In this document: positions 1 through 64,000 of the stretch, piece by piece
Layout: the number at the start of each line of letters is the position of its first letter
How positions within the stretch are numbered: the stretch's first letter is position 1
From: an archaeon
Lineage (GTDB): Archaea > Iainarchaeota > Iainarchaeia > Iainarchaeales > 0-14-0-20-34-12
DNA: 64,000 bases
Direction of reading: 5' to 3'
Assembly: GCA_038046645.1 (NCBI GenBank)
Contig: JBBSVU010000014.1
Location: 1,512-65,511, forward strand
Notes under the pieces: model-generated
Told to the model about the DNA's origin: nothing
The model's database searches: none
Seen by the model: the letters and a program-made list of their open reading frames with translations, nothing else
Program-made: the position numbers and the translations under genes

Positions 1-86
1 CATTTTTATCCTCCTCTCCATCTTTGCGCAATTTTGAAAAGTAGAAAAATCGCGCCTGATATGGGTATAGGAAAGGTTATTCTTAT

Positions 87-128
87 TTTAAAGATTGCCT
101 TTGAGGGTTTAAAGATTGCCTTTGAGGG
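87..128. repeat. perfect 21-nt tandem duplication (TTTAAAGATTGCCTTTGAGGG x2)
   Basis: Copies at 87-107 and 108-128 are identical, in the intergenic region downstream of the M20 peptidase gene. Confidence 0.8.
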
Positions 129-205
129 AAAATAAATCAGTTCTGATGTCAATAATGTTTTTCCGAAAATTCCAAAATCAAGAGAGTTTTTCCGAAATTC
201 TTAAA

Positions 206-1453
206 TCAAGAAAATTTTTCTGAAAAGCCAAAGGCAGCAAGCAAAATTATCTTGGTTAAATCAACAAGCTGCTTAACTTCAATGGATTCATTGTTCTTGT
301 GCGCCTGATTGTTGCCAGCACCAAAGCCTATTGAAGATATGCCTGCGTGCGCCAATCTCCTTGTGTCTGTTCCGCCTGAAAGAGCTATGTGTTTTATTTT
401 TTTGCCTGTGATTTTTTTTGCTGAATCTGAAAGTATCCCTAAAAAATCATTGTCTGCAGAAGACAAAAAAGGCAGTTCATCCATAAGCACTGCTACTTTA
501 AACCTAGATTTTTTAGATTTTCTTTGAACATTTAAAATCAATTTTTTTATGCTATTGATAATTTCCTTGGAATTCTGCCCTGGCAGGTATCTTACATCAA
601 GCGTAAATTCGCAAGAATCAGGAACAACATTTGTGGCAGACCCCCCTTTAATTGTCCCAACATTAAATGTGGGCTTTGAGAATAGTTTTTGCCTTGTATG
701 CTTAAACTTCAACTTTTGCAGTTCGCAAATTAAATAAGATGCATTAGTGATTGCATTTATGCCTTCAAATGGCCTGCTTGCGTGCGCGGATTTTCCAAAA
801 GAGGTTATTCTCAGCCTTAAGATTCCCTTCTCGCCAAGGCTTACTGCCTTCAATTCATGGCCTGTATCAAGAACAACTGCATAATCAGGCGTTATGAGAT
901 TATTGTCAATAAGATACTGCATGCCATTTTTTGAGCCATGCTCTTCATCAGCAGTAATTGCCAATGAAACCTTGCAGTTTAATTTTTTCTCAAATTTTTT
1001 AAGCAGGATAAATGAAAGGATTGCAGAAGCTGCCGGCCCTTTATCATCATCAACCCCCCTGCCATAAAATCTGCCGTTTTTTTCAGCAAGCACAAATGGA
1101 TTTGTTTTCCATAACTTTAAATCAGCAGGAACTGTATCTGAATGGGCAGCAAATAATAATTCTTTCCGGCCTTTCCCGATTGTCGCAACAATATTCGCGC
1201 GGTTTTTTGATTTAGAGAGAGTTCTGTATTTTATCTTGTGTTTCCTGAAAATATTTGCCACATTGTTGGCAAGCAGGGTTTCATTGCCTGGTGGATTTAC
1301 TGTATTTGCTGAAACAAGTGTTTTTAGGATTTCTTTAAGCTTGCATTTGTTATTGTTTACTAAATTAATAACATCTTTTTCTTCAACCATAGGTTGAATA
1401 AGGTGAAAAAATTTAAAAATAGGCAATCTCGCATTTTTGGCCGGCATAGGCAC
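206..1453 (-). CDS. M20-family metallopeptidase (ArgE/DapE/acetylornithine deacetylase-like)
   Basis: 415-aa ORF with M20 metal-ligand motifs HSDTVPA, GRGVDDDKGP, ADEEHGS and a C-terminal GGTD. Confidence 0.85.
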   Translation of the reverse strand: MPMPAKNARLPIFKFFHLIQPMVEEKDVINLVNNNKCKLKEILKTLVSANTVNPPGNETLLANNVANIFRKHKIKYRTLSKSKNRANIVATIGKGRKELLFAAHSDTVPADLKLWKTNPFVLAEKNGRFYGRGVDDDKGPAASAILSFILLKKFEKKLNCKVSLAITADEEHGSKNGMQYLIDNNLITPDYAVVLDTGHELKAVSLGEKGILRLRITSFGKSAHASRPFEGINAITNASYLICELQKLKFKHTRQKLFSKPTFNVGTIKGGSATNVVPDSCEFTLDVRYLPGQNSKEIINSIKKLILNVQRKSKKSRFKVAVLMDELPFLSSADNDFLGILSDSAKKITGKKIKHIALSGGTDTRRLAHAGISSIGFGAGNNQAHKNNESIEVKQLVDLTKIILLAAFGFSEKFS

Positions 1454-1505
1454 AAGCGCAATGATTTTAAAAGTAACAGTGTATTAAAAAGTTAGAGGGG
1501 GAAAT

Positions 1506-2747
1506 ATGGAAAACATCAAAAAAACACACGGGAAAAAAACTAAGAAAGAATCAAAAATTTTTAAATTCAGCTTAAAGGATAAAAACACTCAATTTCTGCT
1601 TGTTGGCATTTTTATCATTGCGGTACTTGCAGTATTTGGCATAATAATTATGCAAACTAACCAATCGCCTGCGCCGGAAAAAACAGCGCAACAAACTGAA
1701 GAAGCAGCAAAGTTATTACTAACAGAAATAACATTGGATGATTGCAAAAAAAACAAATGCTTCTCACTTTCAAGCCTTGAGGAAGCAATAAAGAACACTG
1801 ACCTAAATGCAAAATATGAAACAAAAACTGTTCTGTATGATACTGAGGAAGGAAAAGCCCTTGTTAAAAAATATAATCTAACGAAATTGCCTACTTTGGT
1901 AATTAGTGGGGATTTGGATAAGGCTAAAGAATTAGAGTCGCAATGGTTAGCAGCAAATTTAGGGACAAAGGAAAGTGACAATTCATTAATTTTGAGAAAT
2001 ATCCCGAATGTAAGTTATGATATTGAGAAAAACAAATATTTGGGGCAGGTAAAAATGATTACTCTGAGTTTTAATGAATGCAAGGAATGTGCCCCTACTC
2101 CTAAACCAGAAAACTTTTCACAATTAGTTCCTCCTGTAACAATAATTGAGAATAAAAAAATAGATGCAACAACAGATGAAGGAAAAGAACTGATGCAGAA
2201 ATACAGCATTACTGCTGTTCCAACAATAATCCTTTCAAAAGAGATTGCAGAATATGAAACAATACTGCCAACTATGGGTGAGTTAGGGACAACTGAAAGC
2301 GATGGTTCTTTTGTGTTCAGGGAATCTGGATTGAATCCATTGTATTTCAGCCTAACCGAACAAAGATTAGTTGGATATGTGAAAGCATTTTACCTTATTG
2401 ATTCAAACTGCACAGCATGCCCCAGTCCTACAGACTTAAATGAGGCATTGAATACTGCTTTAGGATTTAAGATTGTTGAAAATAAATATGCAGACATAAA
2501 AGACCCAACAAACCTTAACACTGCCTTAAGCTGGGGCGTTACAAAAGTGCCTGCGGTTGTTTATGTCGGGGATGTAAATGCCTATTTTGTAGTGAAAAAG
2601 CTTTGGGATAAGCTAGGAATAGTGAAGGATGAGAAATATATCCTTACTAACCTTGATTTCCTGACAGGGATACAGTATGAGGATATTACTACATTGCCTA
2701 AGCAAACAGAGGTAAATGTTGGTGAATTAGTAGTAAATACCCAATAG
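1506..2747 (+). CDS. membrane-anchored protein with three tandem thioredoxin-fold-like repeats
   Basis: N-terminal TM (LLVGIFIIAVLAVFGIIIM). Three ~100-aa internal repeats each carry a Cys pair (CKKNKC, CKEC, CTAC) and a Trx-like cis-Pro strand motif (LTKLPTLVI, ITAVPTIIL, VTKVPAVVYV). GAGGGGG lies upstream of the ATG. Confidence 0.6.
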   Translation: MENIKKTHGKKTKKESKIFKFSLKDKNTQFLLVGIFIIAVLAVFGIIIMQTNQSPAPEKTAQQTEEAAKLLLTEITLDDCKKNKCFSLSSLEEAIKNTDLNAKYETKTVLYDTEEGKALVKKYNLTKLPTLVISGDLDKAKELESQWLAANLGTKESDNSLILRNIPNVSYDIEKNKYLGQVKMITLSFNECKECAPTPKPENFSQLVPPVTIIENKKIDATTDEGKELMQKYSITAVPTIILSKEIAEYETILPTMGELGTTESDGSFVFRESGLNPLYFSLTEQRLVGYVKAFYLIDSNCTACPSPTDLNEALNTALGFKIVENKYADIKDPTNLNTALSWGVTKVPAVVYVGDVNAYFVVKKLWDKLGIVKDEKYILTNLDFLTGIQYEDITTLPKQTEVNVGELVVNTQ

Positions 2748-2761
2748 TTAAGAGTAATGAG

Positions 2762-2796
2762 AATAAGGCGATTTCGCCTTATTTCCTTCATTTTTT
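2762..2796 (+). terminator. hairpin plus T-tract downstream of 1506..2747
   Basis: AATAAGGCG-ATTT-CGCCTTATT stem-loop at 2762-2783, followed by TTTTTT at 2791-2796. Confidence 0.45.
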
Positions 2797-2870
2797 GCGG
2801 TTATAAGCTATTTTAACCAAATTTATCCAGTAGGATTGCTTTTTAAACTTTTTAGAGTTAATAAGTAAGT

Positions 2871-3110
2871 ATGGAATTGAAGATTGATAGCAATCTAAGC
2901 AACATATTATTGGCAATAGCAGTACTTTATATCTTATTTATTACAGATGCCCTTGGCAAAATTGGAATACTGCTTAACGGAATAACCCATTCAACATTTC
3001 AGGGAGTAGATGCAATGCTTATTCTTTTTTTGGTAATTACGGCGTTATTAATTTATTATTCAAGTTCTAAAAGCAAAAAAGCTTCACATGAAGAGCACCA
3101 TGAGCATTAA
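2871..3110 (+). CDS. small 2-TM membrane protein with His-rich C-terminus (HEEHHEH)
   Basis: 79-aa ORF with two hydrophobic segments. No recognisable family. Confidence 0.35.
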   Translation: MELKIDSNLSNILLAIAVLYILFITDALGKIGILLNGITHSTFQGVDAMLILFLVITALLIYYSSSKSKKASHEEHHEH

Positions 3111-3189
3111 AAATGTTTATCGGAAATCGCAAGGTTAATAACTAATTCATTGGATTTAAAAAATGTTAGACTTCTTTGTATTTTAACAT

Positions 3190-4395
3190 ATGAACACAGA
3201 AAAAATCAGGCAGGATTTTGAAATATTGAAAAAAGGAATTATCTATTTTGACAATGCCTGCATGACCTTAAGGCCTAATCAAGTTATTGAGGAAATTTCC
3301 CGCTATTATAAAGAATTTCCATCATGCTCTGGAAGGTCAAACCATCAATTAGCGATAAAGGCAACAGAAGAATATGAAAGCGCGCGTGATAAGATAAGGC
3401 ATTTCATAAATGCAAAATCAGCTGATGAGATAATTCACACAAAGAACACTACTGAAGCAATTAATATTGTTGTAAATTCATTCCCTTTTGAGCAGGGAAA
3501 AGCAACCGTTTCAAGCGACAGGGAACATAACTCTAATCTGATTCCTTGGCAGTTTCTAGAAAAAGAAAAAGGCATTAAGCATGTGATTGTTGAATCAGAT
3601 GCAAATGAAGAATTCTCACTAAAGAATTTTGAAAATGCACTGCAGAACAACAATGTACAGATGGTTGCAATTCAGCATACAAGCAATATTGACGGATATA
3701 TTTTGCCGATTGAGAAAATAATCAAATTAGCTCATGATTTCAATGCTTATGTTTTTGTTGATGCAGCACAGGGTGCACCACATTCAAAGATAGATGTCAG
3801 GAAATTAGATGTTGATTTTTTGGCATTTTCAGGGCATAAGGCTTGTGGCCCATCTGGAACAGGCTGTTTATACGGCAAAAAAGAATTGCTGGACAAGATG
3901 CAACCTTTCATGTCAGGAGGGCATACTGCTTACAACTCAACATACACGACAGCAGAATTTGAGAAAGCACCGGCAAAATTTGAGGCAGGATTGCAGGATG
4001 TTGCAGGAATGTTAGGCTTTGGAAAAGCCTGTGAATATCTTGAAAAAATAGGCATGCAAAATATAGAAGAGCATGAAAGAAAACTGAACAAAATAATTAC
4101 TGAAAGATTGTCTGAGATTAAAGGCTTGAATATTATCGGGGTAAAAGACTGGAAGAAAAAATGCGGGATTACAAGTTTCAATGTAAATGGAATGGACATA
4201 TTTGATATTGCTATTTTGCTTGACAACACAAAGAAGATTGCGATAAGGGCGGGGATGCATTGTGCGCATTCATGGTTTAACAAACGCGGATTGAAAGGTT
4301 CGGCGAGAGCTTCTTTATATTTCTACAATACTGAAGAAGAAGCAAAGATATTCTGTGATGAATTGCGGGAGATAGTTAAAACCTTGGGCAAATAA
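3190..4395 (+). CDS. sufS: cysteine desulfurase, SufS/CsdA-like class V aminotransferase
   Basis: PLP-lysine motif FSGHKACGPSGTGCLYG and catalytic-Cys motif RAGMHCA, with HTSN and DAAQ motifs. 401 aa. Confidence 0.8.
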   Translation: MNTEKIRQDFEILKKGIIYFDNACMTLRPNQVIEEISRYYKEFPSCSGRSNHQLAIKATEEYESARDKIRHFINAKSADEIIHTKNTTEAINIVVNSFPFEQGKATVSSDREHNSNLIPWQFLEKEKGIKHVIVESDANEEFSLKNFENALQNNNVQMVAIQHTSNIDGYILPIEKIIKLAHDFNAYVFVDAAQGAPHSKIDVRKLDVDFLAFSGHKACGPSGTGCLYGKKELLDKMQPFMSGGHTAYNSTYTTAEFEKAPAKFEAGLQDVAGMLGFGKACEYLEKIGMQNIEEHERKLNKIITERLSEIKGLNIIGVKDWKKKCGITSFNVNGMDIFDIAILLDNTKKIAIRAGMHCAHSWFNKRGLKGSARASLYFYNTEEEAKIFCDELREIVKTLGK

Positions 4396-4404
4396 TAAAA
4401 AAAT

Positions 4405-5541
4405 TCATTCAGCAATCAGAACAGTAACCGGGTCTAATTTTGAAGCAACATATGCTGGATAAATGCCTGAAATCAAACCAATAATAATCGCAAAGAATAT
4501 TGCCTGACCTATTAAAGAAGGCGTAATTAGGATAGTAACCTTGAAGGCTGCTGAGATTGAATTTGAAGCAGCATACCCTAACAGGATGCCTGTAATTGAA
4601 CCTATTAAGGAAATCATTGCTGACTCCATCAGAATCATTTTTACTATGTCAGATGATGACCAGCCTGTTGCTTTTAATGTTCCTATTTCTTTAAAGCGTT
4701 CTGTAACGCTCATAAGCATTGTGTTAAGGATAGCAATGCCTGCAACAAGCACAGCAATGCTTGCAATGATAAGAACCAATAATCTTAATGTATCCAAGAT
4801 GCCAGCCAATTGATTTGAAAAAGAGCTGGCAGAAACAGCTTTTAATTTCTCGCCAAATTTGAAATTTATCAATTTAGATGTTTCCTTGTCTTTTGTTGGG
4901 TCAATTAATTCAATAGTATACTGCCCAACCATTTCATTGGAATAATCATTTAGCTCAATCAAGTCATCCAATTGCATAAGGATTGAAGAATTTAAAAGTG
5001 AAGAACCTGTTTCGTATATGCCTATTATTTCAAACTTCTTGCCATTAACCTCAAGGTTATTTCCCACAAATTTATTCAATTTATCCATAAGTTCCATTCC
5101 AACTATAACCTTGCCATTGTCAGAACTGTTTATTGAACGGCCTTGTATTATCTTGCCACCATAGCCTGCTGCTGTGTTAATTTTCTTTTTGGAATAATCT
5201 GAGCCAATAAGCATGGTTGAGCCAAATCCGAAACTTATAGATTTTCCCTCAATATTTTTGGCCATAGCCATCTTTGTCGGGACAACAGTCTTTACATTTG
5301 GCAAAGCCCCTAATTTTGACTCATAACTTTTATCTATCTCTGAAAATAATGGCCCCATTGCCCCTTTTTGGTAAACAGTAATGCCCTGCATCTGGCTTAT
5401 TGCTCCCTGTATCTCAAATGATAAGCCATCAATAAGTGAAACCAATGCAATTACTGAGGCTATTCCCAATGCTATGCCTAAAATGCATAATGCTGTCCTT
5501 AACTTGTGCCTAAAAAGATTCAGAAATGCAATTTTTAGCAT
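4405..5541 (-). CDS. FtsX/MacB-like ABC transporter permease
   Basis: N-terminus MLKIAFLNLFRHKLRT, a large extracytoplasmic domain and a C-terminal FtsX 3-TM bundle (ERFKEIGTLKATGWS). The track ORF extends to 5559; the internal Met at 5541 fits the family N-terminus. No ATPase partner is adjacent. Confidence 0.8.
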   Translation of the reverse strand: MLKIAFLNLFRHKLRTALCILGIALGIASVIALVSLIDGLSFEIQGAISQMQGITVYQKGAMGPLFSEIDKSYESKLGALPNVKTVVPTKMAMAKNIEGKSISFGFGSTMLIGSDYSKKKINTAAGYGGKIIQGRSINSSDNGKVIVGMELMDKLNKFVGNNLEVNGKKFEIIGIYETGSSLLNSSILMQLDDLIELNDYSNEMVGQYTIELIDPTKDKETSKLINFKFGEKLKAVSASSFSNQLAGILDTLRLLVLIIASIAVLVAGIAILNTMLMSVTERFKEIGTLKATGWSSSDIVKMILMESAMISLIGSITGILLGYAASNSISAAFKVTILITPSLIGQAIFFAIIIGLISGIYPAYVASKLDPVTVLIAE

Positions 5542-5665
5542 AAAACCACAGAGATGCAAAAGATAAATTAACGCTCGTGCAATAACATTATTAAACTATC
5601 CTTTTTAATTATATAATTAAAGCTCTGTTTCTTAAAAATGTTTAAAATAAGGGGTAGGTGTTATA

Positions 5666-6724
5666 ATGGCTAAGGAAGTAAAAAATGAAGAAGTAAAAAA
5701 TGAAAAAAAATTCACAATAACTCCGATGGTTGGGATGCTATTGACAGTAATGCTTATTGTAGGAATTTTGCTGGGTGTTTGGTTAGGATTTACCTTAAAA
5801 CCAGCAGATGCAGGAACACAAACAAATCAAGATGACAAAACAAATGCTACGACAGTAAGCGAGGCAGATGTTAAGGATAAGGTCACAAAATACCTGAATG
5901 ATAATCTGCTAGAGGTTCAGGGAGTAACAGGCAGCATCAGTGAACTTGAAAAGATAGGAAATTCTTTATATAAATTAACTGTTGATATAAAAGAAAACGG
6001 TAAAACAACACAACAGGCACAGGTATATGCTACAGCAAATGCTGAAGAGATAATTATTGGGAGCTTAAATATATTGAAAACATCAGAACCTTTGCCAAAA
6101 CAAGATGAACCAATAGATCAAGTAGATACACAACCACAAGAATTGCCAAAAACTGATAAACCAGCTGCAGACTTATATATCTTCTCTTACTGTCCTGCTG
6201 GTTCAGCTGCATTGGATTCTTTTGCAAAGGCAGCAGAGGTGCTTGCAGATTCTGCTGATATAAAAGTAAAGTTCTTCAGCAACATGCATGGTGCCCACGA
6301 ACTTCAGCAGAACAAGATACAGGAATGCATTCAGGTTGTTGACAAAACCAACTACTGGAAATACGCGCAAAAGTTTGCATCAGATATTTACCCGTACTGC
6401 GGCAGCAAAAAAAGCGTTGATTGCGACAAGAATGAATCGATAAAACTAATGGATTCGCTTGGAATAAACTCAACCAATGTGTTTGACTGTGTTGAGAAAC
6501 AAGGAGAATTATTATACCAAGCAGACACTGAGGATGCAATCGCGCTGCAATTGCAATATTCACCTTCAGTCGTTGTCAATGGAGTTTATTTCGGCAATGC
6601 TGACAGGTCGCCTGAAGGATTAAAAACACTCATCTGCAGCGCATTCAACACTGCACCAACTGTTTGTAACACAACGCTAGGCGCAGATGCTGCATCAGCT
6701 AATGGCGGATGTGGGGCATCTTAA
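5666..6724 (+). CDS. membrane-anchored secreted protein with C-terminal DsbA-like thioredoxin-fold domain (CPAG in place of CxxC)
   Basis: N-terminal TM, a Pro/Gln/Asp-rich linker, then IFSYCPAGSAAL...HGAHELQQNKIQEC and several further Cys. The fold call comes from motif layout only. Confidence 0.45.
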   Translation: MAKEVKNEEVKNEKKFTITPMVGMLLTVMLIVGILLGVWLGFTLKPADAGTQTNQDDKTNATTVSEADVKDKVTKYLNDNLLEVQGVTGSISELEKIGNSLYKLTVDIKENGKTTQQAQVYATANAEEIIIGSLNILKTSEPLPKQDEPIDQVDTQPQELPKTDKPAADLYIFSYCPAGSAALDSFAKAAEVLADSADIKVKFFSNMHGAHELQQNKIQECIQVVDKTNYWKYAQKFASDIYPYCGSKKSVDCDKNESIKLMDSLGINSTNVFDCVEKQGELLYQADTEDAIALQLQYSPSVVVNGVYFGNADRSPEGLKTLICSAFNTAPTVCNTTLGADAASANGGCGAS

Positions 6725-6734
6725 GGTGAAAAAA

Positions 6735-6968
6735 ATGGCTAAAGTATTAGTGTATTCAACACCAACATGCCCTTTTTGCGAGCTTGTTAAAAAGTTCCTA
6801 AAAGAAAATAATGTAAAATATACGGAGATAAACGTTGCCAAGGATAAGGAAAAAATCAAAGAAATGATTACAAAAAGCGGGCAGACAAGTTTGCCTGTTG
6901 TTGACATAAACGGCAAGATTATCCTTGGTTTTAACAAAATTGAGATGAAAAAAGCCCTCAATCTTTAG
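6735..6968 (+). CDS. glutaredoxin/NrdH-like small redoxin (CPFC)
   Basis: MAKVLVYSTPTCPFCELVKKFL...SLPVVDINGKIILGF. ATG at 6735 inside the longer track ORF (6687), preceded by AAGGTGA. Confidence 0.85.
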   Translation: MAKVLVYSTPTCPFCELVKKFLKENNVKYTEINVAKDKEKIKEMITKSGQTSLPVVDINGKIILGFNKIEMKKALNL

Positions 6969-6988
6969 GGCTTTATTTTTTCTTTTTT
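6951..6988 (+). terminator. hairpin plus T-tract after the glutaredoxin gene
   Basis: AAAGCCCT-caatcttt-AGGGCTTT followed by ATTTTTTCTTTTTT. Confidence 0.45.
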
Positions 6989-7105
6989 AATATACTGCTG
7001 ATTTTTAAGGTATTAACGTAATTTTAGCAATTAAGCGCAAGCCAGAAAATATATAAATCAGATTGCAGTTAATCTATTGAAGAATGCGATTTTGGTGGTG
7101 ATTAG

Positions 7106-7879
7106 GTGATTTCATTAAGCAAGACAGGAATCGATGGCCTAGACAAGGCGTTGAACGGGGGGATACCTGAAAGCAATATTGTAATAGTATCAGGCGGGGC
7201 AGGAACAGGTAAATCTACCTTATGCCTGCAATACATACTTAATGGTGCTGCAAAATATGGTGAAAAAAGCCTTTATATCAGCACAGAGCAAACAAGGGAA
7301 GAATTGCTAAAACAAGGAGAATCTTTTGGTTGGGATATTGAAAAACTGGAAAAATTAGGCAGGATAAAGATAGTGCATTTTGATATTACTACACACAGGG
7401 ATTTTGTAAAAAGCATTGATGATGTTGTAAGAGAATTTAAACCAAAAAGAATTGCTATTGACTCATTAACAACATTAACTGATGCCTTATTAATAAGCGA
7501 TATTTCAGAACAGACTGCATTCAGTTTAGCGCAGATTGCCGAAACTGTTACGCCAATACCAAGGACAGAACAAGTGATTGCAAAAACAATTCTTTACCAA
7601 CTGATGAAAAATTTAAGGGAGTATAAAATTACCACACTTTTAACCTCTGAACTGTATGAAGATACAAACAGACTAAGTGCTGATGGAGTCAGCGAATTCA
7701 TTGCTGATGGCGTGATACTGATGTTCTTTATTGGAATCGCAGGATCTGACTCAAGAACATTGAGAATAAGAAAGATGAGATATTGTGAGCACTTAAAAAG
7801 TTATTTGCCTTATGAAATAAAAAATAATGAAGGCATAGTGGTAAATACTGAAGAATCCATGGATGTTTTAATGAAGTGA
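7106..7879 (+). CDS. single-domain KaiC/RecA-superfamily ATPase
   Basis: GIDGLDKALNGGIP, Walker A GGAGTGKST, Walker B RIAIDSLT. GTG start preceded by GGTGGTGA. Confidence 0.8.
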   Translation: MISLSKTGIDGLDKALNGGIPESNIVIVSGGAGTGKSTLCLQYILNGAAKYGEKSLYISTEQTREELLKQGESFGWDIEKLEKLGRIKIVHFDITTHRDFVKSIDDVVREFKPKRIAIDSLTTLTDALLISDISEQTAFSLAQIAETVTPIPRTEQVIAKTILYQLMKNLREYKITTLLTSELYEDTNRLSADGVSEFIADGVILMFFIGIAGSDSRTLRIRKMRYCEHLKSYLPYEIKNNEGIVVNTEESMDVLMK

Positions 7880-7923
7880 CGCTCCAAGGGTGAAGCCCAT
7901 GGCGTCTTTATGCTAGTGGTAAT

Positions 7924-8583
7924 ATGTATACGTTGCTTTCTAAACTTTTATTAACAGGAAAATTAAAATTTGAGCAGGGCAAGATAGTTGCATTTGATGA
8001 ACCATTCGCCCTTGTTCCAATGGTATCCTTAAAGAAAATAACTGAGGATGCAATGGCAAGGGGTCAGCAGGGCATTCAGGATTTATACATGGAAGGATGG
8101 CTTTACGGCTTGGCGGTGACAAAAAACCTCATAAAACTTTTTAACCTGAAAAAATTTGAGGAACGGTACAAGATTGCAATGGATATTATTGGAGTTATTG
8201 GCTTTGGGGATTACCAAACCCTGAGCTTCAAAAGGGCAGACCACGCAAAATTCAGGGTAATAGGTAATCCGTTTGCAAAATTATACTATCCTTCAAAAGG
8301 CCTGAAAATATGCCATTATATAAGGGGAATGGAAGCTGGTGGCGGTACATTAGTACATGAGGCAATAATGAATAACATTGAATTTGAATGCGCCTCTGAA
8401 ACTGGAAATGATTGCATACATGCAAACCTTGCATTGCATAGGCTTGCCGAGGTTGACAAAAGCCTAAGGGAAAGCCAGCTTGATTTGAACTATCTGATGC
8501 CGAAGCAGGCAAAAATCCTTGAAACCTATGGCTATAACCCAAAAGAATTTGGCATAGATTTGAATAACATCCCAAAATTGTGA
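7924..8583 (+). CDS. hypothetical protein with V4R-like C-terminal region
   Basis: ICHYIRGMEAGGGTLV...IEFECASETGNDCIHANL resembles the V4R (4-vinyl reductase) small-molecule-binding motif. Weak, from memory of the motif. Confidence 0.4.
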   Translation: MYTLLSKLLLTGKLKFEQGKIVAFDEPFALVPMVSLKKITEDAMARGQQGIQDLYMEGWLYGLAVTKNLIKLFNLKKFEERYKIAMDIIGVIGFGDYQTLSFKRADHAKFRVIGNPFAKLYYPSKGLKICHYIRGMEAGGGTLVHEAIMNNIEFECASETGNDCIHANLALHRLAEVDKSLRESQLDLNYLMPKQAKILETYGYNPKEFGIDLNNIPKL

Positions 8584-8587
8584 TAAA

Positions 8588-9460
8588 ATGGAAAGGGAGA
8601 TTGCAAAATTCGGCTATAACAAAGGTAAGCTGTTTGCACTTCTGGAACTTGGAAGGCCGTGGAATGCTGGAATTTTAGGGTTGTTTGCAATTATCGGCTT
8701 TCTGCTTGTAAAAAATGCAATTGAAATAAATGTAATATATGCTTTTTTCAGTTTTGTATTTCTCTACATGGCAGGCACAACAGTAAATGATATTTTTGGT
8801 TTAGAAACAGATAAAATAAACATTTCCGTAAGGCCGCTGCCTTCCGGGCGGGTTACATTAAAGGAAGCCTGGGCATACAGCATATTCTTCTATGCCTTGG
8901 GGCTGTCAGTATCTTATTTTGTTGGATTTTATTTTATGTTTTGGGCGCTCGCATTCTGCGTATTGAGTTTCCTGTATTCAATGAAGCCTATTTCACTGGA
9001 TTCCAAATGGTATTCAAAAAGCTTAGTTTTAGCGATTGTTACAGTATTTGTGCCTTTTAGCGGCGGTGCATCCATAATAAGCGGAAAAATAATCCAAGAA
9101 ATGGCAATAAATTATATAGGATTAGCAATGTCGGCATTCTTTCTTTTTATAGCAACAACAAATGACTTGAAGGATATGAAAGGGGATGCAGAAACTGGCA
9201 AGAAAACACTTGCCTTGCTGCTTGGTGAAAAAAAGACTATGCAAATAAGTGCATTCGGGTTAAGCATTTTTTTCCTGCTTACAAACTACATGCTGCTTAA
9301 TTACATAAAATACAGCCTAGCATTCATGGCCTTCTGCGTTATTATCTGGGCTATTTTAATAAGAAGATATTTTATTACTGAAAATAACGAGATGAAGTTT
9401 ACAAAAGCAAGGTTTACTGTGCTGGCATATGTCCTTGGGTTAATAGCCATGTTACTGTAA
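8588..9460 (+). CDS. UbiA-family prenyltransferase (DGGGP-synthase-like)
   Basis: Polytopic membrane protein with Asp-rich motifs NDIFGLETDKIN and NDLKDMKGDAETGKKT. Confidence 0.8.
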   Translation: MEREIAKFGYNKGKLFALLELGRPWNAGILGLFAIIGFLLVKNAIEINVIYAFFSFVFLYMAGTTVNDIFGLETDKINISVRPLPSGRVTLKEAWAYSIFFYALGLSVSYFVGFYFMFWALAFCVLSFLYSMKPISLDSKWYSKSLVLAIVTVFVPFSGGASIISGKIIQEMAINYIGLAMSAFFLFIATTNDLKDMKGDAETGKKTLALLLGEKKTMQISAFGLSIFFLLTNYMLLNYIKYSLAFMAFCVIIWAILIRRYFITENNEMKFTKARFTVLAYVLGLIAMLL

Positions 9461-9575
9461 TAACGTCTAAGAACCCACGCCTAAAGGTTGTTGATTTCTC
9501 GCTCCATTAAACTGCCTAACCTAAAGATTCGACTTTGATACTTAATAAAGGTCGGGTTATATTTACAAACATACT

Positions 9576-9585
9576 TTTTAAAATA
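9576..9585 (+). promoter_or_regulatory. TATA-box-like element for a leaderless GGR transcript
   Basis: TTTTAAAATA is centred ~27 nt upstream of the ATG at 9609. Confidence 0.4.
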
Positions 9586-9608
9586 AAGAACGATATAGGA
9601 TATAGTAT

Positions 9609-10655
9609 ATGGCAGAACTAATATCGCCTTCCTTAATTAAGGTAGGCTATGATGTAATTATAGCAGGGGTTGGCCCTGCTGGCTGCACACTTGCTGAAAA
9701 CCTTTCATCAAAATATAGGGTACTTATTGCAGATTATAGGTCATTGCCAAGGGAAAAACCATGCGGCGGCATGCTTGTTAGGGAAGCAAAAGAATTTGTG
9801 GACAAGAAAAAAATGCCTGCAGACATATTTGCTGGGCCAAAATACCTTGACATAAAGTATATGGACTGGAATAATGGCACTGAAACCTTAATTAAAAAAG
9901 GATTTTACAATATACACAGGGAAAAATTTGATGCCTGGCTTTTTCAGTCAATAAAAGCAAACAATGTGAACATAAGCGCAAATACTAAGCTAATTGATTA
10001 TTACCCAACAAAAAAGAAGAATTATGTTGTTGCAATTTTTTCTAGCGACGGTGAAATAAAAGGTGCGGTATGCAAATATCTTATAGGTTGTGATGGTGCA
10101 CTTTCCACAGTAAGAAACAAATTGACAAACACAAAAGTGCCGTACTACATAGCAATGCAGGAACTAATAGATAAAAAATTATGTGATGATGCTTATTTTA
10201 TCTTTGACAATTCAATAACTGATTTTTATTGCTGGGCAATACCAAAGGATGACAAAACATTAATCGGGGCAGCTATTCCACCGGAATCAGCAAGGGAAAG
10301 GTTTGAATTATTCAAAAATAAACTTTCAAAAAGAATGGGATGTACAAGTTTAAATGGCAGATTAAGCTCTGCACTTCTTTCAAGGCCAAACTCCATAAGG
10401 CAAACCTTTTTAGGTGATAAAAATGTTATGCTTGCTGGAGAAGCAGCTGGCTTGATAAGCCCAAGCAGTGGTGAAGGCATAAGCTTTGCGCAATACAGCG
10501 GATTTTATTGCGCTGAAGCAATAAATAAAGAGTATGAAAATGCACTTCCCTATTATAAGGAAAAATGCAAGCCATTGATTGAAAGGATTAGGGCAAAACT
10601 TAGAAAATCAGAAGCATTAAAAAATGTTGGAAAGCGACCTTATTTGTTAAAATAG
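9609..10655 (+). CDS. geranylgeranyl reductase-family FAD-dependent oxidoreductase
   Basis: FAD fingerprint DVIIAGVGPAGC, KPCGGML and GCDGALSTVR. Lies next to the UbiA prenyltransferase. Confidence 0.8.
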   Translation: MAELISPSLIKVGYDVIIAGVGPAGCTLAENLSSKYRVLIADYRSLPREKPCGGMLVREAKEFVDKKKMPADIFAGPKYLDIKYMDWNNGTETLIKKGFYNIHREKFDAWLFQSIKANNVNISANTKLIDYYPTKKKNYVVAIFSSDGEIKGAVCKYLIGCDGALSTVRNKLTNTKVPYYIAMQELIDKKLCDDAYFIFDNSITDFYCWAIPKDDKTLIGAAIPPESARERFELFKNKLSKRMGCTSLNGRLSSALLSRPNSIRQTFLGDKNVMLAGEAAGLISPSSGEGISFAQYSGFYCAEAINKEYENALPYYKEKCKPLIERIRAKLRKSEALKNVGKRPYLLK

Positions 10656-10711
10656 TTTGAATCTCTCATCAACAGAACATTAGTTATGGTTTTTCGGGCA
10701 AAATGCTAACC

Positions 10712-10921
10712 TTATTTTAAATGCCTTTGCCATTCAATCTTGTTCCATATCCTTTCATGGGCATAATAAAGCACAGTAGCCACTAAGGTAAAGGCTATTG
10801 TGATAAACGATGTTTCAAAAAGGTTGCCAGTATAAAACCATGATATGCCCGCTAGGGCTAAAGAAGCGAGCACTCGGTAAGTAATCGACTTGACCAAAGA
10901 ACGCTTGAATGAATCTTCCAT
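10712..10921 (-). CDS. DUF2061 family small membrane protein (paralog 1)
   Basis: KRSLVKSITYRVLASL...VLYYAHERIWNKIEW matches the DUF2061 signature as I recall it. Confidence 0.75.
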   Translation of the reverse strand: MEDSFKRSLVKSITYRVLASLALAGISWFYTGNLFETSFITIAFTLVATVLYYAHERIWNKIEWQRHLK

Positions 10922-11084
10922 AATTTCACGGCTTTTGAAAAATATATATGTAATAAAAGCACTGAATCTATATTAATATATCCCCAAAAATACGATTATT
11001 GACGTTATTTTATGCCTGCTAAAACCAAACCAATTAAAAGACTTGCTCCCTAATTTAGTATTCAAAATTAATGAGAGGGTTTTA

Positions 11085-11324
11085 ATGGCAAAAACTATGG
11101 TAATATTGGAAAAATTCAAATGTATTGGCTGCGGTACTTGTGCAGCACTATGCCCAGATTTTTGGGAGCTTGAAGATATGAAAGCAAAACTAAAAGGAAG
11201 CAAATTAAAAAATATTCCTGAAGGAGAGGTTGAAACGCTTGAAAAAGACTTGACTGATGATCAGGTAAAATGCAATAAGGATTGCGAACAAAATTGCCCT
11301 GTTGCATGCATAATAATAAAATAA
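11085..11324 (+). CDS. ferredoxin (single-cluster type)
   Basis: CIGCGTCAALCP motif plus a distal CEQNCPVAC. ATG at 11085 inside track ORF 11043. Confidence 0.8.
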   Translation: MAKTMVILEKFKCIGCGTCAALCPDFWELEDMKAKLKGSKLKNIPEGEVETLEKDLTDDQVKCNKDCEQNCPVACIIIK

Positions 11325-11377
11325 ACTCTTTTAAAGAAGCAGGGCTTTTAAGCCTTGCTGCAAATGTTTTGGTTAAT

Positions 11378-11674
11378 ATGGTTGATGAAAAATCGGTAAT
11401 GGATTCACTAAGGAATGTTTATGACCCTGAACTGGGCATAAACATTGTTGACCTTGGTTTTATTTATAAGATCGAAATAAATGAAGGCAGGGTAAATGTA
11501 AGAATGACATTTACAAGCCCACATTGCCCGTTAAGTGGAATGATAACTGACCAGGTAAAAGAAGCGGCCATAAAAGTTAACGGCGTTAAAGAAGTGAATG
11601 TTGAGCTTGTTTTTGATCCTCCTTGGAACCCAAGCATGATGAATTCTGAGATTAGAAAACAATTAGGGGTGTAA
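11378..11674 (+). CDS. DUF59/MIP18-family Fe-S assembly protein (SufT/PaaD-like)
   Basis: LRNVYDPELGINIVDLGFIY...TFTSPHCPLSGMI...DPPWNP. ATG at 11378 inside track ORF 11282. Confidence 0.8.
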   Translation: MVDEKSVMDSLRNVYDPELGINIVDLGFIYKIEINEGRVNVRMTFTSPHCPLSGMITDQVKEAAIKVNGVKEVNVELVFDPPWNPSMMNSEIRKQLGV

Positions 11675-11676
11675 TT

Positions 11677-12057
11677 ATGAATATTGGTTTGGGAATTGGA
11701 ATTATTATTGCGGTGATAATTATTGTAATTTCGGGTTTTGCAGTAATGGAAATGATTAAGCCTAAAGTAAGCAATGAAAAATTAGCTGAATTTGCGAAAT
11801 GCTTAACTGAAAAAGGCGCCAAGATGTATGGTGCTTACTGGTGCATGCACTGCAAAAGCCAAAAAGAAGAATTTGGGGATGCTTTCCAGTACATAAACTA
11901 TGTTGAATGTGATTTAGGCGGAGGAAAAACAGCACAGGAATGCATTGAAAAAGGCATAGATGGCTATCCTAAATGGATAATCAATGAAAAAAAGTATGAT
12001 GGCAAGCAGACCTTCCAGGAATTAGCACAGGCAAGCGGCTGTGAATTAAAACAATAG
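11677..12057 (+). CDS. membrane-anchored thioredoxin-like protein of the VKOR-associated type (CMHC)
   Basis: One N-terminal TM, then GAKMYGAYWCMHCKSQKEEFG...YVEC...GIDGYPKWII...LAQASG. This is the motif set of the Trx-like domain fused to bacterial VKOR homologs. Confidence 0.8.
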   Translation: MNIGLGIGIIIAVIIIVISGFAVMEMIKPKVSNEKLAEFAKCLTEKGAKMYGAYWCMHCKSQKEEFGDAFQYINYVECDLGGGKTAQECIEKGIDGYPKWIINEKKYDGKQTFQELAQASGCELKQ

Positions 12058-12085
12058 AATTTAAATAATTCAAAAAAGTTCGAAT

Positions 12086-12295
12086 CTATTTTGGGTGCCT
12101 TTGCCATCCTGTTTTATTCCATATGCGTTCATGAATATAATAAATTACAATAGCCACAATAGTAAAAACAACTGTAATAAGAGAAGTTTCAAACAGATTC
12201 CTTGTGAAAAACCAGGATATTATGGCTAAAGCCAATGATGCAAGTATTCTGTAGGTAATTGCTTTTACCAGAGAGCGTTTATGTGAATCTTTCAT
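12086..12295 (-). CDS. DUF2061 family small membrane protein (paralog 2)
   Basis: MKDSHKRSLVKAITYRILASL...IYYIHERIWNKTGW is collinear with 10712..10921. The Met at 12295 aligns with the paralog's start (track ORF begins at 12310). Confidence 0.75.
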   Translation of the reverse strand: MKDSHKRSLVKAITYRILASLALAIISWFFTRNLFETSLITVVFTIVAIVIYYIHERIWNKTGWQRHPK

Positions 12296-12343
12296 AAATA
12301 TTTTCCACACTTGCTTGATTAAAATAAAATATAAAAAGAAGAA

Positions 12344-12415
12344 TTACTTCTTCTTTTTCTTGCCTTTCTTTGCTTTTGGCTTCTTTTTAACTTCACCGCA
12401 ACAACAACATGGCAT
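12344..12415 (-). CDS. 23-aa micro-ORF MPCCCCGEVKKKPKAKKGKKKKK (not in the ORF track)
   Basis: ATG at 12415 preceded by GGAGGT with 7-nt spacing. Lies between two co-oriented genes (12525..13190 and 12086..12295). Four consecutive Cys followed by a poly-Lys tail. Confidence 0.4.
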   Translation of the reverse strand: MPCCCCGEVKKKPKAKKGKKKKK

Positions 12416-12524
12416 AAAATTACCTCCAAAAATTAAGATATACTAGATTAGTTTTATGGTTATTTAAATATATAGTTACAAAAATGCAAAAAAAATTGAG
12501 TTATTTGCAAAACTGCGAGATAAG

Positions 12525-13190
12525 TTATTGTTTATTTTCCAAAACAAATTGTTTTAATGTTTCGGCAGACATTTCACCGCAAACAGCTTTTTTTGTTTTC
12601 ATTGAATAGAATGCCGGAACACCCAAAAGGCCGCAATCTCGCGTAATGTCATCAGCATGCAAAGACATTATCTGCTGATTTTTTTCATCATGCCATATCT
12701 CTCGCTTATCAAAAACATAACCTGTTTCTTTTTCCACTTCCAAAACAATAGGGGCCATTTTTTTGCAGTGCGGACATTCTGCCCCATAAAACTCTACAAA
12801 TGCAGCATTAATATCACATACTATTACATCTCCTTGCAACTTCTGCACTGTTGAAATAGGGCAATTTTCCGGGTGCTGCGGGTCACATGTGCCAAATACT
12901 ATTAAATTGTAAGCACCTATTGCGGTGTAAACAGAACTGGCAATCATCAAAACTAGCAAAATCCAAGATAAAATTTCAAAATGTTCGTTTACAAAATGCG
13001 CTAATCCTTTATGCCTCTTGAATATATGCGCAGTAACACTTGCCCTTATTTTTTTATCCAATGATGAATCGCACGGCTTAAACATAAGCCTTTTCGTAAC
13101 GCATCCAAAGGATTCCTTGGCCAGTTTTCTGTATTTAACAGAAAAAATTCCAAGAATTGCAAAAACAAAAAATGCAATAATACAAATCAT
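12525..13190 (-). CDS. 2-TM membrane protein with C-terminal thioredoxin domain (CPHC) and extra Cys pairs
   Basis: TM1 at the N-terminus, a basic loop with C-x9-C (CVTKRLMFKPC), TM2, C-x7-C (CDPQHPENC), then the Trx domain FVEFYGAECPHCKKMAP...GVPAFY. Confidence 0.6.
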   Translation of the reverse strand: MICIIAFFVFAILGIFSVKYRKLAKESFGCVTKRLMFKPCDSSLDKKIRASVTAHIFKRHKGLAHFVNEHFEILSWILLVLMIASSVYTAIGAYNLIVFGTCDPQHPENCPISTVQKLQGDVIVCDINAAFVEFYGAECPHCKKMAPIVLEVEKETGYVFDKREIWHDEKNQQIMSLHADDITRDCGLLGVPAFYSMKTKKAVCGEMSAETLKQFVLENKQ

Positions 13191-13244
13191 GTTCTCAACC
13201 TAACAATATTCAATTAATTTAATATACCAATCACTTTTTTTAAA

Positions 13245-13314
13245 ACAATTTTCTCTTTCTTCTTTGAATAAAATATTTATTCTTTCTCTTTCGCAAAGAG
13301 AAAGAAAAAAGATT
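13245..13314. repeat. degenerate half-copy of the polypurine/polypyrimidine hairpin element, abutting the tRNA-Leu 3' end
   Basis: TTTTCTCTTTCTTCTTTGA...then a 12-bp hairpin TTCTTTCTCTTT-CGC-AAAGAGAAAGAA (13280-13306), 8 nt from the tRNA discriminator base. Confidence 0.45.
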
Positions 13315-13398
13315 TGCAGGAGACAGGATTCGAACCTGCGAAGGCACTAAGCCACCAGATCTTGAGTCTGGTCCCGTTGGCCGCTTGGGTACTCCTGC
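13315..13398 (-). tRNA. tRNA-Leu(CAA), no intron
   Basis: Acceptor GCAGGAG/CTCCTGC, anticodon loop CTCAAGA, long variable arm TGGCTTAGTGCCTTC, T arm GCAGG-TTCGAAT-CCTGT, discriminator A. Confidence 0.95.
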
Positions 13399-13446
13399 AA
13401 TAGATAAAACTGTTAATGGAATTAATTATAAATCTTAGTCTTACCT
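13399..13446 (-). promoter_or_regulatory. ~48-nt promoter-like block directly upstream of tRNA-Leu (copy 1)
   Basis: Minus strand reads AGGTAAGACTAAGATTTATAATTAATTCCATTAACAGTTTTATCTATT, then the tRNA 5' end. Contains the TATA-like GATTTATAA. About 85% identical to 13961-14007. Confidence 0.45.
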
Positions 13447-13456
13447 GTGATTAAAC

Positions 13457-13948
13457 CTAAGAATATTTTGCAATATGTTCAAGGCGTGGCTTAGCTAACC
13501 TTATGTAATCATTCACTCTTAAAGCCATTGAACGGTCCAAGCGTGCTGCATTGAAGAATATTTCATCGTTCTTCAATAATAAAGGATCAACAATTAATTC
13601 CATCTCAGGATTAAAAGAAAATGGAAGAACTGTGCCAACAACGCTACCCGATAATTTTTCTGCAATTTCTGGATTAGCAAAAGATATGTATGTGCCTTGG
13701 AATAATTCCTTAACAACATTTAAATCAATTTTAGCATCACCAGGGATAACCCCCAAAACATGCTTTGTTACTTTCTTTCCAATCTTAACCATAATAACAA
13801 TGCATTTGGCTGCCTGTGAAACCTTATTGCCACGCATTGGGCTGACAATTTCAGTCCGCCCTTCTGGTGGATGGTCAATCAGCCTGTATTCTGCTTTATT
13901 TTTATCAAGAAATTCAATGAGCTGCGTGTAGGTATTGTTTTCAGTCAT
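13457..13948 (-). CDS. YbaK/ProX-type aminoacyl-tRNA deacylase domain protein
   Basis: 163 aa. Layout KCIVIMVK...HVLGVIPGDAKIDLNVVKE...SGSVVGTVLPFSF is typical of YbaK/EbsC editing domains. Confidence 0.6.
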   Translation of the reverse strand: MTENNTYTQLIEFLDKNKAEYRLIDHPPEGRTEIVSPMRGNKVSQAAKCIVIMVKIGKKVTKHVLGVIPGDAKIDLNVVKELFQGTYISFANPEIAEKLSGSVVGTVLPFSFNPEMELIVDPLLLKNDEIFFNAARLDRSMALRVNDYIRLAKPRLEHIAKYS

Positions 13949-13960
13949 AAAAATCTAATT

Positions 13961-14007
13961 AATAGATAAAACTATTAAAGTAATTGATATAAATCTTAGT
14001 CTTACCT
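13961..14007 (-). promoter_or_regulatory. promoter-like block, copy 2 (upstream of the YbaK-like gene)
   Basis: Minus strand reads AGGTAAGACTAAGATTTATATCAATTACTTTAATAGTTTTATCTATT, 12 nt before the ATG at 13948. Overlaps the stop codon of the upstream gene. Confidence 0.45.
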
Positions 14008-14538
14008 TGGCCTTATTGCTCTTCTTCTAACAGGTTTTAAATGGATAAAAAAATCTGGAAATTGGCTTCGATCCAATTCTCCTTGGGTTCTGCTAACAAA
14101 CCGGGAATTAGGCAGCTTAGCTGTATTTCTATCCACGACATGCTGCATTACTCTTTGCATATTGCCAAGCATTCCACTCCATTTAACTGTGTTAGTTCCA
14201 TTTCTTCTAGCAAAACCTATCGCATGGTTGTGCAATGCGTTTGCAATTCCCCGGTTCCAGAATTTTTCCTTGACATTTGTTCTAAAAATAACAAGCTCTT
14301 GTTGTTTAGGGCGGTAAGGCTTTAAGGAAAGCATACCAATTGCTTCCCTGCTTTTAAAATCACGGGCAACAATATAGGAAAATCCTCTTTCTAAATCTGT
14401 TTGAATTGATCTTTTGAACCAATCAAGTTTTCTTCTTGGAATCATCCGCGATTCTTTGAAGGTTGTTGCAAGTTCTTCAACTAGTTCTTCCTTCTCTTCA
14501 ACACGTTGTGCATCAACAAATTCAAAAGATAATTTCAT
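14002..14538 (-). CDS. GNAT-like acetyltransferase-fold protein with Arg-rich C-terminus
   Basis: FRTNVKEKFWNRGIANALHNHAIGFARRNG resembles GNAT motif A. Tail is KPVRRRAIRPR. Weak family call. Confidence 0.5.
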   Translation of the reverse strand: MKLSFEFVDAQRVEEKEELVEELATTFKESRMIPRRKLDWFKRSIQTDLERGFSYIVARDFKSREAIGMLSLKPYRPKQQELVIFRTNVKEKFWNRGIANALHNHAIGFARRNGTNTVKWSGMLGNMQRVMQHVVDRNTAKLPNSRFVSRTQGELDRSQFPDFFIHLKPVRRRAIRPR

Positions 14539-14545
14539 AAAAATC

Positions 14546-15499
14546 TTAGTTTCTTACAATGTGCGTTCCTGCATTTCCTTCCACTGCTTGCATTAATTTA
14601 TCAATTGAAGTAATTATAACTTGTTTTCCGCCTTTTTCAAGGAAATCAACTGCTGCTTCAATCTTTGGACCCATGCTTCCAGCAGGGAAATGCCCTTGCT
14701 TCAAATAATCCTTTGCTTCGTTCAACGTAATTTTATCTAATTGTTTTTGTTGAGGAGTATTAAAATTTAAGCAAACTTTTTCCACCCCTGTCAAAATAAT
14801 TAGTTGATCCGCTTTAATTTGGGAGGCTAAAAGTGCAGAAGCCCTATCCTTGTCAACAACACCGTCAATGCCTTCTAATCTTCCATCTTTTTCATAATAA
14901 ACAGGCATTCCTCCCCCGCCGCAAACAACAGGAATAATGTTTGAATCGACCAATTTTTTTATTGTTTCTTTTTCAACAATATCTTTTGGAATTGGGCTTG
15001 GGACTACTCTTCTAAAACCTCTGCCAGAATCCTCAATAAAAACCATTTTTTCGGTATTCTCTTTTGATTTAATTTTCTCAACCTGCTCTTTTGTGTAAAA
15101 TGGGCCAATTGGTTTTGACGGATTTATTACATTAAGGTCATTTTTATCACAAACAACCTGGGTAAGCAAGCATACAACCTTTCTTTTAATTCCTTGCTGC
15201 TTCAATTTGTTCTGCAAGGTTTGTTCAATCATATAGCCTATCTCGCCTTCAGATTCCGCTACTGCTACACCTAATGGAATGTAATATGCCTTATCCAGTG
15301 CTGCTTCAGTCCTGATCATTATATTTCCAACCTGGGGGCCATTTCCGTGTGTAATTGCCAATTTGTAGCCTTTTTTAATCAAAGGAATAATTCCTTCAGC
15401 AGCTGCCCTTGTGTTTGCAAACTGCTCATACACTGTACCGTACTGACCTTTCCTAATCAGGGCATTTCCGCCCAATGCTAAAACTATTTTAGTATTCAT
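14546..15499 (-). CDS. arcC: carbamate kinase
   Basis: IVLALGGNALIRKGQ, ITHGNGPQVGN, VVCGGGGMPV. 317 aa, full length. Confidence 0.9.
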   Translation of the reverse strand: MNTKIVLALGGNALIRKGQYGTVYEQFANTRAAAEGIIPLIKKGYKLAITHGNGPQVGNIMIRTEAALDKAYYIPLGVAVAESEGEIGYMIEQTLQNKLKQQGIKRKVVCLLTQVVCDKNDLNVINPSKPIGPFYTKEQVEKIKSKENTEKMVFIEDSGRGFRRVVPSPIPKDIVEKETIKKLVDSNIIPVVCGGGGMPVYYEKDGRLEGIDGVVDKDRASALLASQIKADQLIILTGVEKVCLNFNTPQQKQLDKITLNEAKDYLKQGHFPAGSMGPKIEAAVDFLEKGGKQVIITSIDKLMQAVEGNAGTHIVRN

Positions 15500-15500
15500 G

Positions 15501-15700
15501 CCAATCCTTTTCTTTTTTAGAAAAAAAGAAAAGTCTTAGGCCTATTCCAAAAGAAAAAACTGAAATAGTTAGCTTTTCTTTTCTTTCTTTTGATATGCTA
15601 CATTTCCAAATAAAATTCCTATGGAATTTTATTGGACCAGTAAAATTCTACGAATTTTACTTGGTTCTTTCTTTTCTTTGCGAAAGAAAAGAAAGAAAAG
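15501..15700 (+). repeat. full-length extragenic copy of the hairpin element (copy C) with two inserted short hairpins
   Basis: CCAATCC-[TTTTCTTTTTTAGAAAAAAAGAAAA]-GTCTTAGG, then CCAAAAGAAAAAAC...TTTTCTTTTCTTTCTTTTGA. Short hairpins at 15608-15633 and 15640-15660. Then CTTTCTTTTCTTT-GCG-AAAGAAAAGAAAG (15667-15695). Confidence 0.7.
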
Positions 15701-15706
15701 GTGCAA

Positions 15707-15924
15707 CGCTGGGGGCGAGATTTGAACTCGCGCGGGCTTGCGCCCAACAGCTAGCTGCCATTTTGTTCTGCCAAAAGAAAAACAGGAACTATTTATTAAT
15801 TATGAATACATTGAATTAAATTAGTTCTCTTTTCTTTTGGCAACCTACATTTTCTTTTCTCTTTTTAAGAGAAAAGAAAAGGCGGTAGCAGGCTGTCGCC
15901 TTAACCGGACTGGGCCACCCCAGC
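15707..15924 (-). tRNA. tRNA-Ser(GCU) with 133-nt intron at the canonical 37/38 position
   Basis: 5' exon 15886-15924, 3' exon 15707-15752. Acceptor GCTGGGG/CCCCAGC, anticodon loop CTGCTA|A, variable arm TGGGCGCAAGCCCGC, T arm GCGAG-TTCAAAT-CTCGC, discriminator G. Loop CUGC pairs with intron-3' GCAG (BHB-like). Confidence 0.9.
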
Positions 15925-15962
15925 TTTTTGATACTAAAAAAGGTTGCTTAATCTTTAAAATG

Positions 15963-16640
15963 CTATTTATCTTGAGAAATTAGGCTTTGAAGGCTTTCCC
16001 TTGGCAGCACAATGCCTGTTTTCATTCCTTCCCTGACCCTTACTAATTTCCTATCCTTTAAAGAAAATACCCTAGAAAAAGGTTCTATTGGCAATACTAT
16101 GGTTCCTCTTTTATGAGCGGTCTTTCTTGCTTCATTATCAAATCTAATTGTAACTTTATCTTCACCAACTGAAACTGCATGTCCCCTGTATCTTTTCCCA
16201 TTTAAGTTAGCCTCTACTCTTTGGTTAGGATTTACTTCAAAAAACCTGGCATACCTTAATTCAGGCTTTCTATTGCATAGATCAACAAGCTCTTCAATAT
16301 TCCTTACTGAAAAATGTTCTGGCCTAAGCTCAGAAGGTTTCATTAAATCCGAAAATCTTCTTAATAATTTTGTGAAATTTCCGCCATTAAGCAAAAGTGC
16401 CCTATTGGCATTTGAAAGCAATCTTCTTGCACTAAATTTACTTAAATCAGGTATTACGGCACATAATTCATCTGCGCGTTTTTTAGGAAGAAGCCTAAGC
16501 TTTTCATCAGGGGCAATCTTGGTAGGCATAACAGTTCCCTTTCTTAATAAAGATATTCTTGAAAACCTTCGTGTAGCCCATTTGCTTGCTCTGGTTAATC
16601 TGGGTTTTGAGGGTTTTTTAATCACCGGTTTTGCAGGCAT
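15963..16640 (-). CDS. hypothetical protein, Arg/Lys-rich N-terminus
   Basis: 225-aa ORF with no recognisable motif. Its Arg-rich composition differs from the Lys/Glu/Ile-rich neighbours. Confidence 0.5.
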   Translation of the reverse strand: MPAKPVIKKPSKPRLTRASKWATRRFSRISLLRKGTVMPTKIAPDEKLRLLPKKRADELCAVIPDLSKFSARRLLSNANRALLLNGGNFTKLLRRFSDLMKPSELRPEHFSVRNIEELVDLCNRKPELRYARFFEVNPNQRVEANLNGKRYRGHAVSVGEDKVTIRFDNEARKTAHKRGTIVLPIEPFSRVFSLKDRKLVRVREGMKTGIVLPRESLQSLISQDK

Positions 16641-16713
16641 ATTACTAATGATAATTAAAAGGATATATAATTACTGCTGCTTTTCACAGGTATTTTAAGA
16701 ATTAGCTAAAAGA

Positions 16714-17682
16714 TTAAACCGCAAGCTCGGCAAGCGGGTATGCAGGGATCTTAAATTTGTGGACAATTGAATGCGCCAATTCTTTTGCATAGCCATGCGT
16801 TGTTAAAACTAATTTTGGCTTTGATTCTTCAATATAATGCATCAATTGATTGAAATCTGCATGGTCGGACAAGGGAAAAATGCGGTCATATGGGCCGTGG
16901 TAAGACCAGCCTGTTGCTTTTGCTGCTGCAATTTTTTTCCTAGAGGAAAAATGCAATGCCTGCAAGAGGCTAGCGGTAACATAATGTGGTGGCAGGATTA
17001 AAATTTGGGAATCATTCAAATTATGTGCTAACTTAATATAATTTCCGAGTTTAATGCCGTGATTTTCATAAATCTTGTTGGTAGAATAAATTGAATCATA
17101 AACCAAAGGGGAAATGCCCAAATGTTTATTTACAAAAGCAGTTAATTCCTGTGCTTTTCCTATTTGATAGCCTGCCAAAATTACCAACTTATTCTCATGC
17201 AGTCTTCTTTTTATCCAAGATTCCATTTCAGCATATGTTTCTTCCCTTTTGGGAAATGAAAAATGCGGCAGCCCAAAGGTTGATTCTGTGATTAAAACAT
17301 CCGCTTGTTTTATTTCTGCTGGTTTTTCAATAATTGACTGCTCTAATTTGAAATCCGATGTGCAAACTATGCGGTTATCATCATTAATTATTAATTGGAA
17401 AGAACCCAAAACATGACCTGCGCTTGAGAATTCAAATTCAACATCGCCAACTTCATATTTCTTGTCAAATTCAACTATTTTTGGGTTAAACTGCTTGCCA
17501 CTTTGCTTAATCAAATCTGCTGTTTCTTTTGTGGTGAAAATGTTCTTGCAGCCATTTATGTAAACATGGTCATTGTGGGCATGTGAGATAATTGAATATT
17601 CTGCCTTGTGCTTTGCACTTGCATCCAAAACAGCAAAATTTTCATCTTTGATAAATATGCCTTTTTTTTCAAATATTCTCAT
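16714..17682 (-). CDS. metallo-beta-lactamase-fold (beta-CASP-like) nuclease
   Basis: HAHNDH (HxHxDH), a later SDHAD and HG motifs. At 322 aa its size resembles the short MBL exonucleases. Confidence 0.7.
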   Translation of the reverse strand: MRIFEKKGIFIKDENFAVLDASAKHKAEYSIISHAHNDHVYINGCKNIFTTKETADLIKQSGKQFNPKIVEFDKKYEVGDVEFEFSSAGHVLGSFQLIINDDNRIVCTSDFKLEQSIIEKPAEIKQADVLITESTFGLPHFSFPKREETYAEMESWIKRRLHENKLVILAGYQIGKAQELTAFVNKHLGISPLVYDSIYSTNKIYENHGIKLGNYIKLAHNLNDSQILILPPHYVTASLLQALHFSSRKKIAAAKATGWSYHGPYDRIFPLSDHADFNQLMHYIEESKPKLVLTTHGYAKELAHSIVHKFKIPAYPLAELAV

Positions 17683-17788
17683 AATGACCAGTGGAAGGAA
17701 ATTAAACTATATTATTAGGTTAAGCAGATATAAAAGGATTGCTGGCCGGCAAAAGGATTTTAAGCAAATAACACTTATATTTTCACAG

Positions 17789-18865
17789 ATGGACGCTTTA
17801 ATAAATATCAGAAGAGCTTCTCAGTCACTTGATTTGCTTGATGGTGCAATAAGAAACAAAGGCTGGGCTGATTTAAATAGAGAACAATTAGTTGAAGAGC
17901 TGAAAAAAGTAGAGGCTGAATGTTCAAGGTTTTCAGACGAACTGAAGAAAGCAGTTGAGAAAACAAAGGAACATGGTTCTATTGACCATATTAATCTTGA
18001 TGAGTATTTCAAGGAATTAAACAAAACGCTCGAAATCCTGAAAAGGAATATTGAAATGGAAGAAAAAGTAACAGAAACTACAAAATTCCATATTGCAAAT
18101 GTGTATGAAAAAGAATCTATTCCTGAGCTTTACAATGAATTGCAGCAAAGGATGTTTTCCGTTCTTTTGAAAGGCCGCTTTATTCTTGAAAGATTAGAGA
18201 TAGCTGCGCAAAAGCATGATAACTCACAGCTTGAGAAAAAGCCTTTGGCAAGAAGATTGCTTGATACTTTGGAAGAGAAGGATAATGAATTAAATAAAGT
18301 AAGAGAGGAATATGAACAATTACGGGTAAAGAGTTTTTTAGGATTGGTAAAGGAAAGGACTGTTGCAGAGCTCGAATCCACATTAAATGAAAATAACGCA
18401 GAGCTTGAGAGAAGGATTGCTGATTTTGACAATAGGTACAGGATGATAATACAAAAGGTAATAATGATACAAAAAGAATTGATACATCTAAGCAGGGATA
18501 AAAATGTGATGGAACATTTGCTTTCAAAATATATGAGAAATAGCCGAGAGGTAATCCTAGAATTGAAAAAAGAGCGGGATTACGCAAACAAAGTCCTGAT
18601 GGAAATTGAGAATGACACCTCAAAAATAAGGGAGAAATACATGTCCAATCTTTTGAATATAGATAAGGAAAAGATTGCCATAAAGGAAGAGGTTGGGCAA
18701 AACTATGAACAAAGGATAAATGTGTTAAGGCAAAGACTAATTGAAAAGGATGAATTGATTGAGCATTTAAGGAAGATTGCAACAAGAAAGGAAAAGGCAG
18801 AAATAAAGGTTAATGCAAAAGAAGAAATAAAAACAAACGCCCTGAAGAAAACAAAAAAGAAATAA
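17789..18865 (+). CDS. coiled-coil protein, unknown function
   Basis: Heptad-rich E/K/L sequence throughout. The ATG at 17789 avoids the overlap with 16714..17682 that the track start (17573) would create. ATATAAAAGG lies ~55 nt upstream. Confidence 0.6.
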   Translation: MDALINIRRASQSLDLLDGAIRNKGWADLNREQLVEELKKVEAECSRFSDELKKAVEKTKEHGSIDHINLDEYFKELNKTLEILKRNIEMEEKVTETTKFHIANVYEKESIPELYNELQQRMFSVLLKGRFILERLEIAAQKHDNSQLEKKPLARRLLDTLEEKDNELNKVREEYEQLRVKSFLGLVKERTVAELESTLNENNAELERRIADFDNRYRMIIQKVIMIQKELIHLSRDKNVMEHLLSKYMRNSREVILELKKERDYANKVLMEIENDTSKIREKYMSNLLNIDKEKIAIKEEVGQNYEQRINVLRQRLIEKDELIEHLRKIATRKEKAEIKVNAKEEIKTNALKKTKKK

Positions 18866-18944
18866 CAGAAAAAAGCGCACTGCCTAATTCGGATTATTAT
18901 TAATGGCAATAATATTAAAATTCGACTTTTATTTTTTTAATAAT

Positions 18945-19412
18945 TCATTTAAAGGGGGCATAACTGCCAAATTCTTGTTCATCCTCTTTTGAAGAATATT
19001 GGGGAGAAAAACTTTCCGGTTTTTTTATAAACCTTAAAATATAATTAGCCCATTTTACTGCCAAGGAATTTTTCTCTTCATTTAATTCTGCTGAATCAGA
19101 AATTTCTTCCAGCTCGGATTCCTTAACTGCTTTGATAATCGGTTTTTTTAATTCAAGCTCCAAATCAATAAGCTTGGTTAAAAGGATTGAAATATCGGAT
19201 GTTTCCTTGGGATAGAGAACAAAGACAAAAACAATGTCTGATTTTACTGCATTCTGCTGTATTTTTAATGGAATGTCTAATCTTGAGGCAGCATAATCCA
19301 CTGTGCATTTTATGTCAAGGATTTCCTGCTTCAGTTTTTTAGCAACATCAGGTAGGATGTTTACAATTGTTTCTGAATCACAAATCAAATATACTTTAGT
19401 CATAGTTCCCAC
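18945..19412 (-). CDS. hypothetical protein
   Basis: 155-aa ORF. Only a vague layout resemblance to the archaeal riboflavin synthase fold (see rejected list). Confidence 0.5.
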   Translation of the reverse strand: MGTMTKVYLICDSETIVNILPDVAKKLKQEILDIKCTVDYAASRLDIPLKIQQNAVKSDIVFVFVLYPKETSDISILLTKLIDLELELKKPIIKAVKESELEEISDSAELNEEKNSLAVKWANYILRFIKKPESFSPQYSSKEDEQEFGSYAPFK

Positions 19413-19448
19413 ATAAATGGCTTTTTCTTTTATAATTGGATAAAAAAG

Positions 19449-19456
19449 TATATAAA
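19449..19456 (+). promoter_or_regulatory. TATA-box-like element upstream of 19485
   Basis: TATATAAA is centred ~32 nt upstream of the ATG, implying a near-leaderless transcript. Confidence 0.4.
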
Positions 19457-19484
19457 AGGATAATCAATTTACTATATTGGCAAT

Positions 19485-20960
19485 ATGAACGAGTTTTCAG
19501 CTATAGAAACCGAAGAGTACCAGGAAGAAAGCCCTTTAGACAAGCTAAAGGAAAATTTACCGGCAATTATTGGGCTTATTGTACTTTTGATTATGGGCTA
19601 TTTTGCGTATAATTATTTTATAGGCAGCAATGTTGATGCCTCTTTTTCAATAAAAGACATATCTGGGAATAATCTTACGAATAACTCATTAAGAATAAGC
19701 GATTCTGCAAACAAAGAGGTATTCAAAGCAAGCGGCAAAAGCATATATGAAGTGAAATTAAAAACCGGTGAATATAAAATAGCTGTTTCAAGCTCAGATT
19801 TTCCTCTTTATGCTGACACGATTACTGTGGATCAAGAAAATGCAAGCTTTGATGTTGTATTGAAAAAGCAGTACAAGCTTGAGTTAGCATTAAATGTGCA
19901 GAACAGCAAGCTGATTAAGGGCATGGATAATGAGATAGAAGCAATAGTGACAAATAAGGGTGAAGAGGATATTTCTGGACTAGCCTTAACTATAAGTGCA
20001 AGCAATGCCGGTGTTGCAATTGAATCACCAAAAGATATTTTGGCTGTTGCCGGGAACCAGACAAAGATAAAAGCAATTGTTAAAATACAGCAAACAATAA
20101 AAATAAGCCCCGAAGAAAAAAATGCTGGCATAACTTTAACAATAAAAGTGAATGGCACAAACATCTCAAAGGAAATAAAAGGGATTTTCATTGCTGATAA
20201 GCCTGTTTTAGATATTGAACCGGTAAATTTCAAGATTTCATTAAATGCAAATGAAACAAAAACACAGGAGATAAAATTGCTGAATAAAAGCACATCTGCT
20301 ATCCCTGGCATTACCCTGGAAATACTTCTTGATGATACTTCTGCAAATTTGATTGATGATGTTGTTAATTGGGTGTATTTTACTAGCCCTGGAAAAACAT
20401 CAGACATACAGGAATTGCTGCCGGAAAGCCAGCAGAGGTCAAAAACCATTACTGTGAATATTCCAAAGCAGGCAAAGATTGAAACCATCAATGGGAGGAT
20501 AAAAATAAGCACAGCAAAAGAGATAGGGATTGAAAAAGAAATTCCCTTTACTATAGAAATAAAAAAAGGCGTTGAGGTAAAGCTTAATGCTGAATTTGAG
20601 GTTGATGTTTTTAACCTGTCTTTTGACGGCAATAAATATCCCTCACAGACAAAAAAAATCAATGTAACAAACCAGAGCGATGTGGATATTGAAACCCCAA
20701 TAAGCTTCAATGTTTCAAACAAGGGTGACTGCACAGAAGAGTGGTTTAAGTTTGAATCAGGCAACAACATAAAGAGCCTGAAGAAAGGTGAAAAGAACAG
20801 CAATCTGTATTATACGATATCTGCCCCTAAAGAAATTAATGAGCTTGAGAATAGCGATGACAAAAAAATGTTCTGCAAGATAACAATGTCTTTCAAGGAT
20901 CCAATAGACGAGAAGACTGAAGTGCAGGAATACACCATATTTATAAATGCCGGCAGCTAA
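19485..20960 (+). CDS. membrane-anchored extracellular beta-rich (CARDB/Ig-like repeat) surface protein
   Basis: N-terminal TM (IIGLIVLLIMGYFAY), then repeated beta-strand-rich modules with N-x-S/T sequons (NKGEEDISGLALTI...). Confidence 0.6.
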   Translation: MNEFSAIETEEYQEESPLDKLKENLPAIIGLIVLLIMGYFAYNYFIGSNVDASFSIKDISGNNLTNNSLRISDSANKEVFKASGKSIYEVKLKTGEYKIAVSSSDFPLYADTITVDQENASFDVVLKKQYKLELALNVQNSKLIKGMDNEIEAIVTNKGEEDISGLALTISASNAGVAIESPKDILAVAGNQTKIKAIVKIQQTIKISPEEKNAGITLTIKVNGTNISKEIKGIFIADKPVLDIEPVNFKISLNANETKTQEIKLLNKSTSAIPGITLEILLDDTSANLIDDVVNWVYFTSPGKTSDIQELLPESQQRSKTITVNIPKQAKIETINGRIKISTAKEIGIEKEIPFTIEIKKGVEVKLNAEFEVDVFNLSFDGNKYPSQTKKINVTNQSDVDIETPISFNVSNKGDCTEEWFKFESGNNIKSLKKGEKNSNLYYTISAPKEINELENSDDKKMFCKITMSFKDPIDEKTEVQEYTIFINAGS

Positions 20961-21017
20961 AACAGCTATTTTTAAAATTTTGGGCTGCTTATTAGGTAGA
21001 GTAAATAGGAGCAAAAA

Positions 21018-21241
21018 GGACCCGTAGCTCAGTCTGGAATCAGAGCAATTCCCTCCTAAACCAAGCCTTTTTCTTTTAGGAAAAGAAAAAGGCTAGGCAT
21101 TATCCAAAAAGAAAACTAATAAATTATACTTAAACAGTTCTTTTTCTTTTGGGGTAACCCTAGACCTTTTCTTTTTCTTTTTAAGAAAAAGAAAAGGGTT
21201 GGGCAAGGAAGAGGTCCTGGGTTCGAATCCCAGCGGGTCCG
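21018..21241 (+). tRNA. tRNA-Arg(CCU) with 147-nt intron at the canonical 37/38 position
   Basis: 5' exon 21018-21058, 3' exon 21206-21241. Acceptor GGACCCG/CGGGTCC, D arm GCTC..GAGC, anticodon loop CTCCTA|A, T arm CTGGG-TTCGAAT-CCCAG, discriminator G. One A.G mismatch at 27:43. Confidence 0.9.
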
Positions 21242-21302
21242 TTATAAATTAAGGCAAAACAAGCCAAGTAATCCTTTTTAAGAGATTCACAAGAACTTAA
21301 TT

Positions 21303-22736
21303 ATGCTAATAAAACGCTCTTTGCCAATAGTACTTTTCATAAATTTATTCTACTTAATCTGGGTTTTTCCTTACCTTAATGGGATAGCCGGCATTATTTT
21401 TTATGTTGCAGAATTAGGGTTTTTCTCATTGCTTCTCGTTTTCGGCTTCTGCCATTGGGAAGGCAAACATGTATTTGAAACAGGCATTAAAGCAAAGGGA
21501 ACTGTTGATGTTTTTATTACCTGCTTAAATGAGCCTGTTGCAATGATTGAAAAAACACTGAAAGCCTCTGTCAATATAGATTATGGCCATAAGAAAGTGT
21601 TTTTGTTGGATGATGGAAACAGAAATGAACTTAAAAAACTGGCTGAAAAATATGCAGCAATTTATTTGGCAAGGGAAAGGCACATTAATGAAAAAGCAGG
21701 CAACCTTAACAACGGATTAATGAACAGCGATTCTGAATTTATTTTTACGCTTGATGCTGACCAGGTTCCTGACAAAGAGGTTCTTAAAAAAACACTAGGT
21801 TATTTTACAAAGAGCGAAAAAATTGCTTTTGTTACAACCAGGCAAAGATTTGATGTGCACAAGCAAGACTTTAACAAAGACCATATGTTCTATGAACATA
21901 TGCAAACAGGAAAAAATGCAGATGCTTGTTCAATAAGCTGCGGCAGCGGGGTTATTTACAGGAGAAGTGCCTTGGAGAAAATAGGCGGCTTTAAAACATG
22001 GAACCTTGTAGAGGATGTGTATACGTCATTTGAACTGCACAGGCATGGATTTACCAGCCTTTACATAAACAAGGCATATACGACAGGGCTGGCGCCACAA
22101 GACCTGAAAAATATATACAAACAAAGGGGCACTTGGGCTGTTGATTCATTAAGGCTTCTTTTCAAGAAAAATCCTTTATTTGCAAAAGGGCTGTCTTTCA
22201 ACCAGAGGATACACTATTTTGAAATAGGTTACATATATTTGGTAGCGGGGGTATTTTTTCCAATTCTTTTTTGCCTGCCGATTGTTTCATTATTGACAAA
22301 TGTACCGCTACTTTTTGTTGGCGTAGAATTTATATTCATAAGATTGTTAGGCCTGCTTTCAATTGTCTGGTTTTACTCAAGGCTTAATGAAGGTAGCGAA
22401 GGGACAAGGTTTTGGACAGGATTATGGCCGATATTTTCCACAGCAGCCCTTTTGGCAGCAGTACCGGGAAAAATCAAATATAGGGTTACCAGCAAGGCTG
22501 AAACAAGCAAAAGACGGATTAAATTAATTCTGCCGCAACTTACTATTTTGAGTTTAGGAATAATCTCGATATACTTTAATGTTTATGCATATGGCCTAAG
22601 CAATAATACGCTAGCAAATTCTTTATGGGTATTTGTTGTTGCCTGGTGGATGTGGCCTGTGATTGTAAAGGGTTTTTCCTCTAAATTTATTCATACCCCA
22701 ACCTTGCATACACAGATTGAGGGGGAATACACTTAA
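21303..22736 (+). CDS. processive family-2 glycosyltransferase (cellulose/chitin-synthase-like)
   Basis: Cytoplasmic GT2 domain between TM bundles, with LDDGN, LDADQVP, EDVYTS and the QRGTWA (QxxRW-type) motif. Confidence 0.85.
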   Translation: MLIKRSLPIVLFINLFYLIWVFPYLNGIAGIIFYVAELGFFSLLLVFGFCHWEGKHVFETGIKAKGTVDVFITCLNEPVAMIEKTLKASVNIDYGHKKVFLLDDGNRNELKKLAEKYAAIYLARERHINEKAGNLNNGLMNSDSEFIFTLDADQVPDKEVLKKTLGYFTKSEKIAFVTTRQRFDVHKQDFNKDHMFYEHMQTGKNADACSISCGSGVIYRRSALEKIGGFKTWNLVEDVYTSFELHRHGFTSLYINKAYTTGLAPQDLKNIYKQRGTWAVDSLRLLFKKNPLFAKGLSFNQRIHYFEIGYIYLVAGVFFPILFCLPIVSLLTNVPLLFVGVEFIFIRLLGLLSIVWFYSRLNEGSEGTRFWTGLWPIFSTAALLAAVPGKIKYRVTSKAETSKRRIKLILPQLTILSLGIISIYFNVYAYGLSNNTLANSLWVFVVAWWMWPVIVKGFSSKFIHTPTLHTQIEGEYT

Positions 22737-22916
22737 TAAAGTTAAAACAGTTAAGTTAGAGATTAATAAGCAATTACTAAATTGAAGCATATTCTTGAAA
22801 AATGCTGCTTAGCAAAATCCTTTATTTAACAGCATTGGGATTCTGCTTTAGGCAATTTGCGGCAAAGTCTAACGCATGCTTTGTGCGCTTGAATCGGTGT
22901 TCTTTAGGTATCGGAT

Positions 22917-23426
22917 TTAGGATTTGAACAGCTCAAATAACACATTTTTGTCTTTCGTGTAGAAATAAATTAGTAAGATAAGGGTCAGGAAAACAATCAA
23001 AAGGTCAAGGGCATTCATAAGGAAATAATTTTTTAGGCTTAGGATATCTCCAAGGTAAAGATTTCCGAATGGGTAGATAAAATTGAATGCCCAATCGCTT
23101 GTAATAAGGTCCACGAGTGAATGCATCAAAAAACCAAGGAAGAAAACAAAAACTCCCGCAAAATAATTGAATTTTATTTTTTTCTTTTTGCAGTAAAGCC
23201 AAAAAATTGCTGAAAAGAAAATGCCAAACAACAATCCGTAAATTGGCGGGTGCAGCCATTCGTGGTGTATTTTCCTGTAAAGGTCAAAATCACCAAGCAA
23301 AAGGGGATAACCATCAATATCGGGGGCTAAACCACCTAAAAATGCCAATCTTAAAACGTTTTTATCTTTGGAGAAATACCGTAATCCCAAATAGGAAATT
23401 AATCCATGAATAAGTGTAAAAGGCAT
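22917..23426 (-). CDS. YdjM/DUF457-like membrane-bound metal-dependent hydrolase
   Basis: N-terminal MPFTLIHGLISY, His-containing TM segments, 169 aa. Confidence 0.5.
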   Translation of the reverse strand: MPFTLIHGLISYLGLRYFSKDKNVLRLAFLGGLAPDIDGYPLLLGDFDLYRKIHHEWLHPPIYGLLFGIFFSAIFWLYCKKKKIKFNYFAGVFVFFLGFLMHSLVDLITSDWAFNFIYPFGNLYLGDILSLKNYFLMNALDLLIVFLTLILLIYFYTKDKNVLFELFKS

Positions 23427-23509
23427 TTTATCACAGCATACATACTGTTTATCAAATTAAGCGTAATATTAGATAATATTATTTCAATAATATAAAGTAG
23501 GTTGGTACT

Positions 23510-24346
23510 ATGATAAAGCCCTCAAAATTGAATTTTGGCACCTCAGGAATTCCATTAAGGACAGAAAACCCAAGCACAGAAAACGGAATCATAAAGGTGC
23601 ATGAATTGGGGTTAGATGCTATGGAATTAGAATTTGTACGAAATGTAAATATTAATGAAAATAAAGCACCTGAAATAAAAAAAATTGCTGAAAAGGAAAA
23701 TGTAATATTAACCTGCCATGGGCAGTATTATGTAAACCTGAATGCAGAAATAGAGGAAAAGATCGAGGCAAGCAAAAATAGGATAATGCATGCTGCTAAA
23801 ATTGCTTATTTGTGCGGTGCTTACAGCGTCTGTTTCCATGCTGCTTACTATATGAAACAAGAGCCAAAATTGGTTTATGATAAAGTTAAAGAAGCCCTTA
23901 AAGATGTCACAAAGAAACTAAAGGATAAGGGCTATGATATTTGGGTAAGACCTGAAACAACAGGCAAAAGGGCACAGTTTGGCACGCTTGAAGAGATTTT
24001 AAAATTAAGCCAGGAAATTGAAAATGTGATGCCTTGCATTGATTTTTCACATCTGCACGCAAGAAATAAGGCTAATAATACACATGAAGAATTCAATGAT
24101 TTATTAAGCATGGTTGAAAAAGCATTAGGAAGGGAAGGCCTAAATAATATGCACATTCATCTTTCAGGAATTAATTATGGGGATAAGGGCGAAAAGAATC
24201 ATTTGAATCTCAGGGAATCTGATATGAATTATGCTGATTTGTTAAATGTATTTAGGGCATTTAAAATAAAGGGAGTAATAATTGGGGAAAGCCCTAATGT
24301 TGAGGTAGATGCACTTTTCCTGAAAAAAGAGTTTGAGAAAATATAA
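23510..24346 (+). CDS. AP-endonuclease-2/xylose-isomerase-like TIM-barrel protein (endonuclease IV-like)
   Basis: CHGQYYVNL, FHAAYY, RPETTGK, IDFSHLHAR and HIHLSG spacing resembles the Endo IV metal-ligand pattern. Confidence 0.6.
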   Translation: MIKPSKLNFGTSGIPLRTENPSTENGIIKVHELGLDAMELEFVRNVNINENKAPEIKKIAEKENVILTCHGQYYVNLNAEIEEKIEASKNRIMHAAKIAYLCGAYSVCFHAAYYMKQEPKLVYDKVKEALKDVTKKLKDKGYDIWVRPETTGKRAQFGTLEEILKLSQEIENVMPCIDFSHLHARNKANNTHEEFNDLLSMVEKALGREGLNNMHIHLSGINYGDKGEKNHLNLRESDMNYADLLNVFRAFKIKGVIIGESPNVEVDALFLKKEFEKI

Positions 24347-24384
24347 TAAAAAAGCAATTTGAAAATATAGAAATATAACTGCAT

Positions 24385-24963
24385 CTAAAAAACTAATTTG
24401 GAAAGATAAAGGAATAAATAACAAGATAATGGCACACTCAGGTTATCTTCAATTGGCAATATTTCTACAATTGTGCACAGGAAGGTTACCAAAAAAGCCA
24501 TTCCGATATTCTGCGGATATAAGGTAGCTAAGAAGATAAATGCAATCAAGAAAAAGAACATTGTGCCTTCATAGGTCTTATTGTTTGGCAATTTATACCT
24601 GCCAAGTTTTCTGCCTATTATTGTGGCAAAGCCGTCTGCATAAGTCAAAAGGCATAAAGAAGCGATAAGCATTCTTTTCTGCCCTAGCAAGGAATCAATT
24701 AAAAACAAAATGAAAATGCTTAATACATATAACAGCATAGCCCTTCCTGGTGTTTCTTTTTCATGCTGCCGCTGCATCTTTCCGAGAAACAAAAGGATAA
24801 TCGGATGATCCCTAAGGCCTTTTTCTGAAATATAAAAACCGATAACTAAAAGAATCAGGGATAAGATTGCTAAGATATAAGAGGGGATAAAAAGCGCTGA
24901 AACTATAAAAAGTGTTCCAAAAAAGATGTGGAAAACCTTTCTCCTAAGCTCAATCATAAGCAC
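24385..24963 (-). CDS. CTP-dependent polyprenol/dolichol kinase or CdsA-family cytidylyltransferase
   Basis: Polytopic protein with ADGFATIIGRKLGRYKLPNNKTYEGT, the CTP_transf_1/dolichol-kinase signature. Confidence 0.6.
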   Translation of the reverse strand: MLMIELRRKVFHIFFGTLFIVSALFIPSYILAILSLILLVIGFYISEKGLRDHPIILLFLGKMQRQHEKETPGRAMLLYVLSIFILFLIDSLLGQKRMLIASLCLLTYADGFATIIGRKLGRYKLPNNKTYEGTMFFFLIAFIFLATLYPQNIGMAFLVTFLCTIVEILPIEDNLSVPLSCYLFLYLSKLVF

Positions 24964-24968
24964 CTAAA

Positions 24969-25649
24969 TCATAATTTTTTCAGGACATAGAACATATGGT
25001 CTTTTTCAAATGGTTCAAGGCTGATGCGTTCTATTATCTTAAAATATTTTTTTAATTCAACATCTTGGACATCAAAAATATTTTTTACATTGGTTGTTGA
25101 GGATATGCTTTTCGCCTTCAATGCAAGCAATGCAAAGCCATTTTGCTTCAAAAATACTTCAGCATTTTTCCTCAGAATATCAACCTGATTTTTCTGGGAA
25201 ACGTCCTGGAAAATAATGTCAAATTTCATGTTTTCCAAATCAGAAGCATAAGTATCTGGCTGATTTGCATCTGCTATCCTTGGGATTATATTCAACCTTT
25301 GCTCACATATCCTCAATAATTTTCTCATTGTTTTCTCGCTAATATCAATTCCTACAATTAAACCATCTTTACCCACAATATCAGAAATGTGGGAAGCGGT
25401 AGTTCCTTCAGCAATCCCTAAATACAAAACAGTCGAGGCATTAGTTATTGGGACATTTTTCAGGTTCTTTTTTATTGCCGCAGCCAACTTGCTCCTGAAT
25501 GGAATCCACTCCCTGTACTCAGAACCTTTATCATTCAGAAGGCGCTCACCATAAACACTTTGCCCCTGCACTAAATTTTTAGTGCAGATCCTGCCATTTA
25601 TTAAAAAAATGCCTTGGAATAACTGCTTAAAACCTGACATAATAATCAA
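24969..25649 (-). CDS. flpA: fibrillarin-like rRNA/tRNA 2'-O-methyltransferase
   Basis: SVYGERL...EYREWIPFRSKLAAAI...VLYLGIAEGTTASHISDIV. Adjacent to nop5. Confidence 0.9.
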   Translation of the reverse strand: MIIMSGFKQLFQGIFLINGRICTKNLVQGQSVYGERLLNDKGSEYREWIPFRSKLAAAIKKNLKNVPITNASTVLYLGIAEGTTASHISDIVGKDGLIVGIDISEKTMRKLLRICEQRLNIIPRIADANQPDTYASDLENMKFDIIFQDVSQKNQVDILRKNAEVFLKQNGFALLALKAKSISSTTNVKNIFDVQDVELKKYFKIIERISLEPFEKDHMFYVLKKL

Positions 25650-25665
25650 ATAGCGTAAGTATCAA

Positions 25666-26460
25666 CTATAAATTTTTTGTTTTCTCGGCAAGATCTTTTT
25701 CAAGCTCTTCTGAAATATCCCGCTTTCCAAAATAATCGACCTTTAATGCCAAGGATAATTTTGAAGCCAAAATCCTTGCAACCTTTCCTTTGTGATCAGG
25801 CCTAGATTTCTTCACCAAAGGATGTTGATATAATAAGCCGTATTTTGGAGGCTTACTACCTGTTTTAAGGTGCTGAAATAATGCTTTTTCTGCACCCAAT
25901 ATTTGTATTGTGGAAGCAGGCATCTTAATTAAACGATTTAATGAACCTGCAATTGCAAGCATTTTAGCCCCTATCAAAGTTCCTGCCAGCTTTGAAAAGT
26001 TAGGCAATAAATTTTTCATTTCGGTGTCAATATATGCTGCTTCAGCATCTCTCTCTCCTTTCAAACTCAAACCTAATTTGCATAATGCCTGAATTCTTGC
26101 CAAATCTGCAGCTTGCATCACTGAGCCTATGCTTTCTTTAGCTAATTTCTCAAGCTTTTTTGCTGCATCAGCATTCTTGTAAATCGAAGAAATATTTTCT
26201 GCTGCAAAATTTTCCCTTAGCCCTATCTCTCCTACTAACCTCAAATACATATCATTTGAATTTACGTCTTTTTCAAGTTCTGGGAAATGCATTGCATACC
26301 ATTCACTTATCTGCTCGAAAAGAAGATTGAAGACTTCGTCCAATTGGTCTAATGCGCTTACTGCACGAATAATGTGGTTATCCCTTCTTTCATATGTTTC
26401 TTTTACCTTAGTCTTTGTATCTGCAATAAACTTTGACCGCAATTTTTCCAAATTAGCCAT
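25666..26460 (-). CDS. nop5: Nop5 (Nop56/58) C/D-box RNP protein, lacking the N-terminal domain
   Basis: The NOSIC-like EWYAMHFPEL motif sits at residue ~53, followed by the Nop domain (GAEKALFQHLKTGSKPPKYGLLYQHP). At 264 aa there is no room for the ~110-aa fibrillarin-binding NTD. Confidence 0.85.
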   Translation of the reverse strand: MANLEKLRSKFIADTKTKVKETYERRDNHIIRAVSALDQLDEVFNLLFEQISEWYAMHFPELEKDVNSNDMYLRLVGEIGLRENFAAENISSIYKNADAAKKLEKLAKESIGSVMQAADLARIQALCKLGLSLKGERDAEAAYIDTEMKNLLPNFSKLAGTLIGAKMLAIAGSLNRLIKMPASTIQILGAEKALFQHLKTGSKPPKYGLLYQHPLVKKSRPDHKGKVARILASKLSLALKVDYFGKRDISEELEKDLAEKTKNL

Positions 26461-26473
26461 TTAAAATCACGCA

Positions 26474-26716
26474 TTAAACATTAATTGAAATTAATTCAAT
26501 TTTTCGACTTGGCAACTCTTCCCTATGTTTTTCCATACTTTCAAGATATGCTTCTATGGCTTCTTTTATATTAACAATTGCTTCTTTTTTTGTTTTCCCA
26601 TCAGAAATGCAACCAGGCAAATCTAAACATTCTGCTACAAAAATACCTTCTTCATCCTTTGAAATTAAAACATTGAAAGACATAACTTTACCATTAACTA
26701 TATCAGTAATACCCAT
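26474..26716 (-). CDS. hicB: HicB-family antitoxin
   Basis: FVAECLDLPGCISDGKTKKEAIVNIKEAIEAYLES. Starts 1 nt after the hicA stop. Confidence 0.75.
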   Translation of the reverse strand: MGITDIVNGKVMSFNVLISKDEEGIFVAECLDLPGCISDGKTKKEAIVNIKEAIEAYLESMEKHREELPSRKIELISINV

Positions 26717-26717
26717 T

Positions 26718-26945
26718 TTAAATCTTCTCCAAGAGCTTTAACAAATCCTCTGATTTCAAATTGGCCTGCCTAAGAATAGCTTTTAATGTGCCTTTAGCAA
26801 TATTCTTCCTAACTGGCACTACCAACCTACAAATGCCTTCTTTAATCAAAATCAGATGGCTTCCTTTTTGATGATCGATTTTATAATCAATCAAACAAAG
26901 TACCTTACACAAATCTTTAGATGATATGACTGGTAACTTCACCAT
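26718..26945 (-). CDS. hicA: HicA-family mRNA interferase toxin
   Basis: MVKLPVISSKDLCKVL...HQKGSHLIL...VPVRKNIAKGTLKAILRQANL. The Met at 26945 fits the family N-terminus (track start is 26966). Confidence 0.75.
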   Translation of the reverse strand: MVKLPVISSKDLCKVLCLIDYKIDHQKGSHLILIKEGICRLVVPVRKNIAKGTLKAILRQANLKSEDLLKLLEKI

Positions 26946-27044
26946 CTCACCAACTCTCTTTAGCAAAAATAATAAAGATGCACAATATTAAAAAGCCTAT
27001 TCAAGGTACTTAGTATATTACTAATAAACCAAGAAGTTGATTTT

Positions 27045-28538
27045 ATGACTCATGACGATATTACAAATCTAGCACTAAGAAGGATGCTTTATTTTCCAAC
27101 AGCAGAAATATATGGGGGATTAGCAGGCTTCTGGGATTTCGGGCCAATAGGCCAGAGGATAAGGAGAAAAATAGTTGAATTCTGGAGAAAAGAACTTGTT
27201 GAAAGAGAGGGTTTTGTTGAAATCTCTGGTTCACAGATTCTGCCAGAAGCGGCATTTAAAGCTTCAGGGCACCTTGACAATTTTAATGACCCGATTGTGC
27301 AGTGCAACAAATGCAAATCATTATTTAGGGCAGATAATTTAATTGCAGACCATACTAAAGAAATAATTCCTGAATCAATGTCAACACAGGAATTAGGGAA
27401 TTTGATTAAGAAGCACCAGATTAAATGCACAAAATGCAAAAGCAATGATTTTAGCGAAGTGAAAAAATTCAACATGATGATTAAAGTAGATGTTGGTGCA
27501 ACAGGCGAAAATGTTGGTTATTTAAGGCCTGAAACCTGCCAGAATATTTTCCTGGATTTTACGCGCGTATTTAAGGCTGCAAGGGAAACATTGCCTCTTG
27601 GAATTGCACAGGTTGGCTCTTCATTCAGGAATGAAATTGCACCAAGAAACACATTGTTGAGGGAGCGAGAATTAGGGCAAATGGAAATTGAAATTTTCTT
27701 TGATTTGGATAAAATAAATGAGATTGAAAACTGGGATTCGGTTGAAAAGTATAAATTAAATTTGTTGAGATTGGAAAAAAAAGAAATTGAAAAAACTTCT
27801 TGCAGCGAAGCATTTGAGAAAAAAATTGTTTCAGGGAAAGTAATCGCATATTACCTTGCCAAGGTGCAAAAATTGTATGAAAAATATGGGTTTAAGATTG
27901 AAAATATGCGATTCAGGGAATTGGATAATGATGAAAGGGCATTTTATGCAAAAGAAACCTGGGATTTTGAAGTGCAAACAAGTTTGGGCTGGGTTGAGAT
28001 TATTGCCTGCAATTACCGCACTGATTATGACTTAAAAGGGCACTCAAAAGGAAGCAAGCAGGATTTATCTGTAAGCATTGAAGGCAAGAGAATAATGCCA
28101 CATGTGTTTGAAATCTCTGCTGGTGTTGACAGGACATTGTATGCAATGCTGGATGCTTCATATAGGCAAGAGAAAAGAGGCTCTGAGGAAAGGATTTATC
28201 TTGATTTGCCAACAGCAGTAAGCCCTTACACTGTTGCTGTTTTCCCATTGGTGAAAAAGGACGGGCTGCTTGAAAAGGGAAAAGAAATTTTAGAATTAAT
28301 TGAAGATTATGGCTTTGATGCTATTTTTGATGAGAAAGCAAGCATAGGCAGGAGATACGCAAGGGTAGATGAGATAGGGGTAAAATATGCAATCACAATT
28401 GATTATGATTCAATGAAGGATAACACTGTTACATTAAGGGAAAGAACCTCGATGGAACAGAAAAGAATCAAAATTAATAATTTAGCAGAATTGCTCTGGA
28501 AACTTTCTTTGAATAAAATAGAATTCAAAGAGGTGTAA
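27045..28538 (+). CDS. glyS: glycine--tRNA ligase (archaeal/eukaryotic alpha2 type)
   Basis: GFWDFGPIG, RPETCQNIF, FRNEIAPRNTLLRERELGQMEIE, EISAGVDR. 497 aa. Confidence 0.95.
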   Translation: MTHDDITNLALRRMLYFPTAEIYGGLAGFWDFGPIGQRIRRKIVEFWRKELVEREGFVEISGSQILPEAAFKASGHLDNFNDPIVQCNKCKSLFRADNLIADHTKEIIPESMSTQELGNLIKKHQIKCTKCKSNDFSEVKKFNMMIKVDVGATGENVGYLRPETCQNIFLDFTRVFKAARETLPLGIAQVGSSFRNEIAPRNTLLRERELGQMEIEIFFDLDKINEIENWDSVEKYKLNLLRLEKKEIEKTSCSEAFEKKIVSGKVIAYYLAKVQKLYEKYGFKIENMRFRELDNDERAFYAKETWDFEVQTSLGWVEIIACNYRTDYDLKGHSKGSKQDLSVSIEGKRIMPHVFEISAGVDRTLYAMLDASYRQEKRGSEERIYLDLPTAVSPYTVAVFPLVKKDGLLEKGKEILELIEDYGFDAIFDEKASIGRRYARVDEIGVKYAITIDYDSMKDNTVTLRERTSMEQKRIKINNLAELLWKLSLNKIEFKEV

Positions 28539-28540
28539 GC

Positions 28541-29608
28541 TTGACACCAAATAAAAGGCCTGGAAATGCTAAACCAAAAAACCATAACAGGTTAAAAGCC
28601 TGGAAAGCCAAACTAACAAGACCGCAAAAAGGACAGAAATATCGGCTTCCAGAACTAGAAAGAAAATTAAGGATAGCTGCTGATTTTTATAACCCTTCAA
28701 TTGTTGCCACTAAAAGATTTATTAATGAATTAAACAGGATGCACCAAATAGGGCATGTTGACCCAAGGGCATGCAGCAGGATGTTTAAGAACATTAGGAA
28801 ATTTAAAAATGATTGGATAATAAGACAGGCAGGGGTATGGCAAGCTTTGGGCGAACAATATCAAAATCATCCATTATTCAGGTCATTTAATCCTGAATCA
28901 GCATCCGCAGCAAGTCACAACCAACAAGATACACTTTCAACCGCAGGTACACAAATAGGTGTTGCTGGTGAAAAAATCCCCCGACCGTTATCAGGCAAAC
29001 CTGTAAAATCAGTGAGGATAAATAGATTGAAACAGGTAACGCTTGCACTAAAATCTTTACGGTTGTTTTTACATGTGCAGATTGCACACCAAAGGATTTT
29101 TTCAGGGAAAGTCTTTTTCAGGAATGCGGTGCTTTCGGATGTTTTGGAAGAAACTATGCGATCTGCGTTTGCAAAATTCAGGATAAAAACAAATATAAAA
29201 GCAAAGTCTAGATTGATTGTAAAGACAGATCCTTATGTTCTTGGTTTAACTATAGAAAATATCCTTACAAATGCGGCAAAAGCTGTAGAACCTACTTATG
29301 ATGAAGTAATGCACAGGGCAGATGGCCAAGCAACTGAAGCAAGACAGGGCGAAATAAATATTACAATAGGCAAAAACAGCAGAGGAAAGGCATACTTAAG
29401 CATAAGGGATAATGGATCTGGAATAGATAAAGAAAAATTAGGCCAAGTTGTTAATGGCATGGTTTATGGCTGGGAAGGCAAGCAAACAATAAGCGGCGGG
29501 GTAGGAATGCCACTTGTAAGCAGGGCATTGCATCTGCTTGGAAATGTAAAATTAAGTGCAGAAAGTGAAGTAGGAAAATTCACTGAATTTACGCTTACGT
29601 TTGACTGA
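28541..29608 (+). CDS. histidine-kinase-type GHKL ATPase domain protein with basic N-terminal region
   Basis: N box LTIENILTNAAKA, G1 IRDNGSGIDKEKL, G2 SGGVGMPLVSRAL. No TM and no clear H box. TTG start 2 nt after the glyS stop, with GAGGTG upstream. Confidence 0.65.
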   Translation: MTPNKRPGNAKPKNHNRLKAWKAKLTRPQKGQKYRLPELERKLRIAADFYNPSIVATKRFINELNRMHQIGHVDPRACSRMFKNIRKFKNDWIIRQAGVWQALGEQYQNHPLFRSFNPESASAASHNQQDTLSTAGTQIGVAGEKIPRPLSGKPVKSVRINRLKQVTLALKSLRLFLHVQIAHQRIFSGKVFFRNAVLSDVLEETMRSAFAKFRIKTNIKAKSRLIVKTDPYVLGLTIENILTNAAKAVEPTYDEVMHRADGQATEARQGEINITIGKNSRGKAYLSIRDNGSGIDKEKLGQVVNGMVYGWEGKQTISGGVGMPLVSRALHLLGNVKLSAESEVGKFTEFTLTFD

Positions 29609-29657
29609 TTGAATATCTTTTTATTACTGTTCAACAACATGTTTTGTAACAATGCTG

Positions 29658-29729
29658 GCCCCAATAGCTCAATGGCAGAGCATCACTTTCGTAAAGTGGG
29701 GGTTGAGGGTTCAACTCCCTCTTGGGGCT
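29658..29729 (+). tRNA. tRNA-Thr(CGU), no intron
   Basis: Acceptor GCCCCAA/TTGGGGC, D arm GCTC..GAGC, anticodon loop TTCGTAA, T arm GAGGG-TTCAACT-CCCTC, discriminator T. 72 nt. Confidence 0.95.
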
Positions 29730-29735
29730 AAAATA

Positions 29736-30407
29736 TTAAACCGTTTTCAGCAATTGCGGCAAGGCCTTTGCTTCTGCTTTTCTTAATAATTCTTGGAATG
29801 CCCTTCTATTCATTCCGCAACTTTGGGCTAACTCTTCCAGAGTAATATTTCTAGGCCAGGAATAATATCCTTTTTCCAGCGCTACTTTAATTGCCTGCGA
29901 TTGTTTTTCAGTTAATTGATAGGGCTTTTTATCCGGCTCAAATTTGTCAATGCTGAATACTTTCACTTCACCAACATCTTTTAATTCATCAACAGTCCTT
30001 GCAACTGCTTTTGGATTTGTGGTTAAAATATCAAATATTTCAAGGCCGCCCTTTTGTACGACCGGGGAAATGTAAAAGCTTTTCTCCTTTGCCACTACCC
30101 CATAAGTTGAGCTAGGGCTTTTAAAAATCATTAGGATAATTGCAAAATTCCCCACTTTTTTAAAAACATGCAATTCCTTTATTCTTGGCTCTTTTTTCAA
30201 TGCTGAAAGGAATTCATCCAGTTCTTTAGGGGAGGGGGCTTTTACCTGCCAGGATATTTTTACATATTCTGCATTCTTTGTCTTTTTGACAGTAAGAGGA
30301 TTGCTCAATTCTTTCATTTCAATATCAGGATATTTCCCTTGGAAATCCGAGCTAAAGCATCCTTGGTGATAAACACCAAATTTAGCTTCCTTGAGCTTTA
30401 TAGGCAT
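29736..30407 (-). CDS. HTH_10 (bacterio-opsin-activator-type) transcription regulator
   Basis: C-terminal LTEKQSQAIKVALEKGYYSWPRNITLEELAQSCGMNRRAFQELLRKAEAKAL. The N-terminus MPIKLKEAKFGVYHQGC is typical of the family. The track start (30446) would lie inside the IS right end. Confidence 0.75.
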   Translation of the reverse strand: MPIKLKEAKFGVYHQGCFSSDFQGKYPDIEMKELSNPLTVKKTKNAEYVKISWQVKAPSPKELDEFLSALKKEPRIKELHVFKKVGNFAIILMIFKSPSSTYGVVAKEKSFYISPVVQKGGLEIFDILTTNPKAVARTVDELKDVGEVKVFSIDKFEPDKKPYQLTEKQSQAIKVALEKGYYSWPRNITLEELAQSCGMNRRAFQELLRKAEAKALPQLLKTV

Positions 30408-30430
30408 AAGAATTAATAGTGTTTTTGTTA

Positions 30431-30600
30431 GTGACATCCTCCACACTGTGGCTTCCTAATTCATTGGCTGCTTAATAGCAGCCTCCAAAGGCATACAGGT
30501 CTTGTCCAGACCCAATTTTAATATATTCAATGCTGCATTGTAGTCCCTATCTATTTCAAGGCCACATGCACATTTATGTATTCTTTCATATAATGGTTTT
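30431..30600 (-). ncRNA. putative TnpB omega/reRNA region (position inferred)
   Basis: Established knowledge: TnpB guide RNAs overlap the tnpB 3' end and terminate at the IS right end. Here the RE boundary is only 25 nt past the stop codon. No structure was verified. Confidence 0.3.
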
Positions 30601-31589
30601 TTAACTATTGTTCCGCACTTGTAACACTTGCTTGTTGTGTCCCTTGGGTTTACTTTTACAAATGAAATACCAGCGCTCTCAGCCTTGTACTTTAGCATTT
30701 GTAGAAAGTTACTCCAAGAAGCATCCATTATGTTTCTTGCTGTGTACGATTCTTTTATTATATTTCTCACATCAAGGTCTTCTGCAGCTACAAAATCATA
30801 GTTGTTTACATATTTTCTAGATAGCTTATGCAGGAAATCATTCCTTTGGTTGCAGATTGTTTCATGCACGTTAGCTACTTTTATTTTTTGCTTTGTTCTG
30901 TTGTTTGAGCCTTTCTTCTTTTTGAAAAGTTTTCTCTGCTCTGTTGCTAACCTTTTCAGTGATTTATTAAGAAACATGGGATGATCAATATGATTGCCAT
31001 CGGAGTCATAAATGAAGTTTATTGTTCCTAAGTCAAGGCCTATTGATTTGTTTGTCTTTACTCTTGGTTTTTCTTTCATGTTATGGATGCATAATAAAGC
31101 AAACCATTTTCCTGAACATTCTTTTTTTATCTGCACCTGTTTTATTTCTCCATTTATTATTCTGTGGGTTCTTATGGAAAGAGAACCTATCTTTGACAAA
31201 TGTAGTTTGTTATATTTCTTATTTTTTATTTCAAGAACAAAGCCTGACTGGTTATAGGTAAAGGTTTTGAACCAGTCTTTTCCTTTGAATCTCAAACAAC
31301 CTATGTTCTTTCCATTTTTCTTTAGCCTTGACAATGCCCTTAGGTTTGAGAATAATCTGTAACATTCATACTGCAGTGTTTTGGAATATATTTCATTCAG
31401 TTCTGGATATTGTTCTTTTAGCTTAGGTATTGCTGCTTGTATTTCTGATTGGTTTATTTCTTTTTGTTTGTTTAATATTTCAAGCAGTTTGTTGTATGTA
31501 AAACGGCATTTATCCAGAACAAAAAACAGTTTTTGTTCTTGTTCCTTTGATGGATACATCCTGAATTTGTATGTAAGCAGCATGAACAA
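30456..31589 (-). CDS. tnpB: TnpB (IS200/IS605 OrfB) RNA-guided endonuclease, catalytic residues intact
   Basis: N-terminus LLTYKFRMYPSKEQEQKL; RuvC-I GLDLGTINF; RuvC-II FVAAEDLDV; Zn finger CYKCG...HKCACG; RuvC-III DRDYNAALNI. Confidence 0.9.
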   Translation of the reverse strand: MFMLLTYKFRMYPSKEQEQKLFFVLDKCRFTYNKLLEILNKQKEINQSEIQAAIPKLKEQYPELNEIYSKTLQYECYRLFSNLRALSRLKKNGKNIGCLRFKGKDWFKTFTYNQSGFVLEIKNKKYNKLHLSKIGSLSIRTHRIINGEIKQVQIKKECSGKWFALLCIHNMKEKPRVKTNKSIGLDLGTINFIYDSDGNHIDHPMFLNKSLKRLATEQRKLFKKKKGSNNRTKQKIKVANVHETICNQRNDFLHKLSRKYVNNYDFVAAEDLDVRNIIKESYTARNIMDASWSNFLQMLKYKAESAGISFVKVNPRDTTSKCYKCGTIVKKPLYERIHKCACGLEIDRDYNAALNILKLGLDKTCMPLEAAIKQPMN

Positions 31590-31716
31590 ATAAAAGCTTT
31601 TTGGGCTTTATAAAGGATTGGAGAGAGTAGATTTCCTGTGAACTCTACTCGCTTTCATCTACATCTTGAAAGATGCAGATTTCCCGCTCACACGGTTAAA
31701 AAGCCTTCTTCCCACC

Positions 31717-31791
31717 TTCTCTTTTCTTTCTTTTCTTTGGGATAAACCCTAGACTTTTCTTTTCTTTCGCAAAGAAAAGAAAAGGCTTGGG
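31717..31791 (+). repeat. half-copy (arm' + hairpin) of the hairpin element (copy D)
   Basis: TTCTCTTTTCTTTCTTTTCTTTGG-GATAAACCCTAGAC-[TTTTCTTTTCTTT-CGC-AAAGAAAAGAAAA]-GGCTTGGG. Collinear with the 3' third of the tRNA-Arg intron. Confidence 0.65.
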
Positions 31792-31794
31792 AAA

Positions 31795-31808
31795 GTGACA
31801 TATGTCAC
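31795..31808. promoter_or_regulatory. perfect 14-bp palindrome GTGACATATGTCAC upstream of the radical-SAM operon promoter
   Basis: The palindrome sits ~13 nt upstream of the TATA-like TTTAAAAC (31821-31828). The operon ATG is at 31862. Confidence 0.35.
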
Positions 31809-31861
31809 TAAATGTTCTTATTTAAAACAAACATAATTTACTTAGTAACTTGATAACGTGA

Positions 31862-32242
31862 ATGACTATGTTCATAGAATTTCTATATAGTATTATGACC
31901 CTGAATATTGGCTGGTTTGTGGAATTGTTTGCAAATAATATACTTCTGGCAGTTATGGTTCTCACTGCATTTGCAATATTCTACCAATTCAAGATGAAGA
32001 ACGCCATATTTGCCACTGCCCTTATTTTTATACAAATATGGGTAATTGATGAAACATTAAGCATGCTTGGCGCAGTTATGTTTGTCGGAAGCTTCCTGCT
32101 CATATACTATATCTGTAAGATGGGGGTATGGATTGCTGCAGATGAAGACCCAAAATTAAAAAAGCATTTAATTCCGATAAATGAAGCTGCATGGATGATT
32201 CCTTTGCTTGTATACAACCTGTTCAGGATGGGGATAATATGA
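31862..32242 (+). CDS. small polytopic membrane protein (about 4 TM), unknown function
   Basis: 126-aa hydrophobic ORF. Its stop overlaps the next start (ATGA at 32239-32242). Confidence 0.5.
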   Translation: MTMFIEFLYSIMTLNIGWFVELFANNILLAVMVLTAFAIFYQFKMKNAIFATALIFIQIWVIDETLSMLGAVMFVGSFLLIYYICKMGVWIAADEDPKLKKHLIPINEAAWMIPLLVYNLFRMGII

Positions 32243-32415
32243 GCATACTCTCAAGGATGATTGGAAGTTTAGTGCTTGCTATCTTGGCATTTGCGCTACT
32301 AAGCTCTCTGTACAACAATGGTGCTACAATGATTCACGAAGAATTATTTTCTGCCACAGGCATAGGGATATTATTTTTCTTCATGTGGATTGAATGGGAA
32401 TTCTTAAGGTTGTGA
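32239..32415 (+). CDS. 58-aa 2-TM membrane protein
   Basis: MSILSRMIGSLVLAILAFALL...GIGILFFFMWIEWEF. ATG at 32239 inside track ORF 32191, translationally coupled to the upstream gene. Confidence 0.45.
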   Translation: MSILSRMIGSLVLAILAFALLSSLYNNGATMIHEELFSATGIGILFFFMWIEWEFLRL

Positions 32416-32424
32416 TGTGAAAAT

Positions 32425-33525
32425 ATGAATTATAATTTTGACAATAAAGTGCATGCATGGGGTTATTTTTCAGAGGAATATTTGCAGCAGAATAAGGAAA
32501 AATTATTGACATTAGATATTGATTTTGGGGCAAATTGTTCATTAAACTGCCCACACTGCTTCAGGAGAAAAAATAAAGTTGATGAAATAGGAAAAACGCT
32601 TCTTACTTCAGGGGAAATCCTTGAAATATTAAAACAAGGCAAGGAATTAGGGTTGGAGTCTGTTAAATTTTTAGGTGCAGGTGAACCGTTTGAAGAACCG
32701 CAATTTATAGATTTTTTAGAAGAATTGCAGAAACTAAATATTAAAGCAAGCATTTTTACAAAAGGGCATGTATTAGGGGATAATAATCTTGCAAGAAAAT
32801 ATTTTTCACATAAGGGAATCAATTCTGCATTGGATTTATGCGAAAGAATAAAGGCATTGGATGCAAGCATTTTGCTTGGCTTTAATTCAATTAGCGCAAG
32901 CATACAGGACAGAATGGTTGGAAATATTCAGGGTTACACAGCAAAAAGGAATAAGGCTTTGGAGAATTTAATTAAATCAGGGTTCAATAAGGAAAAACCA
33001 ACAAGATTAGCCTTGATTCTTGCGCCACTAACAAAAGAAAATTATGATGAGGCATTTTGGATGTATATTTTTGCAAGAAGCATTAATGCACTCCCATTTA
33101 TTACTACCCCAATGGTAAGCGGAAGATGCTCAAATAATGAATATTTGGAAAGAATTAAAGTAAATGAAGAAGAACTTATTGAACTGTACGTAAAGATTAA
33201 CAAGTATAATATTGAACAGGGTTTGCAAACATTAGCGCAGTTGAAAAAAGAGGGAATTTCAATTTATGCAGGCGTACATCCCTGCAACCAAATAGCATGC
33301 GGAATGTACCTTACATTAAATGGCACTGTTTTAAGATGCCCAGGAGATGATGTAACTGTTTTTGGGAATGTAAAGGAAAAAAGCCTTAAAGAAATTTGGG
33401 AAAATTCTGAGAATTTTAAAAGAACAGGCACATTTAACTGCGGCTGCCCGCCAAAAGAGGGCATTACCTTGCCAAAAAATCTGCAAAGCGAAGTTTTGAA
33501 AAGATTGGAAAAAGAATTTGGATGA
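32425..33525 (+). CDS. radical SAM enzyme with Cys-rich C-terminal (SPASM/twitch-like) region
   Basis: CSLNCPHCF (Cx3Cx2C), GAGEPF (GGEP-like), and a C-terminal C-x4-C-x12-C-x33-C-x-C (HPCNQIACG...LRCPG...FNCGCP). Confidence 0.85.
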   Translation: MNYNFDNKVHAWGYFSEEYLQQNKEKLLTLDIDFGANCSLNCPHCFRRKNKVDEIGKTLLTSGEILEILKQGKELGLESVKFLGAGEPFEEPQFIDFLEELQKLNIKASIFTKGHVLGDNNLARKYFSHKGINSALDLCERIKALDASILLGFNSISASIQDRMVGNIQGYTAKRNKALENLIKSGFNKEKPTRLALILAPLTKENYDEAFWMYIFARSINALPFITTPMVSGRCSNNEYLERIKVNEEELIELYVKINKYNIEQGLQTLAQLKKEGISIYAGVHPCNQIACGMYLTLNGTVLRCPGDDVTVFGNVKEKSLKEIWENSENFKRTGTFNCGCPPKEGITLPKNLQSEVLKRLEKEFG

Positions 33526-33529
33526 GAAA

Positions 33530-34558
33530 ATGGTTAAATCAAATATTTCACAAAAAGAAGAGCAGATATTAAAATCAATAAATGTGAATTCTGACAATGA
33601 CCCTAAAAAACCAGAATACCCACCTTGGAACCCGAGATTTCCTACTACCCCGACGTACAAGATAAAAATTCCAGGCTTTAATGAAGTGCTTCTGAAGGAT
33701 GAGAGCAAGAATCCTACTGGAACGCATAAGGGAAGGTTAGCATGGGAAATTGTATGCTGGTACAAATCATTTTTGGAAGCAAAAAAATTAGGGGCAATAA
33801 ATACTGAATTGCCGCAATTTTCAGTAATAAGCTCGGGAAATTCTGCCTATGCGCTTGCTTATTTCCTGCAAAAATTTGACCTGCCAAAGCCAAAAATATT
33901 GATAGACATAAATACTAAAAAAAGCATTATTGATTTTTTAAGGAAACAATATTGTGAGTTATATTTTACTGATTTATCAAGAAAAGCACTTGAATCTAGG
34001 GAAATACTTGCATTGACTGAAAACAGAAATGGCTTTGACATTACCTCAAATAATGCATTAGAGCCTGCATCTATTTTTTATGACTGGATGTCATTTGAAA
34101 TAATAAATAACGCGCCAAATTATGTGCTATTGCCTTTTGGCTCTGGCGATTTATTCACAAATATATGCAATTGCATAAAGAAACAGATAGTAGCGAATAA
34201 AAAAGATCCAAGATTGATGGTAGATATAAACAAGCTGAGGACATGCAACATTATTGGCGCTACAGTAAATATTCCAACAACTAAAGCAGATAAATTATAT
34301 TCTCCGCATTTGCCTTTTGTTCATTTTGATGAACATTGGCTTGCATTCTACAAAAAATTCGGTTATATTGGTGAATCATCTGGAGTTTCAATTGTAAGTG
34401 AAGAACACTTGGAAGAGGCAATTGATATGGCAAAACAGCTTGGCGTGGAATGTGAACCTTCAGGGATTGCTGGATTGGCTTATTTGTTACAGAACAAGCA
34501 AAGATTGCCAAAGAATAAAAGAATTTTAATAGTAAGCACTGGGAAAGGTGTAATATAA
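33530..34558 (+). CDS. fold-type II PLP-dependent enzyme (threonine synthase/cysteine synthase superfamily)
   Basis: LKDESKNPTGTHKGR (PLP-Lys motif; family consensus is ..E..NPTGSFKDR), SSGNSA, LPFGSGD. ATG at 33530, 4 nt after the rSAM stop. The alternative TTG at 33518 overlaps it by 8 nt. Confidence 0.75.
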   Translation: MVKSNISQKEEQILKSINVNSDNDPKKPEYPPWNPRFPTTPTYKIKIPGFNEVLLKDESKNPTGTHKGRLAWEIVCWYKSFLEAKKLGAINTELPQFSVISSGNSAYALAYFLQKFDLPKPKILIDINTKKSIIDFLRKQYCELYFTDLSRKALESREILALTENRNGFDITSNNALEPASIFYDWMSFEIINNAPNYVLLPFGSGDLFTNICNCIKKQIVANKKDPRLMVDINKLRTCNIIGATVNIPTTKADKLYSPHLPFVHFDEHWLAFYKKFGYIGESSGVSIVSEEHLEEAIDMAKQLGVECEPSGIAGLAYLLQNKQRLPKNKRILIVSTGKGVI

Positions 34559-34605
34559 CCTATTCTGCTATTGCAGATACTTTATTTGACACTTGACGAA
34601 ACGTA

Positions 34606-34613
34606 TTTAAATA
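34606..34613 (+). promoter_or_regulatory. TATA box for a leaderless XRE-regulator transcript
   Basis: TTTAAATA is centred ~24 nt upstream of the ATG at 34634. Confidence 0.45.
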
Positions 34614-34633
34614 AGTATTCTCAGAAATAACAT

Positions 34634-35347
34634 ATGCTTGAGAAATTACCTTCAACAATTGCTGGTGAAATATCACTAAGCAAAGACCCTGGAGGCAGCA
34701 TAAAGAAATGGAGAGAAATCTTTAGCATCACCCAGACTGATTTGGCCAAAGAATTGAAGATAAGCCCTTCAACAATAAGCGATTATGAGGGGGGGAGAAG
34801 AAAGAACCCTGGCATCAATGTAGTAAGCAGATTTGTAAATACAATTATCGAGATTGATAGAAAAAGGGGCGGCAAGATAATTAAACAGTTAGAAAAAGAT
34901 TTTGAGCCAAGCTTTGATGCATTTGAAATACATGAATTTTTAAAAGCTTTAAAAGGGGCTGATTTCCTGCAACTTATTAATGGAATTTGCTTGGCAAATG
35001 AATCTAAACTGCAGGAAATAAACATTTATGGATATACAATAATTGACTCATTAAAAGTAATCATAAAAGTGCCTGTGCATGAGTATATGCATCTTTACGG
35101 AAAAACACCGGAAAGAGCCTTAATATTTGAGCAGGTTGAAACCGGAAGAAGCCCGCTAATTGCGGTAAAAATCAGCAAGTTTAGCACAAACATGAATCCT
35201 GCAATTATTGTATTGCACACTCCGAAAAAGCCGGAAGAGATAGATGCTGTTGCAATAAAAATTGCTGAAAGCGAAAAAATTCCTTTAATCATAACTGCAA
35301 AACCTCTTGCGGACATTGTCAAGGACTTGCAGAAATTCGAAACATAA
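34634..35347 (+). CDS. XRE-family HTH regulator with C-terminal uncharacterised domain (archaeal COG1395-like)
   Basis: FSITQTDLAKELKISPSTISDYEGGRRKNPG HTH_3 motif, followed by a ~160-aa C-terminal domain. Confidence 0.75.
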   Translation: MLEKLPSTIAGEISLSKDPGGSIKKWREIFSITQTDLAKELKISPSTISDYEGGRRKNPGINVVSRFVNTIIEIDRKRGGKIIKQLEKDFEPSFDAFEIHEFLKALKGADFLQLINGICLANESKLQEINIYGYTIIDSLKVIIKVPVHEYMHLYGKTPERALIFEQVETGRSPLIAVKISKFSTNMNPAIIVLHTPKKPEEIDAVAIKIAESEKIPLIITAKPLADIVKDLQKFET

Positions 35348-35528
35348 CCAAGCCTTTCTTTTCCATTTCAAGCGAAGCTTGAAAGGACCTATAAAACCTA
35401 AGGTTTTATGTGGTCTTTGCGAAAGAAAAGAAAGTCTAGGTATTACAAGTAAAATTCTATTGGAATTTTACTGTACACTAAAATCCTTTGGATTTTAGTC
35501 GTATCCAAAGAAAAGAAACTATTTTTTT
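35348..35528 (+). mobile_element. 181-nt hairpin-element copy (copy E) flanked by a perfect 16-bp direct repeat
   Basis: GAAATTCGAAACATAA occurs at 35332-35347 and 35529-35544. The element is CCAAGCC-hairpin-GTCTAGG-TATTA..TATCC-AAAGAAAAGAAAC, with four inserted short hairpins (35366-35384, 35391-35409, 35449-35471, 35477-35499). Confidence 0.7.
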
Positions 35529-35580
35529 GAAATTCGAAACATAAATAAGAATATTGCACTAATGATAGGTAAGGGAAAGC

Positions 35581-35994
35581 ATGGTTGGCAGATATCAATT
35601 TGCACTTGCGGAAGACAGGCAGGCAATAGACAGGTTAACACAGGACAGCGTCATTGAATATATGTCATCTACGTACCCAAATGCAAAGGTTGCAGCTATT
35701 TTAGAAGGAGACAAAATTGTTGGGAAAATGATATTTCAAATACGGGAAGCTATGCGCATCGAGTATATTGAAGCAAACAAGGAAGCCACAAAAGATTTTG
35801 TTGCCAAATATGGCAGAACCCTTGCTGAAGAGATTGTTGCCCAATGCATAAAAAAATATGGGGTAAAAAAAATTAAATGGTTTAAACTGCAGCCAGACGG
35901 AGACACGGCAATTAGACGGGCAGCAGAAAAAGGATATGTACGAAATTTGGGGGGGCTGAGGCAGAGATCGCAAATTTCCCAGAACCAATATTAG
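35581..35994 (+). CDS. hypothetical protein (possibly GNAT-like fold), Arg-rich tail
   Basis: 137-aa ORF with AAGGGAAAG upstream. Weak similarity in layout to 14002..14538. Confidence 0.45.
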   Translation: MVGRYQFALAEDRQAIDRLTQDSVIEYMSSTYPNAKVAAILEGDKIVGKMIFQIREAMRIEYIEANKEATKDFVAKYGRTLAEEIVAQCIKKYGVKKIKWFKLQPDGDTAIRRAAEKGYVRNLGGLRQRSQISQNQY

Positions 35995-36101
35995 CAACGA
36001 GCAGGCAAAGATTAAGAAAGTCAGCAAGAAGATCTGCACAAAGAAGCTTTGTTAGGCGAATAAAATCAAGGACAATGAGAAATCCAAGAAGAAGTTTATA
36101 G

Positions 36102-36812
36102 TTAATCCCTTGGTTCTTCATCAAATCTTACGCAAGCAGTTAATCTCTTTATTTCCTGGCCTTCTTTCAGACCCATTAAAGTATTGGAAGTGCTCATTCT
36201 TCCTTCAAATTCTTCTTTTAATTCCCTAGCTGCTTGAAATACAACTTTCTTTGAGCCGATATAATAATCAAAACCATTTGGCAGGGATATTCTCTTGATG
36301 ATCTTTGCCAGAGGATTGTCCTTTTGCCTTTTTAAAAATGAATCAACAAGCCTTTTTGCTTTTTCAATCTGATTAGGGTTATCCGACCTTACCTGCAGGA
36401 TTCCTTCAAAATAACCGCCCGCTATTCTTGAGCAGTCAGGGCAGTTTGTTTTTGCCAATTTCAACTCAAGGTCTTTTTCAATTGCAACCGGCAGCCCCTT
36501 GAAAATGCCTTTTACTGAAATATTTGCAGATAAAACATTCTCTTTCTTTGGTGTAAATTTTATTTTGAAATTTGCCTTTCTTAGCTCTTCCATCTTCAAT
36601 TTGTCAAGCAAATAGTCTGCTATCTCTTCAGTATTTTCATATTTCAGCCATTCATTTTTCAGCTTAATGCGATTGCATTTTTTGCAAAAATCGATTTCAA
36701 ATTTATCAGGGATAACAAGCATCTTATGGTCCTGCAGATAACAATCTTTGCAGAATCCTTCAACGAAAGGGCCGTCAGTTGAACCACATTTAGGGCAAAA
36801 TCGTTCTAACAT
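36102..36812 (-). CDS. NMD3-family (60S subunit export/biogenesis) homolog
   Basis: N-terminal Cys clusters CPKCG...CKDC...FCKKCNR, typical of the NMD3 N-domain. The Met at 36812 is preferred over the track start at 36863. Confidence 0.6.
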   Translation of the reverse strand: MLERFCPKCGSTDGPFVEGFCKDCYLQDHKMLVIPDKFEIDFCKKCNRIKLKNEWLKYENTEEIADYLLDKLKMEELRKANFKIKFTPKKENVLSANISVKGIFKGLPVAIEKDLELKLAKTNCPDCSRIAGGYFEGILQVRSDNPNQIEKAKRLVDSFLKRQKDNPLAKIIKRISLPNGFDYYIGSKKVVFQAARELKEEFEGRMSTSNTLMGLKEGQEIKRLTACVRFDEEPRD

Positions 36813-36873
36813 AAAAATCAATGGCAATACCAAAAAACAAATACTCTTGCAAATAATTAACAAAAGTGGATTA

Positions 36874-38139
36874 TTATAATTTAATTGTTTTTCCTGCTTC
36901 TGGCGTTATTGTTTCAATTCCTAATTCTTCCTTAATTGCTGCTGCAAATGGATCCATAGTTTGTGGATCGCCATGCACTAAAAGGATTTTTTCCGGATTC
37001 CATTTTTTGTAGCATTTTAGCATGCTTTCGCGGTCTGCATGCGCTGAAAAATCGAATTTTTTAACCTCTGCGTTAACCCTTATTTCCTCTCCTTTAAGGC
37101 CTATCGTACCTTTATCAATTAACTGCCTACCTGGAGTCTTATCAACTTGATAACCTGTTAAATAAACACTTGATTTTGGATCGTTATGCATGCGCTTTAG
37201 GTAATAAAGTGCAGGGCCTCCTGCTAACATGCCTGCGCTGCTTACAATCACACAAGGATTCTTCAGAAGCTTGGCTCTTTGCCTTTCATTCTGGACAAAA
37301 ACACAATTCTGCATTGCTTTTTTTAATGTTCTAGGATCTTTAAGATATTCACTGTGTGCTAAAGTAATGTTAAATATTTTTTGGCCCATGCCATCCAAAT
37401 AAATGTCAGCATTTACGTTATAACTATATAATATTTCTATCAATTCTTGGGATCTGCTAACTGCAAATGCTGGCACTAAAGCAATTCCTTTCCTATCAAG
37501 TGTTTCATTTATTGCATCAACAAATTCCTTTTCAGTTTGCTCCCTTGGCGGATGCACTGACGTACCGTATGTTGATTCACTAATAACATAATCTGCGTCT
37601 AGGTTTGTATCTGCCCCAGCTAACATCCGAGTTTCCATCGGGTTAAAATCCCCGGTATATAGCAAACTTCTATTTTTATGGGTCAATTTCACCATGGATG
37701 AGCCAATAATATGGCCAGCATCATACAATTCCATAGAGATGTTTTTTGTGATATTCAAATGCCTTTTGTATAATGCTGGAAAGGTAAATGTTTTTGTGTG
37801 TTCAATTTCTGCTTTTGAATATTTTATTTCTTTACTTTCAATATCAGCTATCTTCAATGCATCATGCCACAATACTTCAGCTATTGCTAGTGTTGGCTGG
37901 GTCATGTAACATAAAGTATTGCCTGTAACGAATAAATGCGGCAAATAACCTGAATGGTCTAAATGCGCATGGCTGATTACAATTGCGTTCAGGTTTGTTT
38001 TCACAGGCAAAGGATATGTTGTCCTATTGGGCTCAATCTTGGCACCATAGTCAAGCAGAATTTTATCGCCTGCATCCACAACAAATGCGCTTCGCCCTAC
38101 TTCCCTGCATGCCCCTAACCCTTCAATCTTAAAAACCAT
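36874..38139 (-). CDS. beta-CASP ribonuclease, aCPSF2-type (no KH domains)
   Basis: ISHAHLDHSGYLP, DAGHIIGS, ESTYG, PAFAVSRSQE, FSAHAD, LVHGD. 421 aa. Confidence 0.85.
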   Translation of the reverse strand: MVFKIEGLGACREVGRSAFVVDAGDKILLDYGAKIEPNRTTYPLPVKTNLNAIVISHAHLDHSGYLPHLFVTGNTLCYMTQPTLAIAEVLWHDALKIADIESKEIKYSKAEIEHTKTFTFPALYKRHLNITKNISMELYDAGHIIGSSMVKLTHKNRSLLYTGDFNPMETRMLAGADTNLDADYVISESTYGTSVHPPREQTEKEFVDAINETLDRKGIALVPAFAVSRSQELIEILYSYNVNADIYLDGMGQKIFNITLAHSEYLKDPRTLKKAMQNCVFVQNERQRAKLLKNPCVIVSSAGMLAGGPALYYLKRMHNDPKSSVYLTGYQVDKTPGRQLIDKGTIGLKGEEIRVNAEVKKFDFSAHADRESMLKCYKKWNPEKILLVHGDPQTMDPFAAAIKEELGIETITPEAGKTIKL

Positions 38140-38312
38140 ATAATCTACTCAAATAGTTTACAATATCTAATATGCCTATAATATATTGATAAATCTATTG
38201 ATTTTGAAGTAAATGTTTTTTAAAGAGGAATTTATTTCAGGATAAGGCAAGTTTGAAGTAAATGCTAAGTCAAAATAATACATATTTTAATTAGTTATTC
38301 ACTATTTGGGTT

Positions 38313-39821
38313 ATGCAAATTCAAAGGATATTGCCCTTATTATTTTTACTTTTATTTTTGGGCATGGCTTCTGCGGCGCTTTCCTACGATTTGAATCTTT
38401 TGGAGGATAATGCCGAGGTAAACATGCAGATTGAACTGATAAGCACAAAGGCAGCAAATGTATTCCAAGGAAGTATGCAAATTCCGGAGAATGCAAAAAT
38501 AACCAGAATAAAAGACAGCAGCGGGAATATAAGCGAATTTTCATTAGAAAAAGGAGATTTAACATTCAAGACAAATTACAGCATTGCAAAGGAAAAGGAA
38601 ATTGTTGACATTAAGATGATATGGCCTAATATCATAGATAAAAATTATTATGGCCTAAATTGTTCAAAACTCTCATTTTCTGGAATAAAAGATATTGAAA
38701 CAACAGTCAATATTGAAGGAAATAAAATACTATCATTTGAAGCTTCTGCAGGATTTAACACATATTATTCGGAAAACAAAATTACTGTTAAAGGAATTGG
38801 CCCTGTAAACATCTACTTATGCTACTCAGATAAAGGGCTTTATTTCAAGCATTATGTTTTGTTCGGGGAAACAATAAACTTAAGCGAAACTGAAGATTAT
38901 TTTGACATAATTCCTTTGGTGCTAGGAATCATGCCTGCTTTTTCAAGGTTCCCTATTGTGATTATGGAAGATGCTCACTATAATATTGAGATAAATGAGT
39001 ACAGCCAAGGAACACACATGCCTGGCGGAGTCTTAATTATAAAAAAATCCTTGTTTGAGGATAAACAAGGGAAAACAAATGAGGGAATTATCACAACAAT
39101 ACATGAAACAGTGCATTCCTTCAATGCTCTTGCTTTGGGATGGAATAATACGCAGGCAAGCTTTTTTGATGAAGGCATAGCTAAGCTGATTGAATCAATA
39201 GCATTGGAAAGGGCTGAAGCATATGACGCCAAATTATTTTATGGTGAGGTAAAATATGCTGAAGGCAACAAACTGTTTACCTTATTGCCTAAAGGAGAGG
39301 TTGAAGACCTTCTTGATTATTATTTAAACAACCGAACATTTATGGTTGAATGGAATCCATCAAATGTGAATAATCGGGCATTTGGCTATGCATATGGCGA
39401 GTTATATGCAAAAAAATATGTGATGGATTATGGAATAACTAAATTGCAAAAAGCCTACCGTGAATTTGTTGAGATAAATGAAAGCATAACTTCTGAAGGC
39501 AAGGCATATGATAAGATAAATGTGGTTTTGGGGGCAACGGAACAGCCATGTTATACGAAATCTTTGCAAGAGCTAAAGGATTGTTTAAATACTGTAAATG
39601 CGTACCATATTATGGTGCCTAATCAAACTCAGGTATTAATTGTTGGACAGCAGGAACTGAAAGGCACTAAGGAAACCAGCATAACCGAGATAAAGGATAT
39701 GCAAAAACAAAAGATAATTGACATTTATTATGAATTGAAAAAAAGGTTCAATTCATTATTTGAAAAAATAATGCTAGCTTGGAAAAGCCAGATAAAAAAT
39801 GTTGCAGAGGGAGATGTATGA
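38313..39821 (+). CDS. secreted gluzincin (M1-like) zinc metallopeptidase
   Basis: Signal peptide LPLLFLLLFLGMASA. HETVH followed by exactly 18 residues and then E (FFDEG), i.e. HExxH-X18-E. Confidence 0.7.
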   Translation: MQIQRILPLLFLLLFLGMASAALSYDLNLLEDNAEVNMQIELISTKAANVFQGSMQIPENAKITRIKDSSGNISEFSLEKGDLTFKTNYSIAKEKEIVDIKMIWPNIIDKNYYGLNCSKLSFSGIKDIETTVNIEGNKILSFEASAGFNTYYSENKITVKGIGPVNIYLCYSDKGLYFKHYVLFGETINLSETEDYFDIIPLVLGIMPAFSRFPIVIMEDAHYNIEINEYSQGTHMPGGVLIIKKSLFEDKQGKTNEGIITTIHETVHSFNALALGWNNTQASFFDEGIAKLIESIALERAEAYDAKLFYGEVKYAEGNKLFTLLPKGEVEDLLDYYLNNRTFMVEWNPSNVNNRAFGYAYGELYAKKYVMDYGITKLQKAYREFVEINESITSEGKAYDKINVVLGATEQPCYTKSLQELKDCLNTVNAYHIMVPNQTQVLIVGQQELKGTKETSITEIKDMQKQKIIDIYYELKKRFNSLFEKIMLAWKSQIKNVAEGDV

Positions 39822-40228
39822 AGAATATTATTTATTGTGAAAAAGATATTGGAGGTGTAATGCCTGGCAGCGATGCAATAATTTTTGCAAGGCCGATAAA
39901 GGCAAAAGCCTTATTGAAATTGCTAAAAAAATGCAGGCATTTAAGCAAGGTCTGCGCAAGCAAATCATGCGAGCAAAGGCTTTCATCAAAGGTGAAGAAA
40001 ATTCTTTCAGAGAAAGGCATTTCAATACATAAAGAAAGCCATAGGGGTAGGGCAATTGAAATAGATATGGCCGATATCAAAAAAATAGCTGAATTAAGGA
40101 AGGATTACAGGCCTTTAAGGGAGATAGAAAGAATATTGGGGGTGCCAAAGAGCACAATACATTACCTTGAAAGGCACTCAAAAAAGGAAAAAATAAAGAA
40201 AGGCAATAAAGTAATTTATTTGAAATAA
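39818..40228 (+). CDS. small HTH DNA-binding protein
   Basis: C-terminal LREIERILGVPKSTIHYLERH (resolvase/Hin-like HTH). ATG at 39818 overlaps the protease stop (ATGA). Confidence 0.5.
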   Translation: MKNIIYCEKDIGGVMPGSDAIIFARPIKAKALLKLLKKCRHLSKVCASKSCEQRLSSKVKKILSEKGISIHKESHRGRAIEIDMADIKKIAELRKDYRPLREIERILGVPKSTIHYLERHSKKEKIKKGNKVIYLK

Positions 40229-40239
40229 GGACAGATAAA

Positions 40240-41799
40240 ATGAGAGAATACCTCTGCAATTTTAATTCCAAGCAACTAAGCAGTGAAATATTTGATTACC
40301 TAATTATTGGCAATGGTTTGGCCGGGCTTGTTTGCGCATATTATATCTCAAAAAATTCTGACAAAAACATTGCCATAATTACCAAAGAGATAAAGGAAAG
40401 GTCAAACAGCATGAATGCCCAAGGAGGGATAGCTGTTGCTTTAGGCAAAAATGATTCCTGGAAAAAACACCTTAAGGACACAATAGACTGCGGCTCTGGT
40501 TTGACTAATAAAAAAATAGCCACAATTCTCGTAAAAAATGCAATAAAAGATATTAAAGAAATGATTGAATTAGGGTTAGAGTTTGATTCTGATGAAAATG
40601 GATTAGAATTTGGCAAGGAAGGCATGCATTCAACAAACAGGATATTGCACATTAACGGGGATGCAACTGGTGCAGGCTTGGTAAAATTCATGGAAAAGCT
40701 TGTTTCAGGGCAGAAAAATATTCACTTATTCAAAAAAACTTATGCAATTGATGTGCTTGCTGAAAAGAATAGGGCTTTTGGGATTCTGGCAGAAACAAAG
40801 GATGAAGGGAGAAGAATCTTTTATTCGGACAACATTGTTTTTGCATCCGGTGGATATGGGGCTATTTTTAAAAACACGACAAACCCTAAAAATGCACTTG
40901 GTGACGGGATTGCGATGGCATATAGGGCGAATGCATCAATATCTGACATGGAATTTGTGCAATTCCACCCAACAACACTGAAAACAGAAGACAGAAATTA
41001 TCTCATATCAGAAGCGGTGAGAGGCGAAGGCGCATTGCTTGTGAATGAAAACAACGAAAGATTTATGCTAAAGGAAAGCAAATTAGGAGAATTAAGCGGC
41101 AGAGACATTGTAAGCCGTGCAGTATTTAACCAAATGCAACAAGGCCATATTCCATATCTTGATTGCACATCTTTAGATAAGGGATTCTTCAAAGAAAGGT
41201 TTCCTTCAATATTTAATTTTTTGGAAGAACAGAATATTGACCCTTCAAAAGATTTGATAAAAATAGAGCCTGCAGCGCATTACTGCATTGGCGGAATTAA
41301 GGTAAATGAAAAAGGTTTAACATCCGTCAAAAATCTTTATGCATGCGGTGAATGCTCCTGTACCGGAGTTCACGGAGCAAACAGATTAGCAAGCAATTCC
41401 CTGCTCAGTGCAATTGTTTTTGGCAAAATTGTTGGACAAACCATTGCTAAAAAAAAATCAACCACGAAAAGGATTGGAATAACATATAATAAAAAGAAAT
41501 ATTCTAAAGACGGCCAATATGAAAACAAGATAAGTGCAGTTAGGGAATTAATGTGGAACAATGTTGGGATAGTGAGGAATGCTGCTGGGTTAAAGAAAGC
41601 AATAGCAGGAATCAAAAAAATTGGAAAAAACCTTGGTGCTGAGGATTCTGTCAGCTATTTCAAAACAAGGAATATGGTTACAGCAGCGGAATTAACTGCT
41701 GAAATGGCTCTTTCAAGGGAAGAGAGCCGGGGAGTGCATTACAGGAGTGATTTTCCAAAGGAATCAAAGAAATGGATAAAACATCAGAAAGTGCAATAA
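40240..41799 (+). CDS. nadB: L-aspartate oxidase
   Basis: IIGNGLAGL, NAQGGIAVAL, FVQFHPT, RGEGALL, LYACGE, HGANRLASNSL. Confidence 0.9.
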   Translation: MREYLCNFNSKQLSSEIFDYLIIGNGLAGLVCAYYISKNSDKNIAIITKEIKERSNSMNAQGGIAVALGKNDSWKKHLKDTIDCGSGLTNKKIATILVKNAIKDIKEMIELGLEFDSDENGLEFGKEGMHSTNRILHINGDATGAGLVKFMEKLVSGQKNIHLFKKTYAIDVLAEKNRAFGILAETKDEGRRIFYSDNIVFASGGYGAIFKNTTNPKNALGDGIAMAYRANASISDMEFVQFHPTTLKTEDRNYLISEAVRGEGALLVNENNERFMLKESKLGELSGRDIVSRAVFNQMQQGHIPYLDCTSLDKGFFKERFPSIFNFLEEQNIDPSKDLIKIEPAAHYCIGGIKVNEKGLTSVKNLYACGECSCTGVHGANRLASNSLLSAIVFGKIVGQTIAKKKSTTKRIGITYNKKKYSKDGQYENKISAVRELMWNNVGIVRNAAGLKKAIAGIKKIGKNLGAEDSVSYFKTRNMVTAAELTAEMALSREESRGVHYRSDFPKESKKWIKHQKVQ

Positions 41800-41858
41800 A
41801 AACCTAATTGCTCGTATTGTACTATATCCAATAAATACCCTATCATCCGAATTTATTT

Positions 41859-42764
41859 ATGCAAACAAAAGAAATGCAGGCTGAAATTTTAAGGCTTAAG
41901 AAGGAAAAAAATGTCATTATTTTGGCGCATAATTACCAGATAGCTGAAATACAGGATATTGCTGATTTTGTTGGGGATTCTTTAGAGTTAGCATTTGCTG
42001 CACAGAAAACAGATGCAAATTTGATTATTTTCTGCGGCGTTGATTTTATGGCGGAGATTGCCAAAATAGTGAACCCTGCCAAGAAAGTTTTATGGCCCAA
42101 TAAAAAGGCAAACTGCCCGATGGCTGCAATGTTAAAAGTAGAAGATATTATTGAAGCAAAAAGAAAATACCCTAATGCAAAGGTTGTTCTTTATGTGAAT
42201 TGTTCTGCCGAATCTAAAGAATTAGCAGATTGTTGTTGCACATCAGCAAATGCAGTGAAAATTGTTAATGAAATGGATTCGGATATTGTGCTTTTTGGGC
42301 CAGACAAGAATTTGGCAGAATATGTGGCAGAACAAACCGGCAAAAAGATAATTCCTATTCCGGCAAATGGTTTCTGTTCAACACATCAATTTATTACAAA
42401 AGTAGAAATTGAAATAATGAAGGAAAAATATCCTAATGCAAAGGTAATTGCGCACCCTGAATGCACAAAAGAGGTAAGGGATGCAGCAGATTACATTGCA
42501 AGCACATCTGGAATGATAAGGGTTGCAAAAGAATCTGATGCAAAAGAGTTTATTGTTGCTACTGAGAATGGGCTATTGCACAGGTTAAGGAAAGATATTC
42601 CGAATAAGAAATTTTATCCGGCAAGTGAAACTGCTATCTGCGGAGCAATGAAACAGGTTAAGTTAGAAGATGTTTATAATTCATTAAAGAATATGGAATT
42701 TGAAGTGAAATTAAATGAAGAATTGGTGAAAAAAGCCTTCAAGCCACTTGATTGCATGTTATAG
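41859..42764 (+). CDS. nadA: quinolinate synthase
   Basis: ILAHNYQ, FCGVDFMAE, CPMA, YVNCSAE, HPEC. 301 aa. Confidence 0.9.
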   Translation: MQTKEMQAEILRLKKEKNVIILAHNYQIAEIQDIADFVGDSLELAFAAQKTDANLIIFCGVDFMAEIAKIVNPAKKVLWPNKKANCPMAAMLKVEDIIEAKRKYPNAKVVLYVNCSAESKELADCCCTSANAVKIVNEMDSDIVLFGPDKNLAEYVAEQTGKKIIPIPANGFCSTHQFITKVEIEIMKEKYPNAKVIAHPECTKEVRDAADYIASTSGMIRVAKESDAKEFIVATENGLLHRLRKDIPNKKFYPASETAICGAMKQVKLEDVYNSLKNMEFEVKLNEELVKKAFKPLDCML

Positions 42765-42903
42765 TAAAGGACATAAATATTTGGCTATAATATAATCCTT
42801 TACTACAACTTAAAGCAAGCTTTAAGTGTACAATTAAATCCTTTGGATTTAATTTGTATCTAGCAAAAGACAATAAAAGTCTCAAAATTAAAGTCTTTTG
42901 CTA
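42764..42903. repeat. array of four short perfect hairpins in the nadA-nadC spacer
   Basis: GTAAAGGA..TCCTTTAC (42764-42803); ACTTAAAGC-AA-GCTTTAAGT (42808-42827); AATTAAATCC-TTT-GGATTTAATT (42832-42854); TAGCAAAAGAC..GTCTTTTGCTA (42861-42903). Confidence 0.65.
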
Positions 42904-42946
42904 TAAAGATAACAAAAATGCAGAATAAGAAGTGAAAAGTGATTAT

Positions 42947-43777
42947 ATGTTAACAAAAGAAATGGGGAAAAAACTGATTGAAATTCTTAAAGAGGATATT
43001 GGAAAGCGGGATGTTACCTCTGCTTTAGTTCCTGAAAAAACCTGCAAAGCAGTCATTAAAATTAATGAAAACTCAGTGATTGCAGGCATTGAAGAAGTTA
43101 CTTTATTATTTAAAACAAAAAGCTGCAAGGCAAAAGCATTTGTTAAAGATGGGCAATTTGCGAAAAAAAGAAAAATAATTATGGAAATTGAAGGCAAAAA
43201 CAGAAATATTCTGGAAACTGAAAGAACTGCATTAAATATTTTGGGAAGAATGTCGGGAGTAGCAAATATTTGCAATGATGCAAAGAAAATTGTCCCGAAG
43301 TTTAATGGAGAATTTGCATTAACAAGGAAAACAATGCCTGGCTTTAATTTGTTTGACAAAAAAGCAGCAAAAATTGCAGGAATAAATCCTCACAGGATTA
43401 ATTTGAATGATATGATTTTGATAAAGGAGAATCATCTGGACTTTTTTAAAACAGTAACTGATGCTTTGGTTAAAGCAAAAGAAAATGCAAATGGAAGGAA
43501 GATTGAAATTGAGGTAAAGAACCTAAAAGAAGCTTTTGAAGCTGCAAAATTAAAACCAGATAGAATTATGCTTGATAATTTTAATTTGAAAAATGCAAAA
43601 AAAACAATTAAAGAATTAAGAAAAATTTATGCTGGAGAAATAGAAATTTCCGGCGGGATAAACCTCAAGAATCTGAAGGGATATGCGAGACTTCAGCCTG
43701 ATTTGATTTCTTTGGGTCTGCTCACAAAGAAAGCTAATACAGTGGATTTCTCACTAGATATTAAAAAAATTAATTAG
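42947..43777 (+). CDS. nadC: nicotinate-nucleotide (quinolinate) phosphoribosyltransferase
   Basis: TERTALNILGRMSG, TRKT.PG, HR..L.D..LIKENH, IEVE, MLDN. ATG at 42947 (GTG at 42932 also possible). Confidence 0.9.
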   Translation: MLTKEMGKKLIEILKEDIGKRDVTSALVPEKTCKAVIKINENSVIAGIEEVTLLFKTKSCKAKAFVKDGQFAKKRKIIMEIEGKNRNILETERTALNILGRMSGVANICNDAKKIVPKFNGEFALTRKTMPGFNLFDKKAAKIAGINPHRINLNDMILIKENHLDFFKTVTDALVKAKENANGRKIEIEVKNLKEAFEAAKLKPDRIMLDNFNLKNAKKTIKELRKIYAGEIEISGGINLKNLKGYARLQPDLISLGLLTKKANTVDFSLDIKKIN

Positions 43778-43805
43778 TAAAAATTTTGTATTAATATTAC
43801 AAGAA

Positions 43806-43946
43806 TTAATTGGGTAGATTTTCCCCTAGTTTCTGGTTATGCATATAACCACAAGAAGGGCAGACCCATTGCTGATAGGTTTCATCATTTATTACCTGGG
43901 TTAAGCCTTCAACAGACATTTTTGCTTTGCATCTTGGGCAATTCAT
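43806..43946 (-). CDS. 46-aa zinc-ribbon protein (not in the ORF track)
   Basis: MNCPRCKAKMSVEGLTQVINDETYQQWVCPSCGYMHNQKLGENLPN. The ATG overlaps the purD stop (ATGA at 43943-43946). Confidence 0.5.
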   Translation of the reverse strand: MNCPRCKAKMSVEGLTQVINDETYQQWVCPSCGYMHNQKLGENLPN

Positions 43947-45256
43947 TTTTTAGCCTCTTTTTCTTTTTTTTGTTTCTGCAATTTAATCAAATCAATTGCC
44001 TTTTTCCCTATATCTGTACGGTACATCATCTTCTCAAACCTTACTTTTTCAACTGCAACATATGCTCTTTTTATTGATTGTTCAATATCTGCCCCTAAAG
44101 CTGTAACACTTAAAACTCTGCCACCATTAGTAACAACAGCATTTCCTTGCTTTTTAGTGCCTGCATGGAATACCTGGGTATTAGGCACTTTTGCAGCTAA
44201 ATCTAAACCGCTTATGGGAATTCCTTTTTCATAATTCCCAGGATAGCCACCCGATGCTAAAACAACTGCTGTGCAGGCATTTGGTGAAATATCAATTTTT
44301 GTTTTATTAAGGTTGCCATTTATGGTTGCCTGAAATAATTCAACTAAATCAGAATTTACCCTTGGGACAATTGCCTGTGTTTCCGGGTCGCCAAACCTGC
44401 AATTATATTCTAACAGCTTTGGATCTCCATTATTAATCATTAAGCCTGCATATAACACTCCTTTATATTCTATGCCTTCTGCAATTAAAGCATCAATTGT
44501 TTTCTGGATTATTTCAGCATCAACCTTCTGCCTTACCTTTTCAGTAAAAACTGGTGCAGGTGAATAAGCTCCCATCCCTCCGGTGTTCGGCCCAGAATCA
44601 TTGTCAAAAACCCTTTTATGGTCCTGTGCAGAAGGGAATGCCAAAAAGTTCTGCCCATCACATAAAACTAAATAGGAAACTTCTTCCCCGATTAATTTTT
44701 CTTCGATTACAATTTTATTTCCGGCTTTACCAAATTCATTATCAACCAAACATTGTTTGATTGCAGCATGTGCATGTTCCTTAGTATCTGCAATTATTAC
44801 CCCTTTCCCTGCTGCTAATCCATCTGCTTTTACGACAAGAGGGCCTTTTATTGAATCAACATAATCTAAAGCTTCATCATAATCATCAAATTCTTCAAAA
44901 GCAGGCCCTGGAATGTCATATTTTTTGCATAATGCCCTTGTAAATGCCTTGCTCCCTTCCAGCTGCGCACCTTTTTTTGTCGGGCCAAAACAGACAAGCC
45001 CTTTTTTATTAAACTCATCTACAATTCCTTCAACCAAAGGAGCCTCAGGCCCAACAATTGTCAAATCAATTTTTTTATCTGAAGCAAAATCTGCCAATTT
45101 TTTTATATCTTCAGAACCGATATCCAAATTCTCAGCTAACTGCAAAGTGCCTGCATTCCCTGGGGCGCAATAAATTTTTTTCACCAATTTGCTTTGTGCA
45201 ATCTTCCAAACAAGTGCATGCTCCCTACCGCCAGAACCAACAACAAGAATCTTCAA
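43943..45256 (-). CDS. purD: phosphoribosylamine--glycine ligase
   Basis: MKILVVGSGGREHAL, ATP-grasp motifs, GPNTGGMGAYSP, EYNCRFGDPE. Has a KE-rich C-terminal tail. Confidence 0.95.
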   Translation of the reverse strand: MKILVVGSGGREHALVWKIAQSKLVKKIYCAPGNAGTLQLAENLDIGSEDIKKLADFASDKKIDLTIVGPEAPLVEGIVDEFNKKGLVCFGPTKKGAQLEGSKAFTRALCKKYDIPGPAFEEFDDYDEALDYVDSIKGPLVVKADGLAAGKGVIIADTKEHAHAAIKQCLVDNEFGKAGNKIVIEEKLIGEEVSYLVLCDGQNFLAFPSAQDHKRVFDNDSGPNTGGMGAYSPAPVFTEKVRQKVDAEIIQKTIDALIAEGIEYKGVLYAGLMINNGDPKLLEYNCRFGDPETQAIVPRVNSDLVELFQATINGNLNKTKIDISPNACTAVVLASGGYPGNYEKGIPISGLDLAAKVPNTQVFHAGTKKQGNAVVTNGGRVLSVTALGADIEQSIKRAYVAVEKVRFEKMMYRTDIGKKAIDLIKLQKQKKEKEAKK

Positions 45257-45321
45257 ATTTATCCCCTAAAATCATTGATATTAAACATATTTAACTATTT
45301 TGTGGGTCATATTTTGTTAAT

Positions 45322-45990
45322 ATGATTAAGGCAGTAATCTTCGATTTGGACAATACACTAATTGACTTCATGAAAATGAAAAAAATGGCATCAGAAGCGG
45401 CTGTTTCTGCAATGATAGATGTTGGCTTAGATATGGAAGAGGATAAGGCAATTGAAAGGCTATTTGGGATGTATGAAGAACACGGATTTGAGGATCAGAC
45501 AATACTTGATAAATTCATTAAAGAGAACAATAAGGGAAACCTTGATTATAAGATGCTGGCAGCGGCTGTTGCTGCCTACAGAAAGGTAAAATCAGGCTAT
45601 TTAACGCCATATCCGCATGTGCAGAAAGTGCTGATTAAATTAAAGGAAAAAGGCATAAAATTAGGGATAGTTTCTGATGCCCCGATAAAGCAGGCATGGT
45701 TAAGGCTGGCAGAATTAAGGTTGATGGATTTCTTTGATGTTGTTATTGCAGTTGGGGGAACTGGCTTTGAAAAACCAAATAAAGCACCATTTGAAAAAGC
45801 CTTAAATGAATTAAAGGTAAAGGCTGAAGAAATTTTGTTTGTTGGGGACAACCCTGCAAGGGATATTGCCGGGGCAAAAAGAATGGGAATGAGAACTGCC
45901 TTAGCTAAATATGGACAGGTAAAAAAGAAAGGCTCAAAGGCAGACTATGTTTTGAATGATATTAAAGATTTGCTAAAAATTTTGGAGTAA
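45322..45990 (+). CDS. HAD-superfamily phosphatase
   Basis: Motif I VIFDLDNTL, motif II VSDAP, motif III/IV KPNKAP...VGDNPARDI. Confidence 0.75.
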   Translation: MIKAVIFDLDNTLIDFMKMKKMASEAAVSAMIDVGLDMEEDKAIERLFGMYEEHGFEDQTILDKFIKENNKGNLDYKMLAAAVAAYRKVKSGYLTPYPHVQKVLIKLKEKGIKLGIVSDAPIKQAWLRLAELRLMDFFDVVIAVGGTGFEKPNKAPFEKALNELKVKAEEILFVGDNPARDIAGAKRMGMRTALAKYGQVKKKGSKADYVLNDIKDLLKILE

Positions 45991-45996
45991 GGTCCT

Positions 45997-46233
45997 ATGC
46001 TAAGAAGATATATAAAAAGGCCTGGTGTGGTTCATGGCCGGCCGAAAGGAAAAGGAATTGGAAGAGGCAATAGGGGAAAAAGTTTACAAATAAAGTTGCT
46101 TCTCAAAAATACAAAATTAACAGAAGCGGATATTGCTAAACAAGCAAGATGCTCACGTGAAATGGTGCGGCTAGTAAAGGAATCAGTAATGCCTTGGCGA
46201 ATAAATTATGGCAGAAAGGGAACTAGGGGCTAA
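45997..46233 (+). CDS. small basic HTH protein
   Basis: 78 aa with an Arg/Gly/Lys-rich N-terminus, then LTEADIAKQARCSREMVRLV, an HTH-like segment. Confidence 0.45.
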   Translation: MLRRYIKRPGVVHGRPKGKGIGRGNRGKSLQIKLLLKNTKLTEADIAKQARCSREMVRLVKESVMPWRINYGRKGTRG

Positions 46234-46238
46234 TTTAA

Positions 46239-47135
46239 TTAATTTGTTGAATAACTCGAAGTAAGCTTTGCTTCAGTACCTGGATTATGCTCGGTTTGCA
46301 ATCGTTGTTTAAACTCTGATCTTTTACCAGTAACAAACGCTCTCTCGAATCTTGTGTTAAGGATAAGCCTTCCTTTTTCTGTCTTTCGTATAAATACTGA
46401 GTCATCTGTTACCCTTACTTCAAGCCAAGGCCTTCTTAAAAGCCTTTCAAGAACACTTGGGCCTAAGGATACAGGGCTGCCATTTAGCACTATTTCGCCA
46501 ATTTTTATTGCCTGTAAAACTCCATCTTTTCTTAATGAATTAACCATATTTTCTATTGCTTTTAATTTGTCCGTCATATATGCTAGGCTAAAATCTGAAA
46601 CAACAATATCATAAAAATTTTCTGGCAACCTTTCAGTTACTAAATCCAAAGCCCTTACATTATTGCGTAGATTTGCTACCACATCAACCCCATGATATTC
46701 AATCTTTTTTCTAATTGGGTTTTCATACTTATCAGCACCATGAATTTCTTGCAATTCAATTTTTGTTTTTAATTGAAATCCTAACTCGCCAGTACCCGCG
46801 CCAGCATCTAAAACCCTAACTTTATTTCTTGGGCATCCATTAATCAGATCTTCAACTGAGGGTAATTTAAAATCCCTAAAATCGTGATTATAATCAACTA
46901 ACCCTCTGCTGCGGTTATATCCTGCTGCTAACCCTCTTCCTCCATCTATTTTTTCATGTATTAAGCGAGCTACTGTGGGAGTAACCTGATCTAAAGAAAG
47001 CTTAGCAAGCCTGCTTCTTCTAATTGAAGAAGATTTTTTTGCATTTGCTTTAAATCTCCTTAAAGTTTCAAGCTCTTGGGATAAGGTAGGGGTTCTTCTT
47101 CCCTTATATCTTCTTCCAACAAATACTGCAGGCAT
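46239..47135 (-). CDS. class I SAM-dependent methyltransferase with Arg-rich N-terminal extension
   Basis: Motif I VLDAGAGTGELG and post-I acidic HGVDV. No substrate-domain clue. Confidence 0.7.
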   Translation of the reverse strand: MPAVFVGRRYKGRRTPTLSQELETLRRFKANAKKSSSIRRSRLAKLSLDQVTPTVARLIHEKIDGGRGLAAGYNRSRGLVDYNHDFRDFKLPSVEDLINGCPRNKVRVLDAGAGTGELGFQLKTKIELQEIHGADKYENPIRKKIEYHGVDVVANLRNNVRALDLVTERLPENFYDIVVSDFSLAYMTDKLKAIENMVNSLRKDGVLQAIKIGEIVLNGSPVSLGPSVLERLLRRPWLEVRVTDDSVFIRKTEKGRLILNTRFERAFVTGKRSEFKQRLQTEHNPGTEAKLTSSYSTN

Positions 47136-47316
47136 ACTATCCTTTGTGAAGAACTAGATTAAAAAACGTATTTAAGTAGACATTAGAGGAAGAGATTCCA
47201 CTACTTTTTTCTTGGTGTTAGAAGTGCTTCCCTCAGACTGGAAAAGACAACAAAAAGAAATAAGTGCACCAAGCACTACGAAAAGGAAATCTGTATTGGC
47301 CATGCTTGGCAAATTA

Positions 47317-47368
47317 TTTAACCGTGTGAGCGAGAAATCTACATCTTTTAGGCTGTGGAGGATGTCAC
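47317..47368 (+). mobile_element. 52-nt derivative of the IS200/IS605 element: left end and right end directly abutted (PATE/MITE-like)
   Basis: TTTAACCGTGTGAGCGAGAAATCTACATC (27/29 identical to the IS left end) + TTTTAGGC + TGTGGAGGATGTCAC (15/15 identical to the IS right end). Confidence 0.65.
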
Positions 47369-47461
47369 ATGAACTTAATTATGAAACTTAATTACTTTTT
47401 AATCTTCGACAGAATGTCGAACATCTATTAATATATTCCTTCAAACCATCAAATTATTCAT

Positions 47462-48736
47462 TTATTGATACTTATTCGACACTCTGGACAATTTCATCGG
47501 GCATAAATCAGCACACATTGTGCAGGAATCTAAAGAAGATTTTTTGCTGCAATAAATTTCTTGGGCTTTTTCACCATCAAGCAAAAGCTCAAACTGTTTT
47601 TTCCAATTTAAATCAAACCTTGCTTTTGAAACCTCATTATCTCTCTTCGCTAAATGTGGAAATCGTGTCAAATTAACTGCATGTGCAGCTATTTTTGTTG
47701 CAACAGTTCCTGCCCTTACATCCTCCTTGTTTGGCAAACCTAAGTGTTCTGAAGGGGTTACATAGCAGAGAAAATCCGCGCCATGCATTGCGGCTATTGC
47801 ACCGCCGATTGCTGCAGTGATATGGTCATAGCCTGCCCCTAAGTCTGTAACAAGAGGGCCTAAAACATAAAATGGGGCGTTATGGCAATATTTCTTTTCC
47901 ATATGCATTTGTTTTGCAATTTGGTTGATTGGAACATGCCCTGGGCCTTCAACAATGCATTGCACATTACTCTTGCGGGCAATTTTCACTAATTTCCCTA
48001 ATGTTTTTAATTCCGCAATTTGAAAATAATCGCCAGCATCATTTAAAGAGCCCGGCCTTAAAGCGTCACCTAAACTTAAAACAACATCCAATTCATTTGC
48101 TGTATCCAAAATTGTTTGGAAATTGGAATAAAGAGGATTTTCCTTGTTGTTGTGGAGCATCCATTGATATAACAAAGCGCCACCCCTGCTTACTATTCCA
48201 GCCAAACGGCCTTTCTTTGAATATTTTTCTGCAACATTTTTTGTAATGCCTGCATGAACTGTAATAAAATCAATGCCTAATTTCATGTGTGAAATAAAAA
48301 CATCAATAATTTCATCTTCAGTTGCATCTAAAAATGATTTTTTCTGGCAGATGTCATAAATAGGAACTGTACCTAAAGGAACAGGAATTTTCTCCAGCAG
48401 ATTTGAGCGCATTTCTTTTAAATTGCCTGCTGTGCTTAGGTCCATTATTGTATCTGAGCCATATTTCACGGCAATCTTGGCTTTTTCAAATTCTTCTTCT
48501 GCATTATTAAATGCTTTTGATGTCCCAATGTTTGCATTTATTTTTACAGAAACTAAAGAACCTATGGCAATTGGCTCTATTTTATGTTTGATATTTTTTG
48601 TAATGACTGTATGGCCTTTTGCAACTGATTTCATTAATTTTTTTGGATCAATTTGTTCTGCGGTTGCTGCTGCTTTAATTTCATCAGTAATTTTCCCTTT
48701 TTTTGCAGAAAAGATTTGTGTTGACATAAAAATCAA
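47462..48736 (-). CDS. thiC: phosphomethylpyrimidine synthase
   Basis: Radical-SAM ThiC family: VEGPGHVP, GPLVTD, C-terminal CTMCADLCPMK. Start could be the Met at 48727. Confidence 0.95.
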   Translation of the reverse strand: MIFMSTQIFSAKKGKITDEIKAAATAEQIDPKKLMKSVAKGHTVITKNIKHKIEPIAIGSLVSVKINANIGTSKAFNNAEEEFEKAKIAVKYGSDTIMDLSTAGNLKEMRSNLLEKIPVPLGTVPIYDICQKKSFLDATEDEIIDVFISHMKLGIDFITVHAGITKNVAEKYSKKGRLAGIVSRGGALLYQWMLHNNKENPLYSNFQTILDTANELDVVLSLGDALRPGSLNDAGDYFQIAELKTLGKLVKIARKSNVQCIVEGPGHVPINQIAKQMHMEKKYCHNAPFYVLGPLVTDLGAGYDHITAAIGGAIAAMHGADFLCYVTPSEHLGLPNKEDVRAGTVATKIAAHAVNLTRFPHLAKRDNEVSKARFDLNWKKQFELLLDGEKAQEIYCSKKSSLDSCTMCADLCPMKLSRVSNKYQ

Positions 48737-48879
48737 TAGGTTAAATATCTCTTATTTGGAAAATAATTCAAGCAATAAAAGGAATATAAATCCAACGAAT
48801 TTTGCAAAAAATTCATTGACTGTCAAAAACTGCTTACTTTTTTTAGGCATTTAATTAGCATTTTTGACATAGAACTCAA

Positions 48880-49947
48880 CTATTTTGCTAATTTATCGGC
48901 TTTTGCCAAAATCAAGCGAGCGGATTTTTCTGGATTAGGTACATTGCAAACTGCTTTAACAACCGCAATTCTCTTTGCTCCGGATTTAAATGCAATATGC
49001 ATTGTCTCAAGGTTCAGGCCGCCAATAGCAACAAATGGCTTGTTTTTGGTTTTTGCATATTTTATTAAAGATGGACCTACAGGTTTGTAAGGCACTGTGT
49101 TTGTATTAAAGATTGGCCCGACACTGAAATAATCAGGATTTTCCTTCAAGGCAGAATCCACTTGTTTTTTTGAATGCGTACTTTTTCCCATAACAAATTC
49201 ATTCCCTAAAATTGCCCTTGCATCTTTTACTGAAAGATCATCCTGCCCTAAATGAACGCCGTCTGCACCTATTGCAAATGCAAGATCAGCGCGGTCATCA
49301 ATTATTAAAATAGCATTGAATTTTTTAGTAAGCAAAAGCAGTTGCTTGCCAATTTTGAGAATTTCTTTGTCACTAAGGGTTTTTGCCCTTAGCTGGATAA
49401 TTCTGATGCCTGCTTTAAGAAGTGATTTTACTAAAGGAATATATTTTTTGGAATCTTTCAGGGTTAAAACAGCATAAATCTTTGAATTATTGAAAATTTT
49501 CATCCTTTGGGATTTTTTATAAAGGATAAAGAAATCTGTTTGAATTTTATAATTATAAAAGCGCAGGGATTTGAAGGATTTGGCTGCACTTATTGAATAA
49601 ATCTTCGAGAGTTCTTCAAGAACGCGCAAGGATTCTTGCATGCGCGAGAAATTTGCAAGCAAAAGTTCATCAAAATTCTTATTAAATTCCTCTTTTTGCA
49701 GAATGTTTGAACCGACATCATTTCCTTTTGCCCTTGAAATAGCTAAATCTGTGCGATTTAATGCTAATGATTTAAGTGTTTTTATAATTTCGTGCCTGTT
49801 TTTCTTCAAGCGAGAATTTAATTCCTTATTTTGAAGGGCAAACCTGCAGACATCCTCAATAAACCTTAAGCCTTCAAGCGCGCGGTCAATGTTTGCATCA
49901 ATAATATTCAGTGTTTTTGAATCAATTACTGAGTTCATAAATATCAA
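48880..49947 (-). CDS. thiE: thiamine-phosphate synthase with ~150-aa N-terminal extension
   Basis: C-terminal TMP-TENI domain (IIQLRAKTL, IIDDRADLAFAIGADGVHLGQDD, VAIGGL). The N-terminal domain has no function I can assign. Confidence 0.85.
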   Translation of the reverse strand: MIFMNSVIDSKTLNIIDANIDRALEGLRFIEDVCRFALQNKELNSRLKKNRHEIIKTLKSLALNRTDLAISRAKGNDVGSNILQKEEFNKNFDELLLANFSRMQESLRVLEELSKIYSISAAKSFKSLRFYNYKIQTDFFILYKKSQRMKIFNNSKIYAVLTLKDSKKYIPLVKSLLKAGIRIIQLRAKTLSDKEILKIGKQLLLLTKKFNAILIIDDRADLAFAIGADGVHLGQDDLSVKDARAILGNEFVMGKSTHSKKQVDSALKENPDYFSVGPIFNTNTVPYKPVGPSLIKYAKTKNKPFVAIGGLNLETMHIAFKSGAKRIAVVKAVCNVPNPEKSARLILAKADKLAK

Positions 49948-49948
49948 A

Positions 49949-50965
49949 TCAAGAAGTATCGCAGGGGTATTCCTTAAACTCTATTTTTTTCCCTTTTGCA
50001 AGCCTTTTTTTTATAAGCTCCAAACAGCTTGATCTTACATCTTCAAGATTTCCATTGCATTCAAATGCTGCTGCCCCTGAATGCCCTCCGCCCCTGCCTG
50101 AAAATCTTTTCTGCAAAGGTTCTATGACATCATGCACCAAATCAAAGGATTCTTTCTGCTGAATCGGGATATTTGCCCTTGCAGAAAGAACAAGCTCGGT
50201 TTTTGAAATCTCTGAGAATACAATTGAAACATCCGCTCCGATTTTAATGAAAAGCTGCGCAATATCCGCACTGAAAGAACCTATATGGCTGAAAACAATG
50301 ATATACTCATTTACCCTGAAAATACTCAAACGGCACATTGCTTTCAAGCGCGCAATTTTTTCGCTGTAATGGTGTTCCAATGACAGCAGATTCAGCATTT
50401 CAGAATAACTTTTCTCGGATTTTGAAAGCAGTTCATAAACATCGATAAATGTTTCCTTATCTGCATGATAAAAATTGCCTGAATCTGTAATTATCCCGCA
50501 AAGAAGCAATTGTGCAACATTTTTATCATACGAAATCTTGTTGGCATTAAAAATATTGAAAAGTATTGTAGATGTTGAGATAGCATCAGCATCAATAAAT
50601 GCATTTGCTCTGGGAACAATCTCTTTTGAATATTCATGATGGTCAATAATAAATTTTTCAGCCTTGGAATTTGCAAAAGAATCAGATAGGCTGCCAAGCA
50701 TATCCAAAGAATTCAAATCAAGCAGGATTATTTTATCAAAAGCTGACAAATCAGGGTTAATTAAGTAGGGAATGGAATAAAGTTTTGCAAGGTTTTTTGC
50801 TTCACTATTTATGCTATCCGGTATGCCTATGGAAACATCGCATTTGTCTTTAAGAATAAGATATAAGGAGGCTGATGAAGACAATGCATCAACATCAGCA
50901 GACCTATGGATTAATAAAAGAACTTTTTTACCATATATTGAAGAGAATGGAAATTTTAGGTTCAT
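49949..50965 (-). CDS. DHH/DHHA1 phosphoesterase (NrnA/RecJ-like)
   Basis: HRSADVDALSS, IIDHHEY (DHH), GGGHSGAAAF (DHHA1 GGGH). Confidence 0.8.
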   Translation of the reverse strand: MNLKFPFSSIYGKKVLLLIHRSADVDALSSSASLYLILKDKCDVSIGIPDSINSEAKNLAKLYSIPYLINPDLSAFDKIILLDLNSLDMLGSLSDSFANSKAEKFIIDHHEYSKEIVPRANAFIDADAISTSTILFNIFNANKISYDKNVAQLLLCGIITDSGNFYHADKETFIDVYELLSKSEKSYSEMLNLLSLEHHYSEKIARLKAMCRLSIFRVNEYIIVFSHIGSFSADIAQLFIKIGADVSIVFSEISKTELVLSARANIPIQQKESFDLVHDVIEPLQKRFSGRGGGHSGAAAFECNGNLEDVRSSCLELIKKRLAKGKKIEFKEYPCDTS

Positions 50966-50994
50966 TTTATTCCCCTAAATAATGCAACAAAGCA

Positions 50995-51375
50995 TTATTT
51001 TCTCTTTTTTGTTTCCTTTGCTTCTTTTACTTCTTTTGCTGGAGCTTTTTGGGCTTCTCCTTCAATCTCTGCCCTTAATTTATTCAATCGCTCGAGCAAA
51101 GCATCTTCCTGTTTTTGCAGGGTTGTGACCCTTAAATTAAATTTTTCTGATACTTCATCCAATTCCGTCTTTACTAGGTCAACATCTTTCAATACTAATA
51201 TATTTCCAACTGCTTTATACACTTTTTTCTCTTTTGTTTCTTTCAATTCTTTCAATGCTTCACTTATTGCAAAAGCTTGTGCCTGAATCTGCTGCTTCTG
51301 CCCCGAAATCATCATTAATTGCTCTCTGCTTTTTCTAAAATCAACTACCTTTTGCTGCATTGCTGCTTCATCCAT
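50995..51375 (-). CDS. pfdB: prefoldin beta subunit
   Basis: Two coiled-coil arms around KVYKAVGNILV. Sits in the exosome-superoperon context. Confidence 0.8.
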   Translation of the reverse strand: MDEAAMQQKVVDFRKSREQLMMISGQKQQIQAQAFAISEALKELKETKEKKVYKAVGNILVLKDVDLVKTELDEVSEKFNLRVTTLQKQEDALLERLNKLRAEIEGEAQKAPAKEVKEAKETKKRK

Positions 51376-51387
51376 AAAAAAACCTCC

Positions 51388-51630
51388 TTATTCTAAAGTT
51401 TTCAAATTATCTATAAGCATTATGCTTTTCAAATAAAAATTAATTGCTGCCCTTATTGCGGTCAAATCATCAGCCCTAATTTTTATTGAAAGCCCATTAT
51501 TGTTCAGGCCTATTTTTGATTTAGACCTGAACTGGTTATAATCATTATCTACTTGCAATAACTTCGCAACATTAGTTGCAAAATTTTTGTCCTCAAAGAA
51601 AAGTTTAACTGAAAGATTAAACATATTCAT
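51388..51630 (-). CDS. KEOPS subunit Pcc1-like
   Basis: 80 aa with ADDLTAIRAAINFYLKSI, which resembles the Pcc1 C-terminal helix. Conserved neighbourhood with pfdB, rpoP and eL43. Confidence 0.55.
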   Translation of the reverse strand: MNMFNLSVKLFFEDKNFATNVAKLLQVDNDYNQFRSKSKIGLNNNGLSIKIRADDLTAIRAAINFYLKSIMLIDNLKTLE

Positions 51631-51758
51631 CTTGCGACAAGATTTTTAGCTATTGGGGCTCTTTGTTTTAACAATACTTTGCCTGCGCAATTTGGGCAGC
51701 GTATCATTGGTTTTGGAATCTCATCCAAAAGCTTTCCACAAGACATGCATTTATACAT
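51627..51758 (-). CDS. rpoP: DNA-directed RNA polymerase subunit P (Rpo12/RpoP), not in the ORF track
   Basis: MYKCMSCGKLLDEIPKPMIRCPNCAGKVLLKQRAPIAKNLVAR is a CxxC...CxxC zinc ribbon. Its start overlaps the eL43 3' end, and its stop overlaps the Pcc1 start (ATGA). Confidence 0.75.
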   Translation of the reverse strand: MYKCMSCGKLLDEIPKPMIRCPNCAGKVLLKQRAPIAKNLVAR

Positions 51759-52281
51759 CAGAATCATCTCCTACTTCTTCTGCAGATTCATCCCCGGTTT
51801 CTTCTGCAGATTCATCCCCGGTTTCTTCTGCAGATTCATCTTCACCAAGGCCTTCCTCTACCTTGTCTGCAAGCACATCAGATTTTTCTTCTGTTTTCTT
51901 TGATTTCTGTTTCTTGTGCTGTTTTTTTGGTTTTTCCTCTTCTTGGGAAATTTCCTCTCCTTCATCTTCAGCAACTTCCTTAATCTCAAGGAGTTCCTTC
52001 ATCAAAGGCAAGAATTGCTTCTGCTGAACCATCTTTGTGATTATTTGCCCTGCGTTTGTTACTGGGGAATATGCTCCACCAGTAAATTTTGCCCCGCATT
52101 TTCTGCATTTAAACAAACCTGAAGCTAGTCTTTTAACCTTAAACTGCTCACATTTTGGGCATTTGTGTTTCTTCCTTTGTATGGTTTCAACATCAACCAA
52201 TCGCTGCCTGATCTTTGTACCATATCTGCTGCCGAAACGCCCTGCCATCTTTACCTTTTTAGTGCTACCCACGTTCTTCAC
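51751..52281 (-). CDS. rpl37ae: ribosomal protein eL43 (L37Ae) with ~85-aa acidic repeat-containing C-terminal extension
   Basis: GSTKKVKMAGRFGSRYG...CPKC...CRKCGAKFTGGAY core (~90 aa), then a K/E-rich segment and GDESAEET x3. Confidence 0.9.
   Translation of the reverse strand: MKNVGSTKKVKMAGRFGSRYGTKIRQRLVDVETIQRKKHKCPKCEQFKVKRLASGLFKCRKCGAKFTGGAYSPVTNAGQIITKMVQQKQFLPLMKELLEIKEVAEDEGEEISQEEEKPKKQHKKQKSKKTEEKSDVLADKVEEGLGEDESAEETGDESAEETGDESAEEVGDDSDV
51772..51845. repeat. 24-nt tandem repeat (about 3 copies) encoding the GDESAEET units of the eL43 tail
   Basis: TTCTTCTGCAGATTCATCCCCGGT is repeated at 51775-51798 and 51799-51822, with a partial third copy. Confidence 0.75.
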
Positions 52282-53066
52282 CTCAAAAGCTTTCTAAGTT
52301 CATTTCCTTTTTCAATTGAAATGTCCGCAATGTGCTTTACTTCATCCTTAGTAAAGGAAGACACGCCCCCTTTTTGGATTGCACATATTGTTCCATCCTC
52401 CAATGTTGCCATTGAAAATCTAGCTGACATAGCCTTTTCTTCAACCAAGGAGGTATCTACGACAATTACATTGCCTATCTTTGCACAGGTTGTCAATAGA
52501 GGCATTGTTTGTACATCAAGATTGCCAAAATATTCACCTGATACTATTTTATCATCTTTAAATTTTGGTATCCTTGTATTCATCAACGCGCCTAATGCTG
52601 CCAAGGAACCAGCATCAAACAGATTGCCATCATCATTCCCAATATAGATATCAATGAAAACAACCCAAACCTTTTCCCCTGCTCTAATGCACAAAGCTTT
52701 TGAGTCAAGGCATTTTCCTTCCCTTATGCCCCGGTCAATTACTCTAGCTAATTCAGTAGATTCTTTAGATGGGGGGCCTGCTTCAAAACTTGGGGATGCC
52801 AATGGCATAAATTCTGCCAAAACAGAGATTGTGCCTTCATCAGGCATGTCAGGATACGGCAAGCCTGGAACCATTTTTACACCGGCATAAACAACTGTCT
52901 CTCCCATAGTAACTTTGCAGGAACCATCTGCATTTTGAAATAAGCCTTGCTCTATTTTAATATTTCTGTATTGTAAAAAATCACGGTCATCAATTCTTTT
53001 ATTTTCACGTATCTTTGCCAATACCTTTTCTTTTTTAAGTTCCCATAACGCGTTATCTGCATCCAT
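52278..53066 (-). CDS. rrp42: exosome complex component Rrp42
   Basis: RNase PH-like inactive subunit downstream of rrp41. Its stop overlaps the eL43 start (ATGA). Confidence 0.9.
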   Translation of the reverse strand: MDADNALWELKKEKVLAKIRENKRIDDRDFLQYRNIKIEQGLFQNADGSCKVTMGETVVYAGVKMVPGLPYPDMPDEGTISVLAEFMPLASPSFEAGPPSKESTELARVIDRGIREGKCLDSKALCIRAGEKVWVVFIDIYIGNDDGNLFDAGSLAALGALMNTRIPKFKDDKIVSGEYFGNLDVQTMPLLTTCAKIGNVIVVDTSLVEEKAMSARFSMATLEDGTICAIQKGGVSSFTKDEVKHIADISIEKGNELRKLLR

Positions 53067-53801
53067 TTAACTCACACTCTCGTCATTCTGCTTGAATTTT
53101 CCTTTCAAAGCATCCTTTTGGAATTCATAAACCCTTTTACAGCTTTTAATTCCTAATTCAACTAATTCATCAAATTCTGTTTTTGTAATCTCGCCATCCA
53201 TCTGCTGCAATACTATTTCTTCCGTATTCGGCAATATTGCAAAAGCCATGTCAACTGCATCTGGCGCATCCTCCTCCTCTTTTGTCAAGTCAGTAATTAA
53301 TGTTCCACCTGCCCTCCCAATTGCTACTGATGACACAAGATCAACCATAGGTATGCCTGCGTCTGCCAAAGCAACTGATGCTGCAGTCAAAGCTGCTACC
53401 CTTGTGCCAGCATTGCTGTCCATCACATAGGTAAAAACATCTATTTTTGTGTTTGGAAATCTGTTAACAAGCAATGCTTTTTCCAATGCATTACTGCCAA
53501 CCATAGAGATTTCCATATCTCGCCTAGCTGGTTTAGGATTTCTCCTTTCTGGCACAGAGAATGATGCCATCCTATAAACAAAATTCACGATTGCCTTTGT
53601 AGGATCCTGAATGTGCTGAGGAAGAGCTTCCCTCGGCCCATATACCCCGACAAGTATTTTGTTTCTTCCCCATTCTATGTAGCAAGAACCCTCTGCCCTT
53701 GTTATAACAGAAGGGGTTATTTTTATCGGCCTTATTTCATCAACCTTTCTTCCATCCAATCTCAGGCCGTCATCGTTCACATATATTAAGTCTTCATCCA
53801 T
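53067..53801 (-). CDS. rrp41: exosome complex exonuclease Rrp41
   Basis: RLDGRKVDEIRPIKI, AEGSCYIEWGRNKILVGVYGPRE, and an RNase PH phosphate-binding region. Confidence 0.9.
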   Translation of the reverse strand: MDEDLIYVNDDGLRLDGRKVDEIRPIKITPSVITRAEGSCYIEWGRNKILVGVYGPREALPQHIQDPTKAIVNFVYRMASFSVPERRNPKPARRDMEISMVGSNALEKALLVNRFPNTKIDVFTYVMDSNAGTRVAALTAASVALADAGIPMVDLVSSVAIGRAGGTLITDLTKEEEDAPDAVDMAFAILPNTEEIVLQQMDGEITKTEFDELVELGIKSCKRVYEFQKDALKGKFKQNDESVS

Positions 53802-53823
53802 ATATTCACCTTTTGTTCAAAAA

Positions 53824-54837
53824 TTAAAACTCCTCTCTTGGCTTTCTTCTAAACCCTCTTGAATCATCTCTTCCAAAGCCTCTTGGCCTACTGTCTCCAA
53901 AGTCACTTCTCGGTCTGTCTCCAAAGTCACTTCTTGGGGCTCTCGGTCTGTCTCCAAAGTCACTTCTCGGTCTGTCTCCAAAGTCACTTCTTGGGGCTCT
54001 TGGCCTACTATCTTCAAAGTCTCTTCTTGGTCTATCTCCAAAGTCTCTTCTTGGGCCTCTATGAAATCCACCTTCTCTTCTTGGCCCAAAGCTCCTATCG
54101 CCAAATGGCCTTCGATTTCCAAATGACCTTCTTGGGCCTCTCCTGAAATCCCTTTCACCATAGCCCTCATCTGAACTCATATCAAACATCTCGGATTCTG
54201 GATGTTCTGAAGTATCTTTTAATTCTGCCTTCTGGTCAAGATAGGCTTTCATGCGGTCAGTCAAGCTGCTTAAATGCGCCTCATCATTTATTTTTTCTAC
54301 TGCTTCTCTTAGAAGTTTGACTGCTTGGTCAGAACCCTTAACCCATATTCGGCCGTTTTTTCCAACAACCATCTGGACGCCGGTGCCAGTAGTAAGCACT
54401 TCAAGCATACTGCCATTTTTTCCAATAATTCTAGGAACCTTTACCGGGCTTGTAGTAATTAAATCCCCACCCAAAAATGGTTTTATATCCTCAAGCTCAA
54501 CCTGGTTCACTTCATTTACACTAATTATTTTTGCCATAACCATTGCGCCTTTATTTAATTTTTTTCTTACTCCCTCTTTTCTGAAAAAAGCCGGGCTGAA
54601 TGAATTTATATTTATAGAATAACCTGCAAAGGATTCATCTCCAATTAATCCAACAATGACATCGCCTTCCTTAGGCATATATTTGCCTTGCAAAGGTATT
54701 ACCCTGGCAATATCTGATTCGGATTCTGCTATTCCCAATGCCTCAGAATATATTTTTCCTTCCCTTTGGTAGACATTTTCCCCTGCTTTCTTTCTTTCTT
54801 CAGTAACTAATTCTCCTGGTACTACAATACGTTTCAT
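53824..54837 (-). CDS. rrp4: exosome RNA-binding subunit Rrp4 with ~100-aa Arg/Asp/Phe/Gly-rich repeat tail
   Basis: N-terminal, S1 and KH domains (VPRIIGKNGSM), then tail repeats RPR(AP)RSDFGD. Confidence 0.9.
   Translation of the reverse strand: MKRIVVPGELVTEERKKAGENVYQREGKIYSEALGIAESESDIARVIPLQGKYMPKEGDVIVGLIGDESFAGYSININSFSPAFFRKEGVRKKLNKGAMVMAKIISVNEVNQVELEDIKPFLGGDLITTSPVKVPRIIGKNGSMLEVLTTGTGVQMVVGKNGRIWVKGSDQAVKLLREAVEKINDEAHLSSLTDRMKAYLDQKAELKDTSEHPESEMFDMSSDEGYGERDFRRGPRRSFGNRRPFGDRSFGPRREGGFHRGPRRDFGDRPRRDFEDSRPRAPRSDFGDRPRSDFGDRPRAPRSDFGDRPRSDFGDSRPRGFGRDDSRGFRRKPREEF
53892..54057. repeat. tandem 24/33-nt repeats (57-nt higher-order unit x2 plus degenerate copies) in the rrp4 3' region
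   Basis: GTCTCCAAAGTCACTTCTCGGTCT alternates with GTCTCCAAAGTCACTTCTTGGGGCTCTCGGTCT. Confidence 0.8.
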
Positions 54838-54898
54838 AAAATCACATCATCAATTTTAAAAATAACATTTTAATTAAATTTATTTGCAAACCCAAAAA

Positions 54899-55594
54899 TC
54901 ATTTTTCTATGAACCTTATGTTTGCGGTTCCTTGCGTAAACTTATTCATCTCGCCAATTATATCATTCTTTAATCCTGCAGGGATTTCAACCACTGCGAT
55001 AAATGAGCCGTCTGGCTGCCATTCATGTTTTTTGATAACATACCTATGCAAAAAGGATTGCCCTTTTCCAGCATAGGCTGCAGGCAGCATTATTGCTACC
55101 TCCAGATTTTCTATGGATATCGGAATTATTTTTTTTATCTCCTTAAGTATTAATGGTATTTGTTCCTGCACAGGCTTGAATATGTCAACAGTAATCCTTG
55201 CTTCAGCCATTGCATTCTCAATCCTTTGTGGCGGGTTTGGCGCTTTTGTTTGGGGATTCATTGAATGCCTTGCAAAGTAAGCAATAATTTCCTGCGTTTT
55301 CTTTTCCTTCAGTGCCCGTCTCTGGTCGGTTGTTAATTGCACCTCTCCCTTAGTAATAATAATTTTTGAAATTTCCCCCAAATCTTCTGTCTTGAAAGTG
55401 GATTTTATTGTTTCGGGCGATTGTTCTTCGCCTTTGTTTGCATCTTTGAAAACCCTGTCAATTGCCATCAGGTCATTTATTGGAATGTCCTTGCCGGATT
55501 TCACATCAGTGGCTAGATTCGGGTCTACTAAAATCTCAAATTTGTGCCCTGCTAAACTATATCTCGCAATTACAGCTTTCTCTAAAGAAACCAT
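54899..55594 (-). CDS. SBDS/Sdo1-family ribosome maturation protein
   Basis: ARYSLAGHKFEILVDP...; 231 aa; superoperon position between rrp4 and psmA. Confidence 0.9.
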   Translation of the reverse strand: MVSLEKAVIARYSLAGHKFEILVDPNLATDVKSGKDIPINDLMAIDRVFKDANKGEEQSPETIKSTFKTEDLGEISKIIITKGEVQLTTDQRRALKEKKTQEIIAYFARHSMNPQTKAPNPPQRIENAMAEARITVDIFKPVQEQIPLILKEIKKIIPISIENLEVAIMLPAAYAGKGQSFLHRYVIKKHEWQPDGSFIAVVEIPAGLKNDIIGEMNKFTQGTANIRFIEK

Positions 55595-55614
55595 GTTAAT
55601 CCTTGAATTGTTTT

Positions 55615-56334
55615 TTAAAGGTAGGCTTGCAGTTTATCAGAAGGAATCATCTCAAATGGCTTGCCTTCTTCAATGAATGCAAAGCAGACATTGTTTACAT
55701 CAAACTGCCTCTTCTCATAAGAAGTAGCATTTATAATCTTCAATGCCAACTTGATTGCTTTTTCCAAAGTTATGCCTGCTTTATATTCCTTCTCAAGCAT
55801 CTCCATTGCTTTTTTCTTGCCTTGGCCAATCGCTACAGCGTTATATTCAGCCAATGCACCAGCAGGCTCTGTTTCAAACAGTTGTGCCTTGCCAGCATAT
55901 ATCCCGCCAATAATCAAGCTAATGCCAAACGGCCTCATGCCTGCATATTGGGTAAATAATTGATTTACAGATGCAATTTCTTTCACCAAAGCATCTACCT
56001 GAATCTTTTCATCATAAAGCATGCGATTTTCCTGGCATTTTTGCCTAGCTATTTTTACCAATCGCCTTGCATCGCCTACCAAGCCTGAACTCACAGCACC
56101 AATATGTTCATCAACCTTGAATAATTTTTCAATTGAGGGTGCAATAACTAACGAACTCACAATGTTTTTATCTGCAGCCAATAACACACCTTTATTGTAA
56201 ACAAGCCCTACTCCTAAAGTTCCTTGTTCAACAATCTTTGAGGCATACTCTACTTGGTATAATCTCCCTTTTGGGGAAAACATTGTTGCTACACGGTCAT
56301 AGCCGCTTGTCTTTGCGTCAGAATCAGGATACAA
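55615..56334 (-). CDS. psmA: proteasome subunit alpha
   Basis: YDRVATMFSPKGRLYQVEYA, GTLGVGL, and the rest of the alpha-subunit fold motifs. Confidence 0.95.
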   Translation of the reverse strand: MYPDSDAKTSGYDRVATMFSPKGRLYQVEYASKIVEQGTLGVGLVYNKGVLLAADKNIVSSLVIAPSIEKLFKVDEHIGAVSSGLVGDARRLVKIARQKCQENRMLYDEKIQVDALVKEIASVNQLFTQYAGMRPFGISLIIGGIYAGKAQLFETEPAGALAEYNAVAIGQGKKKAMEMLEKEYKAGITLEKAIKLALKIINATSYEKRQFDVNNVCFAFIEEGKPFEMIPSDKLQAYL

Positions 56335-56462
56335 AATCCCACCTCTATTTCAATCAATTAATAATATAAATATAATAAGCTCTAATTACTAAAAGTAAAA
56401 CATAAGCTATATAAACAGTATGCTGGCGGCTGTTTTCAATATGGCAATAGGATATAGCTTGA

Positions 56463-56810
56463 TTAGCCTGTTTTCAGGCTTTTTATGGTTCCGCTTGTTT
56501 TTAACAGCCTTACTGAAACCTTAATGTTATTTACATGACTTAACAATACCAAACCTGCTTTTAAGGTCTGCAATGAATCCCTTGAACATCTTAGAATTCC
56601 TAAGCCTGATTCAGGATCATACAGCACAAGGGAAAAATGCATTTCTGCAAAATGCAAGCTGCCTAACAAAGAAAGCAGATGGCCTATCAATGAATAATTA
56701 ACATCCCTCTGCGAAAACTTATTTTCAGAAACTATTTGAAATTTCAGATAGCGCTTCTTGATGCGCCAACTTGCCGGCAATGCCTTTGTTGATTTTTTCT
56801 GAACCTGCAT
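56463..56810 (-). CDS. RNase P protein component 2 (Pop5/Rnp2)
   Basis: LPASWRIKKRYLKFQIVSE...GILRCSRDSL...TSGTIKSL matches the Pop5 pattern. Superoperon context. Confidence 0.7.
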   Translation of the reverse strand: MQVQKKSTKALPASWRIKKRYLKFQIVSENKFSQRDVNYSLIGHLLSLLGSLHFAEMHFSLVLYDPESGLGILRCSRDSLQTLKAGLVLLSHVNNIKVSVRLLKTSGTIKSLKTG

Positions 56811-56861
56811 AACTGAAGAATAAGCAGAATAGGTTAAAAACGGTTCTCACAATTCTTTTTT

Positions 56862-57668
56862 ATGAACCTTTTTCTGAAGATGCTGATTTTGTTTGTAATA
56901 ACGCAATTGCTCGGGCTGTATATTGCAAATGCATTCCTTCAGGAAAATATAAAAACCACAATCATAAATGACAACCCTAATGATATATGGAATGCAATTG
57001 GATTGATAAGCTATATACTAATTTTTACTGGAATATTCCTGCTTGTGATGAAATTTTCAAAAACCGGAAAAATACTCTCACTGATGGAAAAGGTTGTTGT
57101 GTTTTCAACAACAAGCATTTTTGTTTATCTTTTTGTGCCTGAACTTTCCTTTTTGTTTGCAATTTTATTTTTAGCATTAAGGATTCTGCTGCCTGAAAGC
57201 ATTATGCTAAGGAATATTTCTGCAATCATTTCATCTGCTGTTGTAGGCAGCTTGATTGGCGTTTCATTAAACATTATTCCGGTAATTGTTTTTGTTGCTG
57301 CATTATCTATCTACGATATCATAGCTGTTTTCTTTACAAAACACATGGTTGCAATGGCTGAAACATTGAAGGAGAAAAACCTTGCATTGGCCTTTGCTAT
57401 TCCAACCAAAGAACACAATTATTTGATAGGCACTGGCGATTTGGTTATTCCGCTTGTTTTTGTTGTATCTGCAATGAGTTCTTTTTTTGCAGAAACTGCA
57501 GATAAATTTTTGTCAAATGTTTTAGGGTTAATTATTCTGGTTATGTCCCTGCTGGGAATAGGCATTACCTTATGGATTACTAAAAATAAAAAGATGGCAA
57601 TGCCTGCCCTGCCTTTGCAATGCTTGTTTATGATAATTGCCTGGTTTGTTTTTAATTTCTTCTTCTGA
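56862..57668 (+). CDS. presenilin/signal-peptide-peptidase homolog (A22 intramembrane aspartyl protease)
   Basis: All three signature motifs in order: YD (SIYDIIAVF), GxGD (LIGTGDLVIP), PAL (AMPALPL). About 9 TM. Confidence 0.8.
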   Translation: MNLFLKMLILFVITQLLGLYIANAFLQENIKTTIINDNPNDIWNAIGLISYILIFTGIFLLVMKFSKTGKILSLMEKVVVFSTTSIFVYLFVPELSFLFAILFLALRILLPESIMLRNISAIISSAVVGSLIGVSLNIIPVIVFVAALSIYDIIAVFFTKHMVAMAETLKEKNLALAFAIPTKEHNYLIGTGDLVIPLVFVVSAMSSFFAETADKFLSNVLGLIILVMSLLGIGITLWITKNKKMAMPALPLQCLFMIIAWFVFNFFF

Positions 57669-57710
57669 AAAAAATAGGAATAACAACCGGTTGGCTATGC
57701 TGCATAAAGA

Positions 57711-58292
57711 TTAGAATCCAAAAATTGACCTGATTGCACTAATTGAATAATAGCCGGCATACAGAATTATTATTGCACGAATTGATTTCCCTAAATAGCA
57801 AAAAGCGAAAAACTTTTTGTAATCATACTTCAGGATGCCTGCAGCTAACCCTACAATGTCCATGGGAAATGGCGTGAAAGAGCCTAAAAAAATAATTATC
57901 CCACCATGTTTATTTATTCTTTTTTTTGCCTCACTAAGCATGGAAAATTCCCGCTTGTTTATTTGTTCAAGGCTTTCTGTGCCATAGTATCCGACAACAT
58001 AGCTTGTTGATTCGCCGATTGTTGATGCTATGCCTAAAAGCAGGCCCAAAAGCAATGGCGTTAAAAGCCCGAGATTGAAAAAATCTATCTGGGCTGAAAG
58101 GAAAATTAAAATATCAACAGGCACTGGAAACATTATTGTTGCATTGCCAATAACTGTTGCAACAAACAGCCCTGCAACCCCATAATTCAGGACAAGGTCA
58201 TGCACAATCTTTGGGTTATTAATAAAAATATAAATAATTGCCAAAATTGCAAGGATTGCTGCAACAGCTATAACCAAAGTCTTTTTTTCCAT
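57711..58292 (-). CDS. DedA/VTT-domain membrane protein
   Basis: YGVAGLFVATVIGNATIMFPVPVDIL and a later G-rich re-entrant motif. Confidence 0.65.
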   Translation of the reverse strand: MEKKTLVIAVAAILAILAIIYIFINNPKIVHDLVLNYGVAGLFVATVIGNATIMFPVPVDILIFLSAQIDFFNLGLLTPLLLGLLLGIASTIGESTSYVVGYYGTESLEQINKREFSMLSEAKKRINKHGGIIIFLGSFTPFPMDIVGLAAGILKYDYKKFFAFCYLGKSIRAIIILYAGYYSISAIRSIFGF

Positions 58293-58427
58293 CCATCCCC
58301 CTACGTTAATTAAGTAAGCATTTTGGGAATATAATACTTGCGTTCTTTGCCAGATGGCTAAAAATGCCCGGGTTTAGATTTAAAAAATAACCTTTATATT
58401 ATAATAGTGTCGAATTAAGGGGATTTT

Positions 58428-58826
58428 ATGGAATATGAAGAAATGCTTGATAGTATCTACAAAAAAATGCCTGAAAAAACACTGTTGAAAGAAAGGTTTG
58501 AGCTGCCATTAGTAAATTCAATTATACAGGGAAGCAAAACAATTGTGCATAATTTCGATAAAATACTAAAGGCAATAAGAAGGGATGAGATTTCAATATT
58601 GAAGTATCTGACAAAGGAGCTTGCAACAGCCGCAACAATATCTGAGGGAAAACTTATATTGAAAGGAAAATTCAGCAGCGAACAATTGCAAAGGGTCATA
58701 ACTGAGTATACTAATAGGCACGTTTTATGCAAAGAATGCAAAAGGCCTGACACTAAGGTCATAGAAAGCAAAGGGGTAAAAATGCTGAAATGCGAGGCAT
58801 GCGGTGCAGTATCCCCGGTAGCCTAA
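58428..58826 (+). CDS. translation initiation factor aIF2 beta
   Basis: C-terminal zinc knuckle CKECKRPDT...LKCEACGA, with the central helical domain. Confidence 0.9.
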   Translation: MEYEEMLDSIYKKMPEKTLLKERFELPLVNSIIQGSKTIVHNFDKILKAIRRDEISILKYLTKELATAATISEGKLILKGKFSSEQLQRVITEYTNRHVLCKECKRPDTKVIESKGVKMLKCEACGAVSPVA

Positions 58827-58872
58827 GGATTGCAAGATATTGTGAAGCTTCACAGAAGCTTCAGTAAAATAG

Positions 58873-59172
58873 GTGAAAAAAATAATCCATAAAATTCATA
58901 AAAAGGAAGGGTTTGAAATATTTGCTGCTTGCGATAAAGAACTTATTGGGCAAACAATCAGTGATGAATCCTATTCGGTCAAGGTAAGCGAATTTTTTTA
59001 TGGAACTGAAGCAATAACTGAAAAGGCTTTGGAAAAGGCACTTAAGGAAGCAACAAATGCCAATCTTATTGGTGAAAAAGTAGTAAAAATTGCGCTTAAA
59101 TCAGGCTTAATCAAGGAAAAGAACATAATAAAAATTGGTTCTACCCCTCATGTTCAAATATACCGCATATGA
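58873..59172 (+). CDS. DUF424-family protein
   Basis: KIHKKEGFEIFAACDKELIGQ...VKVSEFFYG pattern. GTG start. Confidence 0.55.
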   Translation: MKKIIHKIHKKEGFEIFAACDKELIGQTISDESYSVKVSEFFYGTEAITEKALEKALKEATNANLIGEKVVKIALKSGLIKEKNIIKIGSTPHVQIYRI

Positions 59173-59178
59173 TTATAT

Positions 59179-59523
59179 ATGAATAGAAAACAAAATCATT
59201 CAAGTAATGGGCAAGCAACAGAAGGGTACATAAAACTGCCAAAAACAAAAGAATTTGAAATGTTTGCCATTGTGACAAAAATGGAGGGCGCAAACCATTT
59301 AAGGGCAAAATGCGCTGATGGCATTGAAAGGCTGTGCAGAATCACGGGGAAGATGAAGAAAACAGTCTGGATACGAGAGGGAGATTTAATCTTGATAAAG
59401 GTATGGGATTACCAGCCAAGCAAAGCAGATATTATTTGGAGATATTTAGGGCCGCAAAGGCATGCACTTGAAAGGAAAGGTCATCTGAACTGGCTTACAA
59501 ACCCGGAAACAATTCAAAAATAA
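59179..59523 (+). CDS. translation initiation factor aIF1A
   Basis: S1-like OB fold: FAIVTKMEGANHLRAKCADGIERLCRITGKMKK.VWIREGDLILI. Confidence 0.9.
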   Translation: MNRKQNHSSNGQATEGYIKLPKTKEFEMFAIVTKMEGANHLRAKCADGIERLCRITGKMKKTVWIREGDLILIKVWDYQPSKADIIWRYLGPQRHALERKGHLNWLTNPETIQK

Positions 59524-59564
59524 TATTTAAATAAATTTAAATCAAATTTAAGCATTCTATTTTT

Positions 59565-60314
59565 ATGCAGGAAGAAAATATCCGAAAATTATTCAAGGAA
59601 GAAAACCTAAGGAAGACAGTAAACCTGGTTTTTGACAATGAAACAATACTAGCTGTCCACGAGCTTTCTGAGAAAGGATATATTGAAACAATTGAAAATA
59701 TTATAAGTCCGGGAAAGGAAGCATTTGTTTTTATTGCAAAAGATTCTTCAGGAAAAGGAAGGGCAATTAAAGTTTACAAAAAAACCCCGAGCTTTAAAAA
59801 AATGGAAACTTATATTTCCGGGGATTTGAGATTTGAAAAAATTAAAAAAGGGCCTGAACTGATTTATGAATGGACCCGCAAGGAATTCAAAAACCTAACA
59901 AGGTTAAGCAAGGCAGGGATTGCTGTTCCAAAACCATTTGCATTCAAAAAAAATGTGCTTGTAATGGAATTGATTGAAGAAAACGGTGAACCCTGCAAAA
60001 AGCTAAAAGAAAATCCAATTAAAGACAAGGAAAATTTTTACATTAAGCTTGTTGAATACATAGCAAAGATGGTAAATGAGGCTAAATTGATACATGCTGA
60101 CTTATCTGAATACAACATGCTAAACAGAAATGATTTACCTGTGATAATTGATTGCGGGCAAGCAGTTTTAACAAGCCACCCAAATGCACAGGAATTGTTT
60201 GAAAGGGATATTAAAAATCTGGCAAATTATTTTACAAAACAGGGATTAAACAAGAGTTTTGAGGAAATGTATCAAGATATAAAGAAATTTGAGTTAAAAA
60301 AAGATAGTTCATAA
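59565..60314 (+). CDS. RIO-type serine protein kinase
   Basis: ISPGKEAFVF, AIKVYK, catalytic HADLSEYNML, metal-binding IIDCGQAV. Confidence 0.9.
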   Translation: MQEENIRKLFKEENLRKTVNLVFDNETILAVHELSEKGYIETIENIISPGKEAFVFIAKDSSGKGRAIKVYKKTPSFKKMETYISGDLRFEKIKKGPELIYEWTRKEFKNLTRLSKAGIAVPKPFAFKKNVLVMELIEENGEPCKKLKENPIKDKENFYIKLVEYIAKMVNEAKLIHADLSEYNMLNRNDLPVIIDCGQAVLTSHPNAQELFERDIKNLANYFTKQGLNKSFEEMYQDIKKFELKKDSS

Positions 60315-60474
60315 AACCAAAAACTGCGGAATTAAGCCATAATTAGGCATAATTTGGCATTATGGCAATAATATATAAATATATATTAATAATATATTTA
60401 TAGTAGGAGACCTAAACAATTTAATTAAAATTGTCTCTTACTATATTGAAAACTACTTTGGAAATTGTGTAAAA

Positions 60475-61008
60475 ATGTTTGATGAAGAACAGATTAACAT
60501 ACCTAAAGACAGGATCGCTGCTTTGATCGGAAAAAATGGAAGTACAAGAAAACAGATTGAAGAAATGACTAAAAGCAAATTGAATATTGACAGTAAAACT
60601 GGCGAAGTAGTTATAGAAAATGATGACGTATATATGCTCCATAAAACTGACGAAATTGTAAAAGCAATTGCCAGAGGTTTTTCACCTGAAAAGGCACTGC
60701 TGCTTTTAAATGATGAATTTTACATAGAAATCTTGCATTTGAAGGAAATTGTGGGCAAGAGTGAGAAGGAAATAAAAACAAAGAAAGCAAGGGTAATTGG
60801 AAGGCAGGGATCAATAAGGGCAGAGATTGAAGAAAAGACAAATACATATATTTCTGTTTATGGAAATACAATTGGAATAATTGGCGAGATTAACGGAATT
60901 GAACTCGCGAAGGAAGCGGTTGAAATGTTATTAAAAGGCGCAAAGATTGAAAGCATGAAAATATACCTTGACAAAAGGATTGCAAAAAAAGGTGAATTTA
61001 AATTATAA
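60475..61008 (+). CDS. two-KH-domain RNA-binding protein (Dim2/Pno1-like)
   Basis: IGKNGSTRKQIE and IGRQGSIRAEIE, two GxxG KH motifs. Confidence 0.75.
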   Translation: MFDEEQINIPKDRIAALIGKNGSTRKQIEEMTKSKLNIDSKTGEVVIENDDVYMLHKTDEIVKAIARGFSPEKALLLLNDEFYIEILHLKEIVGKSEKEIKTKKARVIGRQGSIRAEIEEKTNTYISVYGNTIGIIGEINGIELAKEAVEMLLKGAKIESMKIYLDKRIAKKGEFKL

Positions 61009-61128
61009 TTGCAGTTTAAATTAAAAATTATTGAACAGCAGAATTAAATTAAAAAGTATTGGAGATTAAAAATTATTTTGTTTTATAAAAAATATTGATT
61101 TTTTAATTTCGTAAAGAAATCGGGTGGT

Positions 61129-62982
61129 ATGTTGGCAGGGAAAGCAGAGAAACCAAAGGAAGAAAAGTTAGAAAAGGTTCAGAAAGCTGAAAAATTAGAA
61201 GATATGCAAGGGGCAGAAGAAGCACAAGAAACCGAAGAGAATAACGGAAAAATTATTAGCGCGGAAACCCTTAGCAAGGAATTTAAGGAGCATTCTGTTG
61301 CTGAATTCTTCAAGAAGAACAGGCAGATGCTAGGCCTTTATGGAAAAATCAGGACATTGACCACAATTGTTCATGAATATGTAACTAATTCTTTGGATGC
61401 AAGTGAGGAAGCAAATATCCTGCCAGACATTGAGGTAAAGGTTGAAGAATTGGGCGAAGAATACTATGTTGTTTCTGTCCAGGACAATGGCCCTGGATTA
61501 ACTAAAGAAACTGTTGGAAAAGCATTAGGGCAATTGTTGGCAGGGACAAAATTCCATAGAATGGTGCAGATGAGGGGACAGCAAGGGATAGGCGCTTCGG
61601 GCTGTACTATGCTAAGCCAGATGACAACAGGAAAGCCAACAAAGGTAATCACTGGAACAGGAAACGGAAAAACATATTCACTTGAAATTAGCATTGATAC
61701 AAAGGAGAATAGGCCTAAGATTTCTAATTTAAAAGAAATGCTTAAACAGTTTAGGGGAGTAGCGATTCAGGCCAAATTCAAAGGAGTATTATACAAAGAA
61801 TCAGATCAAGGTGTTTTGGAATATTTAAGGAGAACAGCAATTGCAAACCCGCATGCGCAAATTAAATTCAGGGATCCTAAAGGAATTTTGACAACATTTC
61901 ACAGAAGCGTAAATAAAATTCCAAAAAGGCCTACTGAAATGAAACCTCATCCATTGGGGGTAACGATTGATGATATTTTATCATGGTCAAAAACAACTGA
62001 TGCAAGAAAAACAAACAGCTTTTTGAAAAAAGCGTTTGACAGGGTTGGGGACACATCAATTGATAAAATACAACAGAATGTCCGCTTTGATCTTAATAAA
62101 GATCCTAAACAGTTAAGCTGGGAAGAAGCAGAACAGATTATTCATTCATTTAAACAGGTAAATTTCACTGCCCCGTCAACAGAAGGATTATGCCCTATTG
62201 GTGAAGAACATATTAAAAAATCACTTGAGAATGTGGTAAAACCAGAAATTGTTTACACACTTACAAGAAAGCCAACGGTTTATTCTGGTGGGTTTCCCTT
62301 CCAGGTTGAAGTTGCAATAGCTTATGGGGGGGATGCAGGCCGTGTTGTAAATGAAACTACTCCTAAAGAAGGGGAAGTGCAGGAAAGAAGAGTAGAAATA
62401 ATGAGGTATTCAAACAGAGCGCCATTAATGTTTGATGCAGGCACTTGTGCAATCACAAAAGCTGTGCAAAGCATTGACTGGAAGAGATATGCAATGGGGG
62501 ATATAAACAATGCACCAATTTCAATCTTCGTAAACTTTATTTCAGTCCATGTACCTTACACTGGTGCTGGAAAAACATCTATTGCTGATGAAGAAGAGGT
62601 AATGGAAGAATTAAGATTGGCGTTAATGCAGGTTGGAAGAAAAACCGCCAGATACATCATAAAGAAAGAAAAGGAAAAAATCAAGCAGGAGAAGAAACGT
62701 GTATTTATGAAATATGCAATTGAAGTTGCAAAGGCTGTTGGGGAATTAACAAAGAAAGATCCTGCAAAAATTGAGAAGAAACTGCTTGACATAGTAATAA
62801 AGAGATTGAAACTAGAGGAAGAGCAGGAGAAGAAAGAGGAAGAAGCCCTTGAAGAGGAAGATGATGAAAAATTAGAGAAAGAACTTGATAAATTGGTGAA
62901 AAAGAAGGAAGCTGAGGAAAAGAAGGTTAAGGGCGGAAAAAAGAAATCTAAAAAAGCGACTGAGGAGAGTGATGAGGAATGA
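61129..62982 (+). CDS. top6B: DNA topoisomerase VI subunit B with Lys/Glu-rich C-terminal extension
   Basis: GHKL motifs EYVTNSLDA, DNGPGL, GQQGIGAS, plus the transducer domain. The last ~110 aa are KE-rich. Confidence 0.9.
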   Translation: MLAGKAEKPKEEKLEKVQKAEKLEDMQGAEEAQETEENNGKIISAETLSKEFKEHSVAEFFKKNRQMLGLYGKIRTLTTIVHEYVTNSLDASEEANILPDIEVKVEELGEEYYVVSVQDNGPGLTKETVGKALGQLLAGTKFHRMVQMRGQQGIGASGCTMLSQMTTGKPTKVITGTGNGKTYSLEISIDTKENRPKISNLKEMLKQFRGVAIQAKFKGVLYKESDQGVLEYLRRTAIANPHAQIKFRDPKGILTTFHRSVNKIPKRPTEMKPHPLGVTIDDILSWSKTTDARKTNSFLKKAFDRVGDTSIDKIQQNVRFDLNKDPKQLSWEEAEQIIHSFKQVNFTAPSTEGLCPIGEEHIKKSLENVVKPEIVYTLTRKPTVYSGGFPFQVEVAIAYGGDAGRVVNETTPKEGEVQERRVEIMRYSNRAPLMFDAGTCAITKAVQSIDWKRYAMGDINNAPISIFVNFISVHVPYTGAGKTSIADEEEVMEELRLALMQVGRKTARYIIKKEKEKIKQEKKRVFMKYAIEVAKAVGELTKKDPAKIEKKLLDIVIKRLKLEEEQEKKEEEALEEEDDEKLEKELDKLVKKKEAEEKKVKGGKKKSKKATEESDEE

Positions 62983-64000
62983 AAGCAGATCAAAAGGATT
63001 CACACGTAATAGATAAGCTTAAGGAAATGGGAAAAACTGTTTTTGAGCAGATTGAAAAAGGAGAACACCCGAGCATTGAATTACCCATACGAAGCTTGAA
63101 CAATATTTACTTTGACCAGAAAAGCCAGACAATTAAAATGGGTGATAAAACATCGCAAAGATTATTCCTCAATATAGCGCACACCAGAAAATTCATGCAG
63201 ACTACTTTAATTGCAAATGAACTGAAAAAAGTAATTGACCAAAAAGCAAACATATCTATTCGTGATCTTTACTATGCATTGAAACATACTATTGCTGGAA
63301 CAGAAGAAAACACCTTAGAAAATCAGTCGGAAAGTGACCCAATAATTGAGGACATTGAATGTTCACTAAATCTTTTAAGGGAAGAATTACATTTAGCTGC
63401 CTCTACAAAAGGAGTAATTTCTGGAAGAATGAAGGTTAAGGATGGAAAAGATACTATTGATTTGACAAAGATGGGCTCTGGCGGTTGGGGCATTCCCTCA
63501 AATGTTGAACCTGACAGGATTGAAATAAAGGATGTGGATGCAGACTATGTCTTGTTCATCGAGAAAGATGCTGTCTGGAAAAGATTTAACGAAGATAAAT
63601 TCTGGGACCATGGGAAGTGCCTTATTCTTACAGGAAGAGGGCAGCCATCAAGGGCTGAAAGAAGGCTTGCACAAAGGTTGAATAAAGAATTTAAACTGCC
63701 AGTATATGCATTAATGGATGCTGATCCTTGGGGTATGTACATTTATTCTGTAATAAAGCAAGGAAGTATTTCACTTTCATACAGTGAAGAGAAACTTGCT
63801 ACACCGCAGACAAAATACATTGGCTTGACAATTAAGGATGTTGAAACTTACAAGATTCCAAAAGAGGTAACAATTAAACTGAACCATTTGGATGCCAAGA
63901 GATTAGATGAAATGGCAAGCTATGAATGGTTCAAGAAGAAGGAATGGCAGGAAGAATTCAAAAGAATGAAGGAAAAAGCCATCAAACTTGAATTGGAAGC
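62979..64000 (+). CDS. top6A: DNA topoisomerase VI subunit A (Spo11 family), 3'-truncated by the window end
   Basis: ATG overlaps the top6B stop (ATGA). Active-site region SIRDLYYALKH. Toprim region FIEKDAVW...LTGRGQPSRA...DADPWG. The frame is open to position 64000. Confidence 0.9.
   Translation, partial: MKADQKDSHVIDKLKEMGKTVFEQIEKGEHPSIELPIRSLNNIYFDQKSQTIKMGDKTSQRLFLNIAHTRKFMQTTLIANELKKVIDQKANISIRDLYYALKHTIAGTEENTLENQSESDPIIEDIECSLNLLREELHLAASTKGVISGRMKVKDGKDTIDLTKMGSGGWGIPSNVEPDRIEIKDVDADYVLFIEKDAVWKRFNEDKFWDHGKCLILTGRGQPSRAERRLAQRLNKEFKLPVYALMDADPWGMYIYSVIKQGSISLSYSEEKLATPQTKYIGLTIKDVETYKIPKEVTIKLNHLDAKRLDEMASYEWFKKKEWQEEFKRMKEKAIKLELE

Follow-up and report, generated by a model that had tools for sequence, protein, structure and literature searches.

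A dispersed palindromic repeat in the introns and flanks of tRNA genes of DPANN archaea

The tRNA-Arg(CCU) gene analyzed here raises the question of why its large intron resembles that of a second tRNA gene of different identity, tRNA-Ser(GCU), which is encoded on the opposite strand. In the present case, the shared intron sequence could be traced to a defined repeat unit. Both genes lie in a 64,000-nt stretch of archaeal DNA (GCA_038046645.1 JBBSVU010000014.1:1512-65511), hereafter called the window, which has a G+C content of 36% and encodes a topoisomerase VI B subunit, an archaeal GlyRS and an aCPSF1-like nuclease. The closest GTDB genome is that of the DPANN archaeon 'Candidatus Diapherotrites archaeon CG08_land_8_20_14_0_20_34_12', and its contig L005 is syntenic to the window from 10.7 to 26.4 kb.

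Searched without introns, ARAGORN and Rfam revealed only tRNA-Leu(CAA) and tRNA-Thr(CGU) in the window. When introns were allowed, ARAGORN called tRNA-Ser(GCU) directly, with a 133-nt intron at 15753-15885, but tRNA-Arg(CCU) was missed even under this setting, and by Rfam as well. After joining, the two Arg exons gave a 77-nt tRNA-Arg(CCU) that was accepted by ARAGORN and whose sole flaw was A27.G43. The first-pass annotation had placed a 147-nt intron at 21059-21205 of this gene, and its coordinates were correct; the intron lies at the canonical position 37/38. At the Arg 3' end, the sequence GTTGGGC matches the integron attC-like motif GTTRRRY. For the ORF upstream of the gene, the protein collection yielded no more than two homologues. 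Directly 3' of tRNA-Arg, a family-2 glycosyltransferase gene (21303-22736) is located, which is missing from the syntenic contig L005. Homology between the two sequences restarts at about position 22900 of the window, i.e. a gene-sized indel adjoins the tRNA-Arg gene.

The same module order had been ascribed to the Arg and Ser introns, with the caveat that low-complexity tracts may inflate their similarity. The two introns are indeed collinear, positions 10-94 of the Arg intron aligning with positions 10-115 of the Ser intron. The local alignment score was 42, compared to 20.7 +/- 3.5 for 1000 dinucleotide shuffles (z 6.1), none of which scored as high, indicating real homology and not low complexity. 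With the first hairpin removed, the central module alone gave a z of 7.0. Stems of the sequence CCAAAAGAAAA/TTTTCTTTTGG are found in the centre of both introns (15769-15842 in Ser, 21104-21152 in Arg), and both pre-tRNAs folded far better than shuffled sequences (z -6.6 and -8.7). What did not hold is the notion of one large structured intron common to two tRNAs. They share instead a palindromic unit of about 60 nt, which is not specific to introns.

This unit, termed U, consists of CCAAGCC, a perfect 12-15-bp hairpin (H1) whose 5' arm consists only of pyrimidines and whose 3' arm only of purines, GKCTAGG, a linker of 4-6 nt and CCAAAAAGAAAAC. Its outer stem contains a conserved A x A mismatch. 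The full element is made up of U, an AU-rich loop and the reverse complement of U and thus forms a long inverted repeat, in which the 'central hairpin' represents the paired inner ends of the two units. The layout of the Arg intron is AA, U, AU-rich loop, reverse-complement U and GCA. Its 5' unit has a perfect 14-bp H1 at 21064-21094 and CCAAAAAGAAAAC at 21104-21116, its 3' unit a perfect 15-bp H1 at 21165-21197 framed by CCCTAGACC/GGGTTGGG. These two hairpins and their counterpart in the Ser intron had been named earlier, and all three exist and are perfect. The Ser intron possesses one U followed by the central hairpin; it has no inverted 3' unit, and its 3' tail is not derived from the element.

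From an alignment of 14 units, a covariance model (R1) was built. In the window and related loci it yielded 22 matches with E<1e-6, all at loci of the family, compared to a best E of 0.03 on ten unrelated control contigs. At both ends of the Arg, Ser(GGA) and Ser(UGA) introns, R1 placed U and inverted U on opposite strands. The 64-kb window contains seven units U, which have no coding capacity. It also contains 22 perfect hairpins of at least 9 bp, compared to about 2.4 in shuffles, most of them belonging to two sequence families. Outside the introns, modules were detected at 15665-15697 and at the other extra-intronic positions of Table 1 (behind tRNA-Leu, at the end of the Ser trailer array, isolated and intergenic). 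Since copies of U exist outside introns, the similarity of the Arg and Ser introns is not an intron-specific one; it stems from a single dispersed hairpin repeat of which both introns are composed.

Table 1. Positions of the two intron-bearing tRNA genes and of the repeat copies in the window
Feature	Position	Strand	Evidence or remark
Weak U with H1 hairpin (13280-13306), immediately 3' of tRNA-Leu(CAA)	13250-13316	-	R1, E 3e-4
Hairpin array	15500-15706	-	Fills the gap from the tRNA-Ser 3' end to the carbamate kinase start codon
Inverted U, end of Ser trailer array	15501-15562	+	R1
tRNA-Ser(GCU)	15707-15924	-	ARAGORN -i; exon 1 15886-15924, exon 2 15707-15752
Unit U, 5' end of Ser intron; H1 15850-15880 (14 bp)	15824-15886	-	R1, 60.7 bits, E 2.7e-10
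tRNA-Arg(CCU) exon 1, positions 1-37	21018-21058	+	100% identical in L005
tRNA-Arg intron, 147 nt, 37/38	21059-21205	+	137/147 identical to L005
Unit U, 5' copy, Arg intron	21061-21120	+	R1, 71.3 bits, E 1.5e-12
Arg central hairpin CCAAAAAGAAAA...TTTTTCTTTTGG, AU-rich loop	21104-21152	+	Inner ends of two units
Unit U, inverted 3' copy, Arg intron	21137-21202	-	R1, 77.1 bits, E 8e-14
tRNA-Arg(CCU) exon 2	21206-21241	+	Joined-exon tRNA; compared with L005
Isolated U	31725-31790	-	R1, 80.5 bits, E 1.5e-14
Intergenic copy	35348-35530	+	R1 match 35348-35459, E 5.5e-5

The array behind tRNA-Ser comprises an H1 (15665-15697), two AGTAAAATTC-type hairpins (15639-15661 and 15609-15633) and a central hairpin together with the inverted U. 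The isolated unit lies immediately beyond the left end of a tnpB insertion sequence and upstream of ORF 31862-32242, at a distance of 71 nt. The intergenic copy begins directly after the stop codon of ORF 34634-35347 and consists of U with nested hairpins and a two-hairpin module. It is flanked by a 16-nt direct repeat (GAAATTCGAAACATAA; 35332-35347 and 35531-35546), which includes the stop codon. On contig L075, an imperfect direct repeat of about 46 nt borders one unit. In both cases, the flanks are long and duplication-like. Two short-read Logan contigs of the same strain as the window (L095, L096) terminate within the repeat, 37 nt beyond the ORF end at 35347, so the family breaks assemblies. 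A search for an empty site corresponding to the 35348 copy gave only contigs of this strain or contigs interrupted within the repeat. Another hairpin, with purine and pyrimidine arms (12333-12358, minus strand), forms the end of a tiny ORF (MPCCCCGEVKKKPKAKKGKKKKK, 12330-12405); it represents coding sequence together with a terminator and does not belong to the family.

Beyond the window, a single exact-pattern scan of metagenome contigs gave 30 stretches, about half of which are true family members. At least five tRNA genes that differ in identity (Arg-CCU, Ser-GCU, Ser-GGA, Ser-UGA and Cys-GCA) were found to have introns built from U. The tRNA-Ser(GGA) (L073/L085) and tRNA-Ser(UGA) (L066) genes have introns of 153-154 nt at 37/38 with the order U, loop, inverted U. 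The tRNA-Cys(GCA) gene of L077 is divided into three exons by introns of 126 nt (37/38) and 98 nt (T arm), each of which starts with U; its joined exons were accepted by ARAGORN, though the chosen junction leaves a T loop of 6 nt. Removal of the inserts restored a complete cloverleaf tRNA on L066, L073 and L077. At 37/38, the five introns range from 126 to 239 nt. Not all introns are of this kind: other tRNAs of the same genome as the window have plain short ones (Leu-GAG, 18 nt, L099; Cys, 27 nt, L101).

Apart from introns, U was detected 0-6 nt past the 3' end of tRNA-Leu (L078), tRNA-Cys (L088), tRNA-Ala (L092) and tRNA-Ser (L066), in addition to the trailers of tRNA-Ser and tRNA-Leu in the window. 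Inverted U abuts the 5' end of tRNA-Cys (L101, the same genome as the window, 9 kb beyond it), tRNA-Ser (L066) and tRNA-Thr (L064), and copies directly 3' of ORF stops are present at 35348 in the window and on L091. Thus, the copies occupy the discarded parts of transcripts, i.e. introns, trailers and leaders, as well as DNA directly after stop codons. In introns, U follows the 5' splice site and inverted U precedes the 3' splice site. The cluster names assign L077 and L075 to Micrarchaeota and L085 to Diapherotrites; hence, the family spans two DPANN phyla.

Intron-bearing tRNA-Ser genes were labelled Pro or Thr by ARAGORN (L066, L073, L085, L005/L086; the first three as Pro), and the three-exon tRNA-Cys of L077 was missed, like tRNA-Arg(CCU). 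Automated tRNA counts for such MAGs are consequently too low and the tRNA complements look incomplete. A permissive Rfam 15 scan of the whole window (E<=1) returned only the two intron-less tRNAs and no match to the family, and the unit pattern gave 0 matches in viral contigs. A blastn search with the Arg intron against phages and plasmids likewise gave nothing, but its low-complexity filter may mask matches. Read by eye, the introns have no C/D boxes. On L075 (minus strand), C-box-like (ATGATGA) and D-box-like (CTGA) motifs are present within about 100 nt on each side of the unit at 1934-1993, which suggests a putative cluster of C/D box sRNA genes beside the repeat.

The exon-intron junctions of the two genes were examined for a bulge-helix-bulge (BHB, 3-4-3) motif. 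Pairing by hand predicted for Ser a central helix of four perfect base pairs (CUGC/GCAG) with a 3-nt bulge on either side. The helix predicted for Arg consists of C-G, U.G and C-G plus a C x U mismatch, with the bulges UA|A and CA|A, and the inner helix ACC/GGU is formed by the element ends. Folds constrained to the BHB were 4.4 kcal/mol (Ser, -84.8 vs -89.2) and 9.4 kcal/mol (Arg, -74.1 vs -83.5) above the minimum free energy. It is therefore plausible that the modelled junctions represent a relaxed BHB motif, which is imperfect and not the predicted minimum. Relaxed BHB motifs are cleaved by the epsilon2 endonuclease of Micrarchaeota (PMC3239211). Excision of the introns and ligation of the exons would be in keeping with the conservation of the exons across relatives. 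That T-rich tracts in the introns would terminate transcription was considered and dismissed: runs of five or more T occur 2.4 times per kb on the sense strand of ORFs, so a T-rich intron need not be a terminator.

Between close relatives, whole modules are present or absent. The Arg intron of L005 is 59 nt longer than that of the window owing to two AGTAAAATTC-type hairpins, each bounded by TA, between H1 and CCAAAAAG. This two-hairpin module recurs, junctions included, in the intergenic copy of the window (35436-35505), and L077 has two other hairpins at the equivalent spot. The Ser intron measures 133 nt in the window and on L098; its ortholog in the closest relative (L005) is remodelled: it is 239 nt long, its alignable portion shows 60% identity, and the arms of its first hairpin match in sequence those of the Arg 3' hairpin. 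An unrelated intron in the orthologous tRNA of a relative, a finding that would speak against a shared source, was not encountered for Arg and only in part for Ser. The 207-nt Ser trailer array is identical to that of L005 at 199 positions, most changes falling into loops, whereas L098 lacks it and has an unrelated 80-nt spacer instead. A carbamate kinase relative on L097 (70% identity) is not syntenic. The leader unit of tRNA-Thr is present on L064 and absent from the window. Mosaic arrays of palindromes at gene ends were seen at 15500-15706, 35348-35530 and L005 11695-11826.

L005 shows further peculiarities at tRNA-Leu(CAA). A 36-nt intron, placed non-canonically within the anticodon stem, interrupts the gene (11512-11633); this intron is unrelated to the hairpin family and absent from the window ortholog (13314-13399). 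Behind the gene, about 100 nt are inserted (11634-11760). A 19-nt duplication of the tRNA 3' end (GAATCCTGTCCCGTGCAAA) borders this insert, which resembles what an integrated element would leave behind.

On the other hand, orthologous copies are strongly conserved. Identity between the window and L005 is 77.5% in genes and 52% at 836 fourfold sites, the tRNA-Ser exon 2 differs at 7 of 46 positions, and the flanks of the Arg gene are unalignable. Yet none of the 10 changes in the Arg intron affects a stem: three constitute the flip of a hairpin loop, two lie in linkers and the remaining five, all those of the central region, within the loop of its hairpin. These invariant stems indicate that the copies do not drift neutrally. 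As neutral drift of a selfish element fails to explain them, some selective constraint or function is likely. Across paralogous copies, 99.2% of the H1 cells were paired and two-sided changes were observed at 7 of 11 pairs, compared to 0-1 in slid controls, figures that flatter the structure because the alignment had been fitted to the model. Only 2 of 240 cells were G.U. In a pyrimidine/purine helix every transition produces a G.U pair, and their scarcity suggests that H1 is a Watson-Crick palindrome at the DNA level rather than an RNA helix. The family is odd in itself, its stems being frozen while neutral sites are saturated and its hairpin side pointing always to the end of a gene or exon.

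The reading preferred here, to which we assign a probability of roughly 0.6, is that a REP/MITE-like modular palindromic repeat of DPANN archaea builds both introns, resides in the discarded parts of pre-tRNAs and leaves them by relaxed BHB splicing. At the DNA level, copies would be gained, lost, nested and exchanged between sites by transposition or recombination. The preservation of the stems as palindromes with strict Watson-Crick pairing makes hairpinned DNA the probable substrate of this process. In the pre-tRNA, each hairpin would fold locally and the outer ends of the element would pair (ACC/GGU in Arg), while the GGG at the 3' end of the element may pair with C32-U33-C34 of the anticodon loop to give the relaxed BHB. 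The latter could be cut by a splicing endonuclease of broad specificity, and the exons joined by RtcB-type ligation. Earlier, intron transposition or gain from a common mobile source had been proposed. The common, repeated source stands and is probably mobile, but it does not move as an intron. Taken together, the data suggest that the family is both mobile and used by the cell. Such a repeat would provide a concrete DNA source for tRNA intron gain in archaea, and since the unit exists outside introns, varies between relatives and is present in two DPANN phyla, this source can be studied directly.

A more far-reaching, tentative version concerns the insertion itself. All but 2-5 nt of the introns of Arg and Ser(GGA/UGA) belong to the element. 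As these introns are nearly all element, insertion at 37/38 may itself have created them. The repeat might then be an archaeal counterpart of introners, whose ends (ACC...GGU and the terminal GGG) provide most of the BHB so that insertion results in an instantly spliceable intron; the terminal GGG would pair with C32-U33 of any anticodon loop. We regard this as possible but doubtful. If true, it would be the first concrete DNA-level mechanism of archaeal tRNA intron gain. No autonomous element with the same ends and no transposase was found in the window, where the neighbouring tnpB is unrelated, ten small ORFs have no Y1 transposase domain and the larger ORFs are housekeeping genes. Nor was there a consistent target-site duplication at the intron copies: AA is a possible duplication at Arg and Ser(GGA), and none was seen at Cys (L077). 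Direct repeats flanking other copies vary, TA bordering the two-hairpin module and 16 nt the intergenic copy, without a single rule.

It is conceivable, albeit rather unlikely, that U serves chiefly as a functional module flanking pre-tRNAs and genes and is maintained by purifying selection, its multiplicity reflecting reuse and not selfish spread. As a strongly self-folding clamp, it could sit beside the sites of RNase P, RNase Z and the splicing endonuclease, where it would insulate the folding of the tRNA, stabilise 3' ends or aid termination. The strict orientation of the copies fits this idea, the H1 side always facing the exon or gene end. All six trailer copies are 0-6 nt away from the tRNA and have its orientation, and the three leaders are inverse. 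Also consistent with it are the stems of orthologous copies, invariant next to fourfold sites of 52% identity, the restriction of substitutions to loops and linkers, and a nearly identical sequence across two phyla and contigs of 32-50% G+C. However, many tRNAs of the same genomes (tRNA-Thr of the window, tRNA-Leu(GAG) of L099) as well as the trailer of tRNA-Arg do without U, while whole arrays are gained or missing between close relatives. The near absence of G.U pairs argues against a helix acting purely at the RNA level, and there is no match in Rfam.

The positions of U behind gene ends and of inverted U ahead of gene starts, reminiscent of a trailer plus a leader, permit another, improbable reading, in which the full element is a portable terminator-promoter cassette and tRNA-Arg a split tRNA in situ. 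Exon 1 would end in U, exon 2 would start from a TATA-like site in the AU-rich loop, and the tails with U and inverted U would anneal in trans to form the BHB, by analogy with Nanoarchaeum. The ends of the element are complementary, and the AU-rich loops of the intron copies do contain TATA-like strings. Nevertheless, the central loop of the Ser trailer array has only 14 nt and no such string, T5 runs are so frequent inside ORFs that they are not strong terminators here, and on L064 a promoter-like TATA lies upstream of the leader unit, which is hence transcribed through.

Still less probable is a descent of the hairpins from the subterminal palindromes of IS200/IS605 elements, the repeats being PATE-like and mobilised with the tnpB element at 30456-31589. 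The ends of these insertion sequences are imperfect hairpins with mismatched bases, which recalls the A x A mismatch in the outer stem of U, and the TnpB gene (NCBIfam E 9e-82) is about 140 nt from the copy at 31725-31790. This gene for an IS200/IS605-type RNA-guided nuclease is on the minus strand, the left end of the element being near 31693. Two more tnpB copies, with proteins 91% and 88% identical, are located on contigs of GCA_964358865.1, and all three copies share about 115 nt upstream that begin at TTAACCGTGTGAGC, the left end of the element. They have sequence in common only from TTAACCGTGTGAGC inward and U lies outside; the other two copies have unrelated flanks, R1 gave no U in 32 kb around them, and there is no hairpin at the opposite end of the tnpB gene. 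An IS200/IS605 origin was rejected, as U lies beyond the shared boundary and is absent near the other tnpB copies. Finally, the negligible chance that low-complexity pyrimidine/purine tracts match accidentally, to which the composition of the tracts and short matches to them scattered in the window at chance level might point, was ruled out by the shuffles and control searches, since CCAAGCC, GKCTAGG and CCAAAAAGAAAAC recur in this order in 22 copies with clean controls and the unit pattern gave three matches in the window versus 0 expected.

Related phenomena are known from other organisms. In Thermoproteales, near-identical introns in unrelated tRNAs imply that introns were recently acquired from one shared source (Fujishima et al. 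2010, summarised in PMC4090602); they are removed via the BHB by a broad-specificity endonuclease (PMC4090602). This review calls the mechanism of their transposition unknown and reports no copies outside introns. The family described here is similar in that highly similar introns occur in tRNAs of different identity and, for tRNA-Cys of L077, at a non-canonical position. It differs by its DPANN hosts, much longer introns, a palindromic unit and the abundance of this unit outside introns.

With REP/BIME sequences, which are short imperfect extragenic palindromes at gene ends forming mosaics of fixed relative orientation, maintained as hairpins in the DNA and in part recruited as terminators or stabilisers, the U family shares its extragenic position at the ends of genes and its imperfect palindromes, which are likewise combined in mosaic arrays. 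However, it is archaeal and unrelated in sequence, and the ten small ORFs of the window do not include a RAYT-type Y1 transposase. To our knowledge, REPs do not occur as spliced tRNA introns. Gene-inserting MITEs such as the Rickettsia palindromic elements and Correia are non-coding, have terminal inverted repeats and many copies, vary in presence between relatives, insert into each other and are tolerated inside functional genes. Terminal inverted repeats, lack of coding capacity, dispersed copies and presence/absence polymorphism between relatives are also properties of the U family, but short target duplications are not consistent at its tRNA sites, and the window revealed no autonomous partner. 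Moreover, the interrupted tRNA gene would be rescued by RNA splicing and not by in-frame tolerance.

A like concept is that of eukaryotic introners and the IStrons of Clostridia, mobile DNA that is spliced out of the host transcript so that insertion makes an intron. Here, a protein-only BHB endonuclease and a ligase would take the place of the spliceosome or group I ribozyme, and the makeup of the introns suggests that insertion may have created them. In the split tRNAs of Nanoarchaeum equitans, complementary sequences after the 5' half and before the 3' half form the BHB. This is also a DPANN archaeon, and its arrangement is mirrored by the U behind exon 1 and the inverted U ahead of exon 2. 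Unlike in Nanoarchaeum, the tRNA halves are contiguous. If the introner reading is true, the layout of U and inverted U is just the arrangement needed for split tRNAs to evolve.

Follow-up and report, generated by a model that had tools for sequence, protein, structure and literature searches.

The bulge-helix-bulge (BHB) tRNA introns of the Thermoproteales are reportedly proliferating, or 'transposed', introns. To our knowledge, extragenic copies of these introns with long target duplications have not been described. A second relevant case is the model of tRNA disruption in Caldiarchaeum subterraneum, in which the repeats are tRNA fragments that result from integrase-mediated attP x attB recombination of a multi-kb, recombinase-carrying element (Sugahara et al. 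2012, PMC3293823). In circularly permuted and split tRNAs, exon halves stand beside complementary leader and trailer sequences that form the BHB (Chan et al. 2011, PMC3218864; Soma 2014, PMC3978253).

The locus described here lies in a 64,000-nucleotide stretch of Iainarchaeota DNA (the window), where two inverted half-copies of a tRNA-intron-like element, E31 and E35, bracket about 3.5 kb of genes. We think it probable that one repeat family supplied both, as solo copies that were acquired independently. The genes between them do not form a unit.

The half-elements and their repeat family

The two borders contain the following features:

31717-31791, plus strand: E31, solo half-element (sequence; nhmmer)
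31717-31741: E31 polypyrimidine arm'
31747-31753: E31 CCCTAGA
31754-31784: E31 14-bp polypyrimidine/polypurine hairpin
31784-31791: E31 GGCTTGGG
31794-31809, strandless: perfect 16-bp palindrome AGTGACATATGTCACT, just past E31; a TATA-like box and ORF126 follow
35332-35347, plus strand: first copy of the direct repeat, GAAATTCGAAACATAA, 16 nt at the 3' end of XRE, stop codon included
35348-35528, plus strand: E35, solo 5' half-element directly behind the XRE stop codon (sequence, alignment)
35348-35354: E35 CCAAGCC
35355 (start of 5' arm) to 35434 (end of 3' arm): E35 hairpin, split by the nested insert
35364-35414, plus strand: nested insertion of ~50 nt with two further small hairpins, in the 5' arm of the E35 hairpin (alignment gap)
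35435-35440: E35 TCTAGG
35441-35504: E35 two-small-hairpin module, 64 nt
35505-35518: E35 arm CCAAAGAAAAGAAA
35529-35544, plus strand: second copy of the direct repeat, GAAATTCGAAACATAA, duplicated target on the distal side of E35

The left border (arm', hairpin, GGCTTGGG) and the right border (CCAAGCC, hairpin, arm) thus read as the original prediction had described them, and its statement that their order is permuted relative to the intron copies was correct: GGCTTGG and CCAAGCC point inward, arm' and arm outward. Read on the minus strand, E31 is the conserved 5' module CCAAGCC-hairpin-CTAGG-arm and is matched by a profile of that module (nhmmer, E=2e-13). In the relative L114 a hairpin occupies the site orthologous to E31, between HTH_10 and the ORF126 homologue, with no insertion sequence (IS); the left part of the E31 polypyrimidine run, on the other strand, corresponds there to N-terminal K/E codons of HTH_10. 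The E31 hairpin was in the divergent HTH_10/ORF126 spacer first, and the tnpB IS, which now lies against it, came later. The AGTGACATATGTCACT palindrome is identical in L114, though the surrounding DNA is only ~72% identical, and is probably an operator, outside the repeat.

E35 ends in CTA plus T7, the last position being 35528, and is followed immediately by the second copy of the 16-mer. The element-free relative L111 has this 16-mer in single copy (GAAATTTGAAACATAG), and in the CG08 relative a diverged second copy (GAAATCGAAATATAA) is found at the same place; E35 is a discrete insertion with its own 16-nt target duplication. It is 84% identical to a relative's tRNA-Arg intron (alignment, E=1e-22) and 81% identical to its CG08 orthologue, which is itself 89% identical over 113 nt to the 5' half of the CG08 tRNA-Arg intron. 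The nested insert has no counterpart in the CG08 orthologue (blastn alignment gap 35362-35423), and three independent short-read assemblies break within it, at 35384.

Both half-elements are homologous, far above chance, to two tRNA introns in the window, which also holds two further extragenic copies:

13276-13310, strandless: lone polypyrimidine/polypurine hairpin with CGC loop, directly 3' of tRNA-Leu(CAA)
15501-15702, plus strand: full non-intronic copy (E15) with two small hairpins, directly 3' of tRNA-Ser
15753-15885, minus strand: element as 133-nt intron of tRNA-Ser(GCT), gene 15707-15924
21059-21205, plus strand: full element as 147-nt canonical (37/38) intron of tRNA-Arg(CCT), gene 21018-21241

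Removal of the 147 nt leaves a 77-nt tRNA-Arg(CCT), and ARAGORN, with introns allowed, calls tRNA-Ser(GCT) with its 133-nt intron; the intron copies are both genuine. A strict element pattern matched three times in the window and never in 100 shuffles. The tRNA-Arg(CCT) intron is the closest paralogue of E35 and E31 alike, and the orthologous CG08 intron has the same two-small-hairpin module as E35. The lone hairpin at 13276-13310 shares its loop type with the right-hand hairpins of E31, E35 and E15, a GCG/CGC loop being common to all four extragenic copies. Within the window the E31 hairpin matches no other hairpin better than that of E35, and vice versa (41/47, 87%); to its own orthologue, either hairpin is only ~70% identical. 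This points to sequence exchange between the two or to a common recent origin, but both sequences are short and low in complexity.

Introns of many different tRNAs contain the module, on contigs of 33-51% GC. Intron hosts of the family are Arg-CCT, Ser-GCT, Ser-TGA, Pro-TGG, Pro-GGG and Arg-TCG, T-loop positions are also used, and one tRNA has two introns. We also observed that the 5' module is widespread among archaeal tRNA introns. Four independent solo copies of the module, in the window or on other metagenomic contigs, each have their own direct repeats of 16-45 nt, and target duplications of this kind hint at the route by which these introns spread.

Genes of the interval and their counterparts in relatives

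The interval and its left flank comprise:

30431-31700, minus strand: tnpB-only IS (IS1341-like), in the 5' end of the HTH_10 gene, left end abutting E31
31862-34558, plus strand: variable accessory genes ORF126, ORF74, radical-SAM/SPASM and PLP
32425-33525, plus strand: radical-SAM/SPASM enzyme (Pfam)
33518-34558, plus strand: PLP-dependent enzyme (Pfam)
34634-35347, plus strand: XRE-type HTH regulator, 237 aa

The five genes between E31 and E35 are all on the plus strand. ORF126 and ORF74 gave no Pfam match, and the radical-SAM (rSAM) family is common to DPANN and CPR. The tnpB IS (Pfam OrfB_IS605, Cas12f1-like TNB and HTH_OrfB), whose ends were set against a 53-nt LE+RE mini-copy at 47317-47369, is absent from L114 and the CG08 relative, and population contigs break at it. 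XRE homologues number more than 1500 at 60-70% identity across Diapherotrites/Iainarchaeota, with the gene order XRE, NMD3, beta-CASP conserved; in distant relatives the element is absent and XRE stands stop-to-stop with NMD3, 8-15 bp apart, with beta-CASP nearby. The XRE-like gene is a native core gene of the Iainarchaeota (Diapherotrites), not cargo.

Contigs of the CG08 type have E35 and lack E31, the IS, ORF126/74, rSAM-SPASM and PLP; only a frameshifted 3' remnant of a B12-rSAM is present (87% at the amino acid level). The L111 contig begins inside the ORF126 homologue and covers the locus from there, with the E31 site outside; it has ORF126-ORF74-rSAM-XRE in the same place and lacks E35, its rSAM/SPASM (67% at the amino acid level) being followed by a B12-binding rSAM where the window has the PLP enzyme. 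Gene-content breakpoints fall at 30018, 33526 and 34558, none of them at the elements. The orientation of the interval is unchanged in all relatives compared (CG08, L111 and L114), and the population contigs are all collinear.

The interval from tRNA-Thr to XRE is a variable hot spot: across these three relatives the differences consist in an IS insertion, a replaced gene and a deletion. This supports its earlier description as an accessory hot spot, made from the adjacent tRNA-Thr and tnpB IS. Besides the window, L114 has E31 and CG08 has E35, so that both could have flanked the block in a common ancestor, and the bracket may for that reason be old rather than an accident of this genome. L111 stands nearer to the window than CG08 does, and its lack of E35 needs a precise loss or a recombination event.

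Origin of the bracketed arrangement

The half-elements are real but separate partial copies with different histories, flanking a mixture of native and variable genes. The family is a hairpin-rich module (CCAAGCC, polypyrimidine/polypurine hairpin, CTAGG, short spacer, A-rich arm), the near-palindromic full elements of which serve in this lineage as splicing-endonuclease introns in tRNA-Arg(CCT) and tRNA-Ser(GCT) and lie also beside tRNA genes and within intergenic spacers. E35 is an incomplete copy of the tRNA-Arg intron's 5' half, ~120 nt that run from the intron 5' end into the loop; it landed right after the stop of the native XRE-like gene, before the convergent NMD3, duplicating 16 nt of target, and gained the nested 50-nt hairpin insert afterwards. 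XRE is ancestral at its position, the ORF126-ORF74-rSAM block is common to the window and L111, and the PLP gene replaced the B12-rSAM at breakpoints unrelated to the elements. Solo copies may spread by a putative copy-and-paste route that leaves long, variable target duplications. They are probably carried along as neutral passengers, which only spacers or non-coding transcribed DNA would tolerate; as E35 ends in T7 between convergent genes, structural punctuation would be the most that they provide. As the full element is a near-palindrome, its 'left half' approximating the reverse complement of its 'right half', two inverted solo halves show either the intron order or the permuted order, and the latter would be a 1-in-2 geometric outcome. 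When placement was simulated, a pair of given solos came to lie in this orientation and within 3.8 kb with a probability of 3%, and some pair of the window's four extragenic copies did so with 16%; the arrangement alone is therefore not statistically compelling.

We consider it very improbable that the inverted halves acted as recombination substrates or like the two ends of a composite element, and that the 3.5-kb block arrived, inverted or went through a circular intermediate when element copies recombined. In favour of this, E31 and E35 are inverted repeats 3.5 kb apart, their hairpin cores are mutual best matches at 87% identity, and the interval is a hot spot of variation near an IS and a tRNA gene. 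However, this reading is contradicted by the XRE gene, which lies inside the bracket and is native to its position; the sole target duplication flanks E35 alone and not the whole block, E35 is found without E31 or the cargo genes and these without E35, and the block has one orientation in all relatives. Recombination between inverted repeats would, moreover, invert the segment rather than excise it, and composition is flat (GC content 0.347 between the half-elements, 0.358 over the whole window). Synteny already largely refutes mobilisation of a cassette. Of the two alternatives in the original prediction, independent half-element insertions are thus favoured by the comparative data, and arrival or rearrangement through the element is contradicted, among other things by the native XRE and by E35's own duplication; the same data contradict its placing of the genes at the junction of a circularised intron, and the half-elements are no markers of a moved cassette. 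A slightly slimmer chance still attaches to an RNA processing signal, in which arm' (31726-31741) and arm (35505-35518), and GGCTTGG and CCAAGCC, would pair within one E31-to-E35 transcript, rebuilding a circularly permuted intron junction. Splicing endonuclease and ligase would there cut out the operon RNA and close it into a circle, a course known from rRNA processing stems, permuted tRNA genes and split tRNAs. The complementarity is exact over 14 bp and 7 bp, respectively, all five genes are co-oriented, and RNA circularisation by archaeal BHB processing has precedent (PMC3218864, PMC3978253, PMC12558985), but such complementarity is a property of every family copy and not of this pair. The TATA-like box and conserved putative operator lie downstream of E31 (31794-31830), which places E31 probably outside the operon transcript, and the would-be splice-site flanks AAAGTGAC... 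and ...AAACATAA are not complementary, so that no bulge-helix-bulge can be drawn; CG08, besides, has E35 without its partner and L111 the operon without E35.

Domestication as regulatory hairpins is unlikely, if less so than either of these readings, and is compatible with independent origins of E31 and E35. E35 would persist because it terminates transcription in both directions or insulates the convergent genes from each other; E31 would insulate, or have a structural role in, the divergent HTH_10/ORF126 promoter region, and there would be a functional reason for both to occur around the operon. E35, a hairpin followed by T7, shows 81-84% conservation from the window to CG08, on a par with flanking coding DNA, and ends in CTATTTTTTT; similar hairpins lie directly 3' of tRNA-Leu and tRNA-Ser and, in a relative, 5' of tRNA-Thr, and the hairpin at the E31 site persists in L114. 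Against this, L111 and more distant relatives do without E35, the sequence of each copy does not stay orthologous but drifts towards other copies of its genome, and neither element was flagged by a terminator scan of bacterial type, a scan not designed for archaea.

Comparison with described systems

As two solo copies, probably acquired independently, E31 and E35 differ in several respects from the systems that they recall. The Caldiarchaeum subterraneum model likewise has genes between pieces related to tRNA genes or introns, a variable region by a tRNA and direct repeats at the insertion borders. This locus, however, has neither an integrase nor any fragment of a tRNA exon; what the duplication flanks is a non-coding insert of 181 nt, and some of the intervening genes are native. 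The order of a 3' half followed by a 5' half is formally that of circularly permuted and split tRNA genes (Chan et al. 2011, PMC3218864; Soma 2014, PMC3978253), but E31 and E35 are without exon sequence or a BHB.

Like prokaryotic MITEs and REP-like palindromic repeats, the family is short, non-coding, hairpin-forming, multi-copy and confined to non-coding DNA, with nested copies, filled and empty sites between relatives, and flanking duplication. Its duplications are variable and 16-45 nt long rather than a fixed few bp, however, and one of its ends is precise and the other ragged. A search for an autonomous partner with matching ends found none, the ends of the adjacent tnpB IS being unrelated, and many copies of this family, unlike those repeats, are functional introns.

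With the Thermoproteales introns the family shares the occurrence of one intron family in several non-homologous tRNA genes and positions, and removal by the splicing endonuclease. The differences are that it comes from a DPANN-like lineage (Iainarchaeota, together with unassigned contigs whose GC is 33-51%), that its introns are 130-250 nt long and elaborately structured with a sequence-invariant hairpin base, and that it also occurs outside genes, in solo and in full copies flanked by long target duplications.

Structure of the half-elements and of the intron copies

On inspection of the sequence, both borders of the bracket were found in the form given by the original prediction, with the inverted solo half-elements E31 and E35 on either side of the genes for ORF126, ORF74, a radical-SAM/SPASM enzyme, a PLP-dependent enzyme and an XRE-type protein. 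Two complete copies of this hairpin-rich repeat in the window are tRNA introns; the repeat has two complementary arms (arm and arm').

Copies of the element and of a small-hairpin family
31717-31791: E31; polypyrimidine arm', CCCTAGA, a 14-bp polypyrimidine/polypurine hairpin and GGCTTGGG
35348-35528: E35; CCAAGCC, hairpin, TCTAGG, two small hairpins, arm CCAAAGAAAAGAAA, CTA and T7
21018-21241, plus strand: tRNA-Arg(CCT), with a 147-nt intron (21059-21205) at position 37/38 built from the element
15707-15924, minus strand: tRNA-Ser(GCT), with a 133-nt intron at position 37/38 built from the element
15501-15702: further element copy directly 3' of tRNA-Ser
13276-13310: lone hairpin copy 3' of tRNA-Leu
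35441-35504, 15610-15668, 42821-42860 and 35364-35414, and 553-586 of the related contig L114: small-hairpin family

E31 and E35 are homologous in sequence to the bona fide intron copies. E31 matches the 5'-module profile with E=2e-13 (nhmmer), the strict element pattern has three matches in the window and none in shuffled sequences, and the 5' half of the tRNA-Arg intron is 81-89% identical to E35 or to the E35 orthologue. The full element is a near-palindrome whose halves are reverse complements of each other, and E31 and E35 are therefore the same half present twice, in inverted orientation. The order of parts described as permuted relative to the introns is real, but it is one of only two inverted arrangements possible; a placement simulation gave 3% for the E31/E35 pair and 16% for any pair among the four extragenic copies. 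The E35 hairpin has its 5' arm broken by a nested insertion of ~50 nt; when this is removed it matches the reverse complement of E31 at 87% identity, and each of the two hairpins is only ~70% identical to its own orthologue. A GCG/CGC loop is common to all four extragenic copies in the window, pointing to within-genome homogenisation or a common recent source. We do not take the likeness of the two hairpins as evidence for a crossover, the sequences being short. A likeness of the polypurine tracts to triplex/H-DNA or to a retroviral PPT would be no more than an analogy.

Removal of 147 nt (21059-21205) restores a 77-nt tRNA-Arg(CCT), and tRNA-Ser(GCT) with its 133-nt intron is called by ARAGORN when introns are allowed. 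Default ARAGORN, and Rfam at gathering score, reported only tRNA-Leu and tRNA-Thr in the window and missed both intron-bearing tRNAs. Both pre-tRNAs fold much better than shuffled controls (z = -6.7 and -7.9), the predicted fold being a three-hairpin intron with CCAAGCC paired locally with GGCTAGG. E31 and E35 themselves do not behave as introns. No tRNA exon sequence lies beside either; E35 directly follows a protein stop codon and E31 sits within a divergent promoter spacer. Each has one intron end only, the flanks are not complementary, and although arm and arm' are complementary, no bulge-helix-bulge (BHB) motif with 3-nt bulges and a 4-bp helix could be drawn from the flanks. A permuted or split tRNA gene was likewise rejected, as ARAGORN, Rfam and inspection of the sequence revealed no tRNA halves beside E31 or E35, and no tRNA or Rfam RNA was found at the inner borders of the bracket.

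The small-hairpin family (..TAAAATYC-loop-GRATTTTA..) is nested in or beside the larger element, with a solo copy at 42.8 kb of the window. Three short-read assemblies break at 35384, within the nested insertion of E35, which suggests that the small-hairpin modules are multi-copy.

The bracketed genes in related archaea

The source organism is a DPANN archaeon of the Diapherotrites/Iainarchaeota type, and contigs identical to the window originate from Hainich groundwater well H52. The only relative in the genome collection is 'Candidatus Diapherotrites archaeon CG08_land' (CG08), at ~80% nucleotide identity; synteny beyond CG08 was drawn from look-ups of exact protein matches. GC content is flat around the region (33-39%), and the bracketed DNA (0.347) does not differ from its surroundings (0.358), giving no sign of a foreign origin. 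The population contigs are all collinear across the locus and show no rearrangement.

The XRE-type gene (34634-35347, 237 aa) has >1500 homologues at 60-70% identity in Diapherotrites/Iainarchaeota. In relatives at ~66% amino-acid identity its stop codon faces that of NMD3, which is followed by the beta-CASP nuclease gene; the XRE/NMD3 spacer there is 8-15 bp and free of the element, and the genes upstream of XRE are unrelated. This synteny in element-free relatives indicates that XRE is native here and that E35 was inserted between it and NMD3. A 16-nt direct repeat private to E35, GAAATTCGAAACATAA, borders it on both sides (35332-35347 and 35529-35544), the first copy being the end of the XRE gene.

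The ungapped CG08-type contig L009 has the order half-element, tRNA-Thr, HTH_10 regulator, radical-SAM fragment, XRE, E35, NMD3, with the tnpB-only insertion sequence (IS) that abuts E31 in the window, E31 itself, ORF126/74, radical-SAM/SPASM, PLP and ORF137 all absent. The E35 of CG08 is without the nested insertion and retains a diverged second repeat copy. Over 113 nt it matches the 5' half of the CG08 tRNA-Arg intron at 89% identity, and that intron, not the window's, contains the two-small-hairpin module as in E35. The contig L111 is closer to the window, with nucleotide identities of 92% in XRE and 87% in NMD3/beta-CASP, and reads ORF126 homologue, ORF74 homologue, radical-SAM/SPASM, B12-binding radical-SAM, XRE, ORF171, NMD3; E35 is absent from it. 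The CG08 radical-SAM fragments correspond to residues 246-461 of the L111 B12-binding radical-SAM protein at 87% identity, and the ancestral order was therefore radical-SAM/SPASM, B12-binding radical-SAM, XRE. It follows that the window has swapped the B12-binding enzyme for the PLP enzyme, and that CG08 has lost DNA from HTH_10 into the B12-binding radical-SAM gene. The replacement within the operon sets 33518-34558 of the window (PLP-dependent enzyme) against 1614-2999 of L111 (461-aa B12-binding radical-SAM), of which L009 432-1099 retains only a 3' portion with a frameshift (87% aa). The tRNA-Thr-to-XRE interval is confirmed as the hot spot it had been proposed to be, the three relatives differing in it by the insertion of an IS, the exchange of a gene and a deletion.

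Two further features adjoin the E31 border.

Features beside E31
30431-31700, minus strand: tnpB-only IS (IS1341-like), which has split the HTH_10 regulator gene at its 5' end
31794-31809: AGTGACATATGTCACT, a perfect palindrome of 16 bp that precedes a TATA-like box and ORF126

In contig L114, HTH_10 adjoins the ORF126 homologue directly, with no IS. The spacer there comprises a small hairpin, CCCTAA, a polypyrimidine/polypurine hairpin and TCGGGG, and then the palindrome and TATA-like box as in the window. The presence of the hairpin without the IS implies that the E31 hairpin is an old resident of the spacer and that the IS later split the adjacent HTH_10 gene. The candidate reading of E31 as part of the IS was rejected on this ground and because the ends of the IS are fixed by a mini-copy of it. 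This 53-nt mini-copy (47317-47369) consists of the left end of the IS joined to its right end, and a partial one occupies 9479-9504; the first ~24 codons of HTH_10 are stranded at ~31701-31745. The palindrome is identical in L114, where the surrounding DNA is ~72% identical, and probably serves as the operator of either the divergent HTH_10 regulator or XRE. The promoter/terminator scan was of bacterial type and uninformative on archaeal DNA.

The original prediction offered two explanations for the bracket, namely that the cassette had arrived or been rearranged by way of the element, or that two independent half-element insertions happen to flank it. The former is not supported: it runs against the native XRE gene, the independent variation of the parts, the uniform GC content and the collinear contigs. 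The whole-unit presence/absence and whole-unit duplication of a composite transposon were not observed either, the sole duplication being that which flanks E35. Taken together, these comparative results are of the kind that the original prediction had named beforehand as refuting it. Independent insertion is supported: E35 occurs without E31 and has its own duplication, and the E31 hairpin is older than the IS. We consider it likely that E31 and E35 were acquired independently, each as a solo copy of a structured repeat that is widespread in tRNA introns, and that the genes they flank are partly native and partly variable.

Within the bracket, the radical-SAM/SPASM enzyme (32425-33525) belongs to a family common to DPANN archaea (Pacearchaeota, Nanoarchaeota, Iainarchaeota) and CPR bacteria (Nomurabacteria, Parcubacteria), at 52-60% identity. 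Its gene is preceded by two small ORFs without Pfam match, and the three may, from their arrangement, form a peptide-modification cluster. Elsewhere in the window, imperfect tandem repeats at 53843-54141 (spacing 24-36 nt; TCTCCAAAGTCACTTCT...) lie within a minus-strand ORF (53824-54837) and are probably a repetitive low-complexity protein segment.

Insertion signature of the solo copies

Non-palindromic direct repeats flank four separate solo copies: E35 (16 nt) and, from unrelated metagenome contigs, L081 (~18 nt), L103 (22 nt) and L057 (25 nt exact, ~45 nt imperfect). Only such non-palindromic repeats were counted as target duplications; none was seen at E31 or at L066, another contig matching the element. 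Direct repeats at T-loop introns (TTCGAAA ... TGCGAGAA) were rejected as duplications, since TTCGAA is a palindrome and what looks like a repeat is the complementary strand within the central helix of the BHB. In the solo copies the CCAAGCC end lies 0-3 nt from the repeat, which is the 5' splice-site distance in the intron copies, and the opposite end is irregular, carrying 3-25 nt of filler.

E35 occupies its site in both the window and CG08; the L111 site is empty, with the 16-mer in single copy. In CG08 the 5' leader of tRNA-Thr(CGT) also contains a half-element (arm', hairpin, GGGTTTTG; L009 40-105), and the window lacks one at tRNA-Thr (29600-29656), giving another filled/empty difference. 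The end of the CG08 XRE gene (AAACCTAA) and the anticodon loop preceding the Arg intron have CCTAA in common.

The element family, its possible movement and known systems

A metagenome search by the strict pattern gave 96 loci, of which ~80 are chance matches; the hairpin is present at ~15 loci, and a further ~10 share the conserved base but differ in the distal hairpin. The module base CCAAGCCTTTT/AAAAGGCTAGG and the tail nnTTAYCCAAAAA are near-invariant and the distal hairpin is variable. The GC content of the archaeal contigs that bear the element spans 33% to 51%. Introns with the module are present in tRNAs for Ser(TGA), Pro(TGG), Pro(GGG) and Arg(TCG), and some single tRNAs have two module-bearing introns. 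In contigs of 38-51% GC, T-loop introns open with the module, GGTTCGAAA being followed at the junction by A-CCAAGCC...; by eye, CGAG at the intron 3' end faces the T-loop TTCG, consistent with a central helix.

T-loop/double-intron contigs
L033, L060, L067, L078, L050, L088, L080; L063, L084

The notion that the module is always antisense to its host tRNA, as seen in 6-8 asymmetric copies, was discarded, the T-loop intron copies and contigs L064 and L066 having it in sense. Rfam held no matching family, gathering and permissive thresholds returning only sub-threshold generic hairpin (miRNA-precursor) matches. Viral contigs yielded no element, only five chance matches without hairpin or tail, and a literature search found no description of the family.

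The solo copies would fit a copy-and-paste of part of an intron, by a retroposition-like process or by templated repair. That they are footprints of the movement of archaeal BHB tRNA introns, and so of intron gain of this kind in DPANN-type archaea, we regard as an improbable proposal. An excised intron, or intron DNA serving as repair template, would be copied from its exact 5' end over a variable distance and pasted at new sites, leaving variable target duplications of 16-45 nt. The invariant hairpin base (CCAAGCCUUUU/AAAAGGCUAGG) would provide a ready-made helix for the splicing endonuclease, such that insertions in tRNA genes could be spliced and persist as new introns, and those outside tRNA genes, such as E31 and E35, would become inert solo copies. 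Since the bracket is not a mobile cassette, no new gene-transfer mechanism is implied; the radical-SAM and PLP genes are variable cargo of the ordinary kind in this hot spot. The gain and spread of archaeal tRNA introns can be approached concretely through sites occupied in one relative and vacant in another, as with E35 and its empty counterpart in L111.

Classical transposases leave target duplications of fixed, short length; those described here are long and variable, and are thus not a classical transposase signature. The element resembles a MITE or other non-autonomous DNA transposon in having filled and empty sites among relatives, but differs in that its duplications vary in length whereas those of MITEs are fixed. 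The full copies are near-palindromic and the solo copies have no inverted termini, and the ends of the only IS in the 64-kb window, the tnpB IS, are unrelated to the element. Proliferating archaeal tRNA introns are already known, and the element family described here, with its duplication-flanked solo copies, is a new form of this phenomenon.

Follow-up and report, generated by a model that had tools for sequence, protein, structure and literature searches.

Among archaea, integrative elements leave the 3' ends of genes behind as direct repeats (PMC3293823; PMC9897764), and for the SSV-type and pNOB8-type elements the right edge of the repeat lies at the gene end (PMC3293823). Casposases target the 3' end of a tRNA gene, where the duplication that they make is 15 bp long, or occasionally 16 or 22 bp (PMC5137440). 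Bacterial REP/BIME elements are made of short palindromic units that vary in order and number and lie mainly just past gene ends and between convergent genes. Their stems are conserved while their loops drift, the number of units varies between close relatives, and they are not flanked by duplications. In templated insertions of the FoSTeS/MMBIR type, a segment from another locus is inserted, with homology or microhomology at the junction and a short target duplication. We compared these systems with a locus from a groundwater archaeon in which a perfect 16-nt direct repeat flanks a hairpin-rich element of 181 nt, which we call element E.

The window is the whole 64-kb stretch of DNA that we analyzed. 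The repeat, GAAATTCGAAACATAA, lies at 35332–35347 (copy 1) and again at 35529–35544 (copy 2), both on the + strand, and encloses 181 nt (35348–35528). The initial annotation had reported this pair, with the stop codon of a regulator gene inside the first copy, and our match search bears out each of these points. The gene (34634–35347, + strand) encodes an HTH/XRE-type regulator of 237 amino acids, identified from its open reading frame and from the Pfam domains HTH_19, HTH_3, and HTH_31. Its last 16 nt, the final five codons (Q-K-F-E-T) and the TAA, are copy 1; copy 2 is non-coding. Identity between the copies ends precisely at the XRE stop codon, and the following five bases are CCAAG after copy 1 and ATAAG after copy 2. 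XRE has 1544 homologues of equal length that share its C-terminal K-F-E-x motif, so the insertion left the protein unaltered.

The 16-mer has only these two matches in the window (both strands, up to 2 mismatches), where 0.11 matches are expected by chance; none of 100 shuffles gave two or more matches. Similarly, 0 of 500 random window pairs with the same spacing had a direct match of 16 nt or longer. The match counts and the comparison to random pairs rule out a chance repeat. No further member of the hairpin family within the window has the 16-mer, again as annotated. What we see is a genuine duplication of the XRE 3' end, with an inserted element between the copies.

Element E (35348–35528, + strand) is a hairpin mosaic, ordered H1, hp2, hp3, purine run, T7. 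H1 (35348–35440, + strand) is formed by inverted repeats: a pyrimidine-run arm, CCAAGCCTTTCTTTTC (35348–35363), pairs with a purine-run arm, GAAAAGAAAGTCTAGG (35425–35440). Within the loop of H1 is a nested insertion of ~62 nt with two extra hairpins (35362–35423). This insertion appears as an alignment gap in the closest relative, and the nested hairpin TTTCAAGC..GCTTGAAA is found again in that relative's tRNA-Ser intron. The inverted repeats hp2 (AGTAAAATTC / GAATTTTACT; 35448–35472, + strand) and hp3 (ACTAAAATCC / GGATTTTAGT; 35477–35499, + strand) have the same stems in the relative, with 4 of the 5 loop bases of hp2 changed. The right end of E (35505–35528, + strand) consists of a second purine run (CCAAAGAAAAGAAAC), then TA, then T7 (35522–35528). 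The enclosed 181 nt are predicted to fold very stably (-68 kcal/mol, z = -8.1). The ends of E, CCAAGCC.. and ..CTATTTTTTT, are not complementary, and our inverted-repeat analysis found no terminal inverted repeats there; an internal 9-nt pair (TTTCTTTTC/GAAAAGAAA) is offset by 7 and 10 nt from the ends. Rfam gave no match in the window at gathering thresholds, and relaxing the E-value to 5 over positions 15000–36500 gave only noise.

The units of E recur in and next to tRNA genes. The 3' trailer of tRNA-Ser(GCT) (15495–15706, - strand) contains H1, hp2, hp3, and the purine run as in E, and then an inverted H1, so the order and orientation of the units after the gene end match those of E. The relative's tRNA-Arg intron contains hp2 as well, and a partial paralogue of hp3 lies at 42821–42860. 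E has its "TATCC + purine run + CTAA" end in common with the tRNA-Arg intron, the tRNA-Ser trailer, and another copy at 31721–31795, whose intergenic region appears to be divergent. Within the window, tRNA-Ser has a canonical bulge-helix-bulge (BHB) intron with the same type of hairpin as E; the BHB of pre-tRNA-Arg is relaxed, with one C-U mismatch.

The closest paralogue of E is the left module (21061–21120) of the intron of tRNA-Arg(CCT) (21018–21241, + strand). This intron of ~147 nt consists of two inverted modules, and its left module opens with CCAAGCC, like E, directly after the anticodon loop. In the relative, E and the 5' module of its own tRNA-Arg(CCT) intron are identical at 100 of 109 aligned positions (92%), and both start at CCAAGCC, so they have the left end in common. 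Also, tRNA-Arg(CCT) is the same-strand upstream neighbor of XRE in at least 39 of 79 other species, and a module of H1, spacer, and purine run is tied to this tRNA across the class, either as its trailer or at the start of its intron. The candidate donor tRNA-Arg is 13.4 kb from E in the window and about 7.5 kb from E in the relative. As a side observation, hand-counted differences in hp2 and hp3 (5 vs. 6 vs. 8–9) are only suggestive of gene conversion from E into the relative's tRNA-Arg intron.

Changes in these modules are rarer in the stems. When E, the Arg intron, and the Ser trailer are compared, 9 of 350 paired positions differ (2.6%), as compared to 18 of 116 unpaired positions (15.5%; Fisher p = 2.7e-6). 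The stems of hp2 and hp3 have no changes in 40 nt relative to the CG08 sequence, while their loops have changed. On these comparisons, the stems of E are under purifying selection.

This closest relative is Diapherotrites CG08 (L005/L094), whose XRE is 95% identical at the amino acid level. It has the orthologue of E (L005 4715–4829) at the identical site, between the repeats GAAATTCGAAACCTAA and GAAATCGAAATATAA. Its second repeat, GAAATCGAAATATAA (L005 4830–4844), has decayed: one T of the UUCGAA hexamer was lost and another base changed. Third codon positions differ between the window organism and the CG08 type by 32% in XRE and by 42% in aCPSF. The initial annotation had taken the repeat as a footprint of recent insertion, but the relative's orthologue of E, which occupies that site too and has a degenerate second repeat, together with this third-position divergence, indicates that the insertion is not recent. 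Moreover, the element is kept by selection instead of decaying. Judging from these sequences, the insertion is older than the split of the two species, and so ancient.

Within the existing copies in the two species, sub-modules of 58–62 nt (pairs of hairpins) were gained or lost. The positions of these gains and losses are flanked by homologous module sequence, and gene conversion fits as well as insertion. All contigs with an identical XRE (L001–L004) and all contigs of the CG08 type (L005–L009 and L094) carry the element. An element-free allele would read ..CAGAAATTCGAAACATAA followed by (A/T)TAA.., and there was none among these contigs. No relatives with XRE identity between 69% and 95% were found among the 1544 homologues, which include no true empty site or intermediate state. 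The short Logan contigs just break within the palindromes.

The neighboring gene indicates what the site looked like beforehand. XRE is convergent with an NMD3-family gene (36102–36863, - strand; Pfam NMD3), and in most of the class the two stop codons overlap or abut. In 68 other Iainarchaeia species, the spacing from stop to stop is -4 nt in 13 and at most 50 nt in most, as compared to 143 nt in CG08 and 754 nt in the window organism. All 68 of these species lack the element. Because the stops abut or overlap elsewhere, the element is a derived insertion, and it was absent ancestrally. Also between the two genes in the window is an open reading frame of 137 amino acids (35581–35994, + strand), which we mention for context only. 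It lies in a block of ~545–565 nt (about 35549–36113) that is missing in the relative. Searches of Pfam and PHROGs did not assign it to a family, and we found no relation to a GNAT open reading frame that is inserted near tRNA-Leu. Elsewhere, the XRE end is also duplicated in L029, where the second copy has decayed and no hairpin element separates it from the first. A 15-nt repeat of the XRE end in L071 is within the downstream coding region and is probably due to chance. We also considered L047 and L059 as a second filled and empty pair, but their homology goes no further than the stop codon, past which the DNA is rearranged, so we disregarded the pair.

How might E have arrived after XRE? 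We tentatively favor a single duplicative copying of a module, guided by homology or microhomology, with the copy then kept as a trailer or terminator-like cassette; we rate this account at somewhat under an even chance. E would be a copy of a pre-existing structured module that, in this archaeal lineage, makes up the 5' portion of the tRNA-Arg(CCT) intron as well as tRNA 3' trailers; the module has a hairpin of pyrimidine and purine runs, then a pair of small hairpins, then another purine run. In one event, in the common ancestor with CG08-type species, the copy would have landed directly after the XRE stop codon, between XRE and NMD3 genes that formerly abutted. Replication could have switched template to the tRNA-Arg intron and then returned, or else an unequal crossover could have occurred, with the redundant copy deleted later; we infer both mechanisms. 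With a template switch, synthesis would have restarted 16 nt before the XRE stop, giving the direct repeat. With a crossover, the last 16 nt of the second XRE copy would have remained as the repeat. The right edge of the repeat would be at the stop codon because the junction used a shared ..CCTAA. The cassette would then have been retained by selection and would have changed further only by gains or losses of whole hairpins.

The sequences upstream of the left junctions of E and of the intron module are similar (..CAGAAATTCGAAACCTAA vs. ..CAGAGCAATTCCCTCCTAAA; shuffle p about 0.014 in the relative and 0.03 in the window). This microhomology requires a slip of 1 nt (CCTAA-A-CCAAGCC at the tRNA vs. 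CCTAA-CCAAGCC at E), and its statistical support is weak. The donor could also have been elsewhere in the genome; any discrete module shares its left end with its paralogues. At the right junction, 5–8 nt between the module end CTA(A) and copy 2 are absent from the presumed donor (the extra bases are TTTTTTT in the window and TTCT in the relative). We tried a right-junction microhomology of AAATT, but the junction that it predicts mismatches the observed sequence. The right junction lacks a base-for-base explanation under templated copying. E resembles the FoSTeS/MMBIR-type events in having a segment from another locus, (micro)homology at the junction, and a short target duplication, and also in being a single event, not a signature of its family. 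It differs in its unexplained right junction, and such a mechanism in these archaea would itself be putative.

Could an enzyme have made the duplication instead? A casposase or Cas1-like integrase, or an unusual transposase, might cut with a 16-nt stagger, which would make E a MITE-like element that was mobilized in trans. The perfect repeat adjoins both ends of a discrete multi-copy element, whole hairpin units vary between the two genomes, and both the length of the duplication (~15–16 bp) and the gene 3'-end target resemble those of casposases (PMC5137440). But E lacks terminal inverted repeats that extend to its ends. We also surveyed the family copies within the window, and at 0 of 6 other copies are there flanking direct repeats above chance (the longest matches are 4–7 nt, judged against random window pairs). 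Other gene-end repeats in the class are 19–20 nt, not 16 nt, which argues against a fixed stagger, and the insertion of E is a single old event common to the two species. We found no Cas1, transposase, or integrase domains among the Pfam-annotated genes that cover most of the window. Unlike casposons, E is 115–181 nt long, and Cas1-solo, PolB, and terminal inverted repeats are all lacking from the 181-nt element, as are Cas1-solo and PolB from the window's Pfam-annotated genes. We consider such an enzyme unlikely. Given that no other copy has a duplication and that there are no terminal inverted repeats, the footprint of a classical transposase is unlikely as well; the initial annotation had already judged it a poor fit. 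The annotation had named the lack of flanking duplications at other copies as a refuting observation for its idea of a mobile family, and within the window this is what we observe. Another option is that the 16-mers are attL and attR cores from the integration of a tyrosine or serine integrase element into the 3' end of XRE, with E as a remnant or a miniature cis-mobilizable derivative. As with SSV-type and pNOB8-type elements, the direct repeat consists of the target gene's 3' end, and the identity stops just where the gene functionally ends, which would be expected for att sites that restore the gene end. Also, in L092, L034, L035, and L041, tRNA-Leu or tRNA-Arg is followed by analogous repeats of 19–20 nt whose last position is the discriminator base, and the window is the empty site for the L092 repeat. 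However, the insert is made up wholly of hairpin modules native to the host, with no foreign DNA or integrase between the repeats. It is hundreds of times smaller than the SSV-type and pNOB8-type elements and far below the size of known integrative elements, and there is no integrase in the neighborhood. Furthermore, the tRNA case in L034, where tandem units of leader and tRNA with internal deletions leave a 20-nt relic of the tRNA 3' end, is better explained by tandem duplication and deletion; with the decayed XRE-end duplicate of L029, it gives duplicative copying a precedent in the class. In the viral contigs that we scanned, the 16-mer had 26 matches, including one group of GC-rich phage contigs that matches at 26 of 28 nt. 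None of the matches is beside a module; the phage matches are in unrelated contexts and we treated them as chance, so there is no candidate attP. The hp2 motif had no match in the viral contigs. On balance an att origin is improbable.

Because E is homologous to part of a tRNA intron, and starts within 1–2 nt of the position of that intron's 5' splice site, we also considered that an excised (possibly circular) intron RNA was reverse-spliced or ligated into the XRE transcript and then copied to DNA. Excision of a BHB intron restores the RNA or coding sequence, but the XRE reading frame ends at the TAA of copy 1, and E follows this stop codon, so its excision would leave the product as it is. 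E corresponds to just the intron's 5' half, and no splice site lies at its 3' end. Also, reverse splicing does not duplicate its target. The palindrome TCGA in the repeat does let the two copies form a symmetric BHB-like motif of 2-4-2 bp with AAC bulges, and this self-paired motif, atTCGA[AAC]at, is all that our BHB scan found at the borders of E. Its flanking helices are only 2 bp of A-U, its inner helix is lost in the relative (C-A), and the same scan gave motifs of similar weakness by chance (3 on the + strand and 8 on the - strand). As a positive control, the genuine tRNA-Ser intron gave 7+4+2 bp. We therefore rejected E as a BHB intron: it has no credible conserved motif at its borders. 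With no reverse transcriptase seen in the window either, the RNA route is highly improbable. Of the mechanisms that the initial annotation had listed, template switching is thus favored, while site-specific recombination and the RNA route are disfavored. The second repeat might instead have been kept for a function, with its UUCGAA pairing with the UUCGAA of copy 1 and closing the cassette in the 3' UTR of XRE. The predicted minimum-free-energy fold does close E in this way, and copy 2 is perfect in the window despite its old origin; we calculated the chance of no change in copy 2 as about 0.04 at the neutral rate and about 0.27 at the rate for loops. But the relative's copy 2 has lost a T of the hexamer and has one more changed base, and the pairing would need only 6 of the 16 nt. 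We find this explanation very doubtful.

Returning to duplicative copying as our preferred account, the role of the copied cassette is most likely that of a 3' trailer or a bidirectional terminator-like structure that separates the convergent XRE and NMD3 genes. Its position and its T-rich arms suggest this function; the copy at 31721–31795, between genes that appear to diverge, speaks against it. T-rich tracts follow the ends of both convergent genes: TTTCTTTTC starts 8 nt past the XRE stop, and TTTCTTTTCTTT on the other strand faces NMD3. The same T-rich arrangement is found after tRNA-Ser, tRNA-Leu, and a gene in L091. Scans for sigma-70 promoters and for bacterial-type terminators found nothing relevant.

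In its overall behavior, the E family is most like REP/BIME: short palindromic units in variable order and number, mainly just past gene ends and between convergent genes, whose stems are conserved while their loops drift and whose number varies between close relatives. In contrast to REP/BIME, the family has an archaeal host and unrelated sequences, its units are also building blocks of tRNA introns and trailers, no RAYT or IS200-like gene was seen, and one copy has a 16-nt flanking duplication.

As the footprint of recent mobility fails, E gives no evidence of a new archaeal transposon that is active, nor of intron retro-mobility. Instead, a lineage of DPANN archaea has a selected, mosaic family of hairpin modules, used within tRNA introns, as tRNA 3' trailers, and, here, as a cassette inserted between two convergent genes that formerly overlapped. 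E ties a module associated with tRNA-Arg(CCT) to the 3' end of a protein-coding gene via a duplicative event. We also speculate, although it is quite unlikely, that H1, the small hairpins, and the purine run together form a unit that creates or remodels tRNA introns in this class and that spreads by a mechanism that duplicates gene ends. The targets of such a unit would be tRNA anticodon loops, tRNA 3' ends (the 19–20-nt relics in L092, L034, L035, and L041), and the 3' end of an mRNA (the 16-nt repeat). If this were true, then E would be a caught-in-the-act case of the origin of a BHB intron. More generally, these modules are a testable data set on an old question, the source and movement of archaeal tRNA introns, and the family is a candidate archaeal counterpart of the bacterial REP/BIME elements.

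The 16-mer GAAATTCGAAACATAA occurs at 35332-35347 and 35529-35544, at a spacing of exactly 181 nt. These are its only two matches on both strands of the window with up to 2 mismatches allowed (0.11 expected by chance), and none of 500 random window pairs with equal spacing had a direct match as long. The initial annotation was correct that this pair brackets 181 nt of hairpins. Copy 1 consists of the last five codons and the TAA stop of an XRE-type helix-turn-helix gene (237 aa; 34634-35347), and identity between the copies stops precisely at this stop codon. The enclosed element, E, folds at -68 kcal/mol (z = -8.1 relative to shuffled sequence). By annotation, the homologues of XRE come from Candidatus Diapherotrites/Iainarchaeum, a DPANN archaeal group, and the window sequence is identical to contigs from Hainich groundwater well H52. 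Downstream of XRE, on the opposite strand, are an NMD3-family gene (36102-36863) and a gene for an aCPSF-type beta-CASP nuclease. A 137-aa ORF between copy 2 and NMD3 (35581-35994) has no family by Pfam or PHROGs.

From the XRE stop, E contains three hairpins (H1, hp2 and hp3) and a right end. H1 is a long pyrimidine-run/purine-run hairpin (arms CCAAGCCTTTCTTTTC ... GAAAAGAAAGTCTAGG) with two more small hairpins within its loop; hp2 has arms AGTAAAATTC/GAATTTTACT and hp3 has arms ACTAAAATCC/GGATTTTAGT. The right end is TATCC, a second purine run AAAGAAAAGAAA, CTA, and T7. The same module grammar is found in tRNA trailers, tRNA introns, and short or partial copies elsewhere in the window: the 3' trailer of tRNA-Ser(GCT) (trailer 15495-15706, minus strand, followed by an inverted H1; tRNA 15707-15924), the trailer of tRNA-Leu(CAA), a short form at 31721-31795 (minus strand), a partial copy at 42821-42860, and the large introns of tRNA-Ser(GCT) and tRNA-Arg(CCT) (tRNA-Arg 21018-21241, plus strand). 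The tRNA-Arg(CCT) intron (~147 nt) lies after the anticodon loop and has an AT-rich centre between two inverted hairpin modules. Neither intron-containing tRNA was detected by ARAGORN with default settings or by Rfam; with introns allowed, ARAGORN found tRNA-Ser but still missed tRNA-Arg(CCT). Logan assemblies of the window strain (contigs L002-L004 and L121 of our comparison set) end inside or at hairpin modules, for instance 37 nt into E. The module palindromes fragment short-read assemblies, and such elements are expected to be under-represented in contig collections.

The insertion of E had been described as recent. Among about 5.8 billion proteins, the nearest relative of XRE is from Diapherotrites archaeon CG08_land_8_20_14_0_20_34_12 (95% amino acid identity; the next matches are at 69% or below). 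Contigs of this relative (L005-L009 and L094) have E at exactly the same site, in the order XRE ...GAAATTCGAAACCTAA, CCAAGCC..., H1, hp2, hp3, purine run, GAAATCGAAATATAA. Its repeat copy 2 is decayed, differing from the window's 16-mer by a deletion and a substitution, and its copy 1 has one synonymous change. Third codon positions differ between the two genomes by 32% (XRE) and 42% (aCPSF). The insertion is therefore not recent, but older than the species-level split. Each of the three differences that separate the relative's copies is assignable to the relative's own branch. The calculated chance that the window's pair would stay perfect is ~0.04 at the neutral rate or ~0.27 at the loop rate; its preservation is compatible with chance. 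Just past copy 2, the relative has ~21 nt instead of the block with the 137-aa ORF (~35549-36113).

To place E among more distant genomes, we retrieved XRE loci from 80 species-representative genomes, 68 of which have the convergent NMD3 downstream. The stop codons of XRE and NMD3 overlap by 4 nt in 13 of these 68 species and are at most 50 nt apart in most; the spacing is 143 nt in CG08 and 754 nt in the window. Every other species of this comparison lacks E. With the two stops overlapping or close elsewhere, E is a real insertion. Because intermediate relatives are absent, the XRE homologues include no empty site in the strict sense at nucleotide resolution.

E may derive from a module of the tRNA-Arg(CCT) intron. 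The relative's E matches the 5' module of its own tRNA-Arg(CCT) intron at 100 of 109 aligned positions, and its H1 matches an intron hairpin from L029 at 27 of 28. Both E and the tRNA-Arg module begin with CCAAGCC, which in the tRNA lies 3' of the anticodon loop (..CTCCTAA-A-CCAAGCC in the tRNA; ..AACCTAA-CCAAGCC at XRE). The two junctions also have similar upstream sequence over 20-25 nt (CAGA..AATTC..CCTAA; shuffle p ~0.014 in the relative and ~0.03 in the window). In at least 39 of 79 species across the class, the gene next to XRE on its upstream side is tRNA-Arg(CCT), on the same strand. The simplest history would be a single duplicative copy of the neighbouring tRNA-Arg module to the 3' end of XRE, perhaps guided by the ..CCTAA (and wider) similarity. 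Two template switches during replication are one possible route, and the template-switching option of the initial annotation is plausible. The other is an unequal crossover that left [intron-exon 2-XRE] duplicated in tandem, with later deletion of all but the last 16 nt of the duplicate. Both would account for the repeat's right edge at the stop codon, the start of E at the intron boundary, and the absence of the repeat from other copies. A duplicative copy leaves the 5-8 bases before copy 2, at the right junction, unexplained.

An RNA-mediated route (reverse splicing or retro-insertion) had also been proposed. We scanned for bulge-helix-bulge (BHB) motifs with the geometry helix, 3-nt bulge, 4-bp helix, 3-nt bulge, helix. 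The tRNA-Ser intron was recovered cleanly (cgacagcCTGC[TAC]cg / tgGCAG[CTA]gctgttg), and the tRNA-Arg intron has a relaxed motif, identified by eye, with one C-U mismatch (CTCC[TAA]ACC / GGT-TGGG[CAA]GGAAG). At the borders of E, in the register of the repeat, the sole candidate is atTCGA[AAC]at pairing with its own copy, with 2-bp A-U flanking helices. This candidate is a by-product of the TCGA palindrome; similarly weak matches arise by chance in the same scan. The RNA route is unsupported: the relative has lost the inner helix of this weak motif, E corresponds to just the 5' half of an intron, and splicing E out would leave the XRE product unaltered.

The 16-nt repeat is not the only gene-end duplication in the class. 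We scanned ~570 kb of Iainarchaeia sequence for perfect short-range repeats. At the relative's tRNA-Leu(CAA) locus (L092 3411-3533, minus strand), the gene is followed, after 85 nt, by a perfect 19-nt relic of its own 3' end; window 13314-13332 is the corresponding empty site, with neither the 85-nt insert nor the relic. The insert includes an anticodon-arm-like hairpin (CTTTC-TTCCTAA-GAAAG) that has matches in the tRNA-Arg introns of L068 and L088 as well. An intron of 36 nt, just 5' of the anticodon loop, is present in the relative's tRNA-Leu(CAA) and absent from the window's orthologue (13314-13399), so this tRNA intron was gained or lost between close relatives. Relics of ~18-20 nt from the 3' end of tRNA-Arg(CCT), ending at the discriminator base, lie 77-87 nt downstream in L034 (2607-2732), L035 (~1612-1727) and L041 (2722-2840). 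Between L035 and L041 the inserts are orthologous and differ by compensatory changes in their stems. The acceptor stem of the tRNA has diverged between these two species, yet L041 has a perfect relic; this suggests concerted evolution or repeated events. L034 has tandem leader+tRNA units with internal deletions. In L029 (3690-3750), the XRE end itself is duplicated and decayed (AAAAAATTTGAGAGCTGA ... 22 nt ... AAAAAAATCCGAGAGCTAA), without a hairpin element between the copies, and the downstream copy adjoins the end of NMD3, the arrangement seen in "empty" species. From these cases, duplication of 3' ends has occurred repeatedly in the class, at least once by duplication plus deletion.

Alternatively, the tRNA-end relics and the 16-nt repeat could be att remnants of integrative elements, which the relics resemble (PMC3293823; PMC9897764), or could derive from casposase-type duplication, as casposases make 15-bp duplications at the 3' ends of tRNAs (PMC5137440). 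Among the Pfam-annotated genes, which cover most of the window, there are no transposase, integrase, Cas1, or reverse-transcriptase domains. In scans of viral contigs, the 16-mer had chance matches only and the hp2 motif had none. We did not find inverted repeats extending to the termini of E, and none of the six other module copies in the window has flanking direct repeats above chance. The module family is without transposon hallmarks: the repeat is not a classical transposase footprint, as had been suspected, and it does not support current mobility.

The window has several other repeats. A 48-nt direct repeat (13399-13446 and 13961-14007) is a promoter-like region upstream of tRNA-Leu that also ends a GNAT acetyltransferase ORF (178 aa; 14002-14538, minus strand); the 573-nt block with the GNAT gene and a repeat copy (13961-14533) is missing from L092. 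A 211-nt direct repeat with 72% identity (10713-10923 and 12087-12297) corresponds to two DUF2061 genes around an Fe-S assembly gene cluster. Tandem 24-36-nt periodic repeats at 53843-54141 and 51750-51840 lie within long minus-strand ORFs, suggesting putative repetitive proteins.

Our comparison of the window with the relative covered E, the tRNA-Arg intron, and the tRNA-Ser trailer. Just 9 of 350 predicted paired positions changed (2.6%), versus 18 of 116 unpaired positions (15.5%; Fisher p = 2.7e-6), and both rates are far under the 32-42% at third codon positions. Within E, the hp2 and hp3 stems have 0/40 bases changed and the loops 5/8. From these patterns, E is under selection and not decaying. 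The exons and intron of tRNA-Arg(CCT) are 93-100% identical to the relative's, while the neighbouring genes are only 74-83% identical. The ~200-nt trailer at 15495-15706, between tRNA-Ser(GCT) and a carbamate-kinase-like gene, is ~96% identical, with differences mostly at unpaired positions; adjacent coding DNA is only 86% identical. The two genomes also differ by whole hairpin units: a 62-nt hairpin pair nested in the H1 loop of E is in the window only, hp2+hp3 in the tRNA-Arg intron and an hp2/hp3 block in the tRNA-Leu trailer are in the relative only, and several units of the tRNA-Ser intron differ. Because these indels are flanked by sequence that is homologous among module copies, exchange between paralogous copies explains them as well as insertion does.

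What might E do? It sits between convergent genes that ancestrally had no spacer, and it is oriented to XRE as the trailers are to their tRNAs. The module's T-rich run always lies directly after the end of a gene or exon and, because H1 is a pyrimidine/purine palindrome, there is one on the opposite strand too. The position, orientation, and stem conservation of E would fit a 3' trailer or a bidirectional termination and stability cassette. This role does not suit the 31721-31795 copy so well; the intergenic region around it (31600-31860) is apparently divergent, has other palindromes (GTGACATATGTCAC) and may contain a small RNA gene that is not annotated. Conservation of the hp2 and hp3 stems extends to sequence, beyond pairing, which suggests a putative bound factor.

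Across Iainarchaeia, a module of H1, short spacer, and second purine run is tied to tRNA-Arg(CCT). It lies directly 3' of the intron-less tRNA in L014 (459-520), L017 (2209-2270) and L032 (379-430), and in L018, L029, L033, L050, L053, L068, and the window lineage it opens the tRNA's intron. The trailers of tRNAs and the origin of introns may thus be linked. As a mosaic family of hairpin modules, E and its relatives work like the REP/BIME elements of bacteria, except that they also populate archaeal tRNA introns.
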